Below the pieces are notes generated by a model that saw nothing but the letters and a program-made list of their open reading frames with translations, was not told the origin of the DNA and searched no databases. This document shows, one piece after another, positions 1-64,000 of a DNA stretch of 64,000 nt. The stretch's first letter is position 1. Every line of letters starts with the position of its first letter. Origin of the DNA: Candidatus Melainabacteria bacterium 17Bon1m (lineage in GTDB: Bacteria > Cyanobacteriota > Vampirovibrionia > Obscuribacterales > Obscuribacteraceae); contig JAVLKG010000017.1 in the NCBI GenBank assembly GCA_032128875.1, positions 1 to 64,000 of the forward strand, read 5' to 3'. Position numbers and translations under genes: made by a program.

Positions 1-269
1 CAGCAAAGGAGGAAAGGAAGTCCTAAAAGCGCAATTCTAATTGTCGTTGACGTTCAATTTAATTTGACGCCAATCAGAAGGTGCCGAGCCACCTTGGATT
101 CAGATAGACAGAGAGCAGCAATTGTTTACTGACTCCTGAGGCACAATCAAACTGCGCGAACTTTTGGGTATTACATTTGACCCCAAAACTTCATTCAGGA
201 ACATAATTGCCATTATCGGACAAGGTAGGTTGGCGATACAGGGTTCTTAACTCTGCTTTCGCTATGCAA

Positions 270-1055
270 TCACAATTTTTCAGAGTCAGCCTTATCTACT
301 GATTTCAGGTTGTTGATAATGCGTTCGGCTTGGTCAATTGACGCGCGGTTGACTTTTTGAGGCGCATTGCCGCCGATAGTCGTCATTGCGTCTTTCCAGC
401 GCTCTCGTTGCATCAAGTATTCGATTTTTGTGCCATCTAAAAAAGGAAGGAAGATTTCCTGAGCGTAGGATTCATCATTTTGAAGAACGTATTCTGCCAC
501 ACAATAAAGTATTGCAAGATGCGTACTCAAAATTTCGAAGTACATCGTTGCTAAAAGGTGGGGACCGTTTTCCGCATCGAAGTAACTTAAATTGAAAGTA
601 GTCTCCTTTTCCTCTTCATCTTCCTCTCGTCGTTGAGCGAACATCATAGAAGAATATGTCGGATGAACTTGATTCGACAACCATTCATACTGAGCATATA
701 CTCGAGGACCGTTTTGAAAATTCTCCTTCCATTCTCCCAAAAGCCTCATCAGGGGAAACATATCTCTATACTTCTTAGAAGCCGTTTTGCTTTTGAGGAA
801 ATTTAGCCACGCATTTGCAGCTCGGTCGTCAGACCAAGCTCTTACTGCAAAACACATCGATTCAATTGCGCGACGAGCGTACATCGCAGAATCGCCCACG
901 TGTCCGCGCAATAGAGTGATTACTCCTACCGTAAGTAGGCGTCTACATTCCATAAAGCAGTTACCGCCAGCTTGGACGCTACTTTTCGACAGTGGCGGCG
1001 GTTTCTTTGCGAAATCTTGTAAAAGCCAGCCATAAACGTCATGAATATCCTTCAC
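270..1055 (-). CDS. DUF5677/HEPN-like hypothetical protein
   Basis: 261 aa ORF with helical pattern 'ARRAIE' and 'YEWLSNQVHP', resembling DUF5677/HEPN-like proteins. The frame stays open upstream of the GTG, so the start is uncertain. Confidence 0.45.
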   Translation of the reverse strand: MKDIHDVYGWLLQDFAKKPPPLSKSSVQAGGNCFMECRRLLTVGVITLLRGHVGDSAMYARRAIESMCFAVRAWSDDRAANAWLNFLKSKTASKKYRDMFPLMRLLGEWKENFQNGPRVYAQYEWLSNQVHPTYSSMMFAQRREEDEEEKETTFNLSYFDAENGPHLLATMYFEILSTHLAILYCVAEYVLQNDESYAQEIFLPFLDGTKIEYLMQRERWKDAMTTIGGNAPQKVNRASIDQAERIINNLKSVDKADSEKL

Positions 1056-1365
1056 CAGGTAGAGAATGTCTTCTAGGTGTTTACTAGTTGCTTCAACAAC
1101 TCCCTTTTCTTCCAGCTCAAAGGCAGTTAAAAAGTGGTCATCATTATGAATCCACGAGTTATTAAAACTGTAATTGTCCGGCGCGTCAGGACTAAGAATA
1201 CGAAAATCGTTTCGTTTCAGAAAATCATGCGTATGCGGATAGTGAAAAAACTTTTTGTTCGTCCTAGTCTCTCGATTCGAAGGTTGGGAAAAACATTATG
1301 TTGTGCAGTGTATGTTATACCCGCTGGAGCTGGCTTTTACTCATGGTCCTTGTCAGAGCTCGCAT

Positions 1366-2712
1366 TTAAACTCCGTGCTTTTTTACAAGACGACTGAAAA
1401 ACTCTTGAATTTTTTTCTCTGATTCTTTGCCACACAGTTCATTCGCTCCGAACCTGTAGATTTCATAGCCGGCTAATTTCAAATCTCTATCTGCTTCAAC
1501 CATTTCTGCATACAGTTTCAATGAAGCAATTCCAGCATCAGAAAAATGTTGTGAGCCATCGACTTCTATGACCACTCTCACTGACGAACTGAAGAGAATT
1601 AGAAAGTCCATCCGCTGTCTTGCAAGCCGAGAAAAACCACCCAATTGTTTTATGGTATACGGATCATAATGAAGATAGACTTGCGGAACCAATGCAGGAA
1701 AATGATCACCTCTTGCTTTGAACATCTTGTAATAGCAATAGAACAAATTTCTTTCACCAATGGAAGCAAGTGACTTTGACAAGCGCTCAACCAGATTTTT
1801 TCGAGCTTCGTCAGTTTTTTCAATGCCTTTGAGATCTTTCCACCAATCGAGCATGTCTTGTTTCGACAAACCATTACTTCCGATGGGTCTGTCGTAAACT
1901 AAGCAGTTGTCAGCGTTTTTAACAATGCGAATATCATTATTGATTGCGTCTGAAAGTACAATTTCAGGCTTAGGACCATCCGCTGCGAAGATCAAATTCT
2001 TGGGGGCACCGGCTACACCTCCACCGACTGCAACAATTTTGAATATTGGATACCCTGATATAGAGCTTGTTTGAATGAAATGGTAACCATCGTTTTTCAG
2101 GTGCTGATTAATTGCATCAACCAAATTTTGCTGTTTCTCTTTTCTCCTAGAATTTGGATGAACAACTTTTTCAAGGAATTCGAAAAATAAAGTTCTTGAA
2201 CAGCCAATGATATCCAATTGGTCCAAAAGAAAGGTATTATCCCAGTCTCCAGGATTTCTAATGCAGTGTTGAATAATAGACTTTTTCAAAGAACCGCCTC
2301 TCGGATATGGAGAATTTAGTTCAGAAATTGGCCACATAGTCTCAAGATCTTCGTCTAATTTGGTGTAGTCTCCAAAAAGGTCAACATGTTCCAATTCATC
2401 GATAATCAACCTCCTAGACAGATCGGAGATATTCGGACCACTAACCGCATCTAGATGCTTTCTGGCCGACTCTCGAATGCCAAAATCTGGATAGCACTTT
2501 TCTATTTGAATTGTCATATTTAAGAAATCGAAATCGCTCAATTTATCAAGACGATTGCGTACATACATACGCTTGCTTGAATCTGCATCTGCAACATCGC
2601 CAGAATTTAAACCGAAACGGTCACACTCTGATGGTAAGTCTGCTTCTTCTATATGATCATCCAGCAGCTGTGCAATTTGTATACTTAATATGAGGCGATC
2701 TTTTTTGTCCAA
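1366..2712 (-). CDS. AbiJ-related protein (AbiJ N-terminal domain plus C-terminal DUF559/Vsr-like restriction-endonuclease fold)
   Basis: Motifs PKNLIFA..GPKPEIVLSDAINNDI, PQVYLHYDPYT and RQRMDFL..VVIEVDGSQH are typical of AbiJ-NTD3 plus REase proteins. Confidence 0.7.
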   Translation of the reverse strand: MDKKDRLILSIQIAQLLDDHIEEADLPSECDRFGLNSGDVADADSSKRMYVRNRLDKLSDFDFLNMTIQIEKCYPDFGIRESARKHLDAVSGPNISDLSRRLIIDELEHVDLFGDYTKLDEDLETMWPISELNSPYPRGGSLKKSIIQHCIRNPGDWDNTFLLDQLDIIGCSRTLFFEFLEKVVHPNSRRKEKQQNLVDAINQHLKNDGYHFIQTSSISGYPIFKIVAVGGGVAGAPKNLIFAADGPKPEIVLSDAINNDIRIVKNADNCLVYDRPIGSNGLSKQDMLDWWKDLKGIEKTDEARKNLVERLSKSLASIGERNLFYCYYKMFKARGDHFPALVPQVYLHYDPYTIKQLGGFSRLARQRMDFLILFSSSVRVVIEVDGSQHFSDAGIASLKLYAEMVEADRDLKLAGYEIYRFGANELCGKESEKKIQEFFSRLVKKHGV

Positions 2713-2799
2713 CTGAAAGCTCCTTCAGTTTTTCATTTATGCACAACATTTTGTTGTTGCTTACATCTGCAACTTCTGATGTCAAATTCGTGTCAGGAT

Positions 2800-4077
2800 C
2801 TAATCATCCTTTTGAGTGTGAATCAGCTGAAAACTATGCGAATTAAGCAGATACCATTCTCTTCCTTTTTTCTCGAGCCTTCCGGAAATTTGGATCAGCT
2901 TATCCGCATCCCATGCTTGAGAAGCTTCTGCTCGCTCCTTCGACGCAAGAAAAACTCCAATGTAAGTCAAACCTGGGACTGGAAGCTTGCCGTCCAAGAC
3001 TCGAAGGATTTTTATAGTTATGCGCTTCTCCAGATCTGATGCATCAAAGACACCATTAAAATCTCTGGCGCTGACGTTCTCTTTTTCACCTTCTCTATTC
3101 TCAAGTCTCGATGGCAACCCAATTATCGTAACTGTCTCCGGTGTGTGTTCAAAGACCTTCATCTGACTAGATGCCGAGCGTAGTCTGGTCGCCGCAGTAG
3201 GAGGCAGACTAATTAATTCAGAAAACGCTCTATCCTTAACCTCGATGATTGGCGACCAACTAAACCTATATTCGAATCTTGCATTCTGTTTTTCGTCAAC
3301 TTCAAGCATTGATGCGAGTGCGTCACACATATTTGCGCTTAAGCCTTCTTCAAAACCGGCTAGAATTGGTTCTACACTTTTGTTTGCCTCAGCTTCTTTG
3401 ACGAACTTTAAACCGCGCACCAGTCTTATTAGGGCTCGTCGTTCCATAGGAATTTTTTCTATTTTTGATTCTGCTTCTACCTTTGCAACCAATTCATTAT
3501 CATCATCACCATCTTCGTCTTCATCAATACTTGCTGAAGAATAAGCCACCGTAGATGGTGCAAAACTAGTCTTGATAGGAGCTTGCACCGTGAATCCATA
3601 GCTACCAATAAAGGTCTGACCGAACTGGCAAGTTTCAACCATTCGCTTGCCTGCACTCGAAAGACCGTTATGCACTGGTTGTGGAGATTTAAGCCCGGTA
3701 GCAGCATATCCAATCAGCTGTTTAAGATTTGGTACTATCTGCGCTGCGGAGTTTAGCGAAATTGTGTGGCGATTCCCAGGTGTTTCAATTCGGAGAGAAA
3801 GTACATCGTAAGATACCCCTGTTACGTAATCGAGTACAGTCGATAAATCCTCCTTTTGAACGGCACTAACCATTTCTAGAGCATCTGTAAGAAGGATTTG
3901 AAAATTTCTTGATTTTTTGTCTTTTGGAATTGTGATTTTAAGCGGCTGACCAGAATCATCGTCGAAACCTCCTAGAATTTGGACGTGTTGATCCTTATAT
4001 TCGTCACGCCAGCCGTTTCGCTCAAGATATGAAATCAAGTGCGCTATTTCTACTAGATTAATGCGATCATCAGCCAT
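2800..4077 (-). CDS. hypothetical protein, usual downstream partner of DUF4365 genes
   Basis: N-terminal 'SYLERNGW', 'FGQTFIGSY' and 'GLSANMCDAL' motifs; start overlaps the DUF4365 gene stop. Confidence 0.6.
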   Translation of the reverse strand: MADDRINLVEIAHLISYLERNGWRDEYKDQHVQILGGFDDDSGQPLKITIPKDKKSRNFQILLTDALEMVSAVQKEDLSTVLDYVTGVSYDVLSLRIETPGNRHTISLNSAAQIVPNLKQLIGYAATGLKSPQPVHNGLSSAGKRMVETCQFGQTFIGSYGFTVQAPIKTSFAPSTVAYSSASIDEDEDGDDDNELVAKVEAESKIEKIPMERRALIRLVRGLKFVKEAEANKSVEPILAGFEEGLSANMCDALASMLEVDEKQNARFEYRFSWSPIIEVKDRAFSELISLPPTAATRLRSASSQMKVFEHTPETVTIIGLPSRLENREGEKENVSARDFNGVFDASDLEKRITIKILRVLDGKLPVPGLTYIGVFLASKERAEASQAWDADKLIQISGRLEKKGREWYLLNSHSFQLIHTQKDD

Positions 4078-4759
4078 CTAGTTTTTTGTTCTCTTCCCGT
4101 AACCTCATTACTCTAAGTAGCTCCTCGGGAGTTAGGAGCTTATCCAGCGCAACCGTTTTGTTGTTTTCCACTTGTTTCAGTGAACCTGGAAGATATTTCC
4201 AGAAACAGCAATTTTTCAGTGTTAGAGCTTCTTGAGCGCTATTTACCCAGTTGTCGTCACCTTTTTCATGCAACCAACAAACAATCAGAATGCAAGGCAC
4301 GCCTGCACCTTGTTCCCCTTCCGCTTCGGCGTTGTAGTCGACAATTTTGTTATAAGCGTCAGGCGTCATCAGATAAGTAACATCGCCGTTTTTCTTTACT
4401 GACACCCGCCTTGAACTCGCTTTCAATTGAAACGCAAGAGGAAAGGCGCCGTTTCGCTGCTTGCCATTGATACTTTTGACGAGCTTGAAAAGCCCATCAT
4501 GGCCCTGATCCTGATTGTCCTTTGTGATAGTAATCCCGGCACGAGCAGCTATGGCCGTCACATGTGCGATACTTATCTGTTCTTTGATTGCATCTTCATT
4601 TAACCCGGTCCAAAGTGTCAAGCCAGGCTTCTTTTCTTTGGCTGCAGGCTGTGTTGTTTTTTTATCGCTGAAACTGGATGTTTCTTTGACTTTATTGTCG
4701 CTACTATCTTTCATCGATGAAGCCGTTTTGCTCAGTGGGCACGACTTCATATACCACAA
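4070..4759 (-). CDS. DUF4365 domain protein (PD-(D/E)xK-like)
   Basis: 'KEQISIAHVTAIAARAG', 'DQGHDG' and 'AFQLKAS' motifs match DUF4365. Confidence 0.7.
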   Translation of the reverse strand: MWYMKSCPLSKTASSMKDSSDNKVKETSSFSDKKTTQPAAKEKKPGLTLWTGLNEDAIKEQISIAHVTAIAARAGITITKDNQDQGHDGLFKLVKSINGKQRNGAFPLAFQLKASSRRVSVKKNGDVTYLMTPDAYNKIVDYNAEAEGEQGAGVPCILIVCWLHEKGDDNWVNSAQEALTLKNCCFWKYLPGSLKQVENNKTVALDKLLTPEELLRVMRLREENKKLDG

Positions 4760-4938
4760 TCTGAAAGGTCAAAACCGCTAATTGTTTTCCAAAGTAAGCT
4801 AATGTTCGCGCGGAAAGCAGATGCTAAGTAATTACTTTCACTTGGGTGCCTTTGGTGCGCGTAAAACATTCGAAAACCTTTTTTTGTGTATTTCCGCCCA
4901 GGTACAGCATTTTTCCTTAGATCTGCCGTGCTCGCGTA

Positions 4939-5487
4939 TTACTTTTGCTGCGGTTTCCGTGTTTTCTTTTTGGTTGCCTGTCCCATTTCATAATGTTCTT
5001 TAATGTCAGCGCTATCGATCAGTTGCTGTCCATCAACCGGTTTGGTTGCTCTCACTTTTGTTTTCTTTGGAGAATGCTTCAGTTCAGCTAGATCGATAGC
5101 CGAAGCTGCTTTCCATTCGGAGGCCCACTTGTTTGAGCGTTCTTTGGCTAGTCTTTTTAACTTACTTATTTCCTCCTCGCTGTTGTTAGGCAAATTTCTT
5201 CTCTGAATTTCAAGATCTACTGCAATGCTTTCAGCTGCCGCACGCCAACAAAGAAGCAAGGCACTGATTACTTCGTCTTGGAAAAGACCTATAGAGTCTA
5301 TGACTTGTTGGAATTGCGTACGGACAGTTTCTCGCTTCTGCTCTTCCAGCTGAGAAGTAATCGCTGCTCGAATGAAGCTGGTTCTGCTTTTGAACTTCTT
5401 TGATCTAAAGACTAAATGGTCAATTTCCTTCAACTGCCATTCGGTCAGTCGAATGTGAATGTCCTTGTACTTTTTGGGTTTCGACAT
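4939..5487 (-). CDS. ribbon-helix-helix DNA-binding protein, paralog of 62003..62512
   Basis: N-terminal 'DIHIRL..IDHL..SRTSFIRAAI' RHH pattern; shares 'CWRAAAESIAVD' with 62003..62512. Confidence 0.7.
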   Translation of the reverse strand: MSKPKKYKDIHIRLTEWQLKEIDHLVFRSKKFKSRTSFIRAAITSQLEEQKRETVRTQFQQVIDSIGLFQDEVISALLLCWRAAAESIAVDLEIQRRNLPNNSEEEISKLKRLAKERSNKWASEWKAASAIDLAELKHSPKKTKVRATKPVDGQQLIDSADIKEHYEMGQATKKKTRKPQQK

Positions 5488-5681
5488 AAGTGGATACGAT
5501 TAAACTGTCTAGAAAGTTTCTTTTACAGAGTTTGTGGATACGTTATATACCCTGATTTTCTTTGGCATAGACTTTTTGAGTATGCGACTACTATCAAACA
5601 ACGGCAGTAACGGCTGCCTTCGTAAGCACTTACATGGCGATTGAGAATAGGATTCTCGACGCTGACACCAAGGAGGTTGAA

Positions 5682-5750
5682 ATGCAAGAATTGATTGCGT
5701 TATTCGCACTGATAACTGTATGGACGGCTCTAATATTGCGAACTCACTGA
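5682..5750 (+). CDS. 22-aa hydrophobic peptide MQELIALFALITVWTALILRTH (type I toxin-like)
   Basis: AAGGAGG at 5670-5676, ATG at 5682, TGA at 5748-5750; homologous peptide at 62744..62815. Not in the ORF track. Confidence 0.75.
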   Translation: MQELIALFALITVWTALILRTH

Positions 5751-5764
5751 TCAACTGAACTTAA

Positions 5765-5788
5765 GGGCAGGCGCTCGAGAGCCTGCCC
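5765..5788. terminator. intrinsic terminator hairpin between convergent genes
   Basis: GGGCAGGC-N8-GCCTGCCC. Confidence 0.65.
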
Positions 5789-5809
5789 CATTTCTCTCAG
5801 CAAGCTATC

Positions 5810-6676
5810 TTATGATTTAAAGTCAAAAATCAAACGCAAAGCACGTTGATTTTCAAACAATGGGAAATTGGGTTCACGTCGAACGGCGTTCATCAATTCC
5901 CAATAACAATGTGAACCAATCCTAGTCGCACATTCCTTTGGTACATTGAACCCGTATTGTCTTACGCCCATATATGGCTCTTTCCAAAAGAAACTTCTTT
6001 CGAATTCTTCACGAATATAGCGATAAAGTCCCCAGCGAAGTTCGTTCAAGAGATTGACAATTGATTTCTCATTTTGATAGTAAACAATCAAAAACCACTC
6101 CAATAACTCTGGAAGTATCATGAATACTTCGTCTATGCCAATATCAATGTCGTTTTCCTTAAACACTTTGACTAAAGCTCTCGCATCTATTTCTAGCCTA
6201 GAAAAACTGTGTTTTACATGATTACCGCATAGCAAGAGAAGAGTTTTCGGATCTATTTTGATGGTGGCATGTCGATCGATAGTGGGTAACCACATATCAT
6301 TAAGGACGAATTTCTCACCAAAAAACTTGTCGATATTATCAATAGCCTTTTTCAACGGCTTAACTTCTGTAGAGAGTAAAGGTTTTTCCACCACCCTTGT
6401 GAGCAGTCGCATAAAGCTTTCTGTTTTGTCCTTTTCGGTCATGCCCGGTCTGAAAGCTTCGTATCGTGGCGCTGATAAAAAATCTGCGAATAGTACGTGA
6501 AATAAGCGTCTTTGCGCATCATTTTGGAACATCACAGTTCCTTCCTTGAAATAGTCCATTTCAAGTTTGTCGTAATTAACCAGGTCAAGAATCAATTCCC
6601 ATGCTGCAAGTAGCAGCATTACTTCCTTTTCCAGTTCTGAGTATTTTGTTTTGGAAACCGACTGCATTGAAATCAT
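5810..6676 (-). CDS. hypothetical protein
   Basis: 288 aa ORF starting 2 nt after the recombinase stop; no family recognised. Confidence 0.65.
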   Translation of the reverse strand: MISMQSVSKTKYSELEKEVMLLLAAWELILDLVNYDKLEMDYFKEGTVMFQNDAQRRLFHVLFADFLSAPRYEAFRPGMTEKDKTESFMRLLTRVVEKPLLSTEVKPLKKAIDNIDKFFGEKFVLNDMWLPTIDRHATIKIDPKTLLLLCGNHVKHSFSRLEIDARALVKVFKENDIDIGIDEVFMILPELLEWFLIVYYQNEKSIVNLLNELRWGLYRYIREEFERSFFWKEPYMGVRQYGFNVPKECATRIGSHCYWELMNAVRREPNFPLFENQRALRLIFDFKS

Positions 6677-6678
6677 TC

Positions 6679-7239
6679 CTAATATTTCAGCCTATGCACC
6701 GCATCGCGAGTGTCTTCCGGATCGACTGCAAGATACGCCTGCAGTTGTGAAAGTGAAGAGTGCCCAGACATCTCTTGCACCGTGCGTAGTGGCACACCCA
6801 TTCGACTAAGTGTTGTTAGAAAAGTCCTGCGCATTGAATGTGTTTTGGTTCCATCAAGTCGAAGTGCATCGTAAGCGCTTCGCAGAATGTAGTGCCCTTG
6901 CACGCGCTCGATATGGCCGCTTGCCGATCGGTCGGACGGGAAGAGCCAGGTCCCAAGTGTTGTCGACAATGCGTATTCTCGAATATACGATCTTAGTTTT
7001 GGGTGAATGGGAATGTCGCTGTAGACAGTCCCGCGCTTCTTCAGGCGTTTGACAGTCAGTTTGTTTCTGACTGTTCCGTTCTCGGTAATCACCTGGTCGG
7101 TTTCGAGGCGGACGATTTCGCCGATGCGTAACCCGGTGTATATGCCAATTGCAAAGAGAAGTTTGTTTCGAGGAGACGGAATGACTTGGAATATGTTTTG
7201 GATATCCTTGTCTTTCAAAATTGCAGCTTGACCGGGCAT
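6679..7239 (-). CDS. tyrosine recombinase (catalytic domain only, resolvase-like)
   Basis: TGLRIGE (R), THSMRRT (HxxR), GHSSL (H) and QAYL (Y). Likely start MPGQAAIL at 7239. Confidence 0.9.
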   Translation of the reverse strand: MPGQAAILKDKDIQNIFQVIPSPRNKLLFAIGIYTGLRIGEIVRLETDQVITENGTVRNKLTVKRLKKRGTVYSDIPIHPKLRSYIREYALSTTLGTWLFPSDRSASGHIERVQGHYILRSAYDALRLDGTKTHSMRRTFLTTLSRMGVPLRTVQEMSGHSSLSQLQAYLAVDPEDTRDAVHRLKY

Positions 7240-7505
7240 TGAACAAAATCTTTCTAGCGAGATATATCGTTCAGTATATGCGGGCATGTTTTTGGATGCA
7301 AGTGCAGAGAGTAGATATATGGTCCATTGCTGTTTCTCTTGACTGAACAAAATTACTCTTTTGTTCAGTCGCGGATTAGTCACAAAGTTGCGTCCATCGA
7401 CCAACTGTCTGTTGACAATTGGTCGTCGCTTGCAAGCCCTTTAAACGATTCTTTGAAGGGCCCGCACCCAAATTAGCCTTGCAACCAAAAAACGCAGGCA
7501 CTGTG

Positions 7506-8573
7506 TCATTTATCAGTACCTTCGTCCAAAGTCTCCACCATGAAACGAGAAACCGACTTCCAGCCAATGTTTCCCTCGTAAAGACCTCTGTTATGCCCAG
7601 TATTCTTTAGACTGTCTGCAATCTCACTGTAGAGTTCGTGAAATGCTTTCACTGAGATCGGTCTCTCCAATTCGAACACCAGGTGCTGCCAACCGTCACC
7701 GTCTATCGGACCTCTTGTTGTTCGAAGCACTAACCCCTGAAGTTTTTCCAGAAAAACCTTCTCGACATTGTCGGTTCGTTTTTGTGGAATGCTCTTATGT
7801 TCAAACGCTTGGATTACAGTGCCTTCGTTGCCGACGCATATACCTGAACTGACATAGATGGCTTGATTGTTTGAAATAGTCTCAATCTCAATTTTAGGAT
7901 GGCTGAGTCCGCGCTCCTTAGCCATCTTTTGGCTACTTCTTAGCAGTGCTTTTAATCTGGAATTAGACTTTTGTTGACAGCACAAAACGTATGTTCCGCG
8001 CCTATTTTCGATAAACACAGGTCGAGCTAGAAACTCTCTATCCGAGCGTCCTGCCTCTCCTAGAGCCTTTTTTAACTCGTTTGTCTCTTCCTTGCTGTTC
8101 TTCAGTACCGTAATTTTTTGCGGCAAGAGTCGTTTGCCTTGGACTTCGCATCCAGCTTCTCGGAGCGCATTAAGCACGTCTTCATGATAGTCCGTTGAAA
8201 TGGAAAGATCAGTTGGAAACAACAAGACACGTTCACAACCTCCGCCCGGAAGGTGATAGGTGTCTGCGCTGTAGAAGACTCCGAAGCCAAGCTCTTTACC
8301 TCTTTCTTTGAGCCTCGCCACTGCCTCTTGTTTTACACCATAAGGCTCGGTGACAAAGCTTTGAATCCCGTGCCATACCGTGCTTCCTGAATGATCCAAA
8401 CCTACGCCGACTTTAGCAAAAAACTCTCGCAGCGAGTCTCCAACTAGCCATGGCTTCTTGCCATACTCCTTTCCTGGTTTGTCCTTCTTTATGATCTTGA
8501 TCAGCCATTGAGGCGTGTGTCCACCTTTGACTGAGGTGGCTGGCGGATTTATCGAGGCAGTCTTCGAACTCAT
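7506..8573 (-). CDS. hypothetical protein
   Basis: Long ORF; likely ATG start (MSSKTAS) at 8573; no family recognised. Confidence 0.6.
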   Translation of the reverse strand: MSSKTASINPPATSVKGGHTPQWLIKIIKKDKPGKEYGKKPWLVGDSLREFFAKVGVGLDHSGSTVWHGIQSFVTEPYGVKQEAVARLKERGKELGFGVFYSADTYHLPGGGCERVLLFPTDLSISTDYHEDVLNALREAGCEVQGKRLLPQKITVLKNSKEETNELKKALGEAGRSDREFLARPVFIENRRGTYVLCCQQKSNSRLKALLRSSQKMAKERGLSHPKIEIETISNNQAIYVSSGICVGNEGTVIQAFEHKSIPQKRTDNVEKVFLEKLQGLVLRTTRGPIDGDGWQHLVFELERPISVKAFHELYSEIADSLKNTGHNRGLYEGNIGWKSVSRFMVETLDEGTDK

Positions 8574-8812
8574 TTTTCTTTCTCCATCAACGCCGCAAAA
8601 GGTTCGAAAGCGCAGATCTCCAAATGATCTGCCCTTCATTGCCGAAGCGGCTATGCAAAATTCTTCTTGAGACCATCGTCTCGAAGAATCGGCAATTTGA
8701 AAAGTGCCCCAAAACATGTCTTCTAGGAGTACAGATCCTGGAAATCTACTTGTCGATTCGATTTCTAGTCTCAGTATTTTTTTGTCTAGACACAAAAATG
8801 TGACTGACTAGC

Positions 8813-9478
8813 CTATTTACCGGCGAGCCAGCCCCACCAGGATTTTTTCTCTTCTGCCTTAGTTATTTGCTTAGCAGCTTCTTTGAGGTCAGCGTTTTCT
8901 TTGTTTAGCTCTTCGATTTGCTTTTTCAGGGCAGTAGTTTCAAAATCTTTGAGCTTTTCTTCCTCTTCCAATTTCTTCTGCAAATCAGGCAGCAAGCGAA
9001 GCTGTGTCTCCTTTTCCTGCAATTCATGACGTAATTGAAAAATGACGTCCTTCTGCTCGTCGAGCTTGTTGCCGAATTGTTCAGCAATGGTTTTTATGAT
9101 CTGTTCGACTTCTAAGGAAGGATTAGAGCGTGGCTTTTCTTCTGGTGAAAAGTCTTCTTCTATATATTCATTTTCAATGCTTTCCGACTCTGCATCGACA
9201 ACATCGAGTTCATCTTGTTCTTCAGGAATGTCGTCATTCAAGTCCTTTGCAAATTCAGGAGTAATCCAAACTTGCAGAGGAGAATTTGCCAGTTTGCCCA
9301 ATCTCTTTGACTGCAAAACCTTCTTTTTTACATAACGGCGCAGCGTTTTTTCTGAAACACCGGTTGCCTGGACAGCATCTTGAAGGAGCATCCAGGTACC
9401 TTCTTGGGCTGATGTCTGGACAGGGTGGTCAGACATTGAAGGCATTTTTGCCGTGGGTTGCTTGGACAGTCTAGTCAT
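8813..9478 (-). CDS. MerR-like HTH plus acidic linker and coiled coil (RacA/pSK1-Par-like partition candidate)
   Basis: 'LQDAVQATGVSEKTLRRYVKK' HTH, long heptad region and amphipathic C-terminus 'KKSWWGWLAGK'. Confidence 0.65.
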   Translation of the reverse strand: MTRLSKQPTAKMPSMSDHPVQTSAQEGTWMLLQDAVQATGVSEKTLRRYVKKKVLQSKRLGKLANSPLQVWITPEFAKDLNDDIPEEQDELDVVDAESESIENEYIEEDFSPEEKPRSNPSLEVEQIIKTIAEQFGNKLDEQKDVIFQLRHELQEKETQLRLLPDLQKKLEEEEKLKDFETTALKKQIEELNKENADLKEAAKQITKAEEKKSWWGWLAGK

Positions 9479-9880
9479 CGGATATATCCAAATCTAGGAA
9501 CGGGCGACTTGGTCATTATAGAGAAAAACCGTATTTGGTGCACCTGTTTTTACTTCGAAACTTTGTCTGGACAAATGGTTTTGTCTGGACTGTCACTGAA
9601 AGCCTTGACCTGTGTTGTGTTTTCGGGTGCGCTTGGTCTGGTCCTGTGTGCGGTGTATGGACTGTCTAGACTTGAATGACTGGACAGTCTAGACGTTATT
9701 TTTCGGCTGTCTAGTCAAAATTTGGCTGCGGGTAAAAAGATGGATCGATACCGAATCCGGTGCCGCCAAATTAAAATATGTCTTGACCGTCTAGTCCGTC
9801 TAGACATATGCTATCTTGTCTGAGGATAAGAACTGGACTGTCTAGACATCTCCCGTATATCCTGTCCGGTCAGTCTAGGC
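9365..9880. repeat. cluster of about 20 GTCT(A/G)GAC-like 8-mers, often tandem at 9-bp pitch (centromere- or iteron-like)
   Basis: Examples: TGTCTGGACA 9413 and 9564; TGTCTGGACT 9582; TGTCTAGACT 9663; CTGGACAGTCTAGAC 9680; GTCTTGAC-C-GTCTAGTC-C-GTCTAGAC 9780-9805; CTGGACTGTCTAGAC 9833. Confidence 0.85.
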
Positions 9881-9899
9881 AAAAGCTCAAAAACTAACG

Positions 9900-9995
9900 C
9901 AGATCAGCCCTAATAGATCTTGATCATTTCTTCTCAGGGCTTTAGGATCTGATCGATCTATAAGAGACACCGTAAGTGGTGTCACCAAGATCAAA
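9900..9995. promoter_or_regulatory. GATC-rich segment with hairpin, candidate replication origin or promoter region
   Basis: Seven GATC sites in ~95 bp (9902, 9916, 9922, 9946, 9951, 9955, 9989) and a GACACC-N6-GGTGTC hairpin at 9966-9983. Confidence 0.45.
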
Positions 9996-10076
9996 TCTCC
10001 GTTCAATAAATACTAGAAAGAGAGACTAGCCATTAATACTCGTGAGGACCTGCAGAAGGAGTCTTCTGTACCCGCG

Positions 10077-11480
10077 TTGGCTGAGAGAAACGAGCTGTCT
10101 GCATTCCTTCAGTTGTTTGCAGACCGGCATCAAACATATGTTCGCTCGAAGAGTTCCACAACATGGCGCGCAACTAGCCAGTGGCACTATCTTTCTGATG
10201 AAGAGTTACTTTCCAGTCTTTCAGCCGACTCTTCTGTGCGTCGTGCTTTCGGAGTGTTGGAAAAAGGCAAATTCCTTGTTATTCAAATAGATGGAACTAA
10301 GTCCCCAACAGCTTTTCAGACGACTAAAAATCTCCAAAAACAGCTCCATGACACTGGTCTTCAACCGAAAACCTTTTATATAGATGAACTGGAACTCTGG
10401 CAAATCTTTGTCTTCTTTGCCGAGTCTGTTGCTACTCAGACCGCTGTTAAGGTGGCTGCGACGTGGCTTGAGAACAACTGGTTTGATGTGGATTCGGAGG
10501 CTGTATCTATACTTCCTTCCGGCGCACCACTCCAGATTCCACTCCAGGCTAGTTTTAACTGGTTGAATGACGACCTTGTGCGCGTTGTTGCTGCATCGGA
10601 AATGTCTTTTCAGAACGCTGTTTCGATGTTCATGCAAGACTTGCGGACAAACGCTGTTGCCTATGAAACTTTTGAGAACGCACTGCTTCAGGTGCCGGCA
10701 ATTCAATCTATTAAGGATGAAGTTCCAGAAACACTCATCTATTTCACGCCACTAGAAACTTCTGTCCAGACAGTCGAGACAGATGAGCAGATGGACTTTT
10801 CTCCTATAGAAACGCCAACCAGCGCGGTTGAAAAGAGTGAGCGGTTTTCATCTGACCTGGAAACAGAAAAGTTTGTCCAGACACAAGACAATGATTTTGA
10901 AACTGCCCTGTTGCAACTTGTTCAGACTCAGGACGACATCCTTGAAATCGAACAGGAGCAAGAGTTTCAGGCAATTGTCCATGATGACCAACTTGTCCAG
11001 TCTGACCAGACAAGTGATTATTTTGGCCCTGTTTGCATTGATCCCAATGCTTTGATTTCGACTGAGCAAATTGATTCTGAACCAGAAGACTGCAAAGAAA
11101 AGCTTTTCAATCTAGACGAAGATGTTACTGAAGGAACTCTTGCACCACAAAGTGTTGAGCCGCAAAGTACAGAAGCTATTGCTGAGAATTTAGATCCGGC
11201 TGAGGATAAAGGTCTATCCACAGATCCTCTCAGTTTGAAATCTCAAGCTGACGCTGAAGAATCGATGGTTCAAACACTTTTATTCATGCATGAGGGTGCA
11301 AATGAACGTCCGCCTCCTCGGTCAGAGAATACTGATTTAAAGAAATCGCTATTACGAAAATCATCGTCCAGAGATGGACCTGGAAAGAAAAAGAAGGAAG
11401 TCAGTGCATCTACAAATGCAGACACTGACTGGAATTCATACGAGCAGCTGACGCTGCCGTTCGGAACAAATACGTCATAA
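10077..11480 (+). CDS. inactive AEP primase-like domain with long acidic disordered tail (paralog of Rep 12049..13821)
   Basis: First ~190 aa align by eye to the Rep (FLQLF/FLELF, LSDEEL/LTDTEI, VIQID/VLDID, LWQIFVFF/GWHLYIFF, LQIPLQASF/LRLPLQAGF), but DxD and His are substituted. Confidence 0.7.
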   Translation: MAERNELSAFLQLFADRHQTYVRSKSSTTWRATSQWHYLSDEELLSSLSADSSVRRAFGVLEKGKFLVIQIDGTKSPTAFQTTKNLQKQLHDTGLQPKTFYIDELELWQIFVFFAESVATQTAVKVAATWLENNWFDVDSEAVSILPSGAPLQIPLQASFNWLNDDLVRVVAASEMSFQNAVSMFMQDLRTNAVAYETFENALLQVPAIQSIKDEVPETLIYFTPLETSVQTVETDEQMDFSPIETPTSAVEKSERFSSDLETEKFVQTQDNDFETALLQLVQTQDDILEIEQEQEFQAIVHDDQLVQSDQTSDYFGPVCIDPNALISTEQIDSEPEDCKEKLFNLDEDVTEGTLAPQSVEPQSTEAIAENLDPAEDKGLSTDPLSLKSQADAEESMVQTLLFMHEGANERPPPRSENTDLKKSLLRKSSSRDGPGKKKKEVSASTNADTDWNSYEQLTLPFGTNTS

Positions 11481-11499
11481 ATTTGGAAATTGGATCTCG

Positions 11500-11521
11500 C
11501 TTATACGAAATCACGTATAAG
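11500..11521. promoter_or_regulatory. perfect inverted repeat, probable operator of the XRE gene
   Basis: CTTATACG-N6-CGTATAAG, 35 bp upstream of 11557. Confidence 0.6.
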
Positions 11522-11556
11522 CAGTCCTGAAATCACAAACTAGAAAGCAACTGCAC

Positions 11557-11844
11557 ATGAACGAAGTCAAATACTACAGGCAGATGTTTCGCAAGAAAGG
11601 TGTGCCCTCGGCTGAAGGTCAGTGTCTGGCACTTCGCACCGTATTGATTGGACAACTCAAGCAGGAGCTTTTGCAGACAGGCATGTCTCAACAGCAAGCA
11701 GCTCAGAAACTTGGAGTTAAACAACCCAGAATTTCTGAGATCTTGAATTTGAGCATCGACAAATTTAGCGCGGAACTTCTCGTGAAGTTCTTGTACAAGC
11801 TCGGCAAGGAGGTGACCGTTACCGTCGAAACAACTGAGAGCTAA
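11557..11844 (+). CDS. XRE-family HTH regulator (candidate copy-control repressor)
   Basis: 'GMSQQQAAQKLGVKQPRISEI..KFS..LG' HTH_37-like motif. Confidence 0.85.
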   Translation: MNEVKYYRQMFRKKGVPSAEGQCLALRTVLIGQLKQELLQTGMSQQQAAQKLGVKQPRISEILNLSIDKFSAELLVKFLYKLGKEVTVTVETTES

Positions 11845-11852
11845 TTGCTCTC

Positions 11853-11951
11853 AAAACAAAAGAGACGACACTTGGCGGTGCTGTCTCTTCTATTAAGACC
11901 CTTACGGATCCACCTAATTTTCATTCAAAAGGTTCTTGGAAGCTCCCTTTG
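11853..11951 (-). ncRNA. predicted counter-transcribed antisense RNA of the rep leader
   Basis: Minus-strand promoter TTGACC(11986-11981)-17bp-TAACAT(11963-11958); terminal hairpin 11860-11889 with CGCCAA/TTGGCG loop followed by a U-tract on the minus strand. Confidence 0.6.
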
Positions 11952-12048
11952 ATGAATATGTTAAAGCACGGATCCGGATAGGTCAACTCGTCGAAAATTA
12001 GAAAGAGAGTAGACTACGTCCGGCTTACCAGCAGCGGGCTCACCTCAG

Positions 12049-13821
12049 GTGCAGCGGCCCGCAAGATTTCAGCGCGCAGTAATCTTTCCAAAAGGTTGGG
12101 ATGACACTGTTTCTGACTTTCTCGAACTGTTTCACCATCACCGATACCAATATATATATCGTCCTCATGACTCGGACTCTTGGCTTTCAGCAAATGAAGA
12201 ATGGCGTCTTACAGACACTGAAATACTCAAGGCGGTAGCTGGAGTTCATCCAAAGTATCTGCTTGGTTTTCGCTTCGGCAAACAAACTCGATTTGCTGTC
12301 TTAGATATTGATGCGGAAAGTCCATATCACAACCTTCGCTCATTCAATAAGTTGAAGAGAGTCCTGCGTGATGCCGGTATCACGCAAGTTGTGCCTTTTC
12401 GTTCGAGCACAAGCAGTGGATGGCATTTGTATATATTTTTCGACGAGCTCGTCAACTCCCTGCATTTAAAGCGAGCGCTGGTCAACCTTCTGACTTATAC
12501 GGGATTTCGTATAAAATCAGGCGAGCTGGAGATTTTTCCTAATGTTTCACATGCATCAGCCGGCATGGGTCTGCGTCTTCCGCTTCAAGCCGGCTTCGCT
12601 TTTCTCAATGACAGGAATTTGGAGCCTGATATAGAGAGATGGGAACTCAGTCCAACCAAAGCTCTTGATTATTTTCTGGACGCGGCTAATAGTTGCTCAA
12701 ATACGCGGACTCAGTTCGAAGAACTTCAAAAGCATGCAACTCTATGTGCAGAAAAACTGGACAAAGTTACGGCACTGAGAGCACAGCCGAGAACACCTGG
12801 CAATGTAATTGCAATGCCGGATCGCAAAGTCAAAATCGCCGGACAACATAGAGATGATGTTGCCGCGATTTTTTCGGTTATGCCTCCTGGCATACGTGCC
12901 GACGACTGGTTTCGTGGACGCACTTATCACGCAAGTGGTCTAAGCGGACCTTCTCAACGAGCCGATGCGATTCACTGCCTGTCTCACTATTTCTTCTACG
13001 GAGATCCAAGTTGTGCGCTGCCGGCACTTGGCTATGGATACGAGACAGAAAGAGAACTGGCCATAAAACAGATTCTCGAGTTGCGCCACAACGGCTTCAG
13101 CAAAGACCTGAATAAGGGCGAAGCCGATGCAGTATCTCAAATTGAACGCGCCGCCAATTGGATTCCACCACAAAGGCGCCAAGATGAACCCAAAAAATAT
13201 GCACCGATACAGCCGATTTCCTGGGTCCGAGAAAATGCAAACCGCAAAGTTGATGCTCGCAAACGCATTCAAAGCGCACTAGAAAAACTCAAGAGCGCCA
13301 GTGTGAAGTTCACAACAGTCGACCTGCAAAAGTCTGCCCAATGCTCTCGGGAGACTCTCTATAAGCATGAAGATATCTGGCGTCAAGCTTATGAAGATCT
13401 TGCCGACAACTTCTTTGCAATCTGTACGGACGAATATAACGGTGTGGAGGGGGGTGGTTCCTCAGAAACCGCACCCCTGCCTCCTTCTGACAAAAAAGAT
13501 GTTCCGCCTGGTCTTTTGGCTGCTAGACGCATTGTTTTTGAATTGAAAATGCGTGACCAGAAAGAGAAGCGAAAACGGGATCGTGTTATCGGGGATATGC
13601 TTTCAATACGCGATGAAAAGTGGCTTGCTGAATTAATCAGACTGGAACGAGTTGACGTCACTTTGTGCTCGGTCCCTGATCTGAAATTAGCCATAGTTCT
13701 TCTTCGATCGCTTCTTGCTACTGCCTCCGATGAGCATGTACAGGAAAGAGTTGTAAGACTGCAAACTCTATTCACTCGGCAACTTCGCATGGTCGAGCGA
13801 CATTTCTTTGACGAGAGTTGA
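12049..13821 (+). CDS. AEP (archaeo-eukaryotic primase) family replication protein, cyanobacterial-plasmid type
   Basis: AEP motifs 'GFRFG..RFAVLDID..SPYH', 'RSSTSSGWHLY' and 'ELEIFPN..LRLPLQ'; C-terminal HTH-like 'SAQCSRETLYKH'. Confidence 0.8.
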   Translation: MQRPARFQRAVIFPKGWDDTVSDFLELFHHHRYQYIYRPHDSDSWLSANEEWRLTDTEILKAVAGVHPKYLLGFRFGKQTRFAVLDIDAESPYHNLRSFNKLKRVLRDAGITQVVPFRSSTSSGWHLYIFFDELVNSLHLKRALVNLLTYTGFRIKSGELEIFPNVSHASAGMGLRLPLQAGFAFLNDRNLEPDIERWELSPTKALDYFLDAANSCSNTRTQFEELQKHATLCAEKLDKVTALRAQPRTPGNVIAMPDRKVKIAGQHRDDVAAIFSVMPPGIRADDWFRGRTYHASGLSGPSQRADAIHCLSHYFFYGDPSCALPALGYGYETERELAIKQILELRHNGFSKDLNKGEADAVSQIERAANWIPPQRRQDEPKKYAPIQPISWVRENANRKVDARKRIQSALEKLKSASVKFTTVDLQKSAQCSRETLYKHEDIWRQAYEDLADNFFAICTDEYNGVEGGGSSETAPLPPSDKKDVPPGLLAARRIVFELKMRDQKEKRKRDRVIGDMLSIRDEKWLAELIRLERVDVTLCSVPDLKLAIVLLRSLLATASDEHVQERVVRLQTLFTRQLRMVERHFFDES

Positions 13822-14065
13822 CGCCCGTTTCAGCTTGATTTGGTGTTGTTTTGAAAATTATTGATTGGCTTTGAAGTTCTAATAATACTAAATAGAGATC
13901 GACTAAATGCGTATCAAAATTGATGCAAATGACAACCGATCTCAGGGATCACGGGCTGACGAAATTTAGATCTTGCCATCTTTGTGATTTAAAGTTACAG
14001 TGAAATTATCCGGTGGTAGTACATGCGGTGTCACGGTTCCGGATGATGTTTGAAGGATTAGGAAC

Positions 14066-14566
14066 ATGTTCGATTCAAATCAGCACACTTTATGGGAATG
14101 GGCTTTGTGGGTCGATGGATTGAATCCATACTACTGGCGCCAAGATTTCCGCGGACGGCTCATCCACCGAAATGCTTATGATCTTCGCTTCCACCCATAC
14201 GGTTGGGAGAAAGGTCATATACGAGCTGCTGCAGACGGTGGTAGCGACGGACTCTGGAATCTCCAGGCGGAACATTGGCGGACCAATCTTGAGAAAGAAA
14301 ACGAGCGACAGCAGCGAGAAAATGAGAGGAAGCGGGTTGATGCTTTCTTTGGGATGCTGGCAGCAACTCTTCCCTCCGACTACAAATCAACGCTCCTAAA
14401 TGCTAGTAGTCCACAACAGCATGCCTTTCGTGGACTGTTGACAGCGCGTCCTACGCTGCCTGAGCCGACATTTGTGCCGCAAAGCAAAAGACCTCTGTTT
14501 GGTTATAGTGCGCCGACTCCCTTCATGGGCGGTTTGCGAAGTTATGACCCCAGGCATGGGCTCTAG
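14066..14566 (+). CDS. HNH-motif protein with low-complexity C-terminus
   Basis: 'GWEKGHIRAAADGGSDGLWNLQAEHWRTN' resembles the HNH signature. Confidence 0.65.
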   Translation: MFDSNQHTLWEWALWVDGLNPYYWRQDFRGRLIHRNAYDLRFHPYGWEKGHIRAAADGGSDGLWNLQAEHWRTNLEKENERQQRENERKRVDAFFGMLAATLPSDYKSTLLNASSPQQHAFRGLLTARPTLPEPTFVPQSKRPLFGYSAPTPFMGGLRSYDPRHGL

Positions 14567-14591
14567 ATCCGTCTGTCCCGAACGACTGAAG

Positions 14592-14623
14592 AGACCGTGA
14601 TGCATCAAACATCACGGTCTTTC
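14592..14623 (+). terminator. intrinsic terminator
   Basis: AGACCGTGATG-N7-CATCACGGTCT followed by T residues. Confidence 0.7.
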
Positions 14624-14771
14624 CTGTTATTGAATTGCTACCGCTGACAGTCAGTGCAAATGTCTAAGATGGATATCCTGAAAATGATGGTGTTTGAGCA
14701 GCTGTCACTTAATAGACAAACTTAGTAAGAGTTACTAGTCCCTTAATGACACAACAGCTTTTACCTTACTC

Positions 14772-15164
14772 CTATTGCTGGTCCTTTCGTACAGTTGCGC
14801 TGTCATCGAGTAAGCACAAAGCTTTCTGAAGCAGCCCAATGATACACTGGTCAACTAAGCGGTAATAGATCATGTTGCCACTGCGCCTGGTGGCGACAAT
14901 TCCTCGATCGGACAGTCTTTGCAATTGATTTGATATTGCTTGAGGTGTCATCTCCACTGCTGCTGCAAGGTCACAAACGCACATTTCTTCAACCCTTGCA
15001 AGATTATGCAAAAGCCTTAGTCGCGTCTCGTTAGCCAGAATCTTGAAACGATTTTCCATTGCTGCTGCCTGATCTGAGGTTATCGGCTCCTGCTCAACCA
15101 ATGTGACGTGCACAGAGCAGCACGTCCGAACATTTTTGACCTTGAGCTTCGATTTAATAGGCAT
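14772..15164 (-). CDS. ArsR/SmtB-family metalloregulator
   Basis: 'FKILANETRLRLL..EMCVCDLA..AISNQL..R.G.MIYY'; Cys pairs. Confidence 0.9.
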   Translation of the reverse strand: MPIKSKLKVKNVRTCCSVHVTLVEQEPITSDQAAAMENRFKILANETRLRLLHNLARVEEMCVCDLAAAVEMTPQAISNQLQRLSDRGIVATRRSGNMIYYRLVDQCIIGLLQKALCLLDDSATVRKDQQ

Positions 15165-15241
15165 ACTTAAAGCCTACACTATTACACCGACTGCTGGAAT
15201 AGTCTGCCTTTGCGATTGTCTGAATGTTTTAAACACGAATG

Positions 15242-15493
15242 TCAAAATGTTACGCCAGATTGATTGTTTGGCAGATAGACAGCCACTCCAAGACCCTCTT
15301 GCTCGGCAAGTCTACCAGCAAATTGAAAAACTTCTTTGCTTTCAGCAGTCTCCAAAAAAATGTGTTCGCCTATGGAAACGCACCACCTGCCTTGAACGTA
15401 GTCTACACACACAAATTCATTTGGCGAATTTCTTTGAGCTGAATTTCTCATTTTTGATTGACTCTTCAAGAATGTGCATCTAGGCACTTTCAA
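15242..15493 (-). CDS. small hypothetical protein (DUF2188-like pattern)
   Basis: 'GRWCV...KEVFQFAGRLAEQEG..V.VY' pattern; start uncertain. Confidence 0.35.
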   Translation of the reverse strand: MKVPRCTFLKSQSKMRNSAQRNSPNEFVCVDYVQGRWCVSIGEHIFLETAESKEVFQFAGRLAEQEGLGVAVYLPNNQSGVTF

Positions 15494-15529
15494 AAACTCT
15501 TGCTACAACTGTGTTAGAGGGAGTCTGAT

Positions 15530-15922
15530 TTGAAATTTTTCTTGGCCAGCGACGTAGAAGGATTGCGCAGGCTATATTCCGTTCTTGCGGATTTTGACTT
15601 TCGTTCTTCATCCACCCTTGATGATGCTTTGCGGCTATTAGACTCACCGATGAGCTTTGATTTGATCATTATAGGTGTTCATTTTGATGATTCGCGTGCT
15701 GTCGATTTGCTTAGAGAAATCAGGTCCAGGCCTCGATATGAATTGACACCGGTGCTTTTTATTCGTACTCAACCATCCAGCATCTCACTAATTCTTGAAC
15801 AAAGTATTTTGTCTTTGAAAGATGCTTATAGAGTCAATGGCTTTATTGAAACTGATTTGCTTGATGAGGATGATTGCAGGATAAGGGAGGAAATAATAAG
15901 AATGGCCGCCCTCGATAGCTGA
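15530..15922 (+). CDS. single-domain response-regulator receiver-like protein
   Basis: CheY-like pattern 'FDLIII..DLLREIRS..TPVLFI'; RBS GAGGGAG. The canonical phospho-Asp position appears degenerate. Confidence 0.6.
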   Translation: MKFFLASDVEGLRRLYSVLADFDFRSSSTLDDALRLLDSPMSFDLIIIGVHFDDSRAVDLLREIRSRPRYELTPVLFIRTQPSSISLILEQSILSLKDAYRVNGFIETDLLDEDDCRIREEIIRMAALDS

Positions 15923-16056
15923 ATAGATTTGTCTCTTTCCGGTGCACTGGGTTTTACATTTGTGTAACTTGTTTTTGGTTGTATACGGAAAATTCACAAA
16001 TTATTTCCAAAACTGTCCGCTCATCAATTCTATGCTTTTGACTTGAGATGCCTTAA

Positions 16057-17334
16057 TTGCAAGAGGAAAGAGAAACCTTGCCACCATTTGATGGAAATTT
16101 CATATCGCCCTTGCCCTTTAGGATAAATCCAGAGGCAGCTAATTTAGCCAGCGATGCCTGGCGGCATCCATTTATGTCTGAAAGAATACGATCGGCTGAA
16201 CCCAACCAATTAACTTTTCCGGATATTTTCAATACAGGAAAAGCCACTTCTGATGCGCTTGCACCTGAAATGGAAAGCGTATTAAAGAATACAGCAAGTG
16301 TAGAATTTTCCACATCCGAGATGAACAAGCTCGCAGGAAAAGAGCCGGACTATATTGTCGGTGCTGGAGGAAGGCTTACTAAAAATCCAAACAGCAGAGC
16401 CAAGCCTGGCGATCCAATAAACATAGAAATACAGAACGCCCAGCTGGTCGATGAAGTGCAAAAGGCGGTCATCCAAAATGTTCTGGACTCTTTTCGCTCA
16501 TCGCATCCAGCCATGCAGCAATTTCCAAGTTCTTTCAATGACGTAATGCGCTGGCTGAAAGAATGCTCGCAAGCGATGGCTGAAGGCAGACCTCTGCCCA
16601 GTTTCCCTTTAATTTCCGATGGAACCGATAATGCCCCGGTGACTCAGTCTGCCTACTCTGATTCCGCTAGAGCGCCAAGTTCTGCAGGAGGTGGCAGTTC
16701 TGCCGCGCTTTCCGGTGGCGGGGATTCTTATTCAGGTGCGAGAGGTGGAGGTTCAGGCAATTATGATGCGGGCTCCGCTGGAAGTGGAGGAGGTTCAGGC
16801 AGTTATAGCTCAGGCTCCGTTGGAGATGGTGGAGGTACTGCTCCGACTGCTGTCGATGGACTGTCGCCTGCAATCAGTGCCGATGGAAGAGTTTTTCCGG
16901 TGGATGGGTTTTCAGACAAGAGCATCGGCCTACATCACGGCAGTTCAGATGGAGCAGCCGACATATTTGCTCCCGAAGGCACGCCGATTCGCTCTCTATT
17001 CGACGGCGAAGTGGTGAGTGTAGATTCGGGCGGTCTTGGCGGCAATACCATAACAATCAAACAGGCAGATGGAAAAACTGCTTACTATGCGCATATGCAG
17101 ACAATGGCTGGCAAGGAGGATGGCACCCCGCTCAAAGCAGGTGACCGGATCAATGCTGGCGATGTCGTCGGGCGAGTTGGTCAAACAGGTAATGCTGCCG
17201 GTACAGGTTCGCATCTTCATATCGGTGTCGGAGACAGCATCATTTCGGGCTCGGGACCTGACGGCGGAGCCGGTTCGAACTATAACTTGACCGGGACATT
17301 GAATTCTATTTTGCAGAGCGGTCAAGTCGTTTAG
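16057..17334 (+). CDS. M23 family peptidase with Gly/Ser linker
   Basis: 'ADIFAPEGTPI', 'YYAHM' and 'GNAAGTGSHLHIG' M23 motifs. Confidence 0.85.
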   Translation: MQEERETLPPFDGNFISPLPFRINPEAANLASDAWRHPFMSERIRSAEPNQLTFPDIFNTGKATSDALAPEMESVLKNTASVEFSTSEMNKLAGKEPDYIVGAGGRLTKNPNSRAKPGDPINIEIQNAQLVDEVQKAVIQNVLDSFRSSHPAMQQFPSSFNDVMRWLKECSQAMAEGRPLPSFPLISDGTDNAPVTQSAYSDSARAPSSAGGGSSAALSGGGDSYSGARGGGSGNYDAGSAGSGGGSGSYSSGSVGDGGGTAPTAVDGLSPAISADGRVFPVDGFSDKSIGLHHGSSDGAADIFAPEGTPIRSLFDGEVVSVDSGGLGGNTITIKQADGKTAYYAHMQTMAGKEDGTPLKAGDRINAGDVVGRVGQTGNAAGTGSHLHIGVGDSIISGSGPDGGAGSNYNLTGTLNSILQSGQVV

Positions 17335-17438
17335 TTTTGAAATTCAATCCAAATTTCAAACTCCAGAAACAAATTTTCTGCCTCACATGAACTATCATTT
17401 TTGAGGCGTCCCAATAAAGTTTCCATGGAGTTCAAATA

Positions 17439-18722
17439 ATGAATCTCTCTCGTTTTTGCGGGCCCAGTTGCACTAAAGATGTTGGGTTTGCCAAAATATT
17501 TGTAAGCAGTCTTTTTCTCCTGAGTTTGCTAAGCAATGCCCAGCCCAGTTTTGCGGCACAGAGTTTATTCAAATTGAATAATAGATCTGTCAATTCTCCT
17601 AAAACGCTTGAGTTTAGGAAACGTTTGGAACTTCCTGCTGGAAGCCCCGTGCTAAAAGGGCAAGCAAAAATTTATTCGAATAGTGAACTGAAAGAACTAG
17701 ATTCTTATGCAAAACAGTTCACCAGGCGTTTAGACATTCGAGACGAAAAGACAGAAAAGCACTGGAGTAATGTTCCATTTCGTCATAAGCTGTGGCTATA
17801 CACGATAGATAAGGAGAAGTTTCTCGGCAACTGCTCCGTTGCCAAATTGGGTCACGATGTCGACACAGAGGCAAATCCGAAACTTATACCGAATTTCACC
17901 TATTATTTGGTTTTGATGCACTTCAATATTCCGGCAGTGAAGGCAACAACAATTCCGTTAAAGTATGGTTTTGCCCGATTTGAAGCGAAGATAGCTTGCC
18001 AGAAAATTAACAGTGGAAAAACTAAGACTGAAGCAGAACTCGAGGAAATCGCTAGAAAAGCTAAAGCCTATCCAGCCGTTACATCCTTGGAAATTGCGGA
18101 AAGTGCCGAAATTCTTTCTGTCTATCCCGAAAATGCAATTCTTCCAATCGACAGGAAAGACACAACTACTGTCACTTTGACTGCGCAACCTGAATGGATG
18201 GGAGCATCCGGTGGCAAAGGTGAATATTCAAGAGCAATTGAGGACTCCTACGCATACAAGTTGCCACATGTTGTTGGCGTGGGTACCAGATTTGGAGACG
18301 TTTCCTGGACCTTCTACCCGGCAAAAGCACAGCCAATAATGCTTGGCTCTCAGTCAACATTTGCTGTAGTCAAAGTTCCGTATAACACACCGAGCTTGCG
18401 TATTCTCGCTAATCTCAGGTATCAGCTGCAGGCTCTGAAAGTGATAACGTTTCCACCTTTTAGAGTTTGTGACTGGTGTGACCTTGATCTAGAGAAGGCA
18501 TCTTCTTTTGATGACATGGCAGTAATTCAATATTTTGGACTGCCATCCGATGCAAGAGAAGCTCTGCAGACTGCTTTTGGAAAGGGCGCAGTCGAGCATA
18601 ATTTGAAATATTACGGAAGCCAGAATTCAGATAGAGACATATTGGTCGATGAAAAGACCGGTGAGACTTATGGATTCACCGATTCGTGCAAATTCAAGAA
18701 ATACAAAATCAAGGAAGAATAA
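17439..18722 (+). CDS. secreted hypothetical protein
   Basis: Signal-peptide-like 'SLFLLSLLSNAQPSFA'; 427 aa. Confidence 0.65.
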   Translation: MNLSRFCGPSCTKDVGFAKIFVSSLFLLSLLSNAQPSFAAQSLFKLNNRSVNSPKTLEFRKRLELPAGSPVLKGQAKIYSNSELKELDSYAKQFTRRLDIRDEKTEKHWSNVPFRHKLWLYTIDKEKFLGNCSVAKLGHDVDTEANPKLIPNFTYYLVLMHFNIPAVKATTIPLKYGFARFEAKIACQKINSGKTKTEAELEEIARKAKAYPAVTSLEIAESAEILSVYPENAILPIDRKDTTTVTLTAQPEWMGASGGKGEYSRAIEDSYAYKLPHVVGVGTRFGDVSWTFYPAKAQPIMLGSQSTFAVVKVPYNTPSLRILANLRYQLQALKVITFPPFRVCDWCDLDLEKASSFDDMAVIQYFGLPSDAREALQTAFGKGAVEHNLKYYGSQNSDRDILVDEKTGETYGFTDSCKFKKYKIKEE

Positions 18723-18737
18723 GACTCAGTTTCGATT

Positions 18738-19034
18738 CTAAGACATCGAATTATCAATTTCCGCATTTTGAAACATCTCTCGAAGTTCCATCGTCACAAT
18801 AGGAGCCAACTTCTTGTCGTCAAGCTGCTCGATGGCAATTTGGATAAGTTCGTGCCATGCAAACAGTCCGAATGCTAGTACTGCGTTCTCAGCAGCTTCT
18901 TGAATAAGTATCTTAGCTTGTGCTTCGGAAATTTGCGGATTGCTGGCAGCACAGAGAAGCGCGGCTACAGCTATTCTTGCATCTGCAGTCTTTTGCATTT
19001 TGCGGCTGTCCTTAAGCGCCTTTTCTGGTGTCAA
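18738..19034 (-). CDS. small hypothetical protein overlapping the AbiEi-like gene end
   Basis: 98 aa helical ORF. Confidence 0.4.
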   Translation of the reverse strand: MTPEKALKDSRKMQKTADARIAVAALLCAASNPQISEAQAKILIQEAAENAVLAFGLFAWHELIQIAIEQLDDKKLAPIVTMELREMFQNAEIDNSMS

Positions 19035-19638
19035 CTATTTCTGCCAGCGTCTGAACAATTTGTGGTTTTTGATGCAATTGAGAAGCAAGATGTTCAATTT
19101 CTTCGACTGTAATTGTTCCTTTCTCTAAGGACGTGTTCAAAATCGCAAGTAGCGAAGGCTCCGTAAGGCTATTACGCATCAAAAGGTCCCTGACCGCTCC
19201 GAAGACGGTCATTACTTTCAGACCCTCCACAGAGGCAATCAGCTCAGGCAAAAGGTCTCTTCGATGAAAGCGAATTCTTCCTGGAGGTGGACTGTTTCGT
19301 CTGAAACGCTTGGGAACGATAAAGTGAATGTCTTCCGGAGGCGTATCAGTTAAACCGTGGATGTAGAGGGCTGTTGTGTAACCCATCACCCCTTCGAAGT
19401 TTCCTTGCTGGTTTTCGCTCCAAAGCAGAGTTATGTAGTAATCATCTGGAAAAGGTGATGTTTCGGAGAAGCAGAGCAATTTGAAAATGCTCCTGGCGTG
19501 TCGAATCCACTCGCCTTTCTTTACGTAGTAAACCTGTAATTGGCGCGAGTAACCGCATTTCGTCGCTTGATGGGCTGTGAAAAAACCTTGTTGGTTACTG
19601 GCAATTTCGTACAGCTTATCTAGGTTGGGCTTGTTCAT
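19012..19638 (-). CDS. AbiEi-type (type IV TA antitoxin-like) transcriptional regulator
   Basis: 'LYEIASNQQGFFTAHQA..G.W.R..R.IF', 'TTALYIHGL' and 'VPKRFRR'. Confidence 0.8.
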   Translation of the reverse strand: MNKPNLDKLYEIASNQQGFFTAHQATKCGYSRQLQVYYVKKGEWIRHARSIFKLLCFSETSPFPDDYYITLLWSENQQGNFEGVMGYTTALYIHGLTDTPPEDIHFIVPKRFRRNSPPPGRIRFHRRDLLPELIASVEGLKVMTVFGAVRDLLMRNSLTEPSLLAILNTSLEKGTITVEEIEHLASQLHQKPQIVQTLAEIVDTRKGA

Positions 19639-19818
19639 GATTCCAAAGAAAAAATTTCTGACTAGGGGGTTTTAGTCAGTCGTCCAATTCTGTGACTTTT
19701 CAAAGGCAGCTTTTTAGCGCGCTTTTGCTTGGTTTTCTCGGAAACTTTTTTGAGCTATGTTGCCACTAATTGACGACTTCAAATGAAAGCAAGGCGACGT
19801 AACACGCCGCTCGTCTTT

Positions 19819-20193
19819 CTAAACTTGAAGTCGCTGACACAAAGAATAAGTTGTAATCGTCTCCACAAATGGTGGTGCGCGCGTGCCCCTCGACATTCTG
19901 TAGAGTTCTTTTAGTGATAAGTCTTGCTCTTCGACAAATAACAACGCCTGGCAGACTTGGCGAAGCGATTCCCAATCCAAGGCTAGAGACACTGCTCCAG
20001 ATGAATACGCTTTGTTGCTGCAACATGTTTTTGAATGACCGCAATCAGAGCAGCTATCCTCATTTGTCGCAGAGATGGTACTTTTGCTTCCTGTCACATG
20101 ATGTTGAACATCAACACAAAAGCCTCGACAAATTCCGAGGCTCGAAGAGAGAATAAGGAAGAGAAGGGCAATGAAAAGCGCTTTCATTTTCAT
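19819..20193 (-). CDS. Cys-rich DUF2946/CzcI-like leader protein with RAPP motif
   Basis: Signal-like N-terminus, 'CSDCGHSKTCC' and 'TRAPP' near the C-terminus. Confidence 0.7.
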   Translation of the reverse strand: MKMKALFIALLFLILSSSLGICRGFCVDVQHHVTGSKSTISATNEDSCSDCGHSKTCCSNKAYSSGAVSLALDWESLRQVCQALLFVEEQDLSLKELYRMSRGTRAPPFVETITTYSLCQRLQV

Positions 20194-20955
20194 TTCGATG
20201 CGCAGTACTACTAAGTTTTAGTCTTGCAGCTAAATTGGCTGGCGGCAAGACATAAGTGGAAGACTTTCACCTGTTCATTGCGGGAGGAGTTTTGAAACTC
20301 TGACAGGTTCAGCGTTTTGACGTGCTATTTGTCATTCGTGCACTATCTGTGATATCGCTAAGCTTTAGTGAAAATGATTGTCTTTTTCGCCATGTTTTAC
20401 ATTCATGCATGGAAACTGGCTCCGGATGCACGTTTTGCGGAAAAGCTCTTGACAAGTTCTGATGGCAAACCTATCATCAATTCCATCGACAGGCCCAGAC
20501 TTTCGATAGCAAATAATCCAGGGTAAAAAATTTGTTTCGTCTTCTTGGAGGAGGGCACCACTAGTAATACCGCTAACGACATCGCACTTCCATTCGTTTG
20601 CTTCTCAGAGGAAGTTAAAGCAAACAAAGTAGCTAAACTGCATTCATACCCCAGGTGCTGGAGACGCTCGGTCAAGCGTCTCCAGCACTCTTTTGTAAGG
20701 TCTTCTTGTTTTTGCATGAATGTCAAAATTGGTATGTGGATTCTGCTTTTGTTTTTGTACATTTGTGCGGATTTCTGTATCAAATGGTTGTGGCAGGCAT
20801 GTTTCGCTTAGGTTGAATCAAAATGTTTTCTGCACAGATGTAAAACGGCTGTCTTTGGGCTGATTGTTGTTCGTGTTTGAAAAGGTGCATGGTTAGTCGG
20901 TTTTAGGTGGATTGTTTAAATGGAGATTGTACATTTGTGTCTCGCTGTAACTCGT

Positions 20956-21024
20956 TGACAATCGCTGAAACGTTGATATCATGCAGATCTCGGAAGGATT
21001 AGTGCAAAAATGATATTCGTTTTC
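20956..21024 (+). promoter_or_regulatory. sigma70-type promoter plus Fur-like box (copy 1 of a duplicated promoter)
   Basis: TTGACAATCGCTGAA...TATCATGC, then AAAAATGATATTCGTTTTC at 21006-21024; closely similar to 28917-28986. Confidence 0.65.
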
Positions 21025-21028
21025 AAAA

Positions 21029-21472
21029 ATGCTAATTGATTCACAAGAAGGTGCAGGCGAAGGCGCGTTTCAAGCTCTAGACAATGTTGTCAGAGTTACG
21101 GAACAATTCGGCGTCCCTGATCTATATTCTCAGTTTCAACAGCTTCCACCTATGGCCGATTCATCCATTGGCATAGTGCCTCAGGCAACTATCACTCCGG
21201 ATGGTATTACATTCAATGCCAGTGCCGGTGCTAATCCTATGATGGGAGCCGAAAATGCCCTTTCGCAGTTGATGCCCGGATTGGACGGCATTATTAACTC
21301 AATGATTGCTCTTCCCGGCGGCGCCGGCATTCTGGCGTCCTTCTTCCAAGCATTAGGTGCATTGTTTGCCGGTGTTATACAAACATTAGGTACAAGCGCG
21401 CAAGAATTATCGAGAATGTACGCGCAGGCTGCGCAATCGGCTATGGACATGTCAAAAATGGCTCGTTCCTAG
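21029..21472 (+). CDS. hypothetical Gly/Ala-rich protein
   Basis: 147 aa ORF directly after the promoter; amphipathic C-terminal half. Confidence 0.6.
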   Translation: MLIDSQEGAGEGAFQALDNVVRVTEQFGVPDLYSQFQQLPPMADSSIGIVPQATITPDGITFNASAGANPMMGAENALSQLMPGLDGIINSMIALPGGAGILASFFQALGALFAGVIQTLGTSAQELSRMYAQAAQSAMDMSKMARS

Positions 21473-21549
21473 ACCATATGTTTAACGCAGAAGTTATTTC
21501 ATATGCCGTCATCGGTCTCAGTCATCTCTATTTGATTGAAAGGGTATTT

Positions 21550-22152
21550 ATGCACCAACCTAGCAGCAAGCGATCGTTAAGCGTTCAACAAGCCACCTCA
21601 AGGCTCTTATTCGAGCTTTATAAATACGGTCCTTTGCGATTAGTCAAAGAGGCGGGGCATACAGATTTGATAGGAAGGCAGAGTAAGCTTTGCTGCCTTT
21701 CAGATCCATACATGGAAGCAATTAGCGGCATGCAGCGCAATGAATTGATTAGAGAGTCGAGAAACAGCGCTGATGATCCGCTTTTCAGTCTCACAGACAG
21801 AGGCTATTTAGTTGCGTTCTTGGTCAGGTCTCGCTCAACAACTAATTATGATTGTGAATGCAACGATTGCGAAGATGGCATAGACAAAGTACTTTCGGAG
21901 ATGCGAAATGCCGGCGGACTGAAGTTGGTCACGACTGACGATTGTGAGTTTCCTCATCTGGACGGTGGCAACGCGCATATGTGCCTTGAGGACGACTCAT
22001 TTCTCGATGCCATACTGAGGCTTGAACGTCTAGGTCTGGTGAAACTTCAAGAAGACATGTCTTTCACACTCACCAAAAAAGGTTTGTTCTCTGCTCATTT
22101 CACGTTGTCTACATCTTCGAAGGCACGAGCTATAAAGGCTTCTCTTAATTGA
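21550..22152 (+). CDS. tandem winged-helix-like Cys/His-rich protein, paralog of 29109..29648
   Basis: Two repeats ending 'FSLTDRG' and 'FTLTKKG'; CC, CxCxxC and CEFPHL..HxCLED motifs. Likely start MHQP at 21550. Confidence 0.7.
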   Translation: MHQPSSKRSLSVQQATSRLLFELYKYGPLRLVKEAGHTDLIGRQSKLCCLSDPYMEAISGMQRNELIRESRNSADDPLFSLTDRGYLVAFLVRSRSTTNYDCECNDCEDGIDKVLSEMRNAGGLKLVTTDDCEFPHLDGGNAHMCLEDDSFLDAILRLERLGLVKLQEDMSFTLTKKGLFSAHFTLSTSSKARAIKASLN

Positions 22153-22194
22153 GGTGAACGGCGCTACTCTCTGGAATCCACGGACACTTTTACT

Positions 22195-23679
22195 ATGGAT
22201 AAGAAAAAAGACCCCGAGAAGATCTCGCAAAAAGCGTTGGGTCTTGCAACATCTGCTTTGACAGCCCGAGTTACTGGCAATCTCAGCATAGCAGACGAAC
22301 TTGCTGTCCAAGCGCTGAACCTAGTTGATTTGGCAGATGGCAAAGACTTTGTAGAAGCACTTGAATCGAGGGTCTTCAACTCAAGCGACTGTATGTCTGA
22401 GTTGCAAAAACTCCTTGATATTCAAGCAAGATCGCTTGGACCGGATCATCCTCAAGTGCTGGAGACTTTGAATAGGCTTTTGCTTCGCTGGAGTTCATGG
22501 CTCAGTGATTATAATGTTTTGCTGGCGCCTGTATATGAGCGCCTGGTGGCATTGAGGTTGCAACAGCTCGGACCGAATCATCCTGAAATTGCTGATTTAC
22601 TCATGAATTTTTCTGAGTATCTGGCTTCAAGAGGCGCCAATGTAGATGCGCAAAATTGTCTCACCCGAGCAGTGACTATCCGCAAGGCTAACTTTGAGAA
22701 AACACCAAGCTCCACTTTGAGTTATGCACAGGCAGTCACCAGATTAGGTTGTTTGCTCGTCACCATGGGTAGCTACGATTTGGCAGAAGGCTATCTTAAG
22801 TCCGCTTGCGACTTGCTTGATGCCACTCGCTCTAGGCTGAAGTTGCATGCTTTTGAAGATCTAGCAGTCGCCTACACAGAAATGGGCAAATATGGCGAAG
22901 CTGAGGCTGTTTTAAAAAAAGCTCTTTTGACAAAAGATACGGATTCGCTCACTACGATTGCCAATTGTGCAGTTCAGCTTGGCAGTATCTTCCTCTATTG
23001 GGGTTGGCTCGATGACGCTGTGTCTCTTTTTGATTTCTCGATAAACTTCGATAGAGATTCAACATGGACCTTGCCTGGTATCACCGAGAAGCAGGTCGTA
23101 TCTGATGATTTACAAAACGGCTGCAATCCTTTGGAAGAAATTTTTGATTCTCTGCAAGAGTACTACAGCTCGAGCGACATGCGCCGCTTTTGCAGGAACC
23201 TGATGGTACGCAAGTATTCATGGGCGATCCCCTCAAAGAACGTTTTGAAAGCGATTGCAGAGGTTGGACCGCTGGTTGAAATTGGTGCCGGTACAGGATA
23301 TTGGGCGGCACTTTTGAGAAATAGAGGTGCCGATATCATCGCATATGATTTTGCCCCATCTGCAACAGGACGCAATGGTTATACGTTGAAAACTAACAGC
23401 TGGACAGAAGTTTTACCAGCCACCGAAACCACCGTTGCATATCATCCGGATCGCACATTGTTTCTATGTTGGCCGCCATTAAATGACGAGATGGCCTACA
23501 GAGCTTTGAGAGCCTACACTGGCGATTCGCTCATATATATCGGCGAGCCGTTTCCCGGATGTACGGCTGATGAAAACTTTCATGATCGTCTTGAAAAAAA
23601 TTGGGTGCTTGTAAAAAAAATCGACTTAAAGCGCTGGCATTTGATCAAAGATTCGGCATTTTTCTACACGCGTAAATGA
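22195..23679 (+). CDS. TPR protein fused to class I SAM methyltransferase
   Basis: Kinesin-light-chain-like TPRs 'LGPDHP' and 'LGPNHP'; C-terminal 'VEIGAGTGYWA' and 'LFLCWPP'. Confidence 0.8.
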   Translation: MDKKKDPEKISQKALGLATSALTARVTGNLSIADELAVQALNLVDLADGKDFVEALESRVFNSSDCMSELQKLLDIQARSLGPDHPQVLETLNRLLLRWSSWLSDYNVLLAPVYERLVALRLQQLGPNHPEIADLLMNFSEYLASRGANVDAQNCLTRAVTIRKANFEKTPSSTLSYAQAVTRLGCLLVTMGSYDLAEGYLKSACDLLDATRSRLKLHAFEDLAVAYTEMGKYGEAEAVLKKALLTKDTDSLTTIANCAVQLGSIFLYWGWLDDAVSLFDFSINFDRDSTWTLPGITEKQVVSDDLQNGCNPLEEIFDSLQEYYSSSDMRRFCRNLMVRKYSWAIPSKNVLKAIAEVGPLVEIGAGTGYWAALLRNRGADIIAYDFAPSATGRNGYTLKTNSWTEVLPATETTVAYHPDRTLFLCWPPLNDEMAYRALRAYTGDSLIYIGEPFPGCTADENFHDRLEKNWVLVKKIDLKRWHLIKDSAFFYTRK

Positions 23680-24134
23680 ACATGGTTTTCGCTTTTAGTT
23701 CTGCACAAATGTCAAAAGTGATCAGATGTTGCAATGATTTAAAACCCTCTTCAAAACTTGCTTAGCGTATCTCCGCAATGTCTTGAATACCGTTTTACAG
23801 ATGCAATTCATTTCTCTGCTTTTCGCTTCGCTATCTGCGCAATGAGCGATCAGCTATCGCTTTTGCTCGACCTCTATGAAGTGTTGCGAGATGAGATTTC
23901 GACACTTTTGCTTATGAGTACTCAAGTTTTTTTAGACCGTTCTCTCAAAATGCTTCTCTGTTGCACCTTTCCGATTGATTTGCCTTTTAGAGATCGCATA
24001 GTTTTTACATGTCTTTTTCAACCCCTTTTTCAGACTCACCACATCCAAACCAAACCAAACGCGTGCCTGTCACTTCGAGCACTCTGAGCTTCCTTGCAAG
24101 GAAGACGTGTTGGTTTAGAAAGATGGAGAACACC

Positions 24135-25055
24135 ATGTCTCACGAACACAATCACAATCACGGTGACTTCGCGGCGCTTCGCAAGAAGAACAAAACAGCG
24201 ATGAAAACCGTTCTCGCTTTGACCTTCACCTTCATGGCCGTAGAAGTAATTGGCGGTCTTTACACCGGTAGTCTTGCACTGATTGCAGATGCCGGGCATA
24301 TGCTGGGCGACTCAGCCGGCCTGATGCTTGCACTTTTTGCTGTCTGGTTTGCCGCAAAGCCACCCAGCAAGCGCAAAACCTTCGGCTACTACCGAACTGA
24401 GATCTTAGCGGCGCTTGTCAATGGTCTCGTTCTCATCGGGTTGTCTCTGTACATCCTTTACGAGGCGTATCAACGATTCACCAACCCGCCTGAAATTCTC
24501 ACAGGGCCAATGTTGCTTGTTGCGGTGGGCGGACTTATCGTCAATCTCATCGGCGTTAAGCTACTGTCCGACTCGTCGGACGGTTCGCTCAATGCAAAGG
24601 CTGCCTATCTGGAGGTAATGAGCGACCTTTTGGGGTCAGTCGCCGTTATTGCTGCCTCGCTCATCATCATGTTTACCGGCTGGACCATTGTCGACCCGAT
24701 TGTGTCTGGCGTCATTGGCTTGATGATTCTGCCGCGCACCTGGAAGCTCATCAAGGACTGCGTTCATATCCTCATGGAAGGCACTCCAAATGGGGTCAAC
24801 CTTGAGAAACTTCAAAGCTCGATAATGGCAGTCGAAGGCGTGCTTGATGTCCACGACTTACACGTCTGGACAATCACTTCTGGACGCGATGCTTTGACCG
24901 CTCACGTCCTTATTGATGAGGCTGCCGATCCGGATATTCTTCTTGCGAAGATATCCAAAATTGCCCAGGAGGAATTTGGTCTGCATCACAGCACGCTGCA
25001 AGTGGAGCAGAAAAACTGCAAATCTGACGAAGCCTCCTGTGCTAAAGTAACGTAA
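24135..25055 (+). CDS. czcD: cation diffusion facilitator (CzcD/ZitB-like)
   Basis: His-rich N-terminus, 'GSLALIADAGHM', 'TFGYYR' and 'HDLHVW'; GGAG RBS before ATG 24135. Confidence 0.92.
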   Translation: MSHEHNHNHGDFAALRKKNKTAMKTVLALTFTFMAVEVIGGLYTGSLALIADAGHMLGDSAGLMLALFAVWFAAKPPSKRKTFGYYRTEILAALVNGLVLIGLSLYILYEAYQRFTNPPEILTGPMLLVAVGGLIVNLIGVKLLSDSSDGSLNAKAAYLEVMSDLLGSVAVIAASLIIMFTGWTIVDPIVSGVIGLMILPRTWKLIKDCVHILMEGTPNGVNLEKLQSSIMAVEGVLDVHDLHVWTITSGRDALTAHVLIDEAADPDILLAKISKIAQEEFGLHHSTLQVEQKNCKSDEASCAKVT

Positions 25056-25190
25056 CAATATGAATTTCGGTCGACCAGAAAGCGCACCGCGACTGCATTG
25101 CAGTCAAGCGTTTTCTGGTCGATTTCCTTTGCACATTGTCTACTAAAAAAGGTAGTAATTTTTGATATCAGAGTAAAAAACTTTCCAAAT

Positions 25191-25670
25191 CTAGTCGTCG
25201 TCCTGGTGGTCATGATGCGAACTTCCCGGCTTATGCAGGTGATCTTTCTTCGACATTTTTTTCCAATAAGGCGTGTCGTGAACTGCTAAAAGAGAAAAGG
25301 TAATGATCGTTGTGAGAACACCGAGCACGTACATTCCGTAAGCTATAGTCAAACCTATCGATGCTGTTGCCCAGATGGTTGCGGCCGTAGTTAGACCTAT
25401 GGTGCGTCCACCTTGTCCACGCATAATTACTCCGGCGCAAATAAATCCTATGCCGCTGACAATCTGTGCAGAAATTCTTGAATCTCCAGCTGTGGCTCCC
25501 TGCGAATGCATCGATACTAAGCCGAATACACAGGATCCGACAGCTACGGCAGCATATGTTCTGATGCCGGCGTCGTGCTTGTGCAATTCTCTTTCGAAGC
25601 CAATGATGCCGCCAAGAATAGCTGCTAAAACGGCACGCACAGCCATAACAAGTTCAAGTTGCCAGTCCAT
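25191..25670 (-). CDS. MgtC/SapB family membrane protein with His-rich tail
   Basis: 'IGFERE..AGIRT', 'RISAQIVSGIGF' and 'GLTTAATIW'. Confidence 0.92.
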   Translation of the reverse strand: MDWQLELVMAVRAVLAAILGGIIGFERELHKHDAGIRTYAAVAVGSCVFGLVSMHSQGATAGDSRISAQIVSGIGFICAGVIMRGQGGRTIGLTTAATIWATASIGLTIAYGMYVLGVLTTIITFSLLAVHDTPYWKKMSKKDHLHKPGSSHHDHQDDD

Positions 25671-25959
25671 TTGATTGCTTCCTTTTCAGTCTGACTGTAT
25701 TAGAATCGCATTGAAAATGAACACCGTTGTCGGCTTGCGTGTTCAATTGAAAACCGCATCATATCTCAGTTTCGTTTAATGTCAAAATTCACTGGAAATC
25801 AATCCGTGGTCGCATATTTGTCAAAAGTATTTGTCAGTTTTGTCTGATTGTTTGTACTTTCATGCAAGCAATTCCGGCTTATTTACTGATTTGGCGGTAT
25901 TGCCCTTGCACTTCACCCGGCTTGCTGCAAAACTGAAAATCGATGAGAAATACCGGCAT

Positions 25960-26601
25960 ATGAAAAAGCCTGACTACGATCGCTTGTATCAGCTTGCGCT
26001 AATGCAGGAAGGGTTCTTCACTGCGAATCAGGCAGCGAACTGTGGTTATTCAAGGCAGCTGCAGGTCTATTACGTCCGAAAAGGTGAATGGCTGAGAAAC
26101 GTCAGGAGCATTTTTCGATTCAAATATTTCCCGGTTCTCTCTTGCCATAGAGAAGACTACATTGTCACCCAACTTTGGACGGAAGACAAAAACGGAGAGA
26201 TGGCCGGAGTCTTTGCATTTACGACCGCCCTCTATCTTCACAATATTATTCAAACAGTGCCTGCTCATCTTGATGTAATTGTCCCTAGAAATTTTAGAAG
26301 AAACTCTCTGCCTCCATTTAGATGCCGGTTTTTCAGACGTCATTTAGACTCGGACAGAATTGAGATAATTCACGGTTTGCAAGTGACAAATTTGCTCTGG
26401 ACATTTGTTGATATTTTCGATGTTGAATTAATAGAAAGACGTATTCTTATTGATTTGTTTCGAGCTGCTTTTGAAAGTGGCAAGCTAAATAATGCCCAGA
26501 TGCAGGCGGCAAAGCTCTCACTTGTGCAAAGAGATCGTCTGATGAAGGCGTTGAGAGAAATTGGTTTTGTCGGCGGTCAAAGTATCGTCATGGACGATTA
26601 A
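25960..26601 (+). CDS. AbiEi-type regulator, paralog of 19012..19638
   Basis: Shares 'GFFTA.QA..CGYSRQLQVYYV.KGEW' with 19012..19638; likely start MKKPDY at 25960. Confidence 0.8.
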   Translation: MKKPDYDRLYQLALMQEGFFTANQAANCGYSRQLQVYYVRKGEWLRNVRSIFRFKYFPVLSCHREDYIVTQLWTEDKNGEMAGVFAFTTALYLHNIIQTVPAHLDVIVPRNFRRNSLPPFRCRFFRRHLDSDRIEIIHGLQVTNLLWTFVDIFDVELIERRILIDLFRAAFESGKLNNAQMQAAKLSLVQRDRLMKALREIGFVGGQSIVMDD

Positions 26602-26743
26602 ACTCCGCACAGTTGTTGCAATAATTTTGTCTTTTGTGCAGATTTAGACATCAAGCGCATTTTGAATCTGCATCAAAGTAAAAAATCTTTGAACGTTCCA
26701 GCGCTGCGTCGCACAGGGAGGCTGTCTTCATTGTGTCACGTGG

Positions 26744-27475
26744 TTGTCACAGTACTCTCGTTTTATTGAATCTCCCTTTATGCGTGAGGTTCGACTTGTG
26801 ACGAGAGATGATTTTTACAGGGGACAAACGAACCCTGCGCGAGAAATGGCTCGAGAGCTAGATTTTGGCAATGGCAGAGAAGTTGCCAATGTTCTGCAGG
26901 ATATCTACCGAACAGATAGGTATGCATTCAGGCAACTTGCACAACAGATCAATCGTTCAGAGCGAAATGGTATGGGCGATGACCTGACCATAACCGAAAA
27001 TGGTCAGGTATATGTTGGTTATCCCGGACGCGAAAGACGCGTAGGACAAATTGACCAAGGACGCTACGGACAAGGTGGGTGGAACTATCCAAATGGCGGA
27101 ATGCGTGACAATCATCCGCCTAATGGAGGACGAGGAAGAATTGATGTAGACATCAATTTCCCTCCGCTGCCTTACCCTCGAAATGGCGGCTGGGGCAATG
27201 ATAATCACAATCTTCCAGGTCGAGACATTTATAGATCCTATCCACAGAATCGATATCCTGACTACGACAGATACTCTTCAGGTCATAGAGGCAACAACAA
27301 TGCTGAAGTCATAGGCACTATCGTCGGCGGTGTCGCAGGCGGTGTTATAGGGGAACGCAATGCCAGGCATAACGGTGTAACAGGCGCGCTGATTGGCGCT
27401 CTGGGCGGCAATGTAATCGGTCGCCAGATTGACAGAAGCAATGAGCGACAGCGCGACTATCGCTTTCATAGATAG
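26744..27475 (+). CDS. Gly/Arg/Asn-rich protein with C-terminal glycine zipper 2TM
   Basis: 'IGTIVGGVAGGVIG..TGALIGALGGNVIG'. Confidence 0.7.
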   Translation: MSQYSRFIESPFMREVRLVTRDDFYRGQTNPAREMARELDFGNGREVANVLQDIYRTDRYAFRQLAQQINRSERNGMGDDLTITENGQVYVGYPGRERRVGQIDQGRYGQGGWNYPNGGMRDNHPPNGGRGRIDVDINFPPLPYPRNGGWGNDNHNLPGRDIYRSYPQNRYPDYDRYSSGHRGNNNAEVIGTIVGGVAGGVIGERNARHNGVTGALIGALGGNVIGRQIDRSNERQRDYRFHR

Positions 27476-27496
27476 ACTTCATCCTGAGGGAAAAAG

Positions 27497-27524
27497 AAAG
27501 GCCGATTTACCAGATCGGCCTTTT
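27497..27524. terminator. bidirectional terminator
   Basis: AAAGGCCGAT-N7-ATCGGCCTTTT between convergent genes. Confidence 0.75.
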
Positions 27525-27547
27525 CGCATTTGTAGTAGAAAAGTGTT

Positions 27548-28261
27548 TCAACTCAGAGCTGATACGCTAGCCTCCGGCAATACGACGCCGGGTTGGGTGC
27601 TCTGTCTTGAAGCGAATGATGCATCGGTCGACTGCACTCGTTTATTGCTGTTGCTGTAGCTCAGAGCATCTGCCAGCGCCTTCTGGAAGCGCACATCACT
27701 AATAATGGAAGGGTTTGCTTGTGCCGCTTGCATGAGCGATACAATGCCCGTCAACTTATCTCCTGATGCGATCGCTACTAATCCATTCTGGATCATTTGC
27801 ATCGCTTGATTGTTGATATCACCTGGTTGAGATTCCTTTTGTGTAGCGGTGGGCTCTTCTGCTTCCGCAGCTTGAGATGCATTTTCCGGCGAACTGACTT
27901 GCTCCGTCTGTGCAATGTCTCCTTGCCCTGCCTGGTTGAAATGAGCACTCTCTGAATGCGGGCTTGGAACATCTCCAACAATTGACTTCAAGTACGAAAA
28001 GAATTCTTGGCTTTGAACAATCTCCGGCTTTAGTTGCGCCGCTGTCATCAATTGAAGAATACCTGTCAATTCGTTCGGACCGCTTACATCTTTCAATCCG
28101 TTTTGAAGCAATTCGGCAGCTTGCTGGCTTGCTTGCTCCTCTGCACCTTCTCTACTGGCTAGCAAAGTTGCAGCTTGCTGCGTGAATCCGGAACCTTCCG
28201 GGTTGTCATTCGAACCTGAATCCAGACGAGTGTCGAAATTTTGATTTGGGTTTTCTTGCAT
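27548..28261 (-). CDS. hypothetical protein with an internal duplicated helical domain
   Basis: 'LLQNGL..LTGILQLMTAAQLKPEI' versus 'MIQNGL..LTGIVSLMQAAQANPSI'. Confidence 0.7.
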   Translation of the reverse strand: MQENPNQNFDTRLDSGSNDNPEGSGFTQQAATLLASREGAEEQASQQAAELLQNGLKDVSGPNELTGILQLMTAAQLKPEIVQSQEFFSYLKSIVGDVPSPHSESAHFNQAGQGDIAQTEQVSSPENASQAAEAEEPTATQKESQPGDINNQAMQMIQNGLVAIASGDKLTGIVSLMQAAQANPSIISDVRFQKALADALSYSNSNKRVQSTDASFASRQSTQPGVVLPEASVSALS

Positions 28262-28916
28262 GAATATTTCCTTTTGGTTTTAGAATTCTGATGTTTTAGA
28301 GCGCGTGCTTAAGGCGTAGTGCACGCAGTTGAGCCATGCTCCCGCAAGGCGTATTTGATTAGCTGATTGATTTGGTAAGTTCTGACATCAAAATATTTGC
28401 AACTGGGTTGGAAGTAAATGGGAAGTCACGAAATTTCACTTACTATCTTTCATTCCTATGACAATCGCTTGACACCATTTGTGGTGCCTATGTATTGAAC
28501 AAATGTGTAAGTTGTTGATGCCCATTTCCATTGCCCCTGCTAGCTTTGAGAGTGAATCTATTTCACTTTTCGTGAAAGTGTGGTGAAAGTGGCCATGCAC
28601 AAATGTTCAAATAGTTTTTGCATTCAATGCAGATAAGTCTTTCCGTAAGCTCTAGCCCGGCTATTTTTTTTTGCAAGGCTGTGTTGATTTTGAAAACGAT
28701 TGTCAGTGCCGTAACAATTGGCTCAGGCAGTCAACTGTAACTACCTATTTAAAGGATGAAAGTCCATTTTTTTCTTCGATTCAGAAGATTATTTGCACGA
28801 AAGTAAAAATCGATCTGGCATCAAATTTGCGAGTGCGTTGTGCTAACTGCCTGTTTGTCAATGTTTCGGACCTATTGTCTTAAGTTGTTCTTGCAGAAAA
28901 GTATGACGTGAGTTGG

Positions 28917-28986
28917 TTGACAATCGCTGAAGCTCAGTTATGATGCTGTTCTTGGTAGGTTCGCACAAAAAACGATATTCATTTTC
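28917..28986 (+). promoter_or_regulatory. sigma70-type promoter plus Fur-like box (copy 2)
   Basis: TTGACAATCGCTGAA...TATGATGC, then AAAAACGATATTCATTTTC at 28968-28986. Confidence 0.65.
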
Positions 28987-29108
28987 AATAATAGATTTTG
29001 TAAGGGGAAACAAGTTGCGCTGAGAAGCTGACCTTCTTTTCTCTATCTAGAGAATAAGGAAGAGCTTCTCGGCAGCAGCTCATTCTCCTTCTGTCAACGA
29101 GGTTTCCT

Positions 29109-29648
29109 ATGCACGAATGCTCAAACGAATATCTGACATCAATTCAAGATGCAATTACATATCTGCTCTATGAACTTCACAAGTTCGGACCGATACGCTT
29201 ACTAAAAAATGATGATCATTTGGAGCTAGCAAACCGCAACCGTGTGCTTTGCTGCGAGATAGAAACGCTCATTGAAGCATTGAAGGTAATGAAGAAAAAC
29301 TTGCTTGTTCACGAAGTCAAAGTAAAGGAAAGAAGACTTACATACTTTTTGACAAACAAAGGTGTTCTCATGGCTTACTTGGTTCGTCTTCAGTCAAATG
29401 CAGAAAAACAGTGCAATTGTATGGAATGCCAGGACAGTCTCGACAATGTTATGTCTATCATAGAAAAGAGCGGCTCTGTGGCACTGGTTTTTGATGAGAG
29501 TTGCGAGTTTCCCCATCTGGAAACCGGCAGCCTGCATATCTGTCTTGAAGATGAAAATGTCGGCAAAGGACTTATTCAACTTCAGCGCAACGGTTCGATT
29601 AGACTCGATGAAAACTTGATTTATAGTCTGTCCAGAAAAACCTCTTGA
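29109..29648 (+). CDS. tandem winged-helix-like Cys/His-rich protein, paralog of 21550..22152
   Basis: 'LLYELHKFGPIRL', CC, CNCMEC and 'CEFPHLETG.LHICLED'. Confidence 0.7.
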   Translation: MHECSNEYLTSIQDAITYLLYELHKFGPIRLLKNDDHLELANRNRVLCCEIETLIEALKVMKKNLLVHEVKVKERRLTYFLTNKGVLMAYLVRLQSNAEKQCNCMECQDSLDNVMSIIEKSGSVALVFDESCEFPHLETGSLHICLEDENVGKGLIQLQRNGSIRLDENLIYSLSRKTS

Positions 29649-29707
29649 TGAATGCTTTGGTGGCGAGCATGCGATGATTCAAAGTCTAGAGCGGTGGTCA
29701 ATAGCCA

Positions 29708-30622
29708 TTGGTTAACGGTATTCAGGAAGGACAGATGGCAGGCGAAATTATTGGTACAAGCGACGCGCCTCGCTGGTTGCAACGCTTAGGTCACTTCATT
29801 GACCATTTCAATCCAGGTAGATTTTTGCTCTGGAAGATCAATTTTGCAGTCGTGACATACACTGCGATTGTTTGTTTGATTGATAATCACGATATCAAAG
29901 GCACAAAGTTCGTTGAACTGAATGGAGCGATGCTTCTTAGTGCAGTAATTGGGCTTCTTCTCATTTTTCGAAATTCCAGCGCGTATGAGCGCTGGTGGGA
30001 AGCTAGAAAGCTTTGGGGACAGTTGGTAAATGAGAGCCGCAATCTAGCCATTAAAACACGCTGCTATGCTGATTCTTTGAATGATTCGCAACGTCTGGAA
30101 TTTGCTAAACTGATTTCCGGCTTCGCTTTTGCGCTTAAGGAACACCTGCGCTGCCAGCGAGATCCTGGTTTATTGTCTGCACTTTCCATCCCTGATAATG
30201 AGCAACATATTCCCTCGGCGATAGCCCAAGAGGTCTACAAGAAGCTCAAAACATGGAGAAAAGACGGAGTAATCGATCAGTGGGAGCAGCTACAGCTTGA
30301 CCTGCATGCAAAAACTCTCATGGATATTTGTGGCTCTACAGAGCGAATACTGAAGTCGCCTATTGCCGGGTCGTACAAGCTTCTTCTCTGGCTCGGGCTG
30401 CTTTTGAATGTTGCATGTTTGCCATGGTTTTTGGTTCCATCTTTTCACTTCTGGAGCATTCCGATGATGCTTATTTCCTCGTACTTTATTTTCGGTATTG
30501 AATTGCTTGCTGAAGAAGTGGAAAGGCCCTTTGATCCGCTACCAAATGACCTGCCTCTTGAGGCGATTTGCGCAACCATCAAGCAATCGGTAGAAGAGTC
30601 TCTTGAAGTCGTAATTTCGTAG
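29708..30622 (+). CDS. bestrophin family channel (YneE-like)
   Basis: 'FRNSSAYERWWEARKLWGQLVN', 'ERILKSP' and 'PFD..PNDLPL'. Confidence 0.9.
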   Translation: MVNGIQEGQMAGEIIGTSDAPRWLQRLGHFIDHFNPGRFLLWKINFAVVTYTAIVCLIDNHDIKGTKFVELNGAMLLSAVIGLLLIFRNSSAYERWWEARKLWGQLVNESRNLAIKTRCYADSLNDSQRLEFAKLISGFAFALKEHLRCQRDPGLLSALSIPDNEQHIPSAIAQEVYKKLKTWRKDGVIDQWEQLQLDLHAKTLMDICGSTERILKSPIAGSYKLLLWLGLLLNVACLPWFLVPSFHFWSIPMMLISSYFIFGIELLAEEVERPFDPLPNDLPLEAICATIKQSVEESLEVVIS

Positions 30623-30859
30623 TTTTGCTTTTGTGAACACGAATGTCAAAAAAGATTGGCGAATTTTTGATTGCGTTGTTTGCACGAATGTAAAAATTCC
30701 AAGAATAGTGGAGATTTTTGATTGTAGTTTCTTAGCTCTAAATCACAACGAAAACGCGCTTTTGCTGCGCAAATAAGAGACAATGAAAGGGTGATGAAAT
30801 GAAAGAAAATGCGACTCATAGCCGTCATTCGGTCGGCTCGCAATCAGAGGAAATTTTAA

Positions 30860-31744
30860 GTGGCCCACGCACACGATCACGGTCAAGAGCGATCGTCTAA
30901 AAACAAAAAGTCCTTAAGCATCGTTTTTGCTTTTACACTCACTTATTTAATTGCTGAAGTCATCGGTGGCATCATGACAGGAAGCTTGGCTCTGCTTGCC
31001 GATGCAGGACATATGCTTACCGATGTCGCTGGTTTAGGGTTGGCGATTTTTGCAATATGGTTTGCTGAAAAGCCTGCCAATGCGTCAAAAACTTATGGTT
31101 ATTACCGTGTTGAAATTCTGGCTGCTGTTGCCAATTGCATCATCTTGCTTGGAATTTCCGGCTATGTTCTTTATGAGGCATACCAGAGATTTCTGCATCC
31201 GCCTCAGGTTCAGACTACCGGCATGCTCATAGTGGCTGGCATCGGCCTCGTCGTAAATATTGCAGGCATGTTTATGTTGAAAGCCGGTTCAAAAGAGAGC
31301 CTCAACATGAAGGGCGCTTATTTTGAAGTCTTGTCGGACATGATCACATCAATCGGTGTAATCATTGCTGCTTTGATAATGATGACTACAGGTTGGTACT
31401 ACGCCGATCCCATTATTTCTGCCGGAATCGGTCTCTTTATTTTGCCTCGCACCTGGAATTTACTTCTGGAAGCAGTCGGAATTTTGCTCGAAGGAACGCC
31501 TTCTGATATCAACCTGGCAATCCTTCGAGAAGCTGTGAACGCAGTACCCGGCGTCAGAAGCGTGCACGACCTACACGTCTGGAGCCTCACTACCGGCATA
31601 AATGCGGCAAGCATGCATGTGGTCCTGGGCGAGTCTACTTATGACGAAGTGCTTTCTCGTGTTCAGGCTGTCTTAAAAGAACACAAGATTGGCCACTCTA
31701 CTGTGCAAATTGAGCCTGTAGAGTGCAACGACACGCACATTTAG
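30860..31744 (+). CDS. czcD: cation diffusion facilitator (CzcD-like)
   Basis: 'AHAHDH', 'GSLALLADAGHM' and 'HDLHVWS'. Confidence 0.92.
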   Translation: MAHAHDHGQERSSKNKKSLSIVFAFTLTYLIAEVIGGIMTGSLALLADAGHMLTDVAGLGLAIFAIWFAEKPANASKTYGYYRVEILAAVANCIILLGISGYVLYEAYQRFLHPPQVQTTGMLIVAGIGLVVNIAGMFMLKAGSKESLNMKGAYFEVLSDMITSIGVIIAALIMMTTGWYYADPIISAGIGLFILPRTWNLLLEAVGILLEGTPSDINLAILREAVNAVPGVRSVHDLHVWSLTTGINAASMHVVLGESTYDEVLSRVQAVLKEHKIGHSTVQIEPVECNDTHI

Positions 31745-31770
31745 GACAGATACAAGTGCCTTAATCTCTA

Positions 31771-31799
31771 TTGAAAATGGAAACGGTTTTCAGTATGAT
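31771..31799 (+). promoter_or_regulatory. promoter with overlapping Fur-like palindrome
   Basis: TTGAAA-17bp-TATGAT enclosing GAAAATGGAAACGGTTTTC (31773-31791), just upstream of the MerC-like gene. Confidence 0.6.
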
Positions 31800-31805
31800 G
31801 GTTGT

Positions 31806-32228
31806 ATGTTTACAACCTCCAGCAATTGCCTATCTCCTTCGTGCAGCCACAAGCCTGCCGGTATTTGGGATGTTTTTGGGATGTTTGCCGGCCTGATTTG
31901 CCTTGTTCACTGCCTGGTTTTGCCATTTGCTATTGCTGCCTTGCCTGCACTCGGGCTTTTGAATTTGGAAAACGATTACACCCACATTTTGCTTTTCGCA
32001 TGGGTGGCTCTGTTTTCAATCTCTATTTTTCTTGGCTACAAGAAGCATAGACAAACTAGTGTACTGAGCCTGATGTTTCTTGGACTGTGCTTTGTTATGA
32101 CGGCCACTTTCCATCATGCCTTTGGTGTCAGTGAGTCACTGGAAGTGCCCGTAATTTCTATGGGAAATTTGCTCTTGGTGCTCGCTCACTTTATGAACAG
32201 GCGCATATCAAGGCAAATTCAGGCTTAA
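31806..32228 (+). CDS. MerC-domain membrane protein
   Basis: 'ICLVHCLVLP', 'GYKKHR' and 'AHFMN'. Confidence 0.85.
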   Translation: MFTTSSNCLSPSCSHKPAGIWDVFGMFAGLICLVHCLVLPFAIAALPALGLLNLENDYTHILLFAWVALFSISIFLGYKKHRQTSVLSLMFLGLCFVMTATFHHAFGVSESLEVPVISMGNLLLVLAHFMNRRISRQIQA

Positions 32229-33575
32229 TTAAAGCGGGTGTCCAATCGCTTGCTCCAAATCTGTAAGTGATTGCTGATATGTTCTGACTGCGTCCAGGTA
32301 ATTCACCCGTGTTTGCACGTTGGCTTGCTGAGCTGCGATTGTGGATGTGATGTCGTTTTGTCCGAATTCATAGCCACGCTTTGCCATGTTTGCCACTCTC
32401 TCTGATGTGGGAAGAATTTTTTCTTGAAAAAGCTGCAATCTCTCTCTTGCTGCTGACAGCTGCTGATAAGCGGCGATAACCTCTTCTGAAATTACGTTTT
32501 TCATCGATGCCGCTTCTCGCTTGAACTGAATATATGTTGCTTTAAGCCTGGCAATATCCCCTTGTTGAAAGTTGAACACTGGTACCTCTTGCGTCACACC
32601 AACAAACATACCTTTTGTTGGTGGACCTTCAGGTGGATTGCCTGAGTACGAACTGCCGATATTGAGCTGCGTGTTGGGAATGATATTTCCTACTGTATTG
32701 CGCATGCTTGCGGTGTTTACGACCATGCGTTGCTCAACGGCTTTCAAATCAATTCTGTTTTTTAAACCGTCTGCTACCAGTGAATCTAGACTCGGTAACT
32801 CTTTTGAAAAGTCAGGCAGCATCTCATCATTTGCTGCTCTCAGTTGAAACGTAGGCAAATGATTAACATCAACTGGTTTTCTGTAGTCTTTGCCCATAAT
32901 TACGGTAAGTCGCTGACGGCTTTGCTCTAGTCTCTTTAGACTTTGCCGGTAATCCGCTTCTGCTTGCATGCCGGCAAGGCTTGCTCTTTCAACATCGTAT
33001 GCTGCCACATCATCCGCCTCAAAGCGTTTTCTTGCGGTTTTTTCCAGCTCTTTTGAAAGAGTCATGAGAGTGTCTAGCGTTTCTACAGTTTCTTTAGCCA
33101 TTACTACATCGAGATAGGCTCTCCTTACTGTTGCACGCAATTGCCAGAGATTGTTTTGAATCTCAAGGTCTGCAAGTCTTACTTGCTGTTTTGCAAGAAG
33201 CAGTCGGAAAGCTATTTTCCACGGTCCTTCGATAGGCACAGATGCACCGATTTGTCTTGCTCTTTGAGCGGTGTCTTCAAGAAAGAAAAATGACGGATTT
33301 GGAAGCGTTAAAGCCTGTGCAAAAGCTGCTTTTGAAATGCCAAGCTGTGCTCTCAAATGGGCAGCTCTGGGGCTATTTAAAAGAGATTCGTCAAATGCGC
33401 CAGTCAATGTAGTCAGGTCTTGAACAGATGATGGGCTATCCGCTTTTGGAATATTTAAAATGCTGGGTGTTGCCGATGCGGTGTGAGCGCTCGGGCACGA
33501 AACGACATAGGCAGCCAGGCTCACCGCCATAAGTCTTTTGACTCTGCATGTTAGATACATTGTTTTGCCTTCCAT
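32229..33575 (-). CDS. TolC/CzcC family outer-membrane efflux protein
   Basis: OEP repeats 'VRRAYLDV' and 'PVFNFQQGDI'; last gene of an RND operon. Confidence 0.85.
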   Translation of the reverse strand: MEGKTMYLTCRVKRLMAVSLAAYVVSCPSAHTASATPSILNIPKADSPSSVQDLTTLTGAFDESLLNSPRAAHLRAQLGISKAAFAQALTLPNPSFFFLEDTAQRARQIGASVPIEGPWKIAFRLLLAKQQVRLADLEIQNNLWQLRATVRRAYLDVVMAKETVETLDTLMTLSKELEKTARKRFEADDVAAYDVERASLAGMQAEADYRQSLKRLEQSRQRLTVIMGKDYRKPVDVNHLPTFQLRAANDEMLPDFSKELPSLDSLVADGLKNRIDLKAVEQRMVVNTASMRNTVGNIIPNTQLNIGSSYSGNPPEGPPTKGMFVGVTQEVPVFNFQQGDIARLKATYIQFKREAASMKNVISEEVIAAYQQLSAARERLQLFQEKILPTSERVANMAKRGYEFGQNDITSTIAAQQANVQTRVNYLDAVRTYQQSLTDLEQAIGHPL

Positions 33576-34049
33576 CTACTCTTTTGCACCTGCATGTTCT
33601 GTATCGTTTTCAACATGTGGAACAGGATCTCCGCAGTGAAAAGAAAAAATAGGTCGCAATACCGTTTTATCCTTTAGCCGAATATCTGTTTCTACAACGT
33701 AGTCTTCGTCATGTTTGAGATTCAAGGACGCAAAGTATGTTCGTATGTTGGGATCTTGCTTGAATTCGACTTCCGCACTATCTCCATCGCGGGCAACGAG
33801 TCGTGCTCTGATGTGGGCATCGTCTTCAATCTTGTCGCCTTTTCTTATATCGAGATGAATGAATGACTTTCCTTTTGTCGCAAAGCGAGGGTACATAGTC
33901 ATGACATATGGCTTGTGCACGACTTGTAAATCGACGTTGCGAAACCTCTCATCTGATTTCTTCACCTGCGTGCAGCCATAAAAGAAGACAGCAAAGAGCG
34001 TAATCCACAATAATGGAAGTCTTAATTTAGCTATGCGATTCAATCCCAC
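33576..34049 (-). CDS. putative lipoprotein within the RND operon
   Basis: Lipobox-like 'FFYGC'; translationally coupled to its neighbours. Confidence 0.65.
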   Translation of the reverse strand: MGLNRIAKLRLPLLWITLFAVFFYGCTQVKKSDERFRNVDLQVVHKPYVMTMYPRFATKGKSFIHLDIRKGDKIEDDAHIRARLVARDGDSAEVEFKQDPNIRTYFASLNLKHDEDYVVETDIRLKDKTVLRPIFSFHCGDPVPHVENDTEHAGAKE

Positions 34050-34052
34050 ACC

Positions 34053-37000
34053 TCATTTGATAATTGGTTCGCTCGAAGGTTTTTCTTCCAGACGTTTTGC
34101 TCGTCCATGTTTTTCTGATCGTCTGCCTAGTTGCTCAAATACAAGATAGAGATTGGGCAGAAGAAGAAGAGTCAAAAGGCTCGAGGTAATTAAACCTCCG
34201 ATAACCACAGTAGCCAGCGGCCTCTGCACTTCAGCCCCTGCAGAGCTGGAAAATGCCATTGGGAAAAATCCTAAACTAGCAACAAGAGCTGTCATCAAAA
34301 CCGGACGCAATCTGGTCAGCGCTCCTTTTATGACTGCCGCCTCAGAGTCCATCTTTTGCCTCAGTGTGTTGATATAGCTCACCATCACAACTCCGTTTAG
34401 AACAGCTACGCCGGATAACGCAATAAATCCGACTCCAGCTGAAATTGAAAATGGCATGCCTCTAATTGCCAGAGCGAATATTCCACCGACTACCGCAAAA
34501 GGAATGCCGGTGTAGATAAGCAATGCTTGGCTAATGGAGCCGAAAGACATGAATAGAAGAATGAAAATCAGAAGCAGTGCTATAGGCACCACAATTGCAA
34601 GCATTGTCGATGCTCGCTGCAGATTCTCAAATTGACCGCCCCAGGTAATGTAATAACCTTCCGGTAATTTCACTTCTTTGTCGATTCTCTTTTCGGCGTC
34701 TTTGACAAAACTGCCTATATCACGACCTCGCACGTTTAATTCAACGACTATGCGTCGGCGCCTGTCTTCTCGGGATATTTGAGCTGGTCCTTCCTCTACT
34801 CTAATTTTTGCAAGACTTGTAAGCGGAATCATTGCGCCCCCACCTTTAGGAGTTAGGGCCGGACCGGCTACAAGAAGCTTTCTTATCGATTCTAGGTCTC
34901 GTCCTGATTGTTCATTTAGTCGCACGACTATCTCGAAACGTCTCTCTCCTTCGTAAACAATTCCAGCTGGCTGTCCTGCCGTTATTGATTGGACGAGCGT
35001 ATTGACGTCCTCGACGTTAATTCCATATCTAGCAATTGCGTCCCTATCGGCCTCAACTATTAACTGCGGCAGACCGGCTGTCTGCTCGACTTTTACGTCG
35101 GCAGCTCCAGGGACTGTGCCAACGACCTTGCTTATTTTTTCCGCTGTTTCTCTGAGCTTGTCTAAGTCGTCTCCAAAGATTTTGACCGCAATATCCGAAC
35201 GAACGCCGGCAATTAATTCGGCAGTTCTGAGTTCAACTGGCTGAGAGAAGCTGAAGACTGCCTGCGGTACCTTTTCCTCCAGCGCCTTGGCTATTTTGTC
35301 GACTAGCTCTTCCCTATTTTTTGCCGTCGACCATTCTTTTGGTGGCTTCAGTCCTACATAAAGATCGCTGGTATCGACTCCCATTGGATCGGTCGCGACC
35401 TCTGCCCGACCGATTTTGGAGACTACTTTTGTCACCTCTGGAAATGAAGTCAGGACCTTTTCTGCTTGTGTTGTCGTTGCAATCGATTGGCTAAGCGACA
35501 CACTGGGAAGTTGCTGTATCTGCACGGCTAGCGCACCTTCATCTAGTCTAGGAATGAATTCCGCCCCCAGCATTGAAAGCGTGATACCGCTCATCACAAT
35601 CAGGCTGAGCGCTACTGCAAATGTTTGATTGTGATATAGAGACGCAAAATGCAGCGCCTTTTGGTAATAGCCCTTAATCCAATGAACAAGAAAACTTTCC
35701 TTTTCGCTTACCGGTCCGCGCATGATAAGAGTGAGCATCGCCGGTACATACGTCAAAGAAAGAATCAGCGATCCAGCTAATGCAAACACAATAGTCATGG
35801 ACATCGGCTTGAACATTTTGCCTTCAATGCCTGACAGGCTAAAAATCGGCAAGTAGACAATGGCGATGATTATTACAGCAAATACAACAGGGCGCCCGAC
35901 TTCCAAACAAGCATTCAGAATGGTGGTCTTGCTGCCCGGCTTGCGTCCTTTCTCGTTGTCTATACCCAGGCGCCTGACAGTGTTTTCGACCATAACGACC
36001 GCACCGTCTACAATCAGTCCAAAATCCAGTGCACCCAGGCTCATCAAGTTGCCCGACACTTTGAACATATTCATGCATATGGCGGCAAAGAGCATTGATA
36101 GAGGAATGACGCTAGCTACAAGTAATGCACCTCTCCAATTTCCCAGAACAAGAAGAAGCACGAGAATAACTAGGAGTGCACCTTCAACAAGATTTGACTC
36201 GACTGTGTGAATGGTTCTATCGACGAGCTCGGAGCGGTCATAGAAAGGCACCAGTGCCACACCTTTTGGCAAAGTCTTTTGAATTTGTTTGACCTTTTCT
36301 TTGGCTCGCTCGACAACAACCCGGGAATTTTCTCCTTTGAGCATCATCACGATGCCGGCGACAATCTCGCCTTTGCCATCAGCTAGAACAGCACCCTGTC
36401 TTACTTCGGCTCCCGTTACGACTTCTGCAATATCTCTAACGAAAATCGGCACTCCGTCTTTGCCAGACTTAACTACGATGTTGGCAATCTGGCTTGTTGT
36501 CTGCGCTAAACCTATTCCTCTTAAAATGAATTGCTCGCCTGTGTGTTCTAAATATGCACCGCCCACGTTTTCATTATTTGCCATGACTGCCTGGACGACG
36601 TCGCGCAGGGACAGCCCGTAGGAGACAAGTTTTGGCGGGTCGACTCTAACTTGATACTGCTTCTTTTGACCCCCGTAGCTGTTTACTTCAGCTACTCCGG
36701 GAACTCCCATTAGTTGTCGTCTTACTATCCAGTCTTGAATAGTTCGCAAATACTGCGGGTCGTTTTTTACTTCTGCACTTGGTTTGAGTTCATACTGATA
36801 GATTTCTCCAAGACCTGTTGAAATCGGACCCATCTGCGGAGAGCCCAGCGACTCAGGGATTTGCTGTCTGACTTGTGTGAGCCTTTCCAATACAAGTTGT
36901 CTTGCAAAATATGTGTCGACGCTGTCGTCGAACACGATGGTTACAGCCGACAGTCCGAATTTAGAAGACGAGCGAACCTGAGTGACTGAAGGCAACCCGC

Positions 37001-37220
37001 TCATTGCAATTTCAATAGGAAACGTAATTTGTCTTTCTACTTCCAGAGGCGCGAGCGAAGGCGCGGAAGTTAAGACCTGCACCTGAACGTTTGTGATATC
37101 TGGGACAGCATCAATGGGTAAATTCTGTAAGTTGAAAATTCCAGCGGCGACAAGTCCTATCACCACCATAACCACAAGAAGTCTTTGCCTGACTGAGAAG
37201 CTGATCAATGCCTCGATCAT
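34053..37220 (-). CDS. czcA: CusA/CzcA heavy-metal RND efflux transporter
   Basis: 'LPIDAVPDITNVQVQ', 'GALDFGLIVDGAVVMVEN' and 'RLRPVLMTALVA'. Confidence 0.95.
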   Translation of the reverse strand: MIEALISFSVRQRLLVVMVVIGLVAAGIFNLQNLPIDAVPDITNVQVQVLTSAPSLAPLEVERQITFPIEIAMSGLPSVTQVRSSSKFGLSAVTIVFDDSVDTYFARQLVLERLTQVRQQIPESLGSPQMGPISTGLGEIYQYELKPSAEVKNDPQYLRTIQDWIVRRQLMGVPGVAEVNSYGGQKKQYQVRVDPPKLVSYGLSLRDVVQAVMANNENVGGAYLEHTGEQFILRGIGLAQTTSQIANIVVKSGKDGVPIFVRDIAEVVTGAEVRQGAVLADGKGEIVAGIVMMLKGENSRVVVERAKEKVKQIQKTLPKGVALVPFYDRSELVDRTIHTVESNLVEGALLVILVLLLVLGNWRGALLVASVIPLSMLFAAICMNMFKVSGNLMSLGALDFGLIVDGAVVMVENTVRRLGIDNEKGRKPGSKTTILNACLEVGRPVVFAVIIIAIVYLPIFSLSGIEGKMFKPMSMTIVFALAGSLILSLTYVPAMLTLIMRGPVSEKESFLVHWIKGYYQKALHFASLYHNQTFAVALSLIVMSGITLSMLGAEFIPRLDEGALAVQIQQLPSVSLSQSIATTTQAEKVLTSFPEVTKVVSKIGRAEVATDPMGVDTSDLYVGLKPPKEWSTAKNREELVDKIAKALEEKVPQAVFSFSQPVELRTAELIAGVRSDIAVKIFGDDLDKLRETAEKISKVVGTVPGAADVKVEQTAGLPQLIVEADRDAIARYGINVEDVNTLVQSITAGQPAGIVYEGERRFEIVVRLNEQSGRDLESIRKLLVAGPALTPKGGGAMIPLTSLAKIRVEEGPAQISREDRRRRIVVELNVRGRDIGSFVKDAEKRIDKEVKLPEGYYITWGGQFENLQRASTMLAIVVPIALLLIFILLFMSFGSISQALLIYTGIPFAVVGGIFALAIRGMPFSISAGVGFIALSGVAVLNGVVMVSYINTLRQKMDSEAAVIKGALTRLRPVLMTALVASLGFFPMAFSSSAGAEVQRPLATVVIGGLITSSLLTLLLLPNLYLVFEQLGRRSEKHGRAKRLEEKPSSEPIIK

Positions 37221-38602
37221 CAGTCTTCTCCTCCGAGCTGATCTTTTAAGAGCTTGGATTTAAGAACAAATGATCCATTGGCTGCAACCTTTTCGCCAGC
37301 AGATATGCCGCTTGTTACAGGTGTTTGTCCTTCAACGTCCTGCCCTGTCTTTACTGGTCTAACTGAAAATTTTCCTTCTGCATCCTGAACAAAGACGACC
37401 TGTTTGCCTTCAACTGTTTGAACAGCTGTGCTGGGAACGTAAATAGCGTCGTTTAACTTTACTGATTTGCTGAATTCAATTTGTGCAAATGCACCGGTCT
37501 GAATGCGATTGTTAGGGTTGTCGATGATGATCCGTACTCTTGATGTACGCGTGTCTTCGTTTAAGCGAGGGTCGATAAAGCTGACGGTTCCAGCAATAGT
37601 CTTCTCTTGCAGAACAACCTTTGCTTTTGAGCCTATATGCACGCCGGACATCTCACGCTCCGGTACGCTGGCAATCACCCAGAGAGTCGAAGTATTGGCT
37701 ACGGTTAAAAGAGGCTTACCAGCCTCAACTCCTGCTCCAGGGTTCACCAGGCGCTCTATAACAGTGCCATAGATAGGAGAGCGCAATTGAAGCGTTGAAA
37801 TATCATGCTCCTTTTCTTCTGCTTTAGATGACAGCTGAGCATCAATTGCTTTGAGTGCGTCCTTTATGTGTTCTGCTTCTGTCTGAGCAGTGCTTAAATC
37901 GGCTTTAGCTTCTGAAACTTCTCTATTGAGAGTAATATCCTTTTGAAAGTTGTATTCAGCGGTGGCTTTTACAAACTCAGATTCTGCAGACACCAGGTCT
38001 TTTTTTGCAACTAAGCCTTCCGACACCAATTGCTTTGTTCTCTTTTGCGTTGCTATTGCTTCATCGAGAGCTGCTTTAGCTTTTAAAATATTGACTCGAT
38101 TGGCTGCTTGCATGACCCTGTTCAACGTAACTCTGGCAAGGCGAAGCTTTGTTTCGGCTTCATGCAATTTACCGTGCATCTCAGCTACTTGTGGGCTGTC
38201 GATTGAAACGAGAATCATTCCCGGCTTGACGCTGTCCCCAAGAGCTACGTTTACAGATTCCACTCGACCATTGGCAAGCGCGCTTATCTGTTGCATTTGC
38301 TGTTGATTTGGCTCCACTGAGCCTGCTACAGTGAATTTCGAGGAAGGTTTTTCTGTGGTTATGGTGACAACCTCGATAACTCCTTCCTCTTTTTTCATTT
38401 CTACAGAAGAGCGATTTGCCTCAACTTCTTTTTCCGTAGTTTCCTTGTTTGCCAATTCGGCCTTGTTGCCGATGCTGAACCACAAAATGCCGCTCAACGC
38501 CAGCCCGACACCCATGAAGATAGCTGCCACCACCCAACCTTTACGCTGATCGGCTGAATCAATTGATTTATGTGGGACCGAGATTTCTTCTTGCGTAGGC
38601 AT
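37220..38602 (-). CDS. czcB: RND periplasmic adaptor (CzcB-like)
   Basis: N-terminal TM segment, lipoyl/hairpin pattern 'LRSPIYGTVIER' and 'TRTSRVRI'. Confidence 0.9.
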   Translation of the reverse strand: MPTQEEISVPHKSIDSADQRKGWVVAAIFMGVGLALSGILWFSIGNKAELANKETTEKEVEANRSSVEMKKEEGVIEVVTITTEKPSSKFTVAGSVEPNQQQMQQISALANGRVESVNVALGDSVKPGMILVSIDSPQVAEMHGKLHEAETKLRLARVTLNRVMQAANRVNILKAKAALDEAIATQKRTKQLVSEGLVAKKDLVSAESEFVKATAEYNFQKDITLNREVSEAKADLSTAQTEAEHIKDALKAIDAQLSSKAEEKEHDISTLQLRSPIYGTVIERLVNPGAGVEAGKPLLTVANTSTLWVIASVPEREMSGVHIGSKAKVVLQEKTIAGTVSFIDPRLNEDTRTSRVRIIIDNPNNRIQTGAFAQIEFSKSVKLNDAIYVPSTAVQTVEGKQVVFVQDAEGKFSVRPVKTGQDVEGQTPVTSGISAGEKVAANGSFVLKSKLLKDQLGGED

Positions 38603-38626
38603 AATACTGGCTCCTAAATAGGCAAC

Positions 38627-38656
38627 AAAAAAAACGCAATAGCATTAGCTATGGCG
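38627..38656 (-). terminator. intrinsic terminator between the leader ORF and czcB (attenuator candidate)
   Basis: Minus strand CGCCATAGC-TAAT-GCTATTGCG followed by T8. Confidence 0.6.
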
Positions 38657-38677
38657 CTTGCAATTTGCTTTTGTGCC

Positions 38678-39031
38678 TTAAACCAGTAACTTTTGATGCA
38701 AAGAAATTAGATCTTGTGGAGGAGCCTTGTTCAGATATCCATATGAGATATCTCGTTTCGTCAGCCGTGCCGCCTCTCTTACCGCGTGAGGAGCTTCTAC
38801 AACCGGCAGGTCAATGATGGCTATCTCTTCGCCGAAACTTCCCGAGAAATCTAAATCTTGCTTTTCTGCACAGCAGCTTTTAGCGTGACCACAATCCGTG
38901 CATGTGTCCTGGGCGTCTACTGCAGATGCCGCACAGCTCTCACTTTGTGAGGTGCAGGCGCAAGCCATCCAGCTCAGATACGAACAATTGAACGCAAGAA
39001 GAAATAGGAGTGTAATAACTCTGACTAACAT
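38678..39031 (-). CDS. Cys-rich CzcI/DUF2946-like leader protein (KAPP)
   Basis: Signal-like N-terminus (likely start MLVRV at 39031), 'CTDCGHAKSCC' and 'NKAPP'. Confidence 0.75.
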   Translation of the reverse strand: MLVRVITLLFLLAFNCSYLSWMACACTSQSESCAASAVDAQDTCTDCGHAKSCCAEKQDLDFSGSFGEEIAIIDLPVVEAPHAVREAARLTKRDISYGYLNKAPPQDLISLHQKLLV

Positions 39032-39452
39032 TTTCTGCAGGTATATTTTGACATTCGTGTAAAAAGGCAATCGAAAACCGTTTTCGTTTTTGCTTTGCCT
39101 CGTCTGAAACCTTGATGGTAGGCGGCTTTGCAGCCTGAGTCAATTGTATCAGCTTAATGAAAGCTTTCACTTAGCAATGACAGTGGTTGCTTAGAAAAGT
39201 TTCCGTCACTTAGCATGCTTATCCAGCTTTCATCATATGCAGAGCCTTTTTTACTTATGTGCATTAAGACTGCCTTTCATCCATGTGGTTATTACGAAAC
39301 GCCGATTGCTAGTGCAGTGAGCCGGCCCTACGATGAATCCTTGACGCCAGGTGCTTACTAAACTTCCCCTCGAAGTAGATGAACTGCGGGTCACCCCAAG
39401 AACGAAATGACGTTCTCCATTTCACTTTTTAGACTTTCAGGCTCTGACACAT

Positions 39453-41156
39453 ATGACCAGAAATCAGGAAATAAACTCATCTAGTGACGGCGCCGAGCCG
39501 TCGGGGATTAGGCAAAGCTCGGAAAGGACACGGGCAGTTCTAAGTAATTTTGCGGCTCGAGATCTATCCAGTCCGCCGGCAGGACGAAGTGATGCTGTCA
39601 CCGCAGGTGATGGCAGTGTGTCTGCGGCAGCCTTGCAGGCATCAGATACGTACGACCCAAAAGCCAGTCCGGCAGAACTTGCAAGAGCGGGCAAATTTAA
39701 AGACAAAACGGCAACAAGGCAAGAAAGCGTACTTGAAATTCCTGACTTGAATGATAAGACAGAACCGAAAATATCAGTGGGCATGGAGGATGTCACCAAG
39801 CAGCCACCAGACAAGCCCCATTTCGTGATTAAGAAAAATGGCGACATTGAGATGTTCGGCGATCCTGAAGCTCTAAAAGCCAAGGATATAAAAATACAGC
39901 TGGAAAGAAATGAAGGACAGTTATATCCGACAGAGGCTCAACAAGCGGCCGCTGAAAAATTAGTCTCCTACTTGTCTGAGCGCTTAAAGAGTCAAAATCC
40001 TGAGCTGGCTAAAAACGGGGTTGAGCTTTCGGACAGTGACGCCGTAGTATCTCCGGAGGCTCGTCAGAATGCAGGCGTACGCCAGCCGCAATCTTCTCAA
40101 ATGAGCCCGGAAACGCAGCAAAGTGTCGGCAATATGAATAGATTCAAGGGCAATAATGGCGGCGAGATGCCGATGGGCAATACGAGAGATTATTTCCCAA
40201 ATAGAGATGTTCCGAGGCAAGCAAATGAGTCTGACCAGCAGGCGGCAGTAAAAGAAGCGGCTGCTGGCTTATTCAACCCCGATAAATCAGAACCATATTC
40301 GACAATTCGCAAGTCGCCAGAAGGCGATCACAGAGTCGGTCGCTACGGCTTTAGCGGCAGACAAATACATAACTGGATGTCCGGCCTAGACCTAGGTGAT
40401 CCGCCGGATCCAGCAAAAATTGAGGAGCTCATCAAGCAAGGCAAACTGCCGAAAGGCTTCAATGTAGACTCGCTGAAAAAATTGCAAGCCATGGCTCAAA
40501 AAATGGCTAATGGCGAAGCTCCAAGCAAAGATGACATGAAGATATTGCCGAAAGAGATGCAAGAAACGATGGCTACCGATATGGTCGCTCAGTTCAAAGA
40601 CCGTCTGGGTGACAATCCTGGGGCAATAGCCGCCGGCATGATGTCCGGCAAATCGGCTTCTGAATTGACTCAAGAAGATCTGAGTTCTCCAACCGGTAAG
40701 CAGTTAACTGATGCAGGTCAGAGACTTTATGACATTGCTACAGCCAGGCAGCAATCTGAGGACGGCAATGACAAGCTTCAGTGGACCCAAGATGGCAAAG
40801 TCAGTATAGGCAACGGCAAGTGGCTGTCAGGAGCAGCCGGACAAGCCTTTATTGCTGCTCAAAAGGATGCCGCCGCCGATGGTATCACTATCCGCGTTAA
40901 CTCAGCCGGAAGAACTTTAGAAGAGCAAAAATATTTGTATGCAAACAGAGGCACCAAGGGAATTTCAAGAACAGTGGCGCTGCCTGGCCGCTCTAATCAC
41001 GAGAGCGGAAACGCGCTTGATATAGCCAATTATCAGCAAGCAAAACCTTACTTGCAAAAGTATGGCTTTGTCCATGGCGATGGCAATGGTCCAATATCTA
41101 ATGACCTTGTGCACTTTAAGTACACAGGCAGAAACTCGAGTACTCGCTACGCCTGA
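39453..41156 (+). CDS. multidomain cell-wall hydrolase with C-terminal M15 (VanY-like) peptidase
   Basis: 'NSAGRTLEEQKYLY..ALPGRSNHESGNALDI..DLVHF'. Confidence 0.8.
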   Translation: MTRNQEINSSSDGAEPSGIRQSSERTRAVLSNFAARDLSSPPAGRSDAVTAGDGSVSAAALQASDTYDPKASPAELARAGKFKDKTATRQESVLEIPDLNDKTEPKISVGMEDVTKQPPDKPHFVIKKNGDIEMFGDPEALKAKDIKIQLERNEGQLYPTEAQQAAAEKLVSYLSERLKSQNPELAKNGVELSDSDAVVSPEARQNAGVRQPQSSQMSPETQQSVGNMNRFKGNNGGEMPMGNTRDYFPNRDVPRQANESDQQAAVKEAAAGLFNPDKSEPYSTIRKSPEGDHRVGRYGFSGRQIHNWMSGLDLGDPPDPAKIEELIKQGKLPKGFNVDSLKKLQAMAQKMANGEAPSKDDMKILPKEMQETMATDMVAQFKDRLGDNPGAIAAGMMSGKSASELTQEDLSSPTGKQLTDAGQRLYDIATARQQSEDGNDKLQWTQDGKVSIGNGKWLSGAAGQAFIAAQKDAAADGITIRVNSAGRTLEEQKYLYANRGTKGISRTVALPGRSNHESGNALDIANYQQAKPYLQKYGFVHGDGNGPISNDLVHFKYTGRNSSTRYA

Positions 41157-41336
41157 GACTGCTTCGCTAAAATAGGCACAGTCTTTCGTTTTGTTGTGTC
41201 AAGGCGAAAACAGCCAGGGCTCGTGTTTCAGGGGTAAGATGGGTTGCAAAGGAGGTTCTGGCATCTGTCAGGAGTTGAGCATCTCGGTCTAGTCAACCTT
41301 ATCCGCTATGATAGAAGACAGGACTGAGCGACTCGT

Positions 41337-41762
41337 ATGGCGACCTTAAAACTCTGGGCAACACTTTCAGCATGTTTATTCCTGTTCTTCTACGGAACAG
41401 GCCAATCGTTTTGTCTATGCGAAGAGTCGGACTATTGCAACGGTGTTGCCAATCAGTTCACCGGCGCCGTAAGCATTGCGATCGCCGAATGTTGTGACGC
41501 TTCCATCGCAAAGGTCGTTGTCAGTACGGTTGATAACTGCTGCTCTGAATGCCCTACTTCTGAACTTTCCGTCAGCAGTATCCGAATCAATGAAGCATCT
41601 GAAAATCATGAACGGATGCATAATGTGCTTTGCACATCCGAGACTTTTAGGTTTGGAAAGGTGGAGCACCTCTCCAGCGCTCAGATGATAAGGCCGCCTC
41701 CGCGCCAACCTGACCTTGTTGACTTACCTGTCTATATCGTCTATCGCAGTATACTAATCTAG
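41337..41762 (+). CDS. Cys-rich CzcI/DUF2946-like leader protein (RPPP)
   Basis: Signal-like N-terminus, CLC, CC, 'CCSEC' and 'IRPPP'; upstream of the second RND operon. Confidence 0.7.
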   Translation: MATLKLWATLSACLFLFFYGTGQSFCLCEESDYCNGVANQFTGAVSIAIAECCDASIAKVVVSTVDNCCSECPTSELSVSSIRINEASENHERMHNVLCTSETFRFGKVEHLSSAQMIRPPPRQPDLVDLPVYIVYRSILI

Positions 41763-41829
41763 CCAAAAAAGCGAACTCGAAGTCGCCGGTAGCGACTGTA
41801 TTCGTGCGTCCCTTTTTTGGTGTCTAAAA

Positions 41830-43331
41830 ATGAATAGATCGAGTCAGTCTTTCGAAAAAGCTGCGTACAAGTGGCATTTTTCTGCACTGGCAATGCTGAT
41901 TTTTCTTGCAGTCTGTTTTGTATATCCTGTCCAACTGTCATTCGCGCACAGTGGAGACAACGAAGCGTTCAATGCCGGAGAGTCTTCCGGACCGGAAGAA
42001 ATTGAGGTTAACGAGCAAGGACTTCGTGCCATAGACATTCAACTTGCAAAAGTTCGATCAACCACCCTAAAAGATATTCTTGAAACAACGGGAAAAGTTA
42101 AGGCTGATGAAACTCGAGCCTTTGATGTCAATCCCACTGTCACAGGAGTGGTCAAAGCTGTATACGCGAAGCAGGGTGACAACGTCAGTAAAGGTAAAGT
42201 ACTGGCGCTTGTGCACAGTATCGAAGTTGCAACTACTTTGACCCAGTTGCTCAATGACAGAACACGAATAAACTCCGACATTGCAAGAGTTCAAACACAA
42301 AGGTCACCTTTGACAGAGAACAAGGGATGTTGAAGGAAGGGATATCTGCTGCAAAAAATTATCATGAGGCAAAAAATGCACATGAATCAGCGCAAGTAAA
42401 GCTTCTTACTTTGCAGCAAAGACTTGAGCAAGAAGTGAAGCTCCTAGAGAAACAGCTCGCGGTCACAACGGCGAATGCAAAAGGTCAGCTAGTCATAATG
42501 GGAATGACCGGCGCAGCCGTTGATACTGCTATCAAAACCGGCATGGTCACTGCAGACTTACCTGTGATAGCTCCCGTCGGTGGCGTTATTACTCTGCGCA
42601 ATATCACTTTAGGGCAGCGCGTCAGTCCGGAAGACAGTGTGTTTTCCATTGTCAATTTGAGCCCGATTTGGATAATGATCGATGTCTTTCAGGAGCAAAT
42701 TCCCAGAGTCAAACAAGGTCAACAAGTATGGATAGAGACGCCTTCGAAGCAGGAACTTAGAGGAGAAATTTCATCCGTTGGTTCGGTTGTCGACGATGCG
42801 ACTAAAACACTCAGCATCAGAGTTATCGCTGATAATCCAAATGGCATACTCAGACCTGGAATGTTTGTGACTGCTCAAGTAGTCGTCGGGCAAGGTACAT
42901 CACAAGCACTGGTAATTCCCGAGACAGCAATCGTCTATTTCAAAGAGCGCCCATTCGTGTATGAAAAGCACGAAGACCATTTTCAGCCGGTTTTCGTTAC
43001 TACCGGGCTGAAAACGTCTCAAGGCGTGGAAATTAAAGAGGGACTGGAGGTTGATGAAACAATAGTTGTATCGGGTGCTGCGCAATTACAGGCGCAATCT
43101 GTACTTAAGCCGGGAAGTGGACATTCGCACAAAGAAGAGGGCGAAGAGTCCGCTCATGAGGAGCATCACGAAGACCATCCCGAACATCAAGAAGGTCACG
43201 GAAAAGAATCAGGCAATTCGGCCGCGTCGCTGATGATATTTTTTGCAGGAGCCGCCAGTTCTCTAATAGCTGTTGCCATCTTTGCTTTCTTCATTCGGCG
43301 AAGCCGCAAGGGAGATGCCAAAGATGCTTAA
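41830..43331 (+). pseudogene. RND periplasmic adaptor split by a frameshift near 42300
   Basis: ORF 41830..42333 has the N-terminal half. ORF 42327..43331 has the rest, and its frame reads adaptor-like 'KVTFDREQG' from ~42300. His-rich tail. Confidence 0.75.
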
Positions 43332-46300
43332 TCGCGTAATTAAATGGTCGATTAACAATCGCGGCATCGTCAATATTCTTGCACTGATATGGTTTATCGT
43401 CGGTAGCATTTCAGTGTTTTCGATGCCTGTGGATGTCTTTCCTGATTTTGCTCCAATACAGGTTGTCGTACTGACTGAGGCACCGGGCTTTGCTCCGGAA
43501 GAGGTCGAAAGCCTAGTAACCATCCCGCTTGAAGCAGGGTTGAATGGAACTGCCAATGTGAAGGTTGTGCGGTCAATTTCAACGATCGGTCTTTCAGTGA
43601 TTACCGTCATTTTTCAAGACGGAACGAATATATTCACTGCCCGACAATTAGTATCTGAAAAACTACAGAGCGCCAGGTCTCGCCTTGCCGCTGGCGTACA
43701 AGAACCTACGTTAGCTCCCATCACATCAGCAGCCGGCGACATTTTGAAATTGGGACTGTACTCCACTGGCAAAACTACAGCCATGGAGGTACGCACCCTT
43801 GTAGATTGGACGATTCGCCTGCGTTTGATGGCGATTACAGGCGTCTCTAATGTCGTTGTGATCGGCGGCGATGAGAAGCAATTTCAAGTTCTAGTCGATC
43901 CAAAAAAGCTAAAGGAATACAACATCACTCTGGATGAGGTATTGGAAGCTGCCGGTCGAAGCAGCACGAACGCAGCCGGTGGCATGCTTCGCACAAAAGA
44001 CACTGAAAAGTTGATTAGAGGTCTGGGACGCGTCAAGTCGCCCGAGGAAATTGCGGAAACCGTTGTGACTAGCCGTAATGGCATACCGGTTTTGCTTAAG
44101 CATGTAGCAGACGTAAAAGTTGGAGCGGCATTCAAAATAGGAGACGCCATTGTCGACGGTCATCCGGGAGTGGTCCTTACGGTCATGAAGCAGCCGTGGG
44201 CAAATACTCTTGAGACAACGCGTTTGATTGAAAAGGCGCTTGAGGAGCTCAAAGAGGGCTTCCCTGCCGATGTGAAGGTAGTAACTACGTTTAGACAGGC
44301 AGACTTCATTGAAATTGCCGTAAAAAATGTCAGCGAAGCTGTTTTGCTTGGCGGTGTGCTTGTTGCAGTCATTCTCTTTGTTTTTCTTCAGAACTGGCGC
44401 GCAGCCTTGATTTCACTCACAGCGATTCCTTTGTCTCTCCTGTCTGCAATTATTGTCCTTAAATTTCAAGGTTACACAATCAATACGATGACGCTCGGTG
44501 GACTGGCAATCGCCATCGGCGAAGTCGTCGACGATGCGATTGTAGATGTCGAAAACGTTTACCGCCGGTTGAGAGAAAATAAAGCGGCAGGCTCACCCAA
44601 GACATCTCTCAGAATCGTTTATGAAGCATCATGCGAGGTGAGAGGGTCTGTTGTTTATGCCACATTTATCGTTGGTCTAGTCTTCCTGCCTGTTTTGTCC
44701 TTAGGGGGATTAGAAGGAAGAATCTTCAGCCCACTGGCAGTCTCTTATCTCGTTTCCTTATTCTCTTCTCTGCTTGTGGCACTGACTGTCACACCGGCTA
44801 TGTGTTACTTGCTGCTTAGAAAAACCAACAACTTGCCCGAGCACGAGACGAAATTTGTCACCTGGTTAAAAGATAGATATCAGCCCATGCTGCGCGTTAG
44901 TCTCGAACATCCTAAAGCAGTGATTTCAGCTGCAGTTGCGATCTTTGTCTTTTCTCTGACGCCACTGCTTGTAATGGGTACTGAATTTTTGCCTGAATTT
45001 GATGAGAACAGTCTTGTGGTTGTGGCAACTTCGATGCCCGGTACAAGTTTGACGACAACCACAAATATCGGAAAAGAGCTGATTGCTCACTTTGAGAAAA
45101 AACACGACATTATTGGAGCCAGTCAACGTGCCGGTCGAGCAGAAGGTGGGGAAGATTTTGGCTCGGGAAACTTCAGCGAATTTGATATTAGAGTTCGACC
45201 AGACAGTCCAGAAAAAAAGGACTTGCTGTACCACATACGTCATGAATTCAGTGATGTTCCGGGTCTTATCACTGACTCTGGTTCTTATCTTGAACACCGC
45301 ATGGAGCACGCACTTTCAGGTGTAAATGCTGCTATTGCAATCAAGATTTTCGGCAGCGACTTAGCCATTCTGCACGAGAAAGCATTGGAAATTGAACGTA
45401 TCGTTAAAACTGTAAAAGGTGCTGTCGATGTGCACGTTGAGCAGATTATTCCTGTGCCTCAGTATTCGATAAGAATGAACAGAGCTGCGGCTGCAAGGTA
45501 TGGAGTTCGAGTAAAGGATCTGTCCGACTCCATTGAAACGGCCTTCAGGGGGATGACTGTCGCCCAGGTTATCGAAGGACAGAAGTCTTTCGATATTTAT
45601 GTCTGGTTCAAGCCGGAGTTTCGAGAGAACCTGCAGCTAATCACTGAGACATTGGTCGATACACCTTCAGGTGTGAAAGTCCCTATTAGCACACTTGCAG
45701 AGGTTACAGAGAGCACCAGCCCCAATACTATTAGCCGAGAAAGCGTAAGCAGAAGAGTTGTTGTTCAGGCAAATGTGTCGGAGCGAGATCTTGGGTCTGT
45801 TGTGCAGGATGCCCGTAAGTTGATACACGAAAAAGTGAAGTTGCCGTCTGGCTACTATGTTGTTTACGGTGGTCAATTCGAAGCCCAAGAACAGGCAACC
45901 AGGCAGCTTCTTTTGCTCAGTGTGGCTGCATTGTTTGGCATGCTTCTTCTTCTAACCATGGCTTTTCGCTCCATGCGAGCGGCAATTTTGATTATGGCAA
46001 ATCTTCCTTTAGCCTTAATCGGAGGAATTTGGGCATCACTATTCTTTGGTGGTGTTTTGAGTGTCGGTTCGCTTGTAGGTTTCATTACTCTATTTGGAAT
46101 TTCTACGCGCAACGGCATCATGCTAGTAACTCATTACAGTGACCTACTAGCGAAACCAGCATCATTGGACGTTTTGATAGAAGAAAGTGCAATGGATCGC
46201 TTGAGTCCGGTTTTAATGACTGCACTAACTGCTGCACTCGGCGTTCTACCGATTGCGGTCATGGGCGGCACAGGCAGGGAACTCGAACAGCCTCTGGCAA

Positions 46301-46446
46301 TAGTTATTTTGGGAGGTATGTTTACCTCGACCATTTTGACATTGATTGTTATTCCGTCTTTGCTTAAACTCTATGGCGCAGATCTCAGACCGGTGCATCC
46401 ATCCGGTTCGAGTCAGGGCTCACAAAGGGTTGCAACAAAAACATAG
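43324..46446 (+). CDS. CusA/CzcA family RND transporter
   Basis: 'MPVDVFPD', 'GGLAIAIGEVVDDAIVDVEN' and 'RLSPVLMTAL'; likely start MLNRV at 43324. Confidence 0.95.
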   Translation: MLNRVIKWSINNRGIVNILALIWFIVGSISVFSMPVDVFPDFAPIQVVVLTEAPGFAPEEVESLVTIPLEAGLNGTANVKVVRSISTIGLSVITVIFQDGTNIFTARQLVSEKLQSARSRLAAGVQEPTLAPITSAAGDILKLGLYSTGKTTAMEVRTLVDWTIRLRLMAITGVSNVVVIGGDEKQFQVLVDPKKLKEYNITLDEVLEAAGRSSTNAAGGMLRTKDTEKLIRGLGRVKSPEEIAETVVTSRNGIPVLLKHVADVKVGAAFKIGDAIVDGHPGVVLTVMKQPWANTLETTRLIEKALEELKEGFPADVKVVTTFRQADFIEIAVKNVSEAVLLGGVLVAVILFVFLQNWRAALISLTAIPLSLLSAIIVLKFQGYTINTMTLGGLAIAIGEVVDDAIVDVENVYRRLRENKAAGSPKTSLRIVYEASCEVRGSVVYATFIVGLVFLPVLSLGGLEGRIFSPLAVSYLVSLFSSLLVALTVTPAMCYLLLRKTNNLPEHETKFVTWLKDRYQPMLRVSLEHPKAVISAAVAIFVFSLTPLLVMGTEFLPEFDENSLVVVATSMPGTSLTTTTNIGKELIAHFEKKHDIIGASQRAGRAEGGEDFGSGNFSEFDIRVRPDSPEKKDLLYHIRHEFSDVPGLITDSGSYLEHRMEHALSGVNAAIAIKIFGSDLAILHEKALEIERIVKTVKGAVDVHVEQIIPVPQYSIRMNRAAAARYGVRVKDLSDSIETAFRGMTVAQVIEGQKSFDIYVWFKPEFRENLQLITETLVDTPSGVKVPISTLAEVTESTSPNTISRESVSRRVVVQANVSERDLGSVVQDARKLIHEKVKLPSGYYVVYGGQFEAQEQATRQLLLLSVAALFGMLLLLTMAFRSMRAAILIMANLPLALIGGIWASLFFGGVLSVGSLVGFITLFGISTRNGIMLVTHYSDLLAKPASLDVLIEESAMDRLSPVLMTALTAALGVLPIAVMGGTGRELEQPLAIVILGGMFTSTILTLIVIPSLLKLYGADLRPVHPSGSSQGSQRVATKT

Positions 46447-46480
46447 ACTTGTAAATTGCAAATTTTAAAGGAGTGATTTC

Positions 46481-47104
46481 ATGGACGACTGCTGTAGTGA
46501 CAAAGGATGCGAGTTAGAAGAAATGAAAAGCAGTCATGCAAAGATTTTGTGGACTGTTTTGGCAATTAATGCGGCTATGTTTCTTGTTGAAATAATCTTT
46601 GGAATTCTTTCTAAGTCGACTGCCTTGAAGGCTGATTCTTTGGATATGCTCGGAGATTCGCTAGTATACGCAATGACTTTGGTTGTCTTAGATAAGTCAA
46701 CTCGCAAACAGGCTAGTGCCTCACTGCTTAAGGGGGTGATCATGCTCGTTTTCGGTTTGGGAGTCATGATAGATGCATTCATCCGTTTCTCTATGCATAC
46801 AGTTCCCACAGCTGAAACCATGGGATGGGTTGGTTTTCTCGCATTGGTCATGAACACAGTTTGCTTCTATCTTTTGTGGCGTCACCGCACGGACAATCTG
46901 AACATGAGCTCAACTTGGACCTGCTCTAGAAATGATCTGATTGCCAACGCCGGTGTTATCGTCGCTGCCGGCTTAACTGCCGCAACTCTCTCAAAATGGC
47001 CGGATTTGATAGTCGGGTTTGTAATAGCTGCGCTTTTCATGTCCTCTTCCATATCTGTTTTGAAAAGGTCTATCACTGAGATGCGCCAGATTCCAAGTTC
47101 GTAG
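46481..47104 (+). CDS. short CDF-family cation transporter (no C-terminal domain)
   Basis: 'MDDCC', 'ALKADSLDMLGD' and 'WTCSRNDLIAN'. Confidence 0.85.
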   Translation: MDDCCSDKGCELEEMKSSHAKILWTVLAINAAMFLVEIIFGILSKSTALKADSLDMLGDSLVYAMTLVVLDKSTRKQASASLLKGVIMLVFGLGVMIDAFIRFSMHTVPTAETMGWVGFLALVMNTVCFYLLWRHRTDNLNMSSTWTCSRNDLIANAGVIVAAGLTAATLSKWPDLIVGFVIAALFMSSSISVLKRSITEMRQIPSS

Positions 47105-47296
47105 ATATCAAGTTTACTGGACCTTGAACTGATGATATAAAGCATGGATGGCTTCTAAAGCCTACGGAATCTTTCTTGAATCTTTTGATGTGTTGGTTGA
47201 TTTTGTCAGCTCGTTTGCATCTTTGATTCGGCGTCTCTTGCGGCACTATTCTTAATCTGTTTGTAGGATCTGCAAACAGAGCTCAGGAGCTTATTT

Positions 47297-48013
47297 ATGA
47301 CATCGACACTAACATCTGACAAAGTAGAATCTTTTCTTGAAGTAGTACGAGAGCAAGAATCTCCAATACGAATTTATCCAGAGCAAACAGCTTTCATAAG
47401 CAAGAAGCTTCAGTTCGACTGGAAAGAGGTCATACAAGGTCACTTTGATGGAGATGAAGGACACAAAAATTTTGTAGTTGATGATTGTGGAAGCAAAGAA
47501 AGCTCTTTTGTTTTTTTCGGATCTCAAAAATGGAAACTTGCAAAAATACACTTCCACAGACGTTCTGAGCATCTTCTTGAAAGCAAGCATTCAAAAGACG
47601 GTTCGTTTGATGCCGAGATTCACTTCATCCATGCACCGGTAAAAGAACACGTAGAGACTGGCGACAAGATGATTGAGCCTTCTGAGAATTTGGTGCTTGG
47701 CACTTTCGTTGTTGAAAGTTCGATAGGTGCTAAATCTGACGAGCTGATGTCATTCTTTTCTGCTTGTGAATCCGGCGAGAAGACCGTGCGATTGCCTCTG
47801 GAAATAATCAAACAAGTGACCAAGCTAGAGCAGTTTTACTTCTACAGAGGCTCGCTTACAACAAAGCCATATTCCGAGAACATCTCCTGGGTGGTATTTG
47901 AAAGCCCATTGCAGCTTGATAAAACTGTTCTGGACCCAATCTGCCCGACCACTCAAGAAGCACGCAAAGGTCAGCCTTGGAATCGCCGTTTTGTGCTAAG
48001 AAATTTTGAGTAG
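47297..48013 (+). CDS. alpha-class carbonic anhydrase
   Basis: 'IHFH..SEH', 'EIHFIH' and 'YRGSLTT.P..E..W'; no signal peptide. Confidence 0.85.
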   Translation: MTSTLTSDKVESFLEVVREQESPIRIYPEQTAFISKKLQFDWKEVIQGHFDGDEGHKNFVVDDCGSKESSFVFFGSQKWKLAKIHFHRRSEHLLESKHSKDGSFDAEIHFIHAPVKEHVETGDKMIEPSENLVLGTFVVESSIGAKSDELMSFFSACESGEKTVRLPLEIIKQVTKLEQFYFYRGSLTTKPYSENISWVVFESPLQLDKTVLDPICPTTQEARKGQPWNRRFVLRNFE

Positions 48014-48353
48014 GGGTGCGCTAGTCAGTGACCTGATGCTGGACTCTCTAGTTTTGTTCAGCATTTTTTGATTTTTTGTGCTCAGGCTCAACGGACTTCT
48101 TTTCACCTCCCCTCACGACGACGCGGTGAGCGACAAGAGGCGAGAAAGCGTCTTCAAATGGATTTCGTGGGTATAACCGTCTGTTTGAAAAATTTTTCTG
48201 AGACGTCATCCGGGGCGTTAGAGGAGCGTGTATCAGGCAAGAGAGAAACTATGTTCATTGAAGTAAGGAGCAAAGAAAGTTGACAGGAGTTTCCGACAAA
48301 CCGGTATGTTTGGCGTTCCTGATAAAATTTGTTCCCAAATTCCTCGAGGCGCT

Positions 48354-49112
48354 ATGTCGTTTAGTCAGAAAGACGTTGATCGCTTGCTAGCAGAGTGCGG
48401 CCGCATGTGCTGCATTTGCAAGAAGTTACATCAGGTCCAGGTTCATCACATTCAGCCCCTTAGCGAGGGCGGATCTGATGGAATCGCTAACGCCATTACG
48501 CTGTGTCCCAATTGTCATGATGAAGTTCATGAACGTAGTCACTATTCATCTGGCTGCACTTCTCGACGATACTCTATCTCGGAACTGAAACTTCATCGCG
48601 AATTCACCAAGAAAGTTGCTCGTAAAGAACAAGATTGGGCTCCTGGCTCTCGCACTTGGACTGAAGACCGACATTTGATTTTGTTTTATGCACAGTGTCT
48701 GGACCGTCCCGCTTTTCGCACTTATTTCCATCAAGAACTAAGTTTTGCTGACTTCGACCGCGCTTTAGCAGATACTATTACCGCCATCAATACTGGCTGC
48801 ACCAAAGTAGGCGACTCAACACTTCCAATATCAAAGGGCAAAGTATTTCTGATCCATCGAGATTGGAGAGAAAAAATGGACACTGCAGTTGAGAAACTGG
48901 AAAAAATTCGCGACGCATTGCGCAGAGAGCTTGGGTTAAACAATATGTTAATGGACCATGATCGCTTTGGCAGGCATCATTCTCGATTCCACCAAGCCAC
49001 CGACTTGGGCGACTGGATTGATCAAACAAGACAAGAAATTCTCGACAGCGTCAATTCTATTTTGAAGGAATTAGACCAACCGCCACTAAAGGACCTTAAG
49101 GCAGGGTTTTAA
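48354..49112 (+). CDS. HNH endonuclease with C-terminal helical domain
   Basis: 'CCIC..VHHI.P..GGSD..N.I.LCPNCHDEVH'; likely start MSFSQ at 48354. Confidence 0.85.
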   Translation: MSFSQKDVDRLLAECGRMCCICKKLHQVQVHHIQPLSEGGSDGIANAITLCPNCHDEVHERSHYSSGCTSRRYSISELKLHREFTKKVARKEQDWAPGSRTWTEDRHLILFYAQCLDRPAFRTYFHQELSFADFDRALADTITAINTGCTKVGDSTLPISKGKVFLIHRDWREKMDTAVEKLEKIRDALRRELGLNNMLMDHDRFGRHHSRFHQATDLGDWIDQTRQEILDSVNSILKELDQPPLKDLKAGF

Positions 49113-49130
49113 CTTAAGGAGCGAACTTGC

Positions 49131-49952
49131 ATGAGTGATTTAACCGCCAAAGTTGGACTTGCAACCTCGCTCGAAAAGCAAGGAAAATTCAAAGAAGCAG
49201 AAGTTCTGTTCAAACAAGTTCTTTCTGAGATGTCCGATGCTGATCCTCATCGAGCCGATGTTCTGGCTGCAATCGGAGGGGTTCTACTCATGCAGAAAGG
49301 CTATGAAGAAGCAGAAGAATTTTTTGGTGAAGCTCTTTTGTTGCTTGCGCCGCAGGATGTTCATCGTAAATCAGTCCTGGCGGGTTTAGCGGCTTCCTGT
49401 ATCAATCAAGGAAAGGATGTTGAAGCTGAAAGTTTTTACAGAGAAGCCTTGAACTTTTCTGGACCCAGTGTTCATCAAACTCAAATTACGGCAAACATTT
49501 CTCCAAGCATCAGGCATGCGTCCGATGATCAACTAACTGCGAACCTTTTACAGGGTTTGCCATCGAATGTTCGAGATGATGTGATTGAGTCACAAGCTTG
49601 CCTTCAGAACAAATGCTGGAACGCTTTTGGAGCCATGGCTCGTAGGACAGTACATTCAATCTGTGCCGATCTTGGATGTTCGAAGGGAGATTTGAAAGAT
49701 CAGATCGATGAATTATGTGCTCTAAACAGGCTCAAACTTGAAGAGGCCAATAGTGCACATGAAATACGAACTCTTGGCCGTAATGGAGCGCATCCGGAGT
49801 GGGAACCGGTGACTGAAGAAATGGCGACTAGCGGTTGGGGTTTGCTAATCTGGCTTTGTAAGCGCCTTTATGAACAGCCTCCTGCAAGTCCCAATTGGTC
49901 GACTACAACGACACGTCGTTATCGTTTCGGAAATCCTGGAAACAACCCATAA
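49131..49952 (+). CDS. TPR plus DUF4145 (HEPN-like) protein
   Basis: Three TPR-like repeats; 'MARRTV', 'LKDQIDEL' and 'IRTLGRNGAH'. Confidence 0.75.
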   Translation: MSDLTAKVGLATSLEKQGKFKEAEVLFKQVLSEMSDADPHRADVLAAIGGVLLMQKGYEEAEEFFGEALLLLAPQDVHRKSVLAGLAASCINQGKDVEAESFYREALNFSGPSVHQTQITANISPSIRHASDDQLTANLLQGLPSNVRDDVIESQACLQNKCWNAFGAMARRTVHSICADLGCSKGDLKDQIDELCALNRLKLEEANSAHEIRTLGRNGAHPEWEPVTEEMATSGWGLLIWLCKRLYEQPPASPNWSTTTTRRYRFGNPGNNP

Positions 49953-50136
49953 CTGCTTACTGTGATGTCCGAATTTTCTTGTTAAGCAGAAAAATTGTCG
50001 GCGCAGATGCAGCAGGAACAGAAAATATGCATGCCAGGTCAATTTGCGGAAATCCAAGACAATCGATAGTCTGAGAAATACTTTTCTCAAGCATCTGTCC
50101 GAAAAAGCAAATTTGTTCAGAATGTGTGTTGACGAG

Positions 50137-50550
50137 CTACGCTGGCTGTAGAACCCGACGTTCGGCCTCGTCCATCTCACTCTGTTGAACAAATTCTTGT
50201 CGCAAAATCTCAAAGGAATCTAGAAGGAAAACAATCGTTTCACTTTGAGAAAGATCGTATACGGTGGCGATTTCGTCAAACCGCTCTTTTACGGCCTTCT
50301 CGACTTGGATATGCAAGTGAGCGTCATAGTTTTTGCTCGGGCGCCCACGGCCTCTAGTCGCAAGAGACGCTTGTTTTTGTTGGGCGTACATATGAGCACC
50401 GATCATCTCAATGTATTTTGTGAGCGCCGATGGTCTGTCCTGTCCTGTTGAGTGAAATGAAGCTGCTGGTGAATGCACCGTCCACTTGTTGCTTCCTTCT
50501 AGTTTGCGAGCAACTGCCGTTGTGCTCATTAGTGTCGTATTGATAGTCAT
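50137..50550 (-). CDS. RHH-like DNA-binding protein
   Basis: 'RGRGRPSK..LHIQV..KERFDEIA..LSQSE'; GAGG RBS. Confidence 0.6.
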   Translation of the reverse strand: MTINTTLMSTTAVARKLEGSNKWTVHSPAASFHSTGQDRPSALTKYIEMIGAHMYAQQKQASLATRGRGRPSKNYDAHLHIQVEKAVKERFDEIATVYDLSQSETIVFLLDSFEILRQEFVQQSEMDEAERRVLQPA

Positions 50551-50601
50551 GGTTCCTCAACTTTAAATTCGAATTGCTGAATGGTATGCAACGGGATGTA
50601 C

Positions 50602-50937
50602 TTAAAACTGGCTCTGTGTCACTGCCTCTGTGGATGCATCTTCAAAGAGTGATAGGTTATAGTCTGGTTGATGAAGTTCAAGATGAGCTTTGATTGCCCG
50701 CTCTAGTAAGTTGAGAGCGTGGGCTGTAACGGCTAATCGTCCTTGAGCCTTTTCATCGTCAATCACCTGAATAGTGTTGATATGATCACCGTCCTTCTTA
50801 CAGAAGATGTTGAAGATGTCGTTGGATTGAGCATACTGAGCCTCTTCCATTTCGTTGCTTTTCAGCAGTTGTTTTAATGACTCAAAATCCATTACCTTGT
50901 TCCTGCAAATGCCGACTCCGCAACATTTTGGCATCAT
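50602..50937 (-). CDS. hypothetical protein
   Basis: ~100 aa ORF (likely start MDFES) upstream of the RHH-like gene. Confidence 0.5.
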   Translation of the reverse strand: MMPKCCGVGICRNKVMDFESLKQLLKSNEMEEAQYAQSNDIFNIFCKKDGDHINTIQVIDDEKAQGRLAVTAHALNLLERAIKAHLELHQPDYNLSLFEDASTEAVTQSQF

Positions 50938-51115
50938 AGGCTGTTGCTGACAAGGGTATTTATTGTATATACAGACATACCATTTTGAGCTTCTTGATAA
51001 TGTAAAATGTTTGTTAAATCGTATTATTCTGTGGCGAATATTGGATTTGTTTGTTTAAAACCGCTATAATATTTAGTGTGGGGAAATTCCCCTTCCTTAA
51101 TAGAGGTTTTCACAG

Positions 51116-51373
51116 ATGCAGACAACATCAAATGCTAGCAAGCCGCACCCAGAGCGTGATCTGGTAGAAATCAAGATCAACCGTGTTGAATACAAAATTC
51201 CCCGCGGTCCTTTGAAAGTGACTTCATTAAAGGATTGGGCTGAAATACCCCCGGCTGATGAAGTCGAGCAAGTCCGTCACGGCAATCTAGAGCCAATAGC
51301 CGACGACGCCACCCTGGAAATAAAGGGCGGCGAGAAATTCATCTCCCACCCAAGAGATGGAGGTTCCTCCTAA
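51116..51373 (+). CDS. ubiquitin-like (multiubiquitin-domain) protein
   Basis: Beta-grasp pattern 'EIKINRVEY..I.DD..LEIKGGEKFIS'; C-terminus DGGSS. Confidence 0.8.
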   Translation: MQTTSNASKPHPERDLVEIKINRVEYKIPRGPLKVTSLKDWAEIPPADEVEQVRHGNLEPIADDATLEIKGGEKFISHPRDGGSS

Positions 51374-51726
51374 TGCAATTTCCAATCGAGCAAATTGACG
51401 AACTTCGTTCTATATATCCTGACGTGAAACAGATGGAAGAAGGTGGCACACCCTATTTCTTGCTACCTAATGTTTCCCTTCCTGGGGGAGCAACTCCTGC
51501 CACTGTTGACCTGCTTCTTCGTCCTGTACACATGGATGGCTACGATTCTCGGCTTTTCTACTCGCAACAGCCAACCTTTGCCAACCGAACTCATCAGGAA
51601 GCGCTTAATTGGAACGCCCAAGGTGTTCATATGCTCTCGAGAAACTGGTACGCCTTCTCGTGGAGAACAAAACCTGGCCTGACTTTGGCGCAAATGGTTG
51701 CTATGCATTTGAGGGCAGTACGATGA
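51373..51726 (+). CDS. prokaryotic E2-like protein (Cys-less)
   Basis: 'LLPNVSLP..VDLLL.P..GY..RLF..NW..WYAFSW..HL'; TAATG overlap with the Ubl gene. Confidence 0.75.
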   Translation: MQFPIEQIDELRSIYPDVKQMEEGGTPYFLLPNVSLPGGATPATVDLLLRPVHMDGYDSRLFYSQQPTFANRTHQEALNWNAQGVHMLSRNWYAFSWRTKPGLTLAQMVAMHLRAVR

Positions 51727-53027
51727 AAACTCAAGTCAGAATTGCACGCCAACTCTACAACAGAATAATGGCTGACATGGGTAGACCGCATTCGTTTGCC
51801 TATGAGCGAATTGGCTTCTGTCGCGCCAGAATAGGTAATGAGAAGAGCTCCAATCCGATCATATTTCTTGCGGAATATTGGTCTGTTCCAGACGATCAGT
51901 ACATCGCTGATGAGTACGCTGGCGCACGTATAAACAGCGAGGCAATCCGAAACGCGCTTCAGTCCTCGCTAAGCGATGATGTCGGAATCTTTCATATACA
52001 CATGCACGATTTTCCCGGAATACCCTCATTTAGTCCGATGGATAGGCGAGAAATTCCGCGAATCGTTCAAAGTTTGACTTTCACAAATCCTGGCGTGCCG
52101 CATGGAATGCTGGTCTTTGGACGAGATAAGGCATATGCTGAAGTGTGCATGCCTAACGATATCCTTCGACCAGTCGACCGCATAACTGTCGTTGGACATC
52201 CAACACAGGTGCTCAGTGCGCTGCCTAAATTCGCTAACAGTGACCGCTTTAGTCGACAGACTTTTCTCGGTCATGATGCTCCTGAGCGAATTGATTCGTT
52301 GAAAATTGGCATCGTCGGACTCAGTGGTGGCGGTTCTCATATCGCACAGCAGGCTAGCCATACAGGTTTTGCTAACTTTGCACTCTTTGACGCCCAAGCA
52401 ATAGACTGTTCAAATCTGAATCGTCTTGTTGGTGGAACCGAAGATGATGTTCTCAAAGGTCGTCTCAAAATTTCTATTGCCGATAGAGTGATAACAAGCA
52501 TTAATGGCTTAGCTAACACGGAGCCTGTCCCCGCCCGTTGGCAAGACTTTCCGGAATCTCTGCGAAGCTGCGATATCGTTTTCGGCTGCCTTGATGGTTT
52601 CGATGAGCGCCGACAACTGGAAGCTGCCTGCCGTAGATATCTCATTCCGCTTATTGACGTAGGAATGGACGTTACTGAAATGACGGGAAAGCCACCTCGA
52701 ATGGCTGGACAAGTCATTTTGTCCCTGCCCGGTTATCCTTGCTTTCATTGCATTGGATTTTTGAATGAGAGAAACCTTGCAGCGGAAGCGGCAAGATATG
52801 GAGATGCCGGCATCAATCCACAGGTGGTTTGGCCAAATGGAGTCTTAGCTTCTACGGCAGTTGGAATCGCAGTCGACCTAGTCACTGATTGGAGAAAGTC
52901 CAAACCTGGTCTGATTTATAAGAGCTACGATGGCAACAGCGACAATCTTACTGACCATCCACGTTTTGAATACGTCAGTGACCGCGGCTGCCCGCACTAC
53001 CCGCTGGACGCTTTGGGAGATCCATAG
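51723..53027 (+). CDS. JAB peptidase-ThiF/E1 fusion
   Basis: 'ERIGF', 'HIHMH..FSPMD' (JAB); 'IVGLSGGGS', 'SNLNRL', 'GCLD' and 'PCFHC' (ThiF). ATGA overlap with the E2 gene. Confidence 0.88.
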   Translation: MKTQVRIARQLYNRIMADMGRPHSFAYERIGFCRARIGNEKSSNPIIFLAEYWSVPDDQYIADEYAGARINSEAIRNALQSSLSDDVGIFHIHMHDFPGIPSFSPMDRREIPRIVQSLTFTNPGVPHGMLVFGRDKAYAEVCMPNDILRPVDRITVVGHPTQVLSALPKFANSDRFSRQTFLGHDAPERIDSLKIGIVGLSGGGSHIAQQASHTGFANFALFDAQAIDCSNLNRLVGGTEDDVLKGRLKISIADRVITSINGLANTEPVPARWQDFPESLRSCDIVFGCLDGFDERRQLEAACRRYLIPLIDVGMDVTEMTGKPPRMAGQVILSLPGYPCFHCIGFLNERNLAAEAARYGDAGINPQVVWPNGVLASTAVGIAVDLVTDWRKSKPGLIYKSYDGNSDNLTDHPRFEYVSDRGCPHYPLDALGDP

Positions 53028-53177
53028 ACTTCAGAACTGATTCTTATGGAAACCAGCATTTGGCTTTTGGCGACTACCAGCTGGTTTTAATGTTCTATGG
53101 CCGTTTATGAGAGTTCTATATCCATCAATTTGATTTGAGTTTTGATACCTGTTCTTGGCGGGAATACAAATTCAATC

Positions 53178-54593
53178 ATGCAACGCTCATTGTCAGTTCA
53201 CATCGTCAAACAAGGTTTGCAGTCTGGGCTCACCAAATTCTTTGGTCGAGCCACGCGAGCTGCGCTTATCTACTCGTCTGATGTTGCGGAAGCAAATGAT
53301 TTCTCAGTTTACGACACGACCGGGCTTTTGGAAAAATATAAACCAGATATCAGTGCTTATTTCCAGAGCGCTGACGCTGTTCCCCGGCAAACTAAGATTG
53401 ACAAAATTTCCGAGACTGTTCGGACAAGACCCCGACTCTCCAATGACCTTTATTGTTTGATCGAGCAGTCAAACGATGTCTTTTTTCACATGTGGTTTGT
53501 CGAGCGACACCAGAGTGAAAGCCCAGGCAGCTTGCTTGATCAATGGATTCTTTTTGCACAGCTTCCATTGCTTAGGCCGGATGGCGAGATGAACATTGGA
53601 ACGCAAATTGGTGGAGGCCGACTTGCTGAACATGCCGCATTCGATGTTGTTAGAGAAGTAATAATGGAGCAGATGTTCCCGCGCACTTTGGCAGGTGGTC
53701 AGGCCGATGCTGAGATCGTTCTTGAATCGCTTATGGAAATTGCGACCGTCAAAGAAGAAGGATCCGGTTGCTCAGGCACTTTGGCAATCTTTGACCGAAA
53801 TCCGACCGGTCAACCAAAAGTGGACTATCCTCTGAAGACGCCGGTAGCCATCGACAAATTCAAACATGTTAGAAAGTTTTTGACCGCTACCAGTGATGAC
53901 TATCAGCTGGTGGCTATTGCTGGAAACATTGTCGGTTTCTCTCACAGAAAATCCATTAAAAGTCCGCTTTTGGCTTCTTTCGATCGTGGAAAGCTCACAC
54001 TAACCCTGAACAAAGTTCCACTTTGTCAAATTAGTAATGGGACCTTTAGAGCTATCGAAAGCAAATGGACTTTGGACATAAACAACCAAACAAAATCCTT
54101 GTCTAGGCTTGATGCCGCGACGAAACTGCGTGTTCAAGAGTTCGTCAATAAGTTAGTTACAACTGCTCGCAATGAGCATTTTGGATGTACTCTCCTTCTG
54201 GACTCAGGTGAACCTTGTAAGCGCAGGTTGAGCGGACAGAAACTAGAAACTCCTGTTGCATTGAATGAAGACACTTTCAATCTCTTCTCAGATATGTGTA
54301 AAGTTGATGGAGCTGTCCACATCGACGTTAATAAGCTTCACTTGTGCGCTTTTGCCTGTCTTTTGGACGGTGAATCTGGTGATACCGAAGAACTTTCTCG
54401 TGGAGCTCGCTTCAACTCTGCGCAGAGATACAGTCGCAAAACTGAAAATATGGTCGTCCTTGTTGTTTCAGAAGACGGACCGGTCACTATTTTTGAAGGC
54501 GGCGAGACGGCTGCTGTAATTGAAAAGTATGTGAGAGATCACGAATGCAAACATTCTCCACCGAAACTGAGTGAGTGGTTGAACTCGAAGTAA
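53178..54593 (+). CDS. diadenylate cyclase (DisA_N/DAC) domain protein with N-terminal sensor-like domains
   Basis: 'VDGAVHID', 'FACLLDG', 'RGARFNSAQRY' and 'VVSEDG'. Confidence 0.82.
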   Translation: MQRSLSVHIVKQGLQSGLTKFFGRATRAALIYSSDVAEANDFSVYDTTGLLEKYKPDISAYFQSADAVPRQTKIDKISETVRTRPRLSNDLYCLIEQSNDVFFHMWFVERHQSESPGSLLDQWILFAQLPLLRPDGEMNIGTQIGGGRLAEHAAFDVVREVIMEQMFPRTLAGGQADAEIVLESLMEIATVKEEGSGCSGTLAIFDRNPTGQPKVDYPLKTPVAIDKFKHVRKFLTATSDDYQLVAIAGNIVGFSHRKSIKSPLLASFDRGKLTLTLNKVPLCQISNGTFRAIESKWTLDINNQTKSLSRLDAATKLRVQEFVNKLVTTARNEHFGCTLLLDSGEPCKRRLSGQKLETPVALNEDTFNLFSDMCKVDGAVHIDVNKLHLCAFACLLDGESGDTEELSRGARFNSAQRYSRKTENMVVLVVSEDGPVTIFEGGETAAVIEKYVRDHECKHSPPKLSEWLNSK

Positions 54594-54690
54594 GCGCGAG
54601 CTTTGAATAGGCTATTGCTTCTCTCTAGATTATTCGTCAAGCCGGCTGCTTTGTTTTGGCGAAACCACCATTGAAACCTAGGTAGATGGT

Positions 54691-54815
54691 GCGCGCTGTT
54701 CGCCCATTATGCCGCCTCGGCGCCACCGCAGTGCGTTTGGGTAATCATGTCTGACGTCTAATTCTCTGTTCAGCCGCACAGCGGAGCCGAGGCGGCTGGG
54801 CGTTTTTGCAGCGCG
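54691..54815. repeat. long imperfect GC-rich stem-loop upstream of the GP88-like gene
   Basis: CGCGCTG/CAGCGCG, CGCCCA/TGGGCG and GCCGCCTCGG/CCGAGGCGGC nested arms. Confidence 0.75.
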
Positions 54816-54848
54816 AGCTGCTGAAACACCAGCATGAGGGCTTGAGAA

Positions 54849-55640
54849 ATGACAAAGCGTGACTATGGTTTGGAGCTCACGAATAATAGCAAAGTCGGCT
54901 GGGCATTTAGTCTTCCACGCAGTAAGACATGCATTAATGCCACCACTATCTGCAAGAAACTTTGCTACGGAAATGGCATTCGCTATCAATCTGCTGGTCA
55001 TAAAGCAAAGCGTGAGCGCAACTTTCGCACTATTCAATTTCTTTTAAATGAAGGCGGTCCAGAGTTGCTTTCACAGAATTTGTCTCTAATGGTCGATCAG
55101 GCTCGTCCTCGCGATTGGCTCTGTGCAAAGATTACTGCTACTGAAACTGTGATTCCCTGGACGCTTCGCATTCATGATATTGGTGATTTCCATTGCGTGG
55201 GCTATGTTGAAGCCTGGTTTCTAACCGTTCAAAAATATCCAGACTGCAAATTTTGGTTTTATACTCGCAGTTTTGCTGAAGTGGAACTATTCACCGCTTT
55301 GACAAAACTTGCAGCTCTGCCAAACTGTCGGGGCTGGCTTTCAGTCGATTCAGAGAACTTTGAGCAAGCCATTCTTGCAAAGTGCAACACTGAATCTTCG
55401 ATCTGGAATTTTGCCATGCTCCAAGATCCGCAGATGCATGATGAGGTATTGTCGGCGCTTAAGATCGTCGAGACATCGGCCAAAATAATCAATTTCCCAT
55501 ATCATCGCGGTGGCAGACATGTTCAGCCTTTGCATGACAGTATTCTTATCAACTGTCCTGCAGTTGTGGGTAGTATGAATTTGCAATCTAGCAAAGATGT
55601 TGCTCGTCCCTGCCAATCATGCAGCATGTGTTTACCGTAG
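54849..55640 (+). CDS. GP88-like (phage/plasmid) Cys-cluster protein
   Basis: 'NSKVG..FSLP..TC..C..CY', 'RIHDIGDF', 'WFYTRS' and terminal CxxCxxC. Confidence 0.75.
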   Translation: MTKRDYGLELTNNSKVGWAFSLPRSKTCINATTICKKLCYGNGIRYQSAGHKAKRERNFRTIQFLLNEGGPELLSQNLSLMVDQARPRDWLCAKITATETVIPWTLRIHDIGDFHCVGYVEAWFLTVQKYPDCKFWFYTRSFAEVELFTALTKLAALPNCRGWLSVDSENFEQAILAKCNTESSIWNFAMLQDPQMHDEVLSALKIVETSAKIINFPYHRGGRHVQPLHDSILINCPAVVGSMNLQSSKDVARPCQSCSMCLP

Positions 55641-55968
55641 TTTTTTGTGTGACGTGAGTTTGCTGATGTGGCTCTGGCTCAGTTGAAAGCATTTGTTTCG
55701 ATGGCAATTCTCTATCGGTGAATTCTACTTCTTTGTATTTGTCTAGACCTTGCTCACTGATTCTTGCTTTTCGGTAGACGAGTCGGTTTTCGCAAGCTAA
55801 TTTCCCAGGACGTATGGTCAGTCGTTTGCTCAAAGGTCGACCGTGCCTGTTTTTTTTAGCGTTTGATTGTTTCTTTCGCTCGTTGCTTGTCCCGTCGTTG
55901 CTGACTGGTTGGGAGGCGCGCCGTCTGTACGACTTGTGGTGAGTTTGTTCTCGTCGGGCTTCCCCAGG

Positions 55969-56094
55969 GCTGTGTAAAACAAGTGCAAATCCTGGCACAT
56001 CTTGCCTCTTACGCAATGACTTAATCCCTTCGGGACGCTGCGCGGTCATGCACCAGATTCAATCCGTGCCGACCTTGGCGCACTTAAACACAGC
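55969..56094. repeat. long nested stem-loop upstream of ssb
   Basis: GCTGTGT/ACACAGC, AAGTGC/GCACTT, GGCAC/GTGCC and ATGAC/GTCAT arms, with inner TCCCTTCGGGA and CGCTGCGCG. Confidence 0.65.
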
Positions 56095-56111
56095 ACTGGA
56101 GGTGCAGTCTC

Positions 56112-56492
56112 ATGAATCAAATCACTCTCATCGGCAAAGTCGGCGGCGAACCTACAGCAGTTACCTTCACCGATTCGGATAACAAGCTTGCGAAATTCTC
56201 TATCGCTGTGCCTGAGTATTCATCCAAAGTCGACGATCCAGAGCCGCTCTGGATTGATGTTGATGCCTGGGGAAATTTAGCTGAGCGAGTTCTCGACTAT
56301 GTCACCAAAGGTCGCGAAATTTGTGTCTCAGGCAAGCTCTCGATTGTCAAATACAACAAGGAAGTAAATGGTGTCACCGTAAAGATGACTAAGCCTGTCG
56401 TGAAACTCTCGAGCTTTCACCTCTGTGGCAAGAAGCCTCAAAGCGACAGTGCATCTTCAAAACCTACAAAAAGAAAGCGCAATGCTGCGTGA
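56112..56492 (+). CDS. ssb: single-stranded DNA-binding protein
   Basis: 'MNQITLIG', 'WIDVDAWG.LAE' and 'KG..I.VSGKL'; GGAGG RBS. Confidence 0.9.
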   Translation: MNQITLIGKVGGEPTAVTFTDSDNKLAKFSIAVPEYSSKVDDPEPLWIDVDAWGNLAERVLDYVTKGREICVSGKLSIVKYNKEVNGVTVKMTKPVVKLSSFHLCGKKPQSDSASSKPTKRKRNAA

Positions 56493-56499
56493 TCTAGAG

Positions 56500-56523
56500 G
56501 GGCGGGACTTTGTCCCGCCCTTT
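56500..56523 (+). terminator. hairpin terminator after ssb
   Basis: GGGCGGGAC-TTT-GTCCCGCCC-TTT. Confidence 0.7.
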
Positions 56524-56565
56524 CCTCAATTTTTGTTTGTATTTTCGCCTTTTGGAGTATTTGCA

Positions 56566-56841
56566 ATGAAATCTTCGAAGAATCTACTTGCTTTGGACGG
56601 CATCGAAACGTTGTCCCTCACTCGCGAAGAGTGGCAACTAATAGACGTTGCTATTTGTGGCTATATTGCGCTATGGACGCTCAAGGCTGTTCCGCCAAAG
56701 CTGGACAAACTTCAAGCTGTTCTAAAGGCAGTGAGGGCGCTCTGGTTTGAGGACCGACATGAGCGTCGTAAAACTGGTTTTTGTCGGGTTTGCGGTCACT
56801 ATGGCTCTGACTGCACTGGTCGCCAAAGTCCTCGTAAATAG
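56566..56841 (+). CDS. small hypothetical protein with C-terminal CxxCxH..C
   Basis: GGAG RBS, ATG at 56566; followed by a hairpin at 56850-56871. Confidence 0.5.
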   Translation: MKSSKNLLALDGIETLSLTREEWQLIDVAICGYIALWTLKAVPPKLDKLQAVLKAVRALWFEDRHERRKTGFCRVCGHYGSDCTGRQSPRK

Positions 56842-56941
56842 TCAGCGTCGGGGCTGGTCTTCACCAGCCCCTTATTTCTTGTCAGAAATGGCGGTTACTC
56901 AAATATCTTCTCGGTGGGAAAAATATGATTGAGCTTTTGAG

Positions 56942-57622
56942 GTGTGGGTTATGGATCTAAATACAAAAGTTTCTGGCGATTGGACTGCTGGTCATTGGAA
57001 AGCCGAAAGCGCGAAATTGAAACCTGGTGAAGACGAGCATCTTTGGAAAATTGCATTTACCAGGTATTTTCGCGAACGCTTACAGATAAGGTATTTCGAC
57101 CCAATAAAAGCAATAGAAGGTCTCGGAAAGCATGAGGGCAAAGGATTTGCTATCGTCGCCATTCAATGCAGTCTAATTGAATTTTTGGAGTCGACCTATC
57201 AAGGCAAAGCTTACAAGCACATGCCGGTGAAAAAACACTGTGATGGCTGTACGTGCTCATTGCCGACGAAACCAGTTGCCGCGAAAGTAGTCAATGAATA
57301 TCACAATAGTTCAGGGATGTTCACCAAATTTCTGAGAAGCAAAATGAGTGATTCTTTTACAACAAAACAGGCTGAGTCTTTCTACAAAGCTGTGAGGTGT
57401 GGGCTTCTTCACGAAGCAAGGACCAAAGGTGATTGGAAAATCAATGTTGGCGATGGCAAAGGACCGCCAGTCAAAATCACAGCTGGAGAGAAGATTGTTT
57501 ACTGGAAAAACTTACGCAGAGGAATATCGGAATACATCGATTGGTATGAAGGACAACTTCTCGCTAGTCCAGATCTGCAGAAGAAATTCAAGGATAAGCT
57601 AGACAAGCTCTTTCTTGAATAG
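56942..57622 (+). CDS. HEPN-like hypothetical protein
   Basis: 'GFAIVAIQCSLIEFL' and RxxxxH motif 'RCGLLH'. Confidence 0.55.
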   Translation: MWVMDLNTKVSGDWTAGHWKAESAKLKPGEDEHLWKIAFTRYFRERLQIRYFDPIKAIEGLGKHEGKGFAIVAIQCSLIEFLESTYQGKAYKHMPVKKHCDGCTCSLPTKPVAAKVVNEYHNSSGMFTKFLRSKMSDSFTTKQAESFYKAVRCGLLHEARTKGDWKINVGDGKGPPVKITAGEKIVYWKNLRRGISEYIDWYEGQLLASPDLQKKFKDKLDKLFLE

Positions 57623-57749
57623 TCAGTGGCTGAACTCATTATGCTTTGTGAAGCCAGACTTTGAGCCGTAATCGCCACTGTATGATTTTTTAGAACAGTT
57701 AAATGCCCCGTTGATAAACCCTGGCACTGCCGGGCTGCTTGCTGCTCTT

Positions 57750-57859
57750 CCATGCCCGGCACTAGAGCCTACACGCCGCCACCCGAGTTCAAGCCCCAGC
57801 CAAAAGTCGCTGCGCGAGGCTTGAACTCGGGACCCTGGGCTGGCGTGTAACAGGCATGG
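57750..57859. repeat. long GC-rich stem-loop
   Basis: CCATGCC/GGCATGG, TACACGCC/GGCGTGTA and perfect 14-bp CCCGAGTTCAAGCC/GGCTTGAACTCGGG arms; inner CGCTGCGCG. Confidence 0.85.
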
Positions 57860-57943
57860 GCTGCATGGGGTGCGCGCGCATCCCTCGACAGACCATGCCT
57901 GGAGAAATGAATGCGGAATTAGAGCGGCTGTCCGAGAAATCTA

Positions 57944-58171
57944 CTACCAGACCCAGATGTCTTCCACTTCTTCGAAGTAGTCTTCAGGAAAACCATGTTC
58001 TTCAAGAAATGCTTTGACTTCTTCCCATTGGCAAAATATACCGGCCATCCAGCAGGCATCCCGTCTACCACGTGCTTCTTTCAGAAATTGGCCTATATCA
58101 ATCACTCCTCTTTTAAGCCTTATGACTGCGTTTCTGAATTCTAGTTTGATAATTCTTGGACTCTTTTCCAT
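57944..58171 (-). CDS. small hypothetical protein
   Basis: AAGGAG RBS; 75 aa. Confidence 0.55.
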   Translation of the reverse strand: MEKSPRIIKLEFRNAVIRLKRGVIDIGQFLKEARGRRDACWMAGIFCQWEEVKAFLEEHGFPEDYFEEVEDIWVW

Positions 58172-58323
58172 TTGGACATCTCCTTGATTCTTGGACTCGA
58201 TTGAATTTTAAATATGCAGTCAACCCCCTCCTTCTGAGCTGACTATCTGATTGGACCAGGACGACTTGAGTAGAACAAGGCATCAAGGAAAAGGTCCGTT
58301 TGGTCTCATTGGACGCAAAGCAA

Positions 58324-58354
58324 AAGTCGAAGCATGACTTAAATGCTTCGACTT
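58324..58354 (-). terminator. terminator after the TPR genes
   Basis: AAGTCGAAGCAT-N7-ATGCTTCGACTT. Confidence 0.7.
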
Positions 58355-58375
58355 AGTTGGTGAAAAAACTTGGGT

Positions 58376-59002
58376 CTACTGAGATGCGCGTTTCAATAAA
58401 TCTCTGATTTGAGGTACGTCAAGTCCGCTGTTTATAACCGTTTCTGCATCGATTTTGGCATTTTGTTTTCTGCCCATTTTGATAAAAGTTTCCGCTCTAA
58501 GAATGTAGCCACCTTGGTGTACTTTTGCTGGAAGCTTTATATCTTCGATCAGCGCCGTGGCAGACCCGATAGCTGTCGGATAGTCGCCGCCTTTGAGCGC
58601 GCTGGAAGCTTTTTCGACTGTCTCTCCGACTGTGCCACTGCCCATAACTTTGTTTCCTGCAATAATGCGGCTTTCGGCGTTATTCAATTGCTCGTAAATG
58701 ACGTGCTTGTTATAGCCTTTCTTAATCGCGTTTTCAAAGTCTGTTTTTGCTTTGGCATAATCTTTGGAGTCATAGTAGGCAGACCCTCTGAGTGCAATAT
58801 ATTCGCCGTTTGATGGGTCGTTGTTGGAGAGTTTTGTGAATTCGGAAATTGCAACGGAAAACTGTCTCGCCTTTATTGCTTCAATGCCTCTGAAGACAGC
58901 GCTGTCTCTTTGGTCTCTGCTTAATCCCTGAGCATGTGCAGTTGACACAAAGCTAGATGAGACAGCTATTGCACACATGGCTGAAATCAAGACTTTTGAC
59001 AT
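58376..59002 (-). CDS. secreted TPR protein
   Basis: Signal peptide ending AHA; TPR motifs 'RGSAYY..A..DF'. Confidence 0.8.
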   Translation of the reverse strand: MSKVLISAMCAIAVSSSFVSTAHAQGLSRDQRDSAVFRGIEAIKARQFSVAISEFTKLSNNDPSNGEYIALRGSAYYDSKDYAKAKTDFENAIKKGYNKHVIYEQLNNAESRIIAGNKVMGSGTVGETVEKASSALKGGDYPTAIGSATALIEDIKLPAKVHQGGYILRAETFIKMGRKQNAKIDAETVINSGLDVPQIRDLLKRASQ

Positions 59003-59025
59003 TGTTTTATCCCTCGTTTTGAGAA

Positions 59026-59883
59026 TTATCTTGTGAAACTTGCTCTAGGATTTTTCTCCACTACTTTCATTTCTTGCGCTGATAAATCGAGCGGAATCCA
59101 GTCAATCTCAGCTTGCGCCAGCTTCTTCTTGGCGTTTTCTTTTGCGGCTGCCAGCTCGGCATTTGCTTTTCCTTTTTGTCCGAGCCTTGAATAAATCACT
59201 GCTCGACGCTTATATGCGGACATCAGCATTGGATCCCACTGAATTGCCGATGCGAAATCTGCTAGTGCTTCTTCGCTCTTTCCCACCGAGTCATATGCAG
59301 CGCCGCGTAAGTAACGCTCTTCAGGTCCGTCAATCTGGGAGATTGATTTTGTGAGATATTCAATAGCTTTCTTGTCGTCTTTCTTCGCCTGATACGCAAT
59401 GGCTATGAGTTTGTAGACTTCAATCTTCGAATCAGGACGATTCTTTCTTATCGCTTCTTCAGAGCGGCTAATAGCATCATCGTAATGCTTCAAATGAGTC
59501 GCAATGATTGCCCCGTAGTCAAACATTGAGCCGTTATCTGGATCAAGTCGCATAGCTTCTTTGATATCCTTTTCCGCTTCTTCGTACTTTTCAGTCCGCA
59601 TGTAGGTTTCGGCTCTAAGCTTATAACCGAAGCTGGGTTGAACTTTTATCAACTGATTGGCGATATCCAATGCAGCCGGATAATTTTTCACCCTTTCTGC
59701 TTCCATATGCTTGTTAAAAAGCTCGCTTGCTATTTTTTCCATTTCCGCATCTTCGGCGGAAGTCTTCGATATCCCGTTCTGTGTTGTACTTGAATTTGAG
59801 CTGCAAGACACAACGAAAACCGCAACAGAAACAACGACCGCTGTTGCAAGATACTTTTTCTTCAGAAACATGTTTCCGAACAC
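59026..59883 (-). CDS. TPR lipoprotein
   Basis: Lipobox-like 'VVSC'; multiple TPRs. Confidence 0.8.
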   Translation of the reverse strand: MFGNMFLKKKYLATAVVVSVAVFVVSCSSNSSTTQNGISKTSAEDAEMEKIASELFNKHMEAERVKNYPAALDIANQLIKVQPSFGYKLRAETYMRTEKYEEAEKDIKEAMRLDPDNGSMFDYGAIIATHLKHYDDAISRSEEAIRKNRPDSKIEVYKLIAIAYQAKKDDKKAIEYLTKSISQIDGPEERYLRGAAYDSVGKSEEALADFASAIQWDPMLMSAYKRRAVIYSRLGQKGKANAELAAAKENAKKKLAQAEIDWIPLDLSAQEMKVVEKNPRASFTR

Positions 59884-60083
59884 CTCATGACGAAAGAGTC
59901 ATTGTAAAAAGGACGCCGGGAAACCATTGTTCAGACTAACACGGCCGACCTTTCATACTCAAATTCCTTCCGCATCAAATTTGGCATTCTCGCAAATAAT
60001 TGTCACTGTGGAATTGTGCATAGCTCAATTGCAAAGTCGTCTTCAGGGCTCACAAACTGCTTGCGATTGTCTACTTTAGGGTC

Positions 60084-60395
60084 TTACGCGTCTGGAATCA
60101 AATGACCGTCAGCGCTCTTTACACCGTTGCCTTCGTCAAACCAAATTTCTGTACCTTCTGGAATATCTGTTTTTTGATATCCAGGCTCAATTGAAAAGGA
60201 GAACGGACGTTCTGCTGAAGGTGGCGAGGGTAGCTCTAGGTAAGCTTTGCTGCGAATTATCGAGCCATCAGGACGTTTTAACTCGATAACGCCGCCATGC
60301 TGAAATCCCGCAATTGAGCCTATTGCGTCACTAACAAGTACAAGTCTGTCTTGCAATTGAAAAACCTTTTGTACTTTAAACGCAGCAATTACCAT
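60084..60395 (-). CDS. putative immunity protein (beta-barrel)
   Basis: Overlaps the toxin stop; 'FKVQKVFQL..R', 'IELKRPDG' and 'KTDIPEGTEIW'. Confidence 0.6.
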   Translation of the reverse strand: MVIAAFKVQKVFQLQDRLVLVSDAIGSIAGFQHGGVIELKRPDGSIIRSKAYLELPSPPSAERPFSFSIEPGYQKTDIPEGTEIWFDEGNGVKSADGHLIPDA

Positions 60396-61882
60396 CGCTT
60401 TTCACCTATTTCAAACGGTGTATATCCAAATCTCATAGCCTTGTCGATTTCATTCTCTTTCAGAACTTCTAAGACTTGCACTTCATTATCCGTCAATCCG
60501 AGCATCTTTCGATGTCTGAGCATGAAGTCTTTCACCCTTACTTCACCAATCACTCCGGGCATGTCTTTGGCAGTAAAGAAGCCCAGTTTGCCTTGAGTTC
60601 CGTGTAAGAACTCTTCCAAGGCAGCTATTTTACTAGGGTTTGGCTTGAGTAAAATGTGATTCAGCTCACTGCCGCCAGTGTTCGCTTCTGCTCCGATGAA
60701 TTTTAGGTATTCCATTTCTTCGGATCCAGGCGCTGCAAAGACTATTTCACGTCCCTTCGCCTTCATACCGGCCAGCAATTCTTCAGATGCTGGCTGAAGC
60801 TCCAGGTGTTTGAGATGATCCGGCACTTCCGGCATGTTGAGAGCATCATGGGCTTTTTGAATGTCGTCGAAATACCCCTTCGGTACTCCAGCCAATTCAA
60901 GTTCTTGCGCCGAAAGCCCCTTTGCCCGCAAGTATTCGAAGAACATTTGTTTTGTCTGCTGCGCTAACTGAGGCGAAGTATGTGCGCTAAGTTCAATAGA
61001 CTGCAGGCTTTCTTGAACAGTTTTTAAAAACGCCTGATCAAGTTTCGTTCCGACTTTACCGGCAATTTTCAAAGCCAATTCGGCTCCTTCTGTACTGCCT
61101 TCTGGATTTCCCATTCCGAACATAAATTTGCCGATCACTTGTCCCTGTTCTCTTTTGGGAAGTGACGAATATTGCTCGCTGCCTTCTTGGATCATGTTGC
61201 CGAGCCGTTCCAACGCATGATTGACAGCGTTTGGATCTTTGCTCATTGCATCAAGCGTACTGCCCACTGCATGAAAAAGGGGATCGTTTATTGCATTTGG
61301 TTGAGCTAAAAAGTTCGCAACTGTTCCATCGGTCAGTGCCTTCCATCCGAGAGCAGCCGCGGACTTCGTTTCTTCTTTTGCAATGTTTAAGCCTTCTGCA
61401 ATTCCGATAGCTTTGTCGATTTCGCCTTGAAAATACGTCTTCCAGCCTTCGGGATCGGTTGCTCTTTTTGTAGCGGCCTGTATAAATGCCGACAGCTTCT
61501 CAGATGGAGTTCTTGTATCTCTTTTTTCCTCATAGTCCATACCGAGAGCAAACATGCCTTTTGTCTTTCCCTGCGGATAATCTATGACTGTTCCGGTATC
61601 TGCCGCAGAGCCGTTCCCAGGCTTGTTCGAGTCGAACAGTTGAAAACGATTCGCTTGAATTTCAGCCACTCTGGCATTGTATTGATCGACCGTTTCATTT
61701 GCTCCAATGGCAATCATTTCCGGCTCGGATAGAGACCTGTCATTGGCATGCGAAATATCATTTGCAGCTGCATGTACTTCCTGATTTTTCTGACCACCGA
61801 TCACTCCAGAGACTGCTGCTGCCTCTGGTGTCTTTTGCGGAGTTTTTTCTATTTGCTTGCTTGATTCGTCAGTGTCTGCCAC
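60389..61882 (-). CDS. polymorphic-toxin-like protein with C-terminal zincin-like domain
   Basis: Low-complexity N-terminus, helical pre-toxin region and C-terminal 'ALEEFLHGTQ..E..VKDF'. Confidence 0.6.
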   Translation of the reverse strand: MADTDESSKQIEKTPQKTPEAAAVSGVIGGQKNQEVHAAANDISHANDRSLSEPEMIAIGANETVDQYNARVAEIQANRFQLFDSNKPGNGSAADTGTVIDYPQGKTKGMFALGMDYEEKRDTRTPSEKLSAFIQAATKRATDPEGWKTYFQGEIDKAIGIAEGLNIAKEETKSAAALGWKALTDGTVANFLAQPNAINDPLFHAVGSTLDAMSKDPNAVNHALERLGNMIQEGSEQYSSLPKREQGQVIGKFMFGMGNPEGSTEGAELALKIAGKVGTKLDQAFLKTVQESLQSIELSAHTSPQLAQQTKQMFFEYLRAKGLSAQELELAGVPKGYFDDIQKAHDALNMPEVPDHLKHLELQPASEELLAGMKAKGREIVFAAPGSEEMEYLKFIGAEANTGGSELNHILLKPNPSKIAALEEFLHGTQGKLGFFTAKDMPGVIGEVRVKDFMLRHRKMLGLTDNEVQVLEVLKENEIDKAMRFGYTPFEIGEKRW

Positions 61883-62002
61883 GCTCTTGGCCTCGAACTA
61901 GCAAGTAGTATGTACCCATCTGCGCCTAAAAGACTTGGATACAGCCAGTCGACTTTCGCGCAGTTACATAAGCTACTGAAATTTTGCTTGCAAACGCTCA
62001 CT

Positions 62003-62512
62003 TCAAGGGGACTTCTTCACTTTCTTAGCCTTTGGCTTTCCTTTAGGTTTTGCGGAAGGAACGTCCACTCCGTCGAAAAACATCTGTTTAGTCTTTGCCG
62101 GATCACGTTTTAGCTTTGCCAGATCAACTGCTAGACCATCGTTTACATGCTTCGACCATTCTTCTGATTCTTTCTTGGCGCGAGCACGGATGCCTTCCAA
62201 AACCTCCGGCGGGACTTGGTCAGCCGAAGTCAATCGATATACTTCCATATCAACGGCAATACTTTCCGCTGCGGCTCTCCAGCAAAGTACGAGCATCCTG
62301 CAAAGCTCTTCTTCAAACGTTCTTACGTAATTCAATACTTGTCCGTAATACGGACTTGCCAACTCATCTGCCTTGTTTTCGATTTGCCTGTCAATCGCCG
62401 CTCTGATGAAATCAGTTCGCGTCTGGTCCCTTTTGAGCATGCGATCGATATGCGCCAGGCGCGACTTTTCAACTCGAATGTGGATGTCCGTGTAGATTTT
62501 TTTTCTTGGCAT
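62003..62512 (-). CDS. ribbon-helix-helix protein, paralog of 4939..5487
   Basis: 'DIHIRV..TRTDFIRAAI' and 'CWRAAAESIAVD'. Confidence 0.7.
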   Translation of the reverse strand: MPRKKIYTDIHIRVEKSRLAHIDRMLKRDQTRTDFIRAAIDRQIENKADELASPYYGQVLNYVRTFEEELCRMLVLCWRAAAESIAVDMEVYRLTSADQVPPEVLEGIRARAKKESEEWSKHVNDGLAVDLAKLKRDPAKTKQMFFDGVDVPSAKPKGKPKAKKVKKSP

Positions 62513-62743
62513 AAGCGTGGATACGATAAAAGGTAAACAGAGAAAGAGAAATTACTATCTGTGGATTAGTTATGCCCGCATGTTTCAATGTTCTCACCCT
62601 GCATTAGAATGAGAGTGTGGGTTGGGAATGAGGCACGGACGCAGATTTCCGCTGACCCATAAAGGTAGTTAAACAGTTGGTAGAACAGCTCCTCTCGCCA
62701 GGAGTTTGTTTTCATGCGCCTTTGGGTGCAAAGGAGGTTTGTT

Positions 62744-62815
62744 TTGTTGGAGTTTGCTGCGCTATTGGCGGTTTTCACCGTCTGGACGGCTCTTGTTTTA
62801 AAAACACAGCAGTAA
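62744..62815 (+). CDS. 23-aa hydrophobic peptide MLEFAALLAVFTVWTALVLKTQQ (type I toxin-like)
   Basis: AAGGAGG at 62731-62737, TTG at 62744, TAA at 62813-62815; homolog of 5682..5750. Confidence 0.72.
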   Translation: MLEFAALLAVFTVWTALVLKTQQ

Positions 62816-62835
62816 AGGAGGTTTGCTGTATCTAT

Positions 62836-62873
62836 ACGCCGGCGCTGATTCAGTTCAGCGCCGGCGTTTTTTT
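62836..62873 (+). terminator. strong intrinsic terminator
   Basis: ACGCCGGCGCTGA-N6-TCAGCGCCGGCGT followed by a T-tract. Confidence 0.85.
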
Positions 62874-62899
62874 GAGCAACTTTTGCTCAACACGTTTTA

Positions 62900-63895
62900 T
62901 CAATATCGCCAGTAATCGGCTATCGATTCAATCTTATTGTCGATGGCTGCTAGCTCTCCATGAATCTCGAACAGGTCATGCATTGCGTGCGCAACCAAGG
63001 CATTTAGATTGCCAAATACAGATGCCGGAAACATTTCCAACGTATCTAGATGTTCAAGGAAATATTCCAATCTGAAAATGAGTGCTGTCAGATCATGCCA
63101 GTGAACACTATTTTTAGGCATTCTGCTCCTGTAAAACCGCGCAAAGGCAATGAGCTTTTTTAAGCTCGTTTCGACGATCCAATGAAAGCTTAAGAACGAG
63201 GTCAACTCCGGATCAAGTTCTAGATCCGGCAGAAAATCCTGAAACGGAAAGCCGATTTGAGTACTAGTGCCAAAGTTCAAAGGCTGAAATTGAGGCAGCA
63301 AAGTCGCTGATTCTAGAATCCCCGATGGCAGCTTGGTCTGAGCGTAGTCAAATTGCTTTTGAAGCGCTAGATATCCGGCATTTGCCTCATTAACCCAATT
63401 CATAAGGCCGTTTTGATGTGCAAGATCCCTGGCAAAGTCCAAAGTCTGCAAGTTTGCTCCAAGGACACTCAAGTCGGGAAGCCGATTGGCAGCAAGAATT
63501 GCGTGTGAGGGCAATATGTCCAGTTGGGCTAAACCAACAGGAGGGCTAGGTACCCAGGCTTCCCAGAGTGCTGGTTTCATTTGTTCCACAAGTAGTCTTT
63601 GTGACTTTTCTGCTGCACTTTGTTGCGCTGCAATTGCCTCAAGCATTGGATCTCGATAGGAGACCAATTGAGGAATTGGCATGACTAATCGAGCCGCGTC
63701 TTGCTGGAGGCGCATCTGCACTTCAGGAATCTGCATTATCATTCGCGAATGGTCCACCACAAGCGAGCGACTTAGCTCTGCAAAATCGAAACCAACTCCA
63801 ATTCGTGGGGGTTGTATAGCGGCTACAGTTCGAGCCATGTCGTCTGCAATTCTGGCTGCTTGCGTCATTGGCCATTGATCGATATCCATTGCCAA
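62900..63895 (-). CDS. hypothetical protein
   Basis: 331 aa ORF; no family recognised; may extend upstream. Confidence 0.55.
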   Translation of the reverse strand: MAMDIDQWPMTQAARIADDMARTVAAIQPPRIGVGFDFAELSRSLVVDHSRMIMQIPEVQMRLQQDAARLVMPIPQLVSYRDPMLEAIAAQQSAAEKSQRLLVEQMKPALWEAWVPSPPVGLAQLDILPSHAILAANRLPDLSVLGANLQTLDFARDLAHQNGLMNWVNEANAGYLALQKQFDYAQTKLPSGILESATLLPQFQPLNFGTSTQIGFPFQDFLPDLELDPELTSFLSFHWIVETSLKKLIAFARFYRSRMPKNSVHWHDLTALIFRLEYFLEHLDTLEMFPASVFGNLNALVAHAMHDLFEIHGELAAIDNKIESIADYWRY

Positions 63896-64000
63896 TCCGT
63901 GCAGTGCATTAGCAGGTGACTTTCTCGATTTAGGACTGGTCTGCTTGCCTGGCTCTTTTGCAACGCTGGAAGCGGTTGTTACAGCTTTTTCAACGCTTTT

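Follow-up and report, generated by a model that had tools for sequence, protein, structure and literature searches.

A duplicated cassette of a ribbon-helix-helix regulator gene and a divergent mini-peptide frame on a mobilisable element of Candidatus Melainabacteria

Introduction

What is a module worth in which a ribbon-helix-helix (RHH) gene diverges from an open reading frame (ORF) of only 22 or 23 codons, and is the short frame a gene at all? Genes this short escape every gene caller, and the mini-peptide in question is absent from 5.8 billion predicted proteins. The module lies on a plasmid-like contig of a Candidatus Melainabacteria MAG (an uncultured, non-photosynthetic cyanobacterium; genome 7.55 Mb), which bears two diverged copies of it. 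Both are contained in the window, by which we mean the whole stretch of 64,000 nucleotides that was analysed. The original prediction took the module for a new plasmid addiction or regulatory cassette, with a type I toxin-like membrane peptide under RHH control or, alternatively, a peptide that regulates conjugation or entry exclusion.

Results

Anatomy of the two copies

Two mini-ORFs with AAGGAGG sites and downstream terminators, each divergent from one of two paralogous RHH genes, had been predicted, and this arrangement was recovered in full:

4939..5487, minus strand: RHH gene of copy 1, 182 aa, with an N-terminal ribbon-helix-helix, a long helical hairpin containing CWRAAAES and a disordered basic tail
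5670-5676, plus strand: perfect Shine-Dalgarno (SD) site AAGGAGG of copy 1, 5 nt before the ATG
5682..5750, plus strand: mini-ORF of copy 1, 22 aa, ATG start, MQELIALFALITVWTALILRTH, with one hydrophobic span between E3 and R20
62003..62512, minus strand: RHH gene of copy 2, 169 aa
62731-62737, plus strand: SD site AAGGAGG of copy 2, 6 nt before the TTG
62744..62815, plus strand: mini-ORF of copy 2, 23 aa, TTG start, MLEFAALLAVFTVWTALVLKTQQ

The two RHH proteins are 37% identical (E 4e-34) and have the stretch LCWRAAAESIAVD in common; the starts of the RHH and peptide genes are 194 bp apart in copy 1 and 231 bp apart in copy 2. The TTG at 62744 is the conserved start of the second peptide, because the second TTG of the frame has become TTA and TTC, respectively, in the related variants L004 and L006, and because the upstream ATG at 62714 is out of frame in L006. 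As the genes downstream of RHH differ among the window copies, L004 and L006, we regard RHH plus peptide as the unit; the convergent neighbours of copies 1 and 2 are unrelated to each other and thus do not represent a third gene of the module. The cassette sits on a mobilisable element, with genes for a NikA-like RHH protein, a MobA relaxase and a coupling protein on the contig, and candidate defence genes (PDC-M02A/B and an AbiJ domain) adjoin it there. The contig ends do not overlap and so give no sign of circularity.

Signature of translation in the mini-ORF

The mini-ORF looks like a translated frame kept by selection. The combination of its size, a perfect SD site and hydrophobicity occurs in four ORFs of the 7.55 Mb genome, two of which are these mini-ORFs, and of the genome's 3360 long ORFs just 29 have a perfect AAGGAGG close to a candidate start. 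When copy was aligned with copy, the score of the ORF was reached by 0 of 300 shuffles, that of the leader by 55 and that of the downstream stretch by 19, making the ORF the sole part that aligns. Differences are enriched at the third codon position (8:3:14 and 3:1:7, together 11:4:21; chi-square p 0.0023), two of the pairs give an NG86 dN/dS of 0.20, and the start codon and SD site are retained at fixed spacing in every variant, including L004 and L006. The predicted conservation of the peptide core despite differing codons was borne out, since 8 of the 12 residues identical between the copies are encoded by different codons.

All replacements preserve the hydrophobicity or charge class. A polar/aromatic core, T-V-W-T-A-L, is invariant, the glutamate at position 3 is conserved, and the peptide is acidic at the N-terminus and basic at the C-terminus. 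With best 15-residue Kyte-Doolittle windows of 2.59 (22 aa) and 2.37 (23 aa), the product is predicted to be a single-span membrane peptide; in size and hydrophobicity it resembles type I toxins, that is, membrane peptides of less than about 60 aa.

Control region and transcript

The spacer between the divergent genes contains the following elements:

5490..5500, plus strand: box 1 of copy 1, GTGGATACGAT, ending 2 nt before the RHH start codon; putative operator over the RHH transcription start
5534..5544, plus strand: box 2 of copy 1, GTGGATACGTT, 44 bp from box 1
5568..5573, plus strand: TAGACT, putative -10 element of the peptide promoter of copy 1, aligned with TAGAAT of copy 2
62517..62527, plus strand: box 1 of copy 2, GTGGATACGAT, ending 4 nt before the RHH start codon
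62561..62571, plus strand: box 2 of copy 2, GTGGATTAGTT, 44 bp from box 1
62605..62610, plus strand: TAGAAT, putative -10 element of the peptide promoter of copy 2, part of CTGCATTAGAAT, a stretch without variation among copy 2, L004 and L006

GTGGATA-like boxes at 5490/5534 and 62517/62561, 44 bp apart and with the first abutting the RHH start codon (2 and 4 nt away), are thus present as predicted, and the 44 bp spacing recurs in all four variants (both copies, L004 and L006). The exact word GTGGATAC has three sites in the window (5490, 5534 and 62517), none of them outside the two spacers; the remaining box (62561) has the sequence GTGGATTA. Pairs of GTGGAT at 44 bp occur three times genome-wide (0.5 expected), and two of the three belong to these cassettes. 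Together, the genome-wide counts of such ORFs and box pairs exclude a chance origin of the cassette. If one mismatch is tolerated, the 8-mer shows no enrichment in the window (28 sites, against 24.5 expected), nor is GTGGATAC over-represented genome-wide (115 found against ~230 expected under uniform composition); a further exact GTGGATAC on the contig, at 69809, lies inside the relaxase gene and was taken as chance. The paired boxes are placed where an RHH autorepressor would act, and may be bound by the RHH protein. Both putative peptide promoters are weak matches, judged by eye, and the scan did not call them. For a relative with 39% identity, the gene call is extended at the N-terminus; this extension ends in PVST-M, as would fit GTATCCAC immediately 5' of the ATG.

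The peptide transcript is predicted to be structured, with these hairpins:

5765..5788, plus strand: terminator-like hairpin of copy 1, 3' of the peptide ORF, 8 pairs and a weak T tail
62687..62706, plus strand: 5' UTR hairpin of copy 2, CUCCU with AGGAG, conserved, the pairing being retained despite one-sided changes in L004 and L006
62718..62738, plus strand: SD-burying hairpin of copy 2, GGAGG (62733-62737) with GCCUUU (62718-62723), from the consensus fold of three sequences
62806..62829, plus strand: stop-codon hairpin of copy 2, its loop carrying the SD-like UAAAGGAGGU, with conservation limited to the copy 2 lineage and one compensatory pair
62836..62867, plus strand: intrinsic terminator of copy 2, a 13-pair stem followed by T7, one compensatory pair

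Burial of the SD site was observed in the copy 2 lineage alone, the centroid fold of copy 1 leaving it unpaired. Four RNA-library runs cover parts or all of 4000-7000. As assembled contigs, devoid of information on strand, ends and levels, they argue neither for a transcript nor against one: two span the whole interval and could include DNA or have supplied the sequence itself, and two lake metatranscriptome runs contribute read-length pieces at 4840-5028, 5235-5438, 5720-5870 and 5897-6047.

The RHH regulator

The subfamily has an N-terminal RHH DNA-binding domain, matched in Pfam by RHH_8 in four and RHH_1 in three of seven members (best E 8.3e-6), although the two window proteins themselves stay under the curated cut-offs (RHH_8 at E 0.002 and RHH_1 at E 0.025 for copy 1). 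For copy 2, YlcI/YnfO_N was hit at E 8e-5, likewise under its cut-off. The DNA-reading strand DIH(I/V/L)R is conserved across the subfamily. In the structural model of copy 1, helices span residues 16-28, 35-98 and 104-138. The top Foldseek rows for this model are RHH domains, among them 6iya, 6xrw, 4me7 and 7zg6 (compared as type II antitoxin RHH proteins), CopG and Arc; their TM-scores by target reach 0.85 at E > 1, and nothing was returned at E <= 0.001. A sequence search of the PDB gave sub-threshold RHH chains only, and the protein Atlas search gave no usable match. Beyond the RHH domain lies an extra domain of 100 residues, in which a W, an R, an E and an S do not vary and which fits no known family; a wide structural search with this CWRAAAES hairpin domain retrieved nothing more specific than generic helical hairpins, with Z reaching 8.8. 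Neither an HTH nor a TPR was found in the regulator, its Pfam matches being RHH models only and its model consisting of an RHH plus a two-helix hairpin.

Distribution

Strong RHH and strong peptide matches adjoin at seven of seven loci; of the 107 genomes of the order, the same 5 contain both, and the peptide is the only partner of RHH retained in all lineages. The RHH subfamily is very rare, with 7 clusters among 1.84 billion proteins; its profile added four clusters there at E <= 1e-8 (P0003-P0006) and one of 68 aa (P0007) at E 2e-4. Scans of genome and metagenome contigs returned only the three known variants, a word-based protein search yielded a single near-identical protein, and there was no match in viral contigs or, by blastn and tblastn, in PLSDB. 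In a 401-genome sample of the class, nothing outside the family was found at E 1e-8. Among the weaker RHH matches in the order, the 25 loci examined (in 24 genomes) contain other plasmid RHH genes, several of them beside relaxase genes, and none of these 25 loci has a mini-ORF with an SD site and a hydrophobic span. Two weak peptide matches in short frames (L054 and L055) were dismissed as chance.

The original prediction had not recognised the family and had named conserved divergent synteny, and a match to a described type I toxin family, as the points to check. The former impression is justified: Pfam, NCBIfam, Rfam, PADLOC and PHROGs hold no family at threshold for the peptide or the RHH subfamily, and no described type I toxin was matched in Pfam or NCBIfam. 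Against Pfam, two of the peptides hit nothing and the third hit only PetN, under the cut-off (E 0.094); NCBIfam returned no family, and Rfam returned no match at the gathering score and, at E up to 1, a chance Esr41 row only. The synteny holds in part: among close lineages, the peptide is retained in each of the three with readable DNA, whereas more distant RHH relatives (E ~1e-10; G063 and G064) lack it, which tells in part against the prediction. Because these three lineages, the only ones with readable DNA that carry the pair, fall in one genus-level clade, the co-occurrence partly reflects shared descent.

Discussion

We conclude, with a probability of roughly 0.85, that the module is a regulated and translated cassette. 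Much of the original prediction is thereby upheld, the unit being self-contained, duplicated, unannotated, located on a mobilisable element and marked by translation, whereas a toxin-like role of the peptide is our tentative proposal, at somewhat less than even odds. We envisage an autonomous two-gene cassette of ~0.85 kb, in which the RHH protein would oligomerise through its long helical hairpin and bind two direct GTGGAT(A/T)NG boxes 44 bp apart. The RHH mRNA would lack an SD site and be almost leaderless; with box 1 over the start of its own mRNA, the RHH protein would repress itself, and with box 2 just upstream of the putative divergent -10 element, it would also repress the peptide gene. 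The peptide mRNA would comprise a structured leader of ~100-125 nt, a perfect SD site (partly sequestered by a hairpin in the copy 2 lineage), an ORF of 22-23 codons and a terminator. Its product may be a growth-inhibiting, type-I-toxin-like membrane effector, silenced by transcriptional repression and mRNA structure, and the cassette may stabilise the mobile element or ride along with it. A transcriptional repressor alone, it should be said, gives no post-segregational killing unless the peptide mRNA outlives the repressor.

Many short single-span proteins act as modulators rather than toxins. The same cassette could accordingly encode a harmless modulator of some larger membrane complex of the host or of the element, for example a transporter, a kinase or the machinery of transfer, with the RHH protein merely setting its level. 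We consider this rather unlikely, though well worth keeping in mind, since the anatomy and the evidence for selection fit it equally well and the invariant T-V-W-T-A-L core suggests a specific helix-helix contact. However, the flanks differ in each lineage, so no conserved membrane-protein partner adjoins the cassette, and autonomy, duplication and a patchy distribution of two genes as a unit are rather what one expects of a selfish module.

In the prg system, prgQ encodes the short precursor of iCF10 and faces prgX. This invites the idea that our peptide is a ligand of its own RHH protein, which might bind it through the helical hairpin (CWRAAAES, W121) and so neutralise or sense it. In the first case it would be the protein antitoxin of a type-I-like toxin, in the second part of a feedback or cell-cell signal. 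In Rgg/SHP of groups I and II, the short hydrophobic peptide is divergent from the regulator (PMC13361665). PrgX of pCF10 represses the prgQ operon, and both cCF10 and iCF10 are peptides that it binds (PMC5552905). These two systems, both from Firmicutes, share with ours a divergent peptide gene of ~22 codons, and PrgX/PrgQ also its place on a transferable plasmid. The strict co-inheritance of the pair, the extra RHH domain with its invariant W, R, E and S and the conserved glutamate 3 of the peptide are also consistent with a ligand. Nevertheless, such a role is improbable. The regulator does not belong to the RRNPP type, having an RHH and a helical hairpin in place of HTH and TPR, and comes from another phylum; the N-terminus of the peptide is acidic and not signal-like, its C-terminus being basic; no linked genes for export, processing, import, a transporter or a protease were seen; and the host lineage is presumably diderm. 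A complex prediction of two RHH chains (residues 1-142) with two peptides speaks neither for nor against binding (score 0.00), the peptide being below the size range of the tool's calibration set. If the peptide were nonetheless a ligand, this would be the first RHH regulator gated by a genetically coupled mini-peptide, and the gating of transcription by peptides would extend to the RHH fold and Melainabacteria. It would imply either a new type of toxin-antitoxin system, in which a protein antitoxin sequesters a type-I-like membrane toxin, or a leaderless peptide signal with an Rgg/SHP-like build from unrelated parts, and would offer a first handle on the plasmid biology of this uncultured lineage.

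It is quite improbable, too, that the RHH protein chiefly regulates variable downstream cargo, with the peptide arising as a by-product of a control region that works in both directions. Both RHH genes in the window are followed by genes on the same strand (PDC-M02A/B after a gap of 179 bp in copy 1, and a pair encoding 497 and 103 aa after 120 bp in copy 2), and scans reported no minus-strand terminator in the covered parts of these gaps. However, the next gene is on the opposite strand in L006 and is a TPR gene in L004, and the cargo explains neither why the peptide is the constant partner nor the selection on its sequence. That the ORF is untranslated, its frame being incidental to a small RNA or DNA site, is very improbable: the 11-nt run TGGACGGCTCT is identical in all variants and the transcript appears structured, but the third-position bias, the low dN/dS, the conservative replacements, the absence of an Rfam family and the invariable placing of a perfect SD site, in a genome that seldom uses one, all speak against it.

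To return to the toxin-like cassette that we favour, the layout of tisB/istR and zorO/orzO is likewise divergent, and tisB has a protein repressor, LexA. The divergent partner here, however, is an RHH protein gene, where those loci have a small RNA; Rfam searches gave no sign of an antisense RNA, and no toxin model in Pfam or NCBIfam matched the sequence. The likeness to type I loci such as TisB, Ibs, ShoB and ZorO (Fozo et al. 2010, PMC2887945; ZorO-OrzO, PMC3919570) extends to a one-span peptide of ~20-30 residues, a ribosome site buried within a long, structured leader, a terminator immediately behind the ORF, duplication of the locus, plasmid carriage and narrow distribution. With type II systems that have an RHH antitoxin (CopG/ParD/MazE-like), the cassette shares an N-terminal RHH, putative autorepression at repeated boxes and the form of a small mobile two-gene unit. 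Unlike them, its genes are divergent and form no operon, the RHH protein has a 100-residue helical hairpin in place of the known antitoxin tails, and the partner is a membrane peptide of 22-23 residues without a family, not a soluble enzyme or any folded protein of a known superfamily. RHH repressors with an added oligomerisation domain include Mnt of phage P22, omega of pSM19035 and CopG. Ours resembles them in its RHH reading head, its repeated short boxes and a helical extension that possibly joins dimers four helical turns apart, but has no sequence relation to them beyond the RHH. If the peptide is toxic, the cassette would join a type-I-style membrane toxin to a type-II-style RHH repressor, and the libraries searched contain no description of such a combination. 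A dedicated regulator and what looks like a clear operator, which are rare for such short genes, make it easy to test. In favour of a toxin-like role, the locus brings together several traits common to toxins, namely small size, a hydrophobic span, a buried SD site, duplication, a patchy and narrow distribution, a mobilisable element and candidate defence neighbours.

Two copies of a divergent RHH-peptide cassette

The window carries two copies of a unit in which a ribbon-helix-helix (RHH) gene is divergent from a mini-ORF for a 22-23 aa predicted membrane peptide. The original prediction had described both modules, and both proved to be exactly as described:

4939-5487 (-), copy 1 RHH gene
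5490 and 5534, copy 1 boxes (paired GTGGAT-type motifs)
5670-5676, copy 1 Shine-Dalgarno (SD) AAGGAGG
5682-5750, copy 1 peptide ORF
5765-5788, copy 1 hairpin
62003-62512 (-), copy 2 RHH gene
62517 and 62561, copy 2 boxes
62731-62737, copy 2 SD AAGGAGG
62744-62815, copy 2 peptide ORF (TTG start)
62836-62867, copy 2 terminator

Identity between the copies is 37% for the RHH proteins (E 4e-34) and 59% for the peptides, and the peptides share the invariant positions M1, E3, A6, L7, A9, T-V-W-T-A-L and L19. The genes convergent on the peptide show no similarity between the copies and are unrelated. The unit thus comprises the two divergent genes, RHH and peptide, with the spacer between them, ~0.85 kb in total.

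These features are rare in the 7.55-Mb genome. The whole genome was scanned for ORFs 17-45 codons long that follow a perfect AAGGAGG located 3-16 nt upstream and score at least 2.2 in a 15-residue hydrophobicity window; four matches were returned, two of them the cassette peptides. The genome seldom uses a perfect SD, since the 7-mer lies near a candidate start in just 29 of 3360 long ORFs. Direct GTGGAT pairs at exactly 44 bp occur three times genome-wide, against ~0.5 expected, and two of these are the cassette copies; exact GTGGATAC is found three times in the window, always within the two cassette spacers. Because the box 8-mer is neither enriched in the window with one mismatch allowed (28 found versus 24.5 expected) nor over-represented genome-wide, nothing points to a regulon beyond the cassettes.

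A third mini-ORF of similar style, reading MMELIVVLFIITLAVLAVKG, lies on C27, a plasmid-like contig of the same genome (9675-9737(-); L063:1376-1438). It is preceded by a perfect AAGGAGG and followed by a GC hairpin. Upstream, at a distance of ~290 nt, lies a 556-aa gene, which we guess to be replication-related; the mini-ORF has no divergent RHH gene. Its peptide has M-x-E-L-I and a basic C-terminus in common with the copy 1 peptide, and no counterpart turned up in the order's remaining 106 genomes.

Distribution and relatives of the RHH gene

Strong matches to the RHH subfamily profile (E < 1e-60) occur in 5 of the 107 genomes of the order, all of one genus, and strong matches to the peptide profile (E <= 1e-12) in the same five. 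The original prediction could have failed on RHH homologs without the peptide ORF. Among these genomes all seven strong peptide loci adjoin the RHH gene; such a homolog was found further out, in the nearest outgroup with readable DNA, a 145-aa RHH-hairpin protein of genomes G063 and G064 (loci L018, L019 and L068; E ~1e-10) that has no accompanying mini-ORF. In this outgroup ATRASAQA replaces CWRAAAES, and the gene is the last of a conserved operon-like set of three, after an excisionase-like 78-aa and an unknown 102-113-aa gene. On public contigs, the pair was intact at all five loci recovered. The cassette loci make up just three sequence lineages (copy 1 type, copy 2 type and the type of loci L006 and L010), so the co-occurrence partly reflects shared descent.

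The RHH family itself is very rare, with seven clusters at 50% identity (E <= 0.001) among 1.84 billion proteins, none of them named as anything but hypothetical protein. Pfam RHH_8 was detected in four and RHH_1 in three of seven subfamily members (best E 8.3e-6), both window proteins scoring below the curated cut-offs, and a PDB sequence search gave sub-threshold RHH chains only (yiiF, 0.009; a CopG-family regulator, 0.024). The AlphaFold model (mean pLDDT 68.8; 80-87 across residues 11-90) predicts a helix at 16-28, a very long helix at 35-98 that continues the second RHH helix, a helix at 104-138 that packs back against the long one and, finally, a disordered tail rich in lysine. Foldseek placed RHH domains on top (CopA_SO, PutA, NikR, Arc and CopG), with TM-scores by target of at most 0.85 and E > 1, and a structure search with the helical hairpin returned generic helical hairpins only.

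Many of the order's weak RHH-profile matches come from RHH genes that immediately precede a relaxase-like gene (L020, L033, L034, L036; L064:4256-6064), the latter recognised by similar N-terminal sequence. Such RHH-plus-helix proteins, 130-160 aa long, seem to be a type that plasmids of this lineage commonly encode.

Translation of the mini-ORF

Sequence comparison indicates that the mini-ORF is likely translated. Between the two copies, the peptide ORF alone aligns better than shuffled sequence: the observed score was reached by 0 of 300 shuffles for the ORF, compared with 6 of 300 for the stretch between the boxes, 19 of 300 downstream of the ORF and 55 of 300 for the leader from box 2 to the SD. 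Differences at codon positions 1:2:3 number 8:3:14 between copies 1 and 2 and 3:1:7 between copy 2 and L006, in sum 11:4:21 (chi-square p 0.0023, a somewhat generous value because both comparisons have a branch in common). NG86 dN/dS is 0.20 for either copy versus L006, dS being saturated between the copies, and all replacements conserve residue class (hydrophobic to hydrophobic, R/K or H/Q). The SD and the TTG at 62744 are retained at loci L004 and L006; the second TTG of the copy 2 ORF is absent from both, and an upstream ATG is out of frame in L006. Read in the opposite-strand frame, the variable sites would fall on the second codon position.

A hairpin spanning the stop codon (62806-62829(+)) occurs in the copy 2 lineage only; its loop contains another SD-like sequence, UAAAGGAGGU. 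Nineteen nucleotides of it are nearly invariant across three lineages, in which no conserved start codon follows UAAAGGAGGU.

Proposed operator and promoters, and predicted RNA folds

Box 1 (GTGGATACGAT) ends 2-4 nt upstream of the RHH start codon and is preceded, on the RHH strand, by TTTAAT or TTTTAT. Neither copy has an SD before the RHH ATG, which, with box 1 so near, suggests that the RHH mRNA is probably leaderless or nearly so; RHH bound at box 1 would prevent transcription from the promoter of its own gene. The distance from box 1 to box 2 is 44 bp (~four helical turns), and box 2 precedes a conserved TAGAMT by 34 bp in copy 1 and 44 bp in copy 2, the element belonging to an invariant CTGCATTAGAAT in the copy 2 lineage. 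If TAGAMT serves as the -10 element for the peptide gene, the upstream half of its promoter would be covered by box 2. Two RHH dimers joined via the hairpin domain could bridge both boxes, and Mnt provides a precedent for dimers linked via an added domain in this way.

The DNA-reading strand, D-I-H-(I/V/L)-R, is conserved throughout the RHH subfamily, in agreement with the conserved box. In a 39%-identical relative, an N-extended gene call ends in P-V-S-T-M, which is what GTATCCAC directly before the ATG would encode; this hints at an operator older than the lineages with readable DNA.

In the consensus fold of three copy 2 lineage leaders, for which covariation support is thin, the SD core pairs with GCCUUU, CUCCU pairs with AGGAG in a further upstream hairpin, and the terminator is confirmed with one compensatory pair. 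The centroid fold of copy 1 leaves the SD unpaired.

Role of the peptide

We tentatively favour a toxin-like role for the peptide (probability roughly 0.4). In favour of it are the size and hydrophobic span of the peptide, the tight terminator and, in the copy 2 lineage, buried SD of its gene, and a cassette that is duplicated, autonomous, patchily distributed and sited on a mobile element beside defence candidates. However, a repressor alone makes no addiction module, the peptide matches no known toxin family model and Rfam searches gave no sign of an antisense RNA. The original observation is confirmed, and the proposal of an addiction or regulatory cassette with a type I toxin-like peptide under RHH control is supported in part; the cassette is real, rare and unannotated. 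That the peptide is a harmless membrane modulator is the next reading, possible but less probable. Binding of the peptide to its own regulator is unlikely. In layout the cassette is similar to Rgg/SHP, in which the peptide genes of groups I and II are divergent from that of the regulator (PMC13361665), and it recalls PrgX, which represses the prgQ operon and binds peptides (PMC5552905). Slightly less likely than such binding, the main task of RHH would be to regulate downstream cargo. The genes there differ from locus to locus: copy 1 has PDC-M02A/B defence candidates, copy 2 an unknown pair of 497 and 103 aa, L004 a TPR gene and L006 a gene in the opposite orientation. A non-coding element is the least probable reading, given the codon-position pattern.

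In the toxin-like reading, the peptide side would function as type I toxin genes do, and the RHH side as a type II RHH antitoxin-repressor does. The cassette nevertheless falls outside the type I, type II, Rgg/SHP and PrgX families because a defining feature of each fails: no RNA antitoxin was found and the peptide is in no toxin family, the two genes form no operon, and the regulator lacks the HTH-TPR architecture. We therefore file it as a new form among repressor-controlled small membrane peptide cassettes. For its novelty, the protein-family libraries are stronger evidence than the literature, in which searches not aimed at its sequence motifs found no paper. The cassette is a clean novel pair of small protein and regulator, with a narrow distribution and an uncultured host, and its function could be tested in a few simple experiments.

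Host and mobile element

The host, a non-photosynthetic cyanobacterium that is uncultured, has a large genome (35 contigs). Contig C17 (78,889 bp, 45.7% G+C), of which the window covers bases 1-64000, encodes a NikA-like RHH protein, a MobA/VirD2-type relaxase (called by Pfam), a TraG/VirD4-type coupling protein and a tyrosine integrase, and is a mobilisable element, either a plasmid or integrative; comparison of its ends revealed no overlap and hence no evidence for a circular form. The copy 1 RHH gene is directly followed, on its own strand, by the candidate defence pair PDC-M02A (DUF4365) and PDC-M02B and then by a gene with AbiJ N-terminal domain 3; together they look like a small defence island (1366-4759(-)). 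At 51609-54593(+), a ThiF-family gene precedes the gene of a protein that combines a diadenylate-cyclase (DAC) domain with the sensor domains DACND and DACNH; the two may form a nucleotide-signalling conflict system. The element also encodes a 590-aa protein (12049-13821(+)) whose archaeo-eukaryotic primase domain of TOTE type (E 5.7e-7) makes it a candidate for a role in replication or conflict, and a eukaryotic-type (alpha) carbonic anhydrase at 47297-48013(+) (E 3.8e-21).

Follow-up and report, generated by a model that had tools for sequence, protein, structure and literature searches.

Some types of CBASS employ E1, E2 and JAB proteins, and the DACN domains considered below were reportedly defined by Galperin in 2023. 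Among systems of ubiquitin-like (Ubl) conjugation, the type I Bub (6E.1) operons, as described by Ye, Gong, Chambers and Corbett (2024, PMC11601596), consist of BubAB, BubCD and BubE; Table S1 of that paper catalogues 544 Bub operons, and its account of these pathways presents a characterised biochemistry together with the statement that no biological role is known. Among cyclases of the DAC fold, DS-2C is reported to act jointly with a CBASS (PMC13092281), three proteins of the DS-2C architecture are described as making a cyclic dinucleotide in vitro, identified as c-di-AMP by LC-MS for two of them, and DS-2 defence is reported to be abolished by mutating predicted catalytic residues (bioRxiv 10.64898/2026.08.10.743927; PMC13092281). 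We infer that the DS-2C proteins tested in vitro share an R-F/Y-N motif with the protein analysed here.

The window, the whole 64,000-nucleotide stretch of Candidatus Melainabacteria bacterium 17Bon1m that we analysed, carries a three-gene cassette for a Ubl, an E2-like protein and a JAB-E1 fusion, followed by a gene for a DAC-domain protein (Table 1). An earlier note on this DNA had suggested a CBASS-analogous coupling of Ubl conjugation to cyclic dinucleotide signalling or, alternatively, two adjacent units. We assign a probability of roughly 0.7 to the reading that the cassette and the DAC gene are two separable, adjoining modules within the cargo of an accessory region.

Table 1 Features of the locus, in window coordinates
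Feature	Coordinates	Strand	Description
Small divergent ORF, 137 aa	50137-50550	-	Possible ribbon-helix-helix regulator of the cassette
Small divergent ORF, 111 aa	50602-50937	-	Upstream of the Ubl gene
Ubl (BubA-like, ubiquitin-like)	51116-51373	+	85 aa, one beta-grasp domain, C-terminus DGGSS
E2-like (BubB-like)	51373-51726	+	117 aa, cysteine-free, candidate catalytic Ser96
JAB/JAMM peptidase-E1 adenylation fusion (BubCD-like)	51723-53027	+	434 aa, Pfam ThiF
Intergenic gap E1-DAC	53028-53177	+	Between cassette and DAC gene
DACND-DACNH-DAC protein	53178-54593	+	471 aa from ATG; accessory diadenylate-cyclase-family enzyme
GP88-family gene	54849-55640	+	Pfam GP88 4.9e-27; context, shared backbone of the accessory region

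The Ubl conjugation cassette

The genes of the cassette overlap: the TAA stop of the Ubl and the ATG of the E2 share one base (TAATG), and the TGA of the E2 and the ATG of the E1 share four (ATGA), the E1 start at 51723 agreeing with the N-termini of 34 aligned homologues. Neither the Ubl nor the E2 nor the JAB half was matched by Pfam (at E values up to 10), NCBIfam or PADLOC, and searches of solved structures by sequence, with single proteins or profiles, returned nothing meaningful for the Ubl and the E2. The top PDB folds of the Ubl AlphaFold model (pLDDT 80.7) are the bacterial multi-ubiquitin (Bub) proteins 9d5b, 8u38 and 9d59, along with residues 155-229 of BubA (9ea8_B), all at TM 0.65-0.72. 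The E2 model (pLDDT 92.3) aligns in VIA-align with Citrobacter BubB (9eae_C) over 113 residues with Z 12.5 and an rmsd of 2.9 A, the runner-up reaching Z 6.7. In 60 of the 80 metagenome loci the E2 is preceded by an ORF homologous to the Ubl, and the Ubl and the E2 form separate ORF clusters present in 60/80 and 63/80 of these loci, respectively. The window's E2 has zero cysteines, and no column of the E2 family alignment (A4) contains an invariant cysteine; S96 occupies one of five invariant columns, the residue following S96-W97 varies (R, K, Q, G, N or similar), and D55 is common but short of invariant.

In the JAB-E1 fusion, the Pfam ThiF domain spans residues 181-408. The JAB site (E28, H91, H93 and D107) is invariant in an alignment of 35 sequences (A2), as are the GxGGGG loop of the E1, R178/Q179, D312 and Y359. 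The tyrosine sits in the stretch EAxxYGDAG, which we call the E1 crossover loop from its position in the sequence, not from a structure, and the sole invariant cysteines of the E1 (C340, C343 and C423) look like a structural zinc site. The top PDB match by sequence is Citrobacter BubCD (1.9e-13 with the single protein, 1.7e-27 with the profile), and MoeB scores more weakly against the profile (9.5e-17). In the PADLOC search proposed by the earlier note, E1-E2 models matched the adenylation domain only, and weakly (best 2.8e-6), and the DAC protein had no match.

The Ubl, E2 and JAB-E1 genes reported in the earlier note are as described, and its Bil/Bub-type assignment is supported and can be narrowed: the BubCD match, the alignment with BubB and the Bub folds of the Ubl mark the cassette as specifically Bub-like, a relative of the type I Bub operons. 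From this three-gene module, with its gene order, overlaps, family and fold relations and invariant residues as observed, we infer a conjugation chemistry in which the JAB domain would trim the short tail of the Ubl beyond its C-terminal glycine and the E1 domain would adenylate the trimmed Ubl and pass it to Tyr359 as an oxyester; the Ubl would then move to Ser96 of the cysteine-free E2, again as an oxyester, and finally be attached to a lysine of some target.

Two small divergent ORFs precede the cassette. The 137-aa ORF has no match in Pfam or PADLOC and a weak NCBIfam match to a mobilisation-protein N-terminal domain, nothing else; genome G262 (L188) has a 50% identical homologue at the equivalent place next to its cassette, and the ORF possibly encodes a ribbon-helix-helix regulator of the cassette. 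The 111-aa ORF, for which Pfam and PADLOC gave no family match, also has a homologue (52% identical) beside the cassette in G262.

The DAC gene and its surroundings

The DAC gene is co-oriented with the cassette and has two candidate starts, TTG at 53142 (114-nt gap) and ATG at 53178 (150-nt gap), in line with the 115-150 bp given by the earlier note; the ATG is the start in the five closest homologues. Three Pfam domains score above their cut-offs, DACND (residues 17-178), DACNH (193-271) and DAC (342-455; PF02457, 48.4 bits versus a cut-off of 27). The note's reading of the active site, with DGA preserved and RHR replaced by RFN, also holds: D377-G378-A379 is invariant in the family alignment, and each of the 25 aligned family members carries RFN (R411-F412-N413) at the RHR position, so that the RHR motif is absent. 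The downstream S-E-D-G stretch is retained, and the DACNG-type relatives in the alignment read R-F/Y-N at the RHR position. The protein is a member of a clade that is sister to DS-2C/CdaG, RFN being common to both, and by analogy with the activity of the DS-2C clade, its product is most likely c-di-AMP or a related cyclic dinucleotide. As the second module, it would be a sensor-cyclase with DACND and DACNH, at its N-terminus, gating the DAC domain; no receptor is encoded adjacent to it.

The closest named family of the DAC protein is an anti-phage protein (NCBIfam DS2_3_antiphage), which matches residues 169-451 but, at 87.3 bits, falls far short of its 630-bit cut-off.

Relatives number at least 533 among species-representative genomes, and the 80 best come almost entirely from Desulfobacterota-type lineages; the closest relatives, on read-assembled contigs (P0121-P0125), show 70-91% identity. 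Across 80 loci there is no conserved neighbour, and most members are solitary genes. This pattern, together with the lack of a PADLOC match, would fit a host signalling gene that is not involved in defence and simply adjoins a defence-type cassette. We nevertheless regard this explanation as unlikely, given that the gene is sporadic in the class (10 of 301 genomes) and in the genus (3 of 12), is a second DAC alongside a canonical one in the same genome (contig C10), sits, according to Pfam, among HNH, DUF4145, GP88 and SSB-like genes, has a paralog within another GP88-bearing region, and is closest to a named anti-phage family. GP88 and SSB-like genes are common to related regions of other melainabacteria, and GP88 homologues (53-55% identity) lie downstream of both a cassette-only locus (G157) and a DAC-only locus (G057:C8). 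Both modules would be variable cargo of an accessory and probably mobile region.

It is also quite unlikely that the DAC protein is a nucleotide-binding sensor or pseudo-enzyme in which RFN in place of RHR abolishes cyclase function. The histidine and the second arginine of RHR are replaced by phenylalanine and asparagine in 25/25 aligned relatives, and the family profile matches no chain among solved structures, DAC structures included, at E <= 0.01; however, DGA and the S-E-D-G stretch are kept, and R-F/Y-N occurs in the DACNG-type relatives as well, proteins of the DS-2C architecture being reported as active (bioRxiv 10.64898/2026.08.10.743927; PMC13092281).

Cassette and DAC gene, together and apart

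A consensus scan of the gap between the cassette and the DAC gene found no promoter-like or terminator-like site, and the RNA fold z-score of the gap is -0.01. Upstream of the 70% identical DAC paralog there is no conserved counterpart of the gap, homology with the paralog locus beginning at the ATG start codon. Three runs labelled as RNA (X5-X7) contain the region as 12-24 kb contigs of flat depth and therefore look like DNA, with no transcription shown. A lake metatranscriptome (X17) yields short contigs within the E1 (52375-52530 and 52789-52939) and the DAC gene (53281-53431 and 53728-53939), and none of the records listed spans 53027-53178. With the genes in one orientation, a spacing of 150 nt and neither a terminator nor a promoter predicted in the gap, co-transcription is possible; the cassette and the DAC gene would perhaps be read through as one transcript, neither requiring the other.

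HMM searches produced 82 E1-family and 80 DAC-family loci, and the later addition of two viral E1 loci and four DAC loci brought each set to 84, the census in each direction covering the top 80 among 533 or more relatives. A DAC is present in one of the 84 E1-family loci (L125) and the E1 family in three of the 84 DAC-family loci (L001, L002 and L004), these three being 95-98% copies of the window's arrangement; there was no co-occurrence in the two added viral E1 loci or the four added DAC loci. Downstream of the E1, the 62 loci with at least 600 nt of room share no conserved gene, and of the 20 co-oriented downstream ORFs compared with Pfam, 10 match unrelated families and 10 have no match. 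Among the 301 genomes of the class, the E1 is present in 11 (E <= 1e-20), and adjacency of the cassette and the DAC gene is confined to a single genus, in genomes G000, G057, G144 and G196. Since the arrangement is 95-100% identical in these four, its conservation says little.

Each module is also found without the other within the bacterial family of the window. Genomes G157 (95% complete) and G262 encode the Ubl, E2 and E1 at 66-77% identity and have no DAC match genome-wide, other genes lying between the E1 and the GP88 and SSB homologues in G157, and the 70% DAC paralog in the GP88-bearing region of G057:C8 has no cassette within 10 kb. Because related genomes hold each module without the other, two separate modules are the most likely reading.

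A link between the cassette and the cyclase is not an absurd proposition, given that DS-2C acts with a CBASS and that some CBASS use E1, E2 and JAB proteins. One could envisage a lineage-specific four-gene system in which the cassette regulates the cyclase or vice versa, in the manner of Cap2 and Cap3 acting on a CD-NTase, for example, with the Ubl conjugated to the DAC protein or with the sensor domains of the DAC protein detecting Ubl conjugates. The co-orientation, the 150-nt spacing with no predicted terminator, the retention of the arrangement in the four genomes of the genus and the cooperation of DS-2C with a CBASS are in keeping with such a system, as is locus L125, an independent juxtaposition in which a cassette of this family has a DACNG-type DAC immediately next to its pair of regulator genes. 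However, in L125 this pair, a divergent HTH and an M78-peptidase, separates the DAC from the cassette, so the two do not form one operon. Co-occurrence is limited to 1/84 and 3/84 loci, the latter all near-identical copies; each module exists alone within the same family; and among the ten ORFs between 48306 and 57622, Pfam and PADLOC searches recognised no CD-NTase, CBASS effector, cyclic-dinucleotide effector or phospholipase. We accordingly consider a four-gene system quite improbable. The earlier note had itself named rare adjacency of homologous Ubl operons to DAC genes as evidence against its coupling proposal, and such adjacency is indeed rare in both directions, so that its alternative, two adjacent units, is now the better supported.

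The boldest version of the proposal, that in this genus the Bub-like cassette and the DS-2C-like cyclase form one signalling unit, a DAC-based analogue of type II CBASS in which Ubl conjugation switches the cyclase or the sensors read conjugates, is quite improbable, and, if it were true, L125 would be a second example of a recurrent DAC-cassette partnership. In the same speculative vein, but independently of coupling, the three-gene cassette, unfused and lacking BubE, would count as a third, so far undescribed kind of Bub pathway.

Comparison with known systems

A widespread minimal Bub form with a free Ubl and no BubE shows which parts are dispensable and offers a simpler system for target finding. 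The evidence for immunity by DS-2C and minimal DAC proteins dates from 2026, and the set is broadened here by a DACND-type relative that an accessory element carries. Were coupling true, a second cyclase fold would come under the ubiquitin-like control of nucleotide immune signalling; that it is unlikely saves bench effort on the wrong unit.

As in Bil (BilABCD), the Ubl, E2, JAB and E1 functions are encoded in one operon, but Bil is described as using cysteine thioesters, a separate JAB and a multidomain E1 (PMC11601596), in contrast to the minimal JAB-E1 and cysteine-free E2 here. As in type II CBASS, E1, E2 and JAB activities adjoin a nucleotide cyclase gene. However, the cyclase fold is DAC rather than CD-NTase; the E1 is fused to the JAB and the E2 is separate, whereas Cap2 is an E1-E2 fusion and Cap3 the JAB; the Ubl is free, the protein that becomes conjugated in CBASS being the cyclase; and the adjacency of cassette and cyclase is not conserved.

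With DS-2C/CdaG, described as DACNG-DACNH-DAC proteins of the DS-2 variant of CBASS (PMC13092281, bioRxiv 10.64898/2026.08.10.743927, PMC13640721), the window protein shares the DACNH and DAC domains and, together with its aligned relatives, the R-F/Y-N variant of the active site. It differs in having an N-terminal DACND instead of DACNG, in missing the DS2_3 equivalog cut-off and in its context, with no CD-NTase or phospholipase recognised next to it and most family members solitary.

The cassette is closest to type I Bub, from which it departs in several respects. The Ubl, with a two-residue tail after GG, and the E2 are unfused, whereas BubAB is a fusion; their likeness to BubA and BubB is by fold, none being detected by sequence search, and the Pfam Prok-E2 and Multiubiquitin models give no match. 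There is no invariant His two residues after the Ser (Arg, Lys and Gln are among the residues found here), and the Asp is not invariant. BubE (DUF6527, PF20137) was not found in the locus or in six cassette-bearing genomes (G000, G057, G144, G157, G196 and G262), is absent as a conserved neighbour around 80 loci, where no additional gene is conserved, and is not among the 25 families listed of the 55 found in 134 flanking ORFs of cassette relatives. These ORFs include 16 HTH_3 and 13 Peptidase_M78 proteins, the relatives of the cassette often being accompanied, as in type I Bub, by divergent HTH and M78-peptidase (CapH/CapP-like) regulators. Further shared features are the single beta-grasp of Bub type in the Ubl; the BubB-fold E2 with no conserved cysteine and an invariant Ser, S96, a putative counterpart of BubB S333; the JAB-E1 fusion with an intact JAB site, as in BubCD; and an invariant tyrosine, here Y359, where, going by sequence position, BubCD has its catalytic Tyr, with no cysteine placed there.

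Layout of the four-gene block

Four co-oriented genes on the + strand make up the block, and the layout and motifs that the earlier note had described proved right in every particular. The TAA stop of the Ubl gene overlaps the ATG of the E2-like gene (TAATG), and the TGA of the latter overlaps the ATG of the JAB-E1 gene, a start that is fixed at 51723 because 34 aligned homologues share the same first residue. The DAC gene begins 150 nt beyond the E1 gene, at the start codon where homology between two DAC paralog loci also begins; a TTG start upstream, at 53142, is possible, and the five closest homologues all begin at the ATG. Neither a promoter-like nor a terminator-like site turned up in a consensus scan of the 150-nt gap, and when the gap is folded as RNA it does not outperform shuffled sequences (z = -0.01).

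Genes of the block and their coordinates in the window
Gene	Coordinates	Strand	Product
Ubl ORF	51116-51373	+	85 aa, C-terminus DGGSS
E2-like ORF	51373-51726	+	117 aa
JAB-E1	51723-53027	+	434 aa
DAC-domain protein	53178-54593	+	471 aa from ATG 53178

In three sequencing runs recorded as transcriptomic RNA-Seq (X5-X7), window positions 49000-57000 are contained in 12-24 kb contigs of uniform depth, ~18-20, and because the contigs are long and the depth is flat, this signal looks like genomic DNA in the library. One lake metatranscriptome yields short contigs on E1 and on DAC, with no gap-bridging contig among the matches listed, and is silent on one versus two transcripts.

The cassette and the DAC gene as adjacent units

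The cassette, that is, the Ubl, E2-like and JAB-E1 genes, and the DAC gene are best read as two adjacent but separate units (probability roughly 0.7), the alternative offered in the earlier note, given that each module occurs without the other. Among 301 genomes of the window's class, DAC is present in 10 and E1 (E <= 1e-20) in 11, and the two are adjacent only in four genomes of a single genus, the window's own, G057, G144 and G196, where identity is 95-100%. Two other genomes of the class, G157 and G262, carry the cassette (67% identity to the window for Ubl, 76-77% for E2 and 65-66% for E1) and have no DAC match. Conversely, a further contig of G057 (G057:C8) encodes a DAC paralog, 70% identical, that has no cassette within 10 kb. 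Downstream of the cassette in G157, three genes (one AbiEi-like, one unknown and one weakly primase-like) separate it from homologues of the GP88 (53%) and SSB-like (50%) genes of the window; a GP88 homologue (55%) also lies 8 kb downstream in the DAC-only locus of G057.

On the DAC side, at least 533 relatives were found in species-representative genomes. The best 80 of these come nearly all from Desulfobacterota-type lineages, and only three of the 80 loci (L001, L002 and L004) include the E1 family, each a melainabacterial copy of the window's arrangement at 95-98% identity; four further DAC loci added no E1 co-occurrence. The same best 80 loci share no conserved DAC neighbour, the largest cluster of neighbouring ORFs clear of the DAC itself being sensor-kinase-like and present in 25 loci, ~2 kb off on either side. 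Taken together, the neighbourhood census, the single-module genomes and the shared backbone point to a pattern of independently shuffled cargo modules, which would have been exchanged among related accessory regions.

The coupling of Ubl conjugation to DAC in one CBASS-like system, as the earlier note had proposed, is improbable and finds no support in gene neighbourhoods, even though the E1-DAC gap is short and, by consensus scan, without a terminator. DAC occurs in one of the 82 E1-family loci, L125, and two viral E1 loci add none; L125 holds the sole other DAC found beside the cassette family of the window. In favour of coupling, this DAC belongs to a second subfamily, DACNG, next to the same rare cassette family: the DACNG-DACNH-DAC gene (4195-5955, 586 aa; whole neighbourhood, 4195-9320) adjoins a divergent Peptidase_M78 and HTH_3 pair, followed by Ubl-E2-E1. 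However, this DAC is not within the operon of the cassette, and L125 is a defence island, with a RES-domain protein upstream and DUF4238 and two DNA methylases downstream. In other relatives, the ORFs 3' of E1 encode PQQ dehydrogenase, FAA hydrolase, GmrSD, PLD-helicase, protein kinase, DUF4238, a Bro-N protein and several unknowns.

Several other features of these regions were observed. Immediately ahead of the G057 paralog with 70% identity, a co-oriented pair of ORFs (348 and 533 aa; L003:6883-9905) stops 96 nt short of it; neither has a Pfam match, and both are possible partners of this copy. In G262, a group II intron reverse transcriptase/maturase (L188:779-2242) lies ~1.3 kb beyond the E1 end. 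One Desulfobacteraceae contig (L021, stored again as L022) contains, ~700 nt downstream of DAC, a ThiF-like ORF cut by the contig end (12064-12894; E 7e-11 to the E1 profile), probably a MoeB/ThiF-type gene. Among the best 80 DAC relatives, Desulfobacterota-type genomes often carry DACND-DACNH-DAC as a gene standing alone, and there it may serve ordinary signalling. Within the window, an HNH endonuclease gene is followed after 19 nt by a co-oriented TPR and DUF4145 gene (48306-49952). PADLOC models for type IV restriction and for TPR proteins match weakly here, and the pair could form a further small unit of defence within this cargo region.

The cyclase

The DAC protein matches the Pfam domains DACND, DACNH and DAC, each over the cut-off, and is a DACND-type relative of DS-2C, the DAC protein of the CBASS variant DS-2; the NCBIfam model DS2_3_antiphage matches residues 169-451 at 87 bits, far under its 630-bit cut-off. 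The available part of PMC13092281 describes DS-2 as a validated system of three genes, for a phospholipase, a cGAS-like enzyme and a DAC, the last of which defence requires. DS-2C proteins have the architecture DACNG-DACNH-DAC, and three were active in vitro, with c-di-AMP identified by LC-MS for two (bioRxiv 10.64898/2026.08.10.743927, available part). The DGA motif is invariant among 25 aligned relatives of the window DAC, and the RHR position reads RFN in all 25. R-F/Y-N is also found in aligned DACNG-type relatives, and this sharing suggests that the variant marks the clade rather than decay. The window DAC is accessory because the genome holds a canonical DAC gene on another contig (G000:C10:2893-3246, L191; PF02457 at 137 bits), which presumably acts as housekeeping cyclase.

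Relationship to Bub operons

ThiF (residues 181-408) is the sole Pfam domain seen in JAB-E1, the N-terminal half having no match even at E = 10. Nevertheless, E28, H91, H93 and D107, invariant across 35 aligned relatives, constitute a JAMM metalloprotease site whose residue numbers coincide with those published for Citrobacter BubCD, the closest solved relative by sequence (1.9e-13 for the single protein; 1.7e-27 for the family profile, versus 9.5e-17 for MoeB). Also invariant in this alignment are the nucleotide loop, R178/Q179, D312, Y359 within EAxxYGDAG, and a Cys/His cluster (C340, C343, C423 and H425).

The E2-like and Ubl proteins have no Pfam match, even at E = 10. The confident E2-like model (pLDDT 92.3) resembles Citrobacter BubB (Z 12.5, rmsd 2.9 A, 113 residues), also top-ranked by Foldseek, with ordinary E2 and UEV domains ranking lower (Z <= 6.7). 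The protein contains no cysteine, as do two of 63 relatives, most of which carry two to four; in the alignment of 39 relatives, G56, Y57, W80, W92 and S96 are invariant and no cysteine column is. Ubl is modelled as a single beta-grasp domain (pLDDT 80.7), its best PDB matches being multi-ubiquitin proteins of Bub operons and BubA 155-229. Ubl tails differ among L107-L168 (GGSS, GGAS, GASS, GSSS, GHSS, GSNS and others); the last Ser hardly varies and the second Gly is often not kept, so that JAB may cleave elsewhere than after a GG pair.

As described in the available part of Ye et al. (PMC11601596), Bub pathways replace cysteines with an E1 crossover-loop tyrosine and an E2 serine, and the cassette carries the matching invariant Tyr and Ser; the His that lies two residues past the catalytic Ser of BubB is not kept in the E2-like family. 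Type I Bub comprises BubAB (a Ubl-E2 fusion), BubCD and BubE (DUF6527), and bubE is stated there to be present in all Bub operons. In contrast, Ubl and E2 are separate genes in the window, and among 80 metagenome E1-family loci, drawn from at least 533 relatives, unfused ORF clusters precede E1 in 60 (Ubl) and 63 (E2). DUF6527 was not detected in the window's genome (93% complete) or in five other cassette-bearing genomes, and does not figure in the 25 listed families, of 55 found, for 134 flanking ORFs of 32 loci; no additional gene is conserved around the cassette in the 80 metagenome loci. Commonest among the listed flanking families are HTH_3, with 16 ORFs, and Peptidase_M78, with 13, the CapH/CapP-like pair reported beside 31% of Bub operons (PMC11601596, available part). 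The literature searched yielded no description of the unfused three-gene form, which may be listed in Table S1 of that paper. The cassette is a minimal and apparently new form of Bub-type operon, with an unfused Ubl, no BubE found and a cysteine-free E2.
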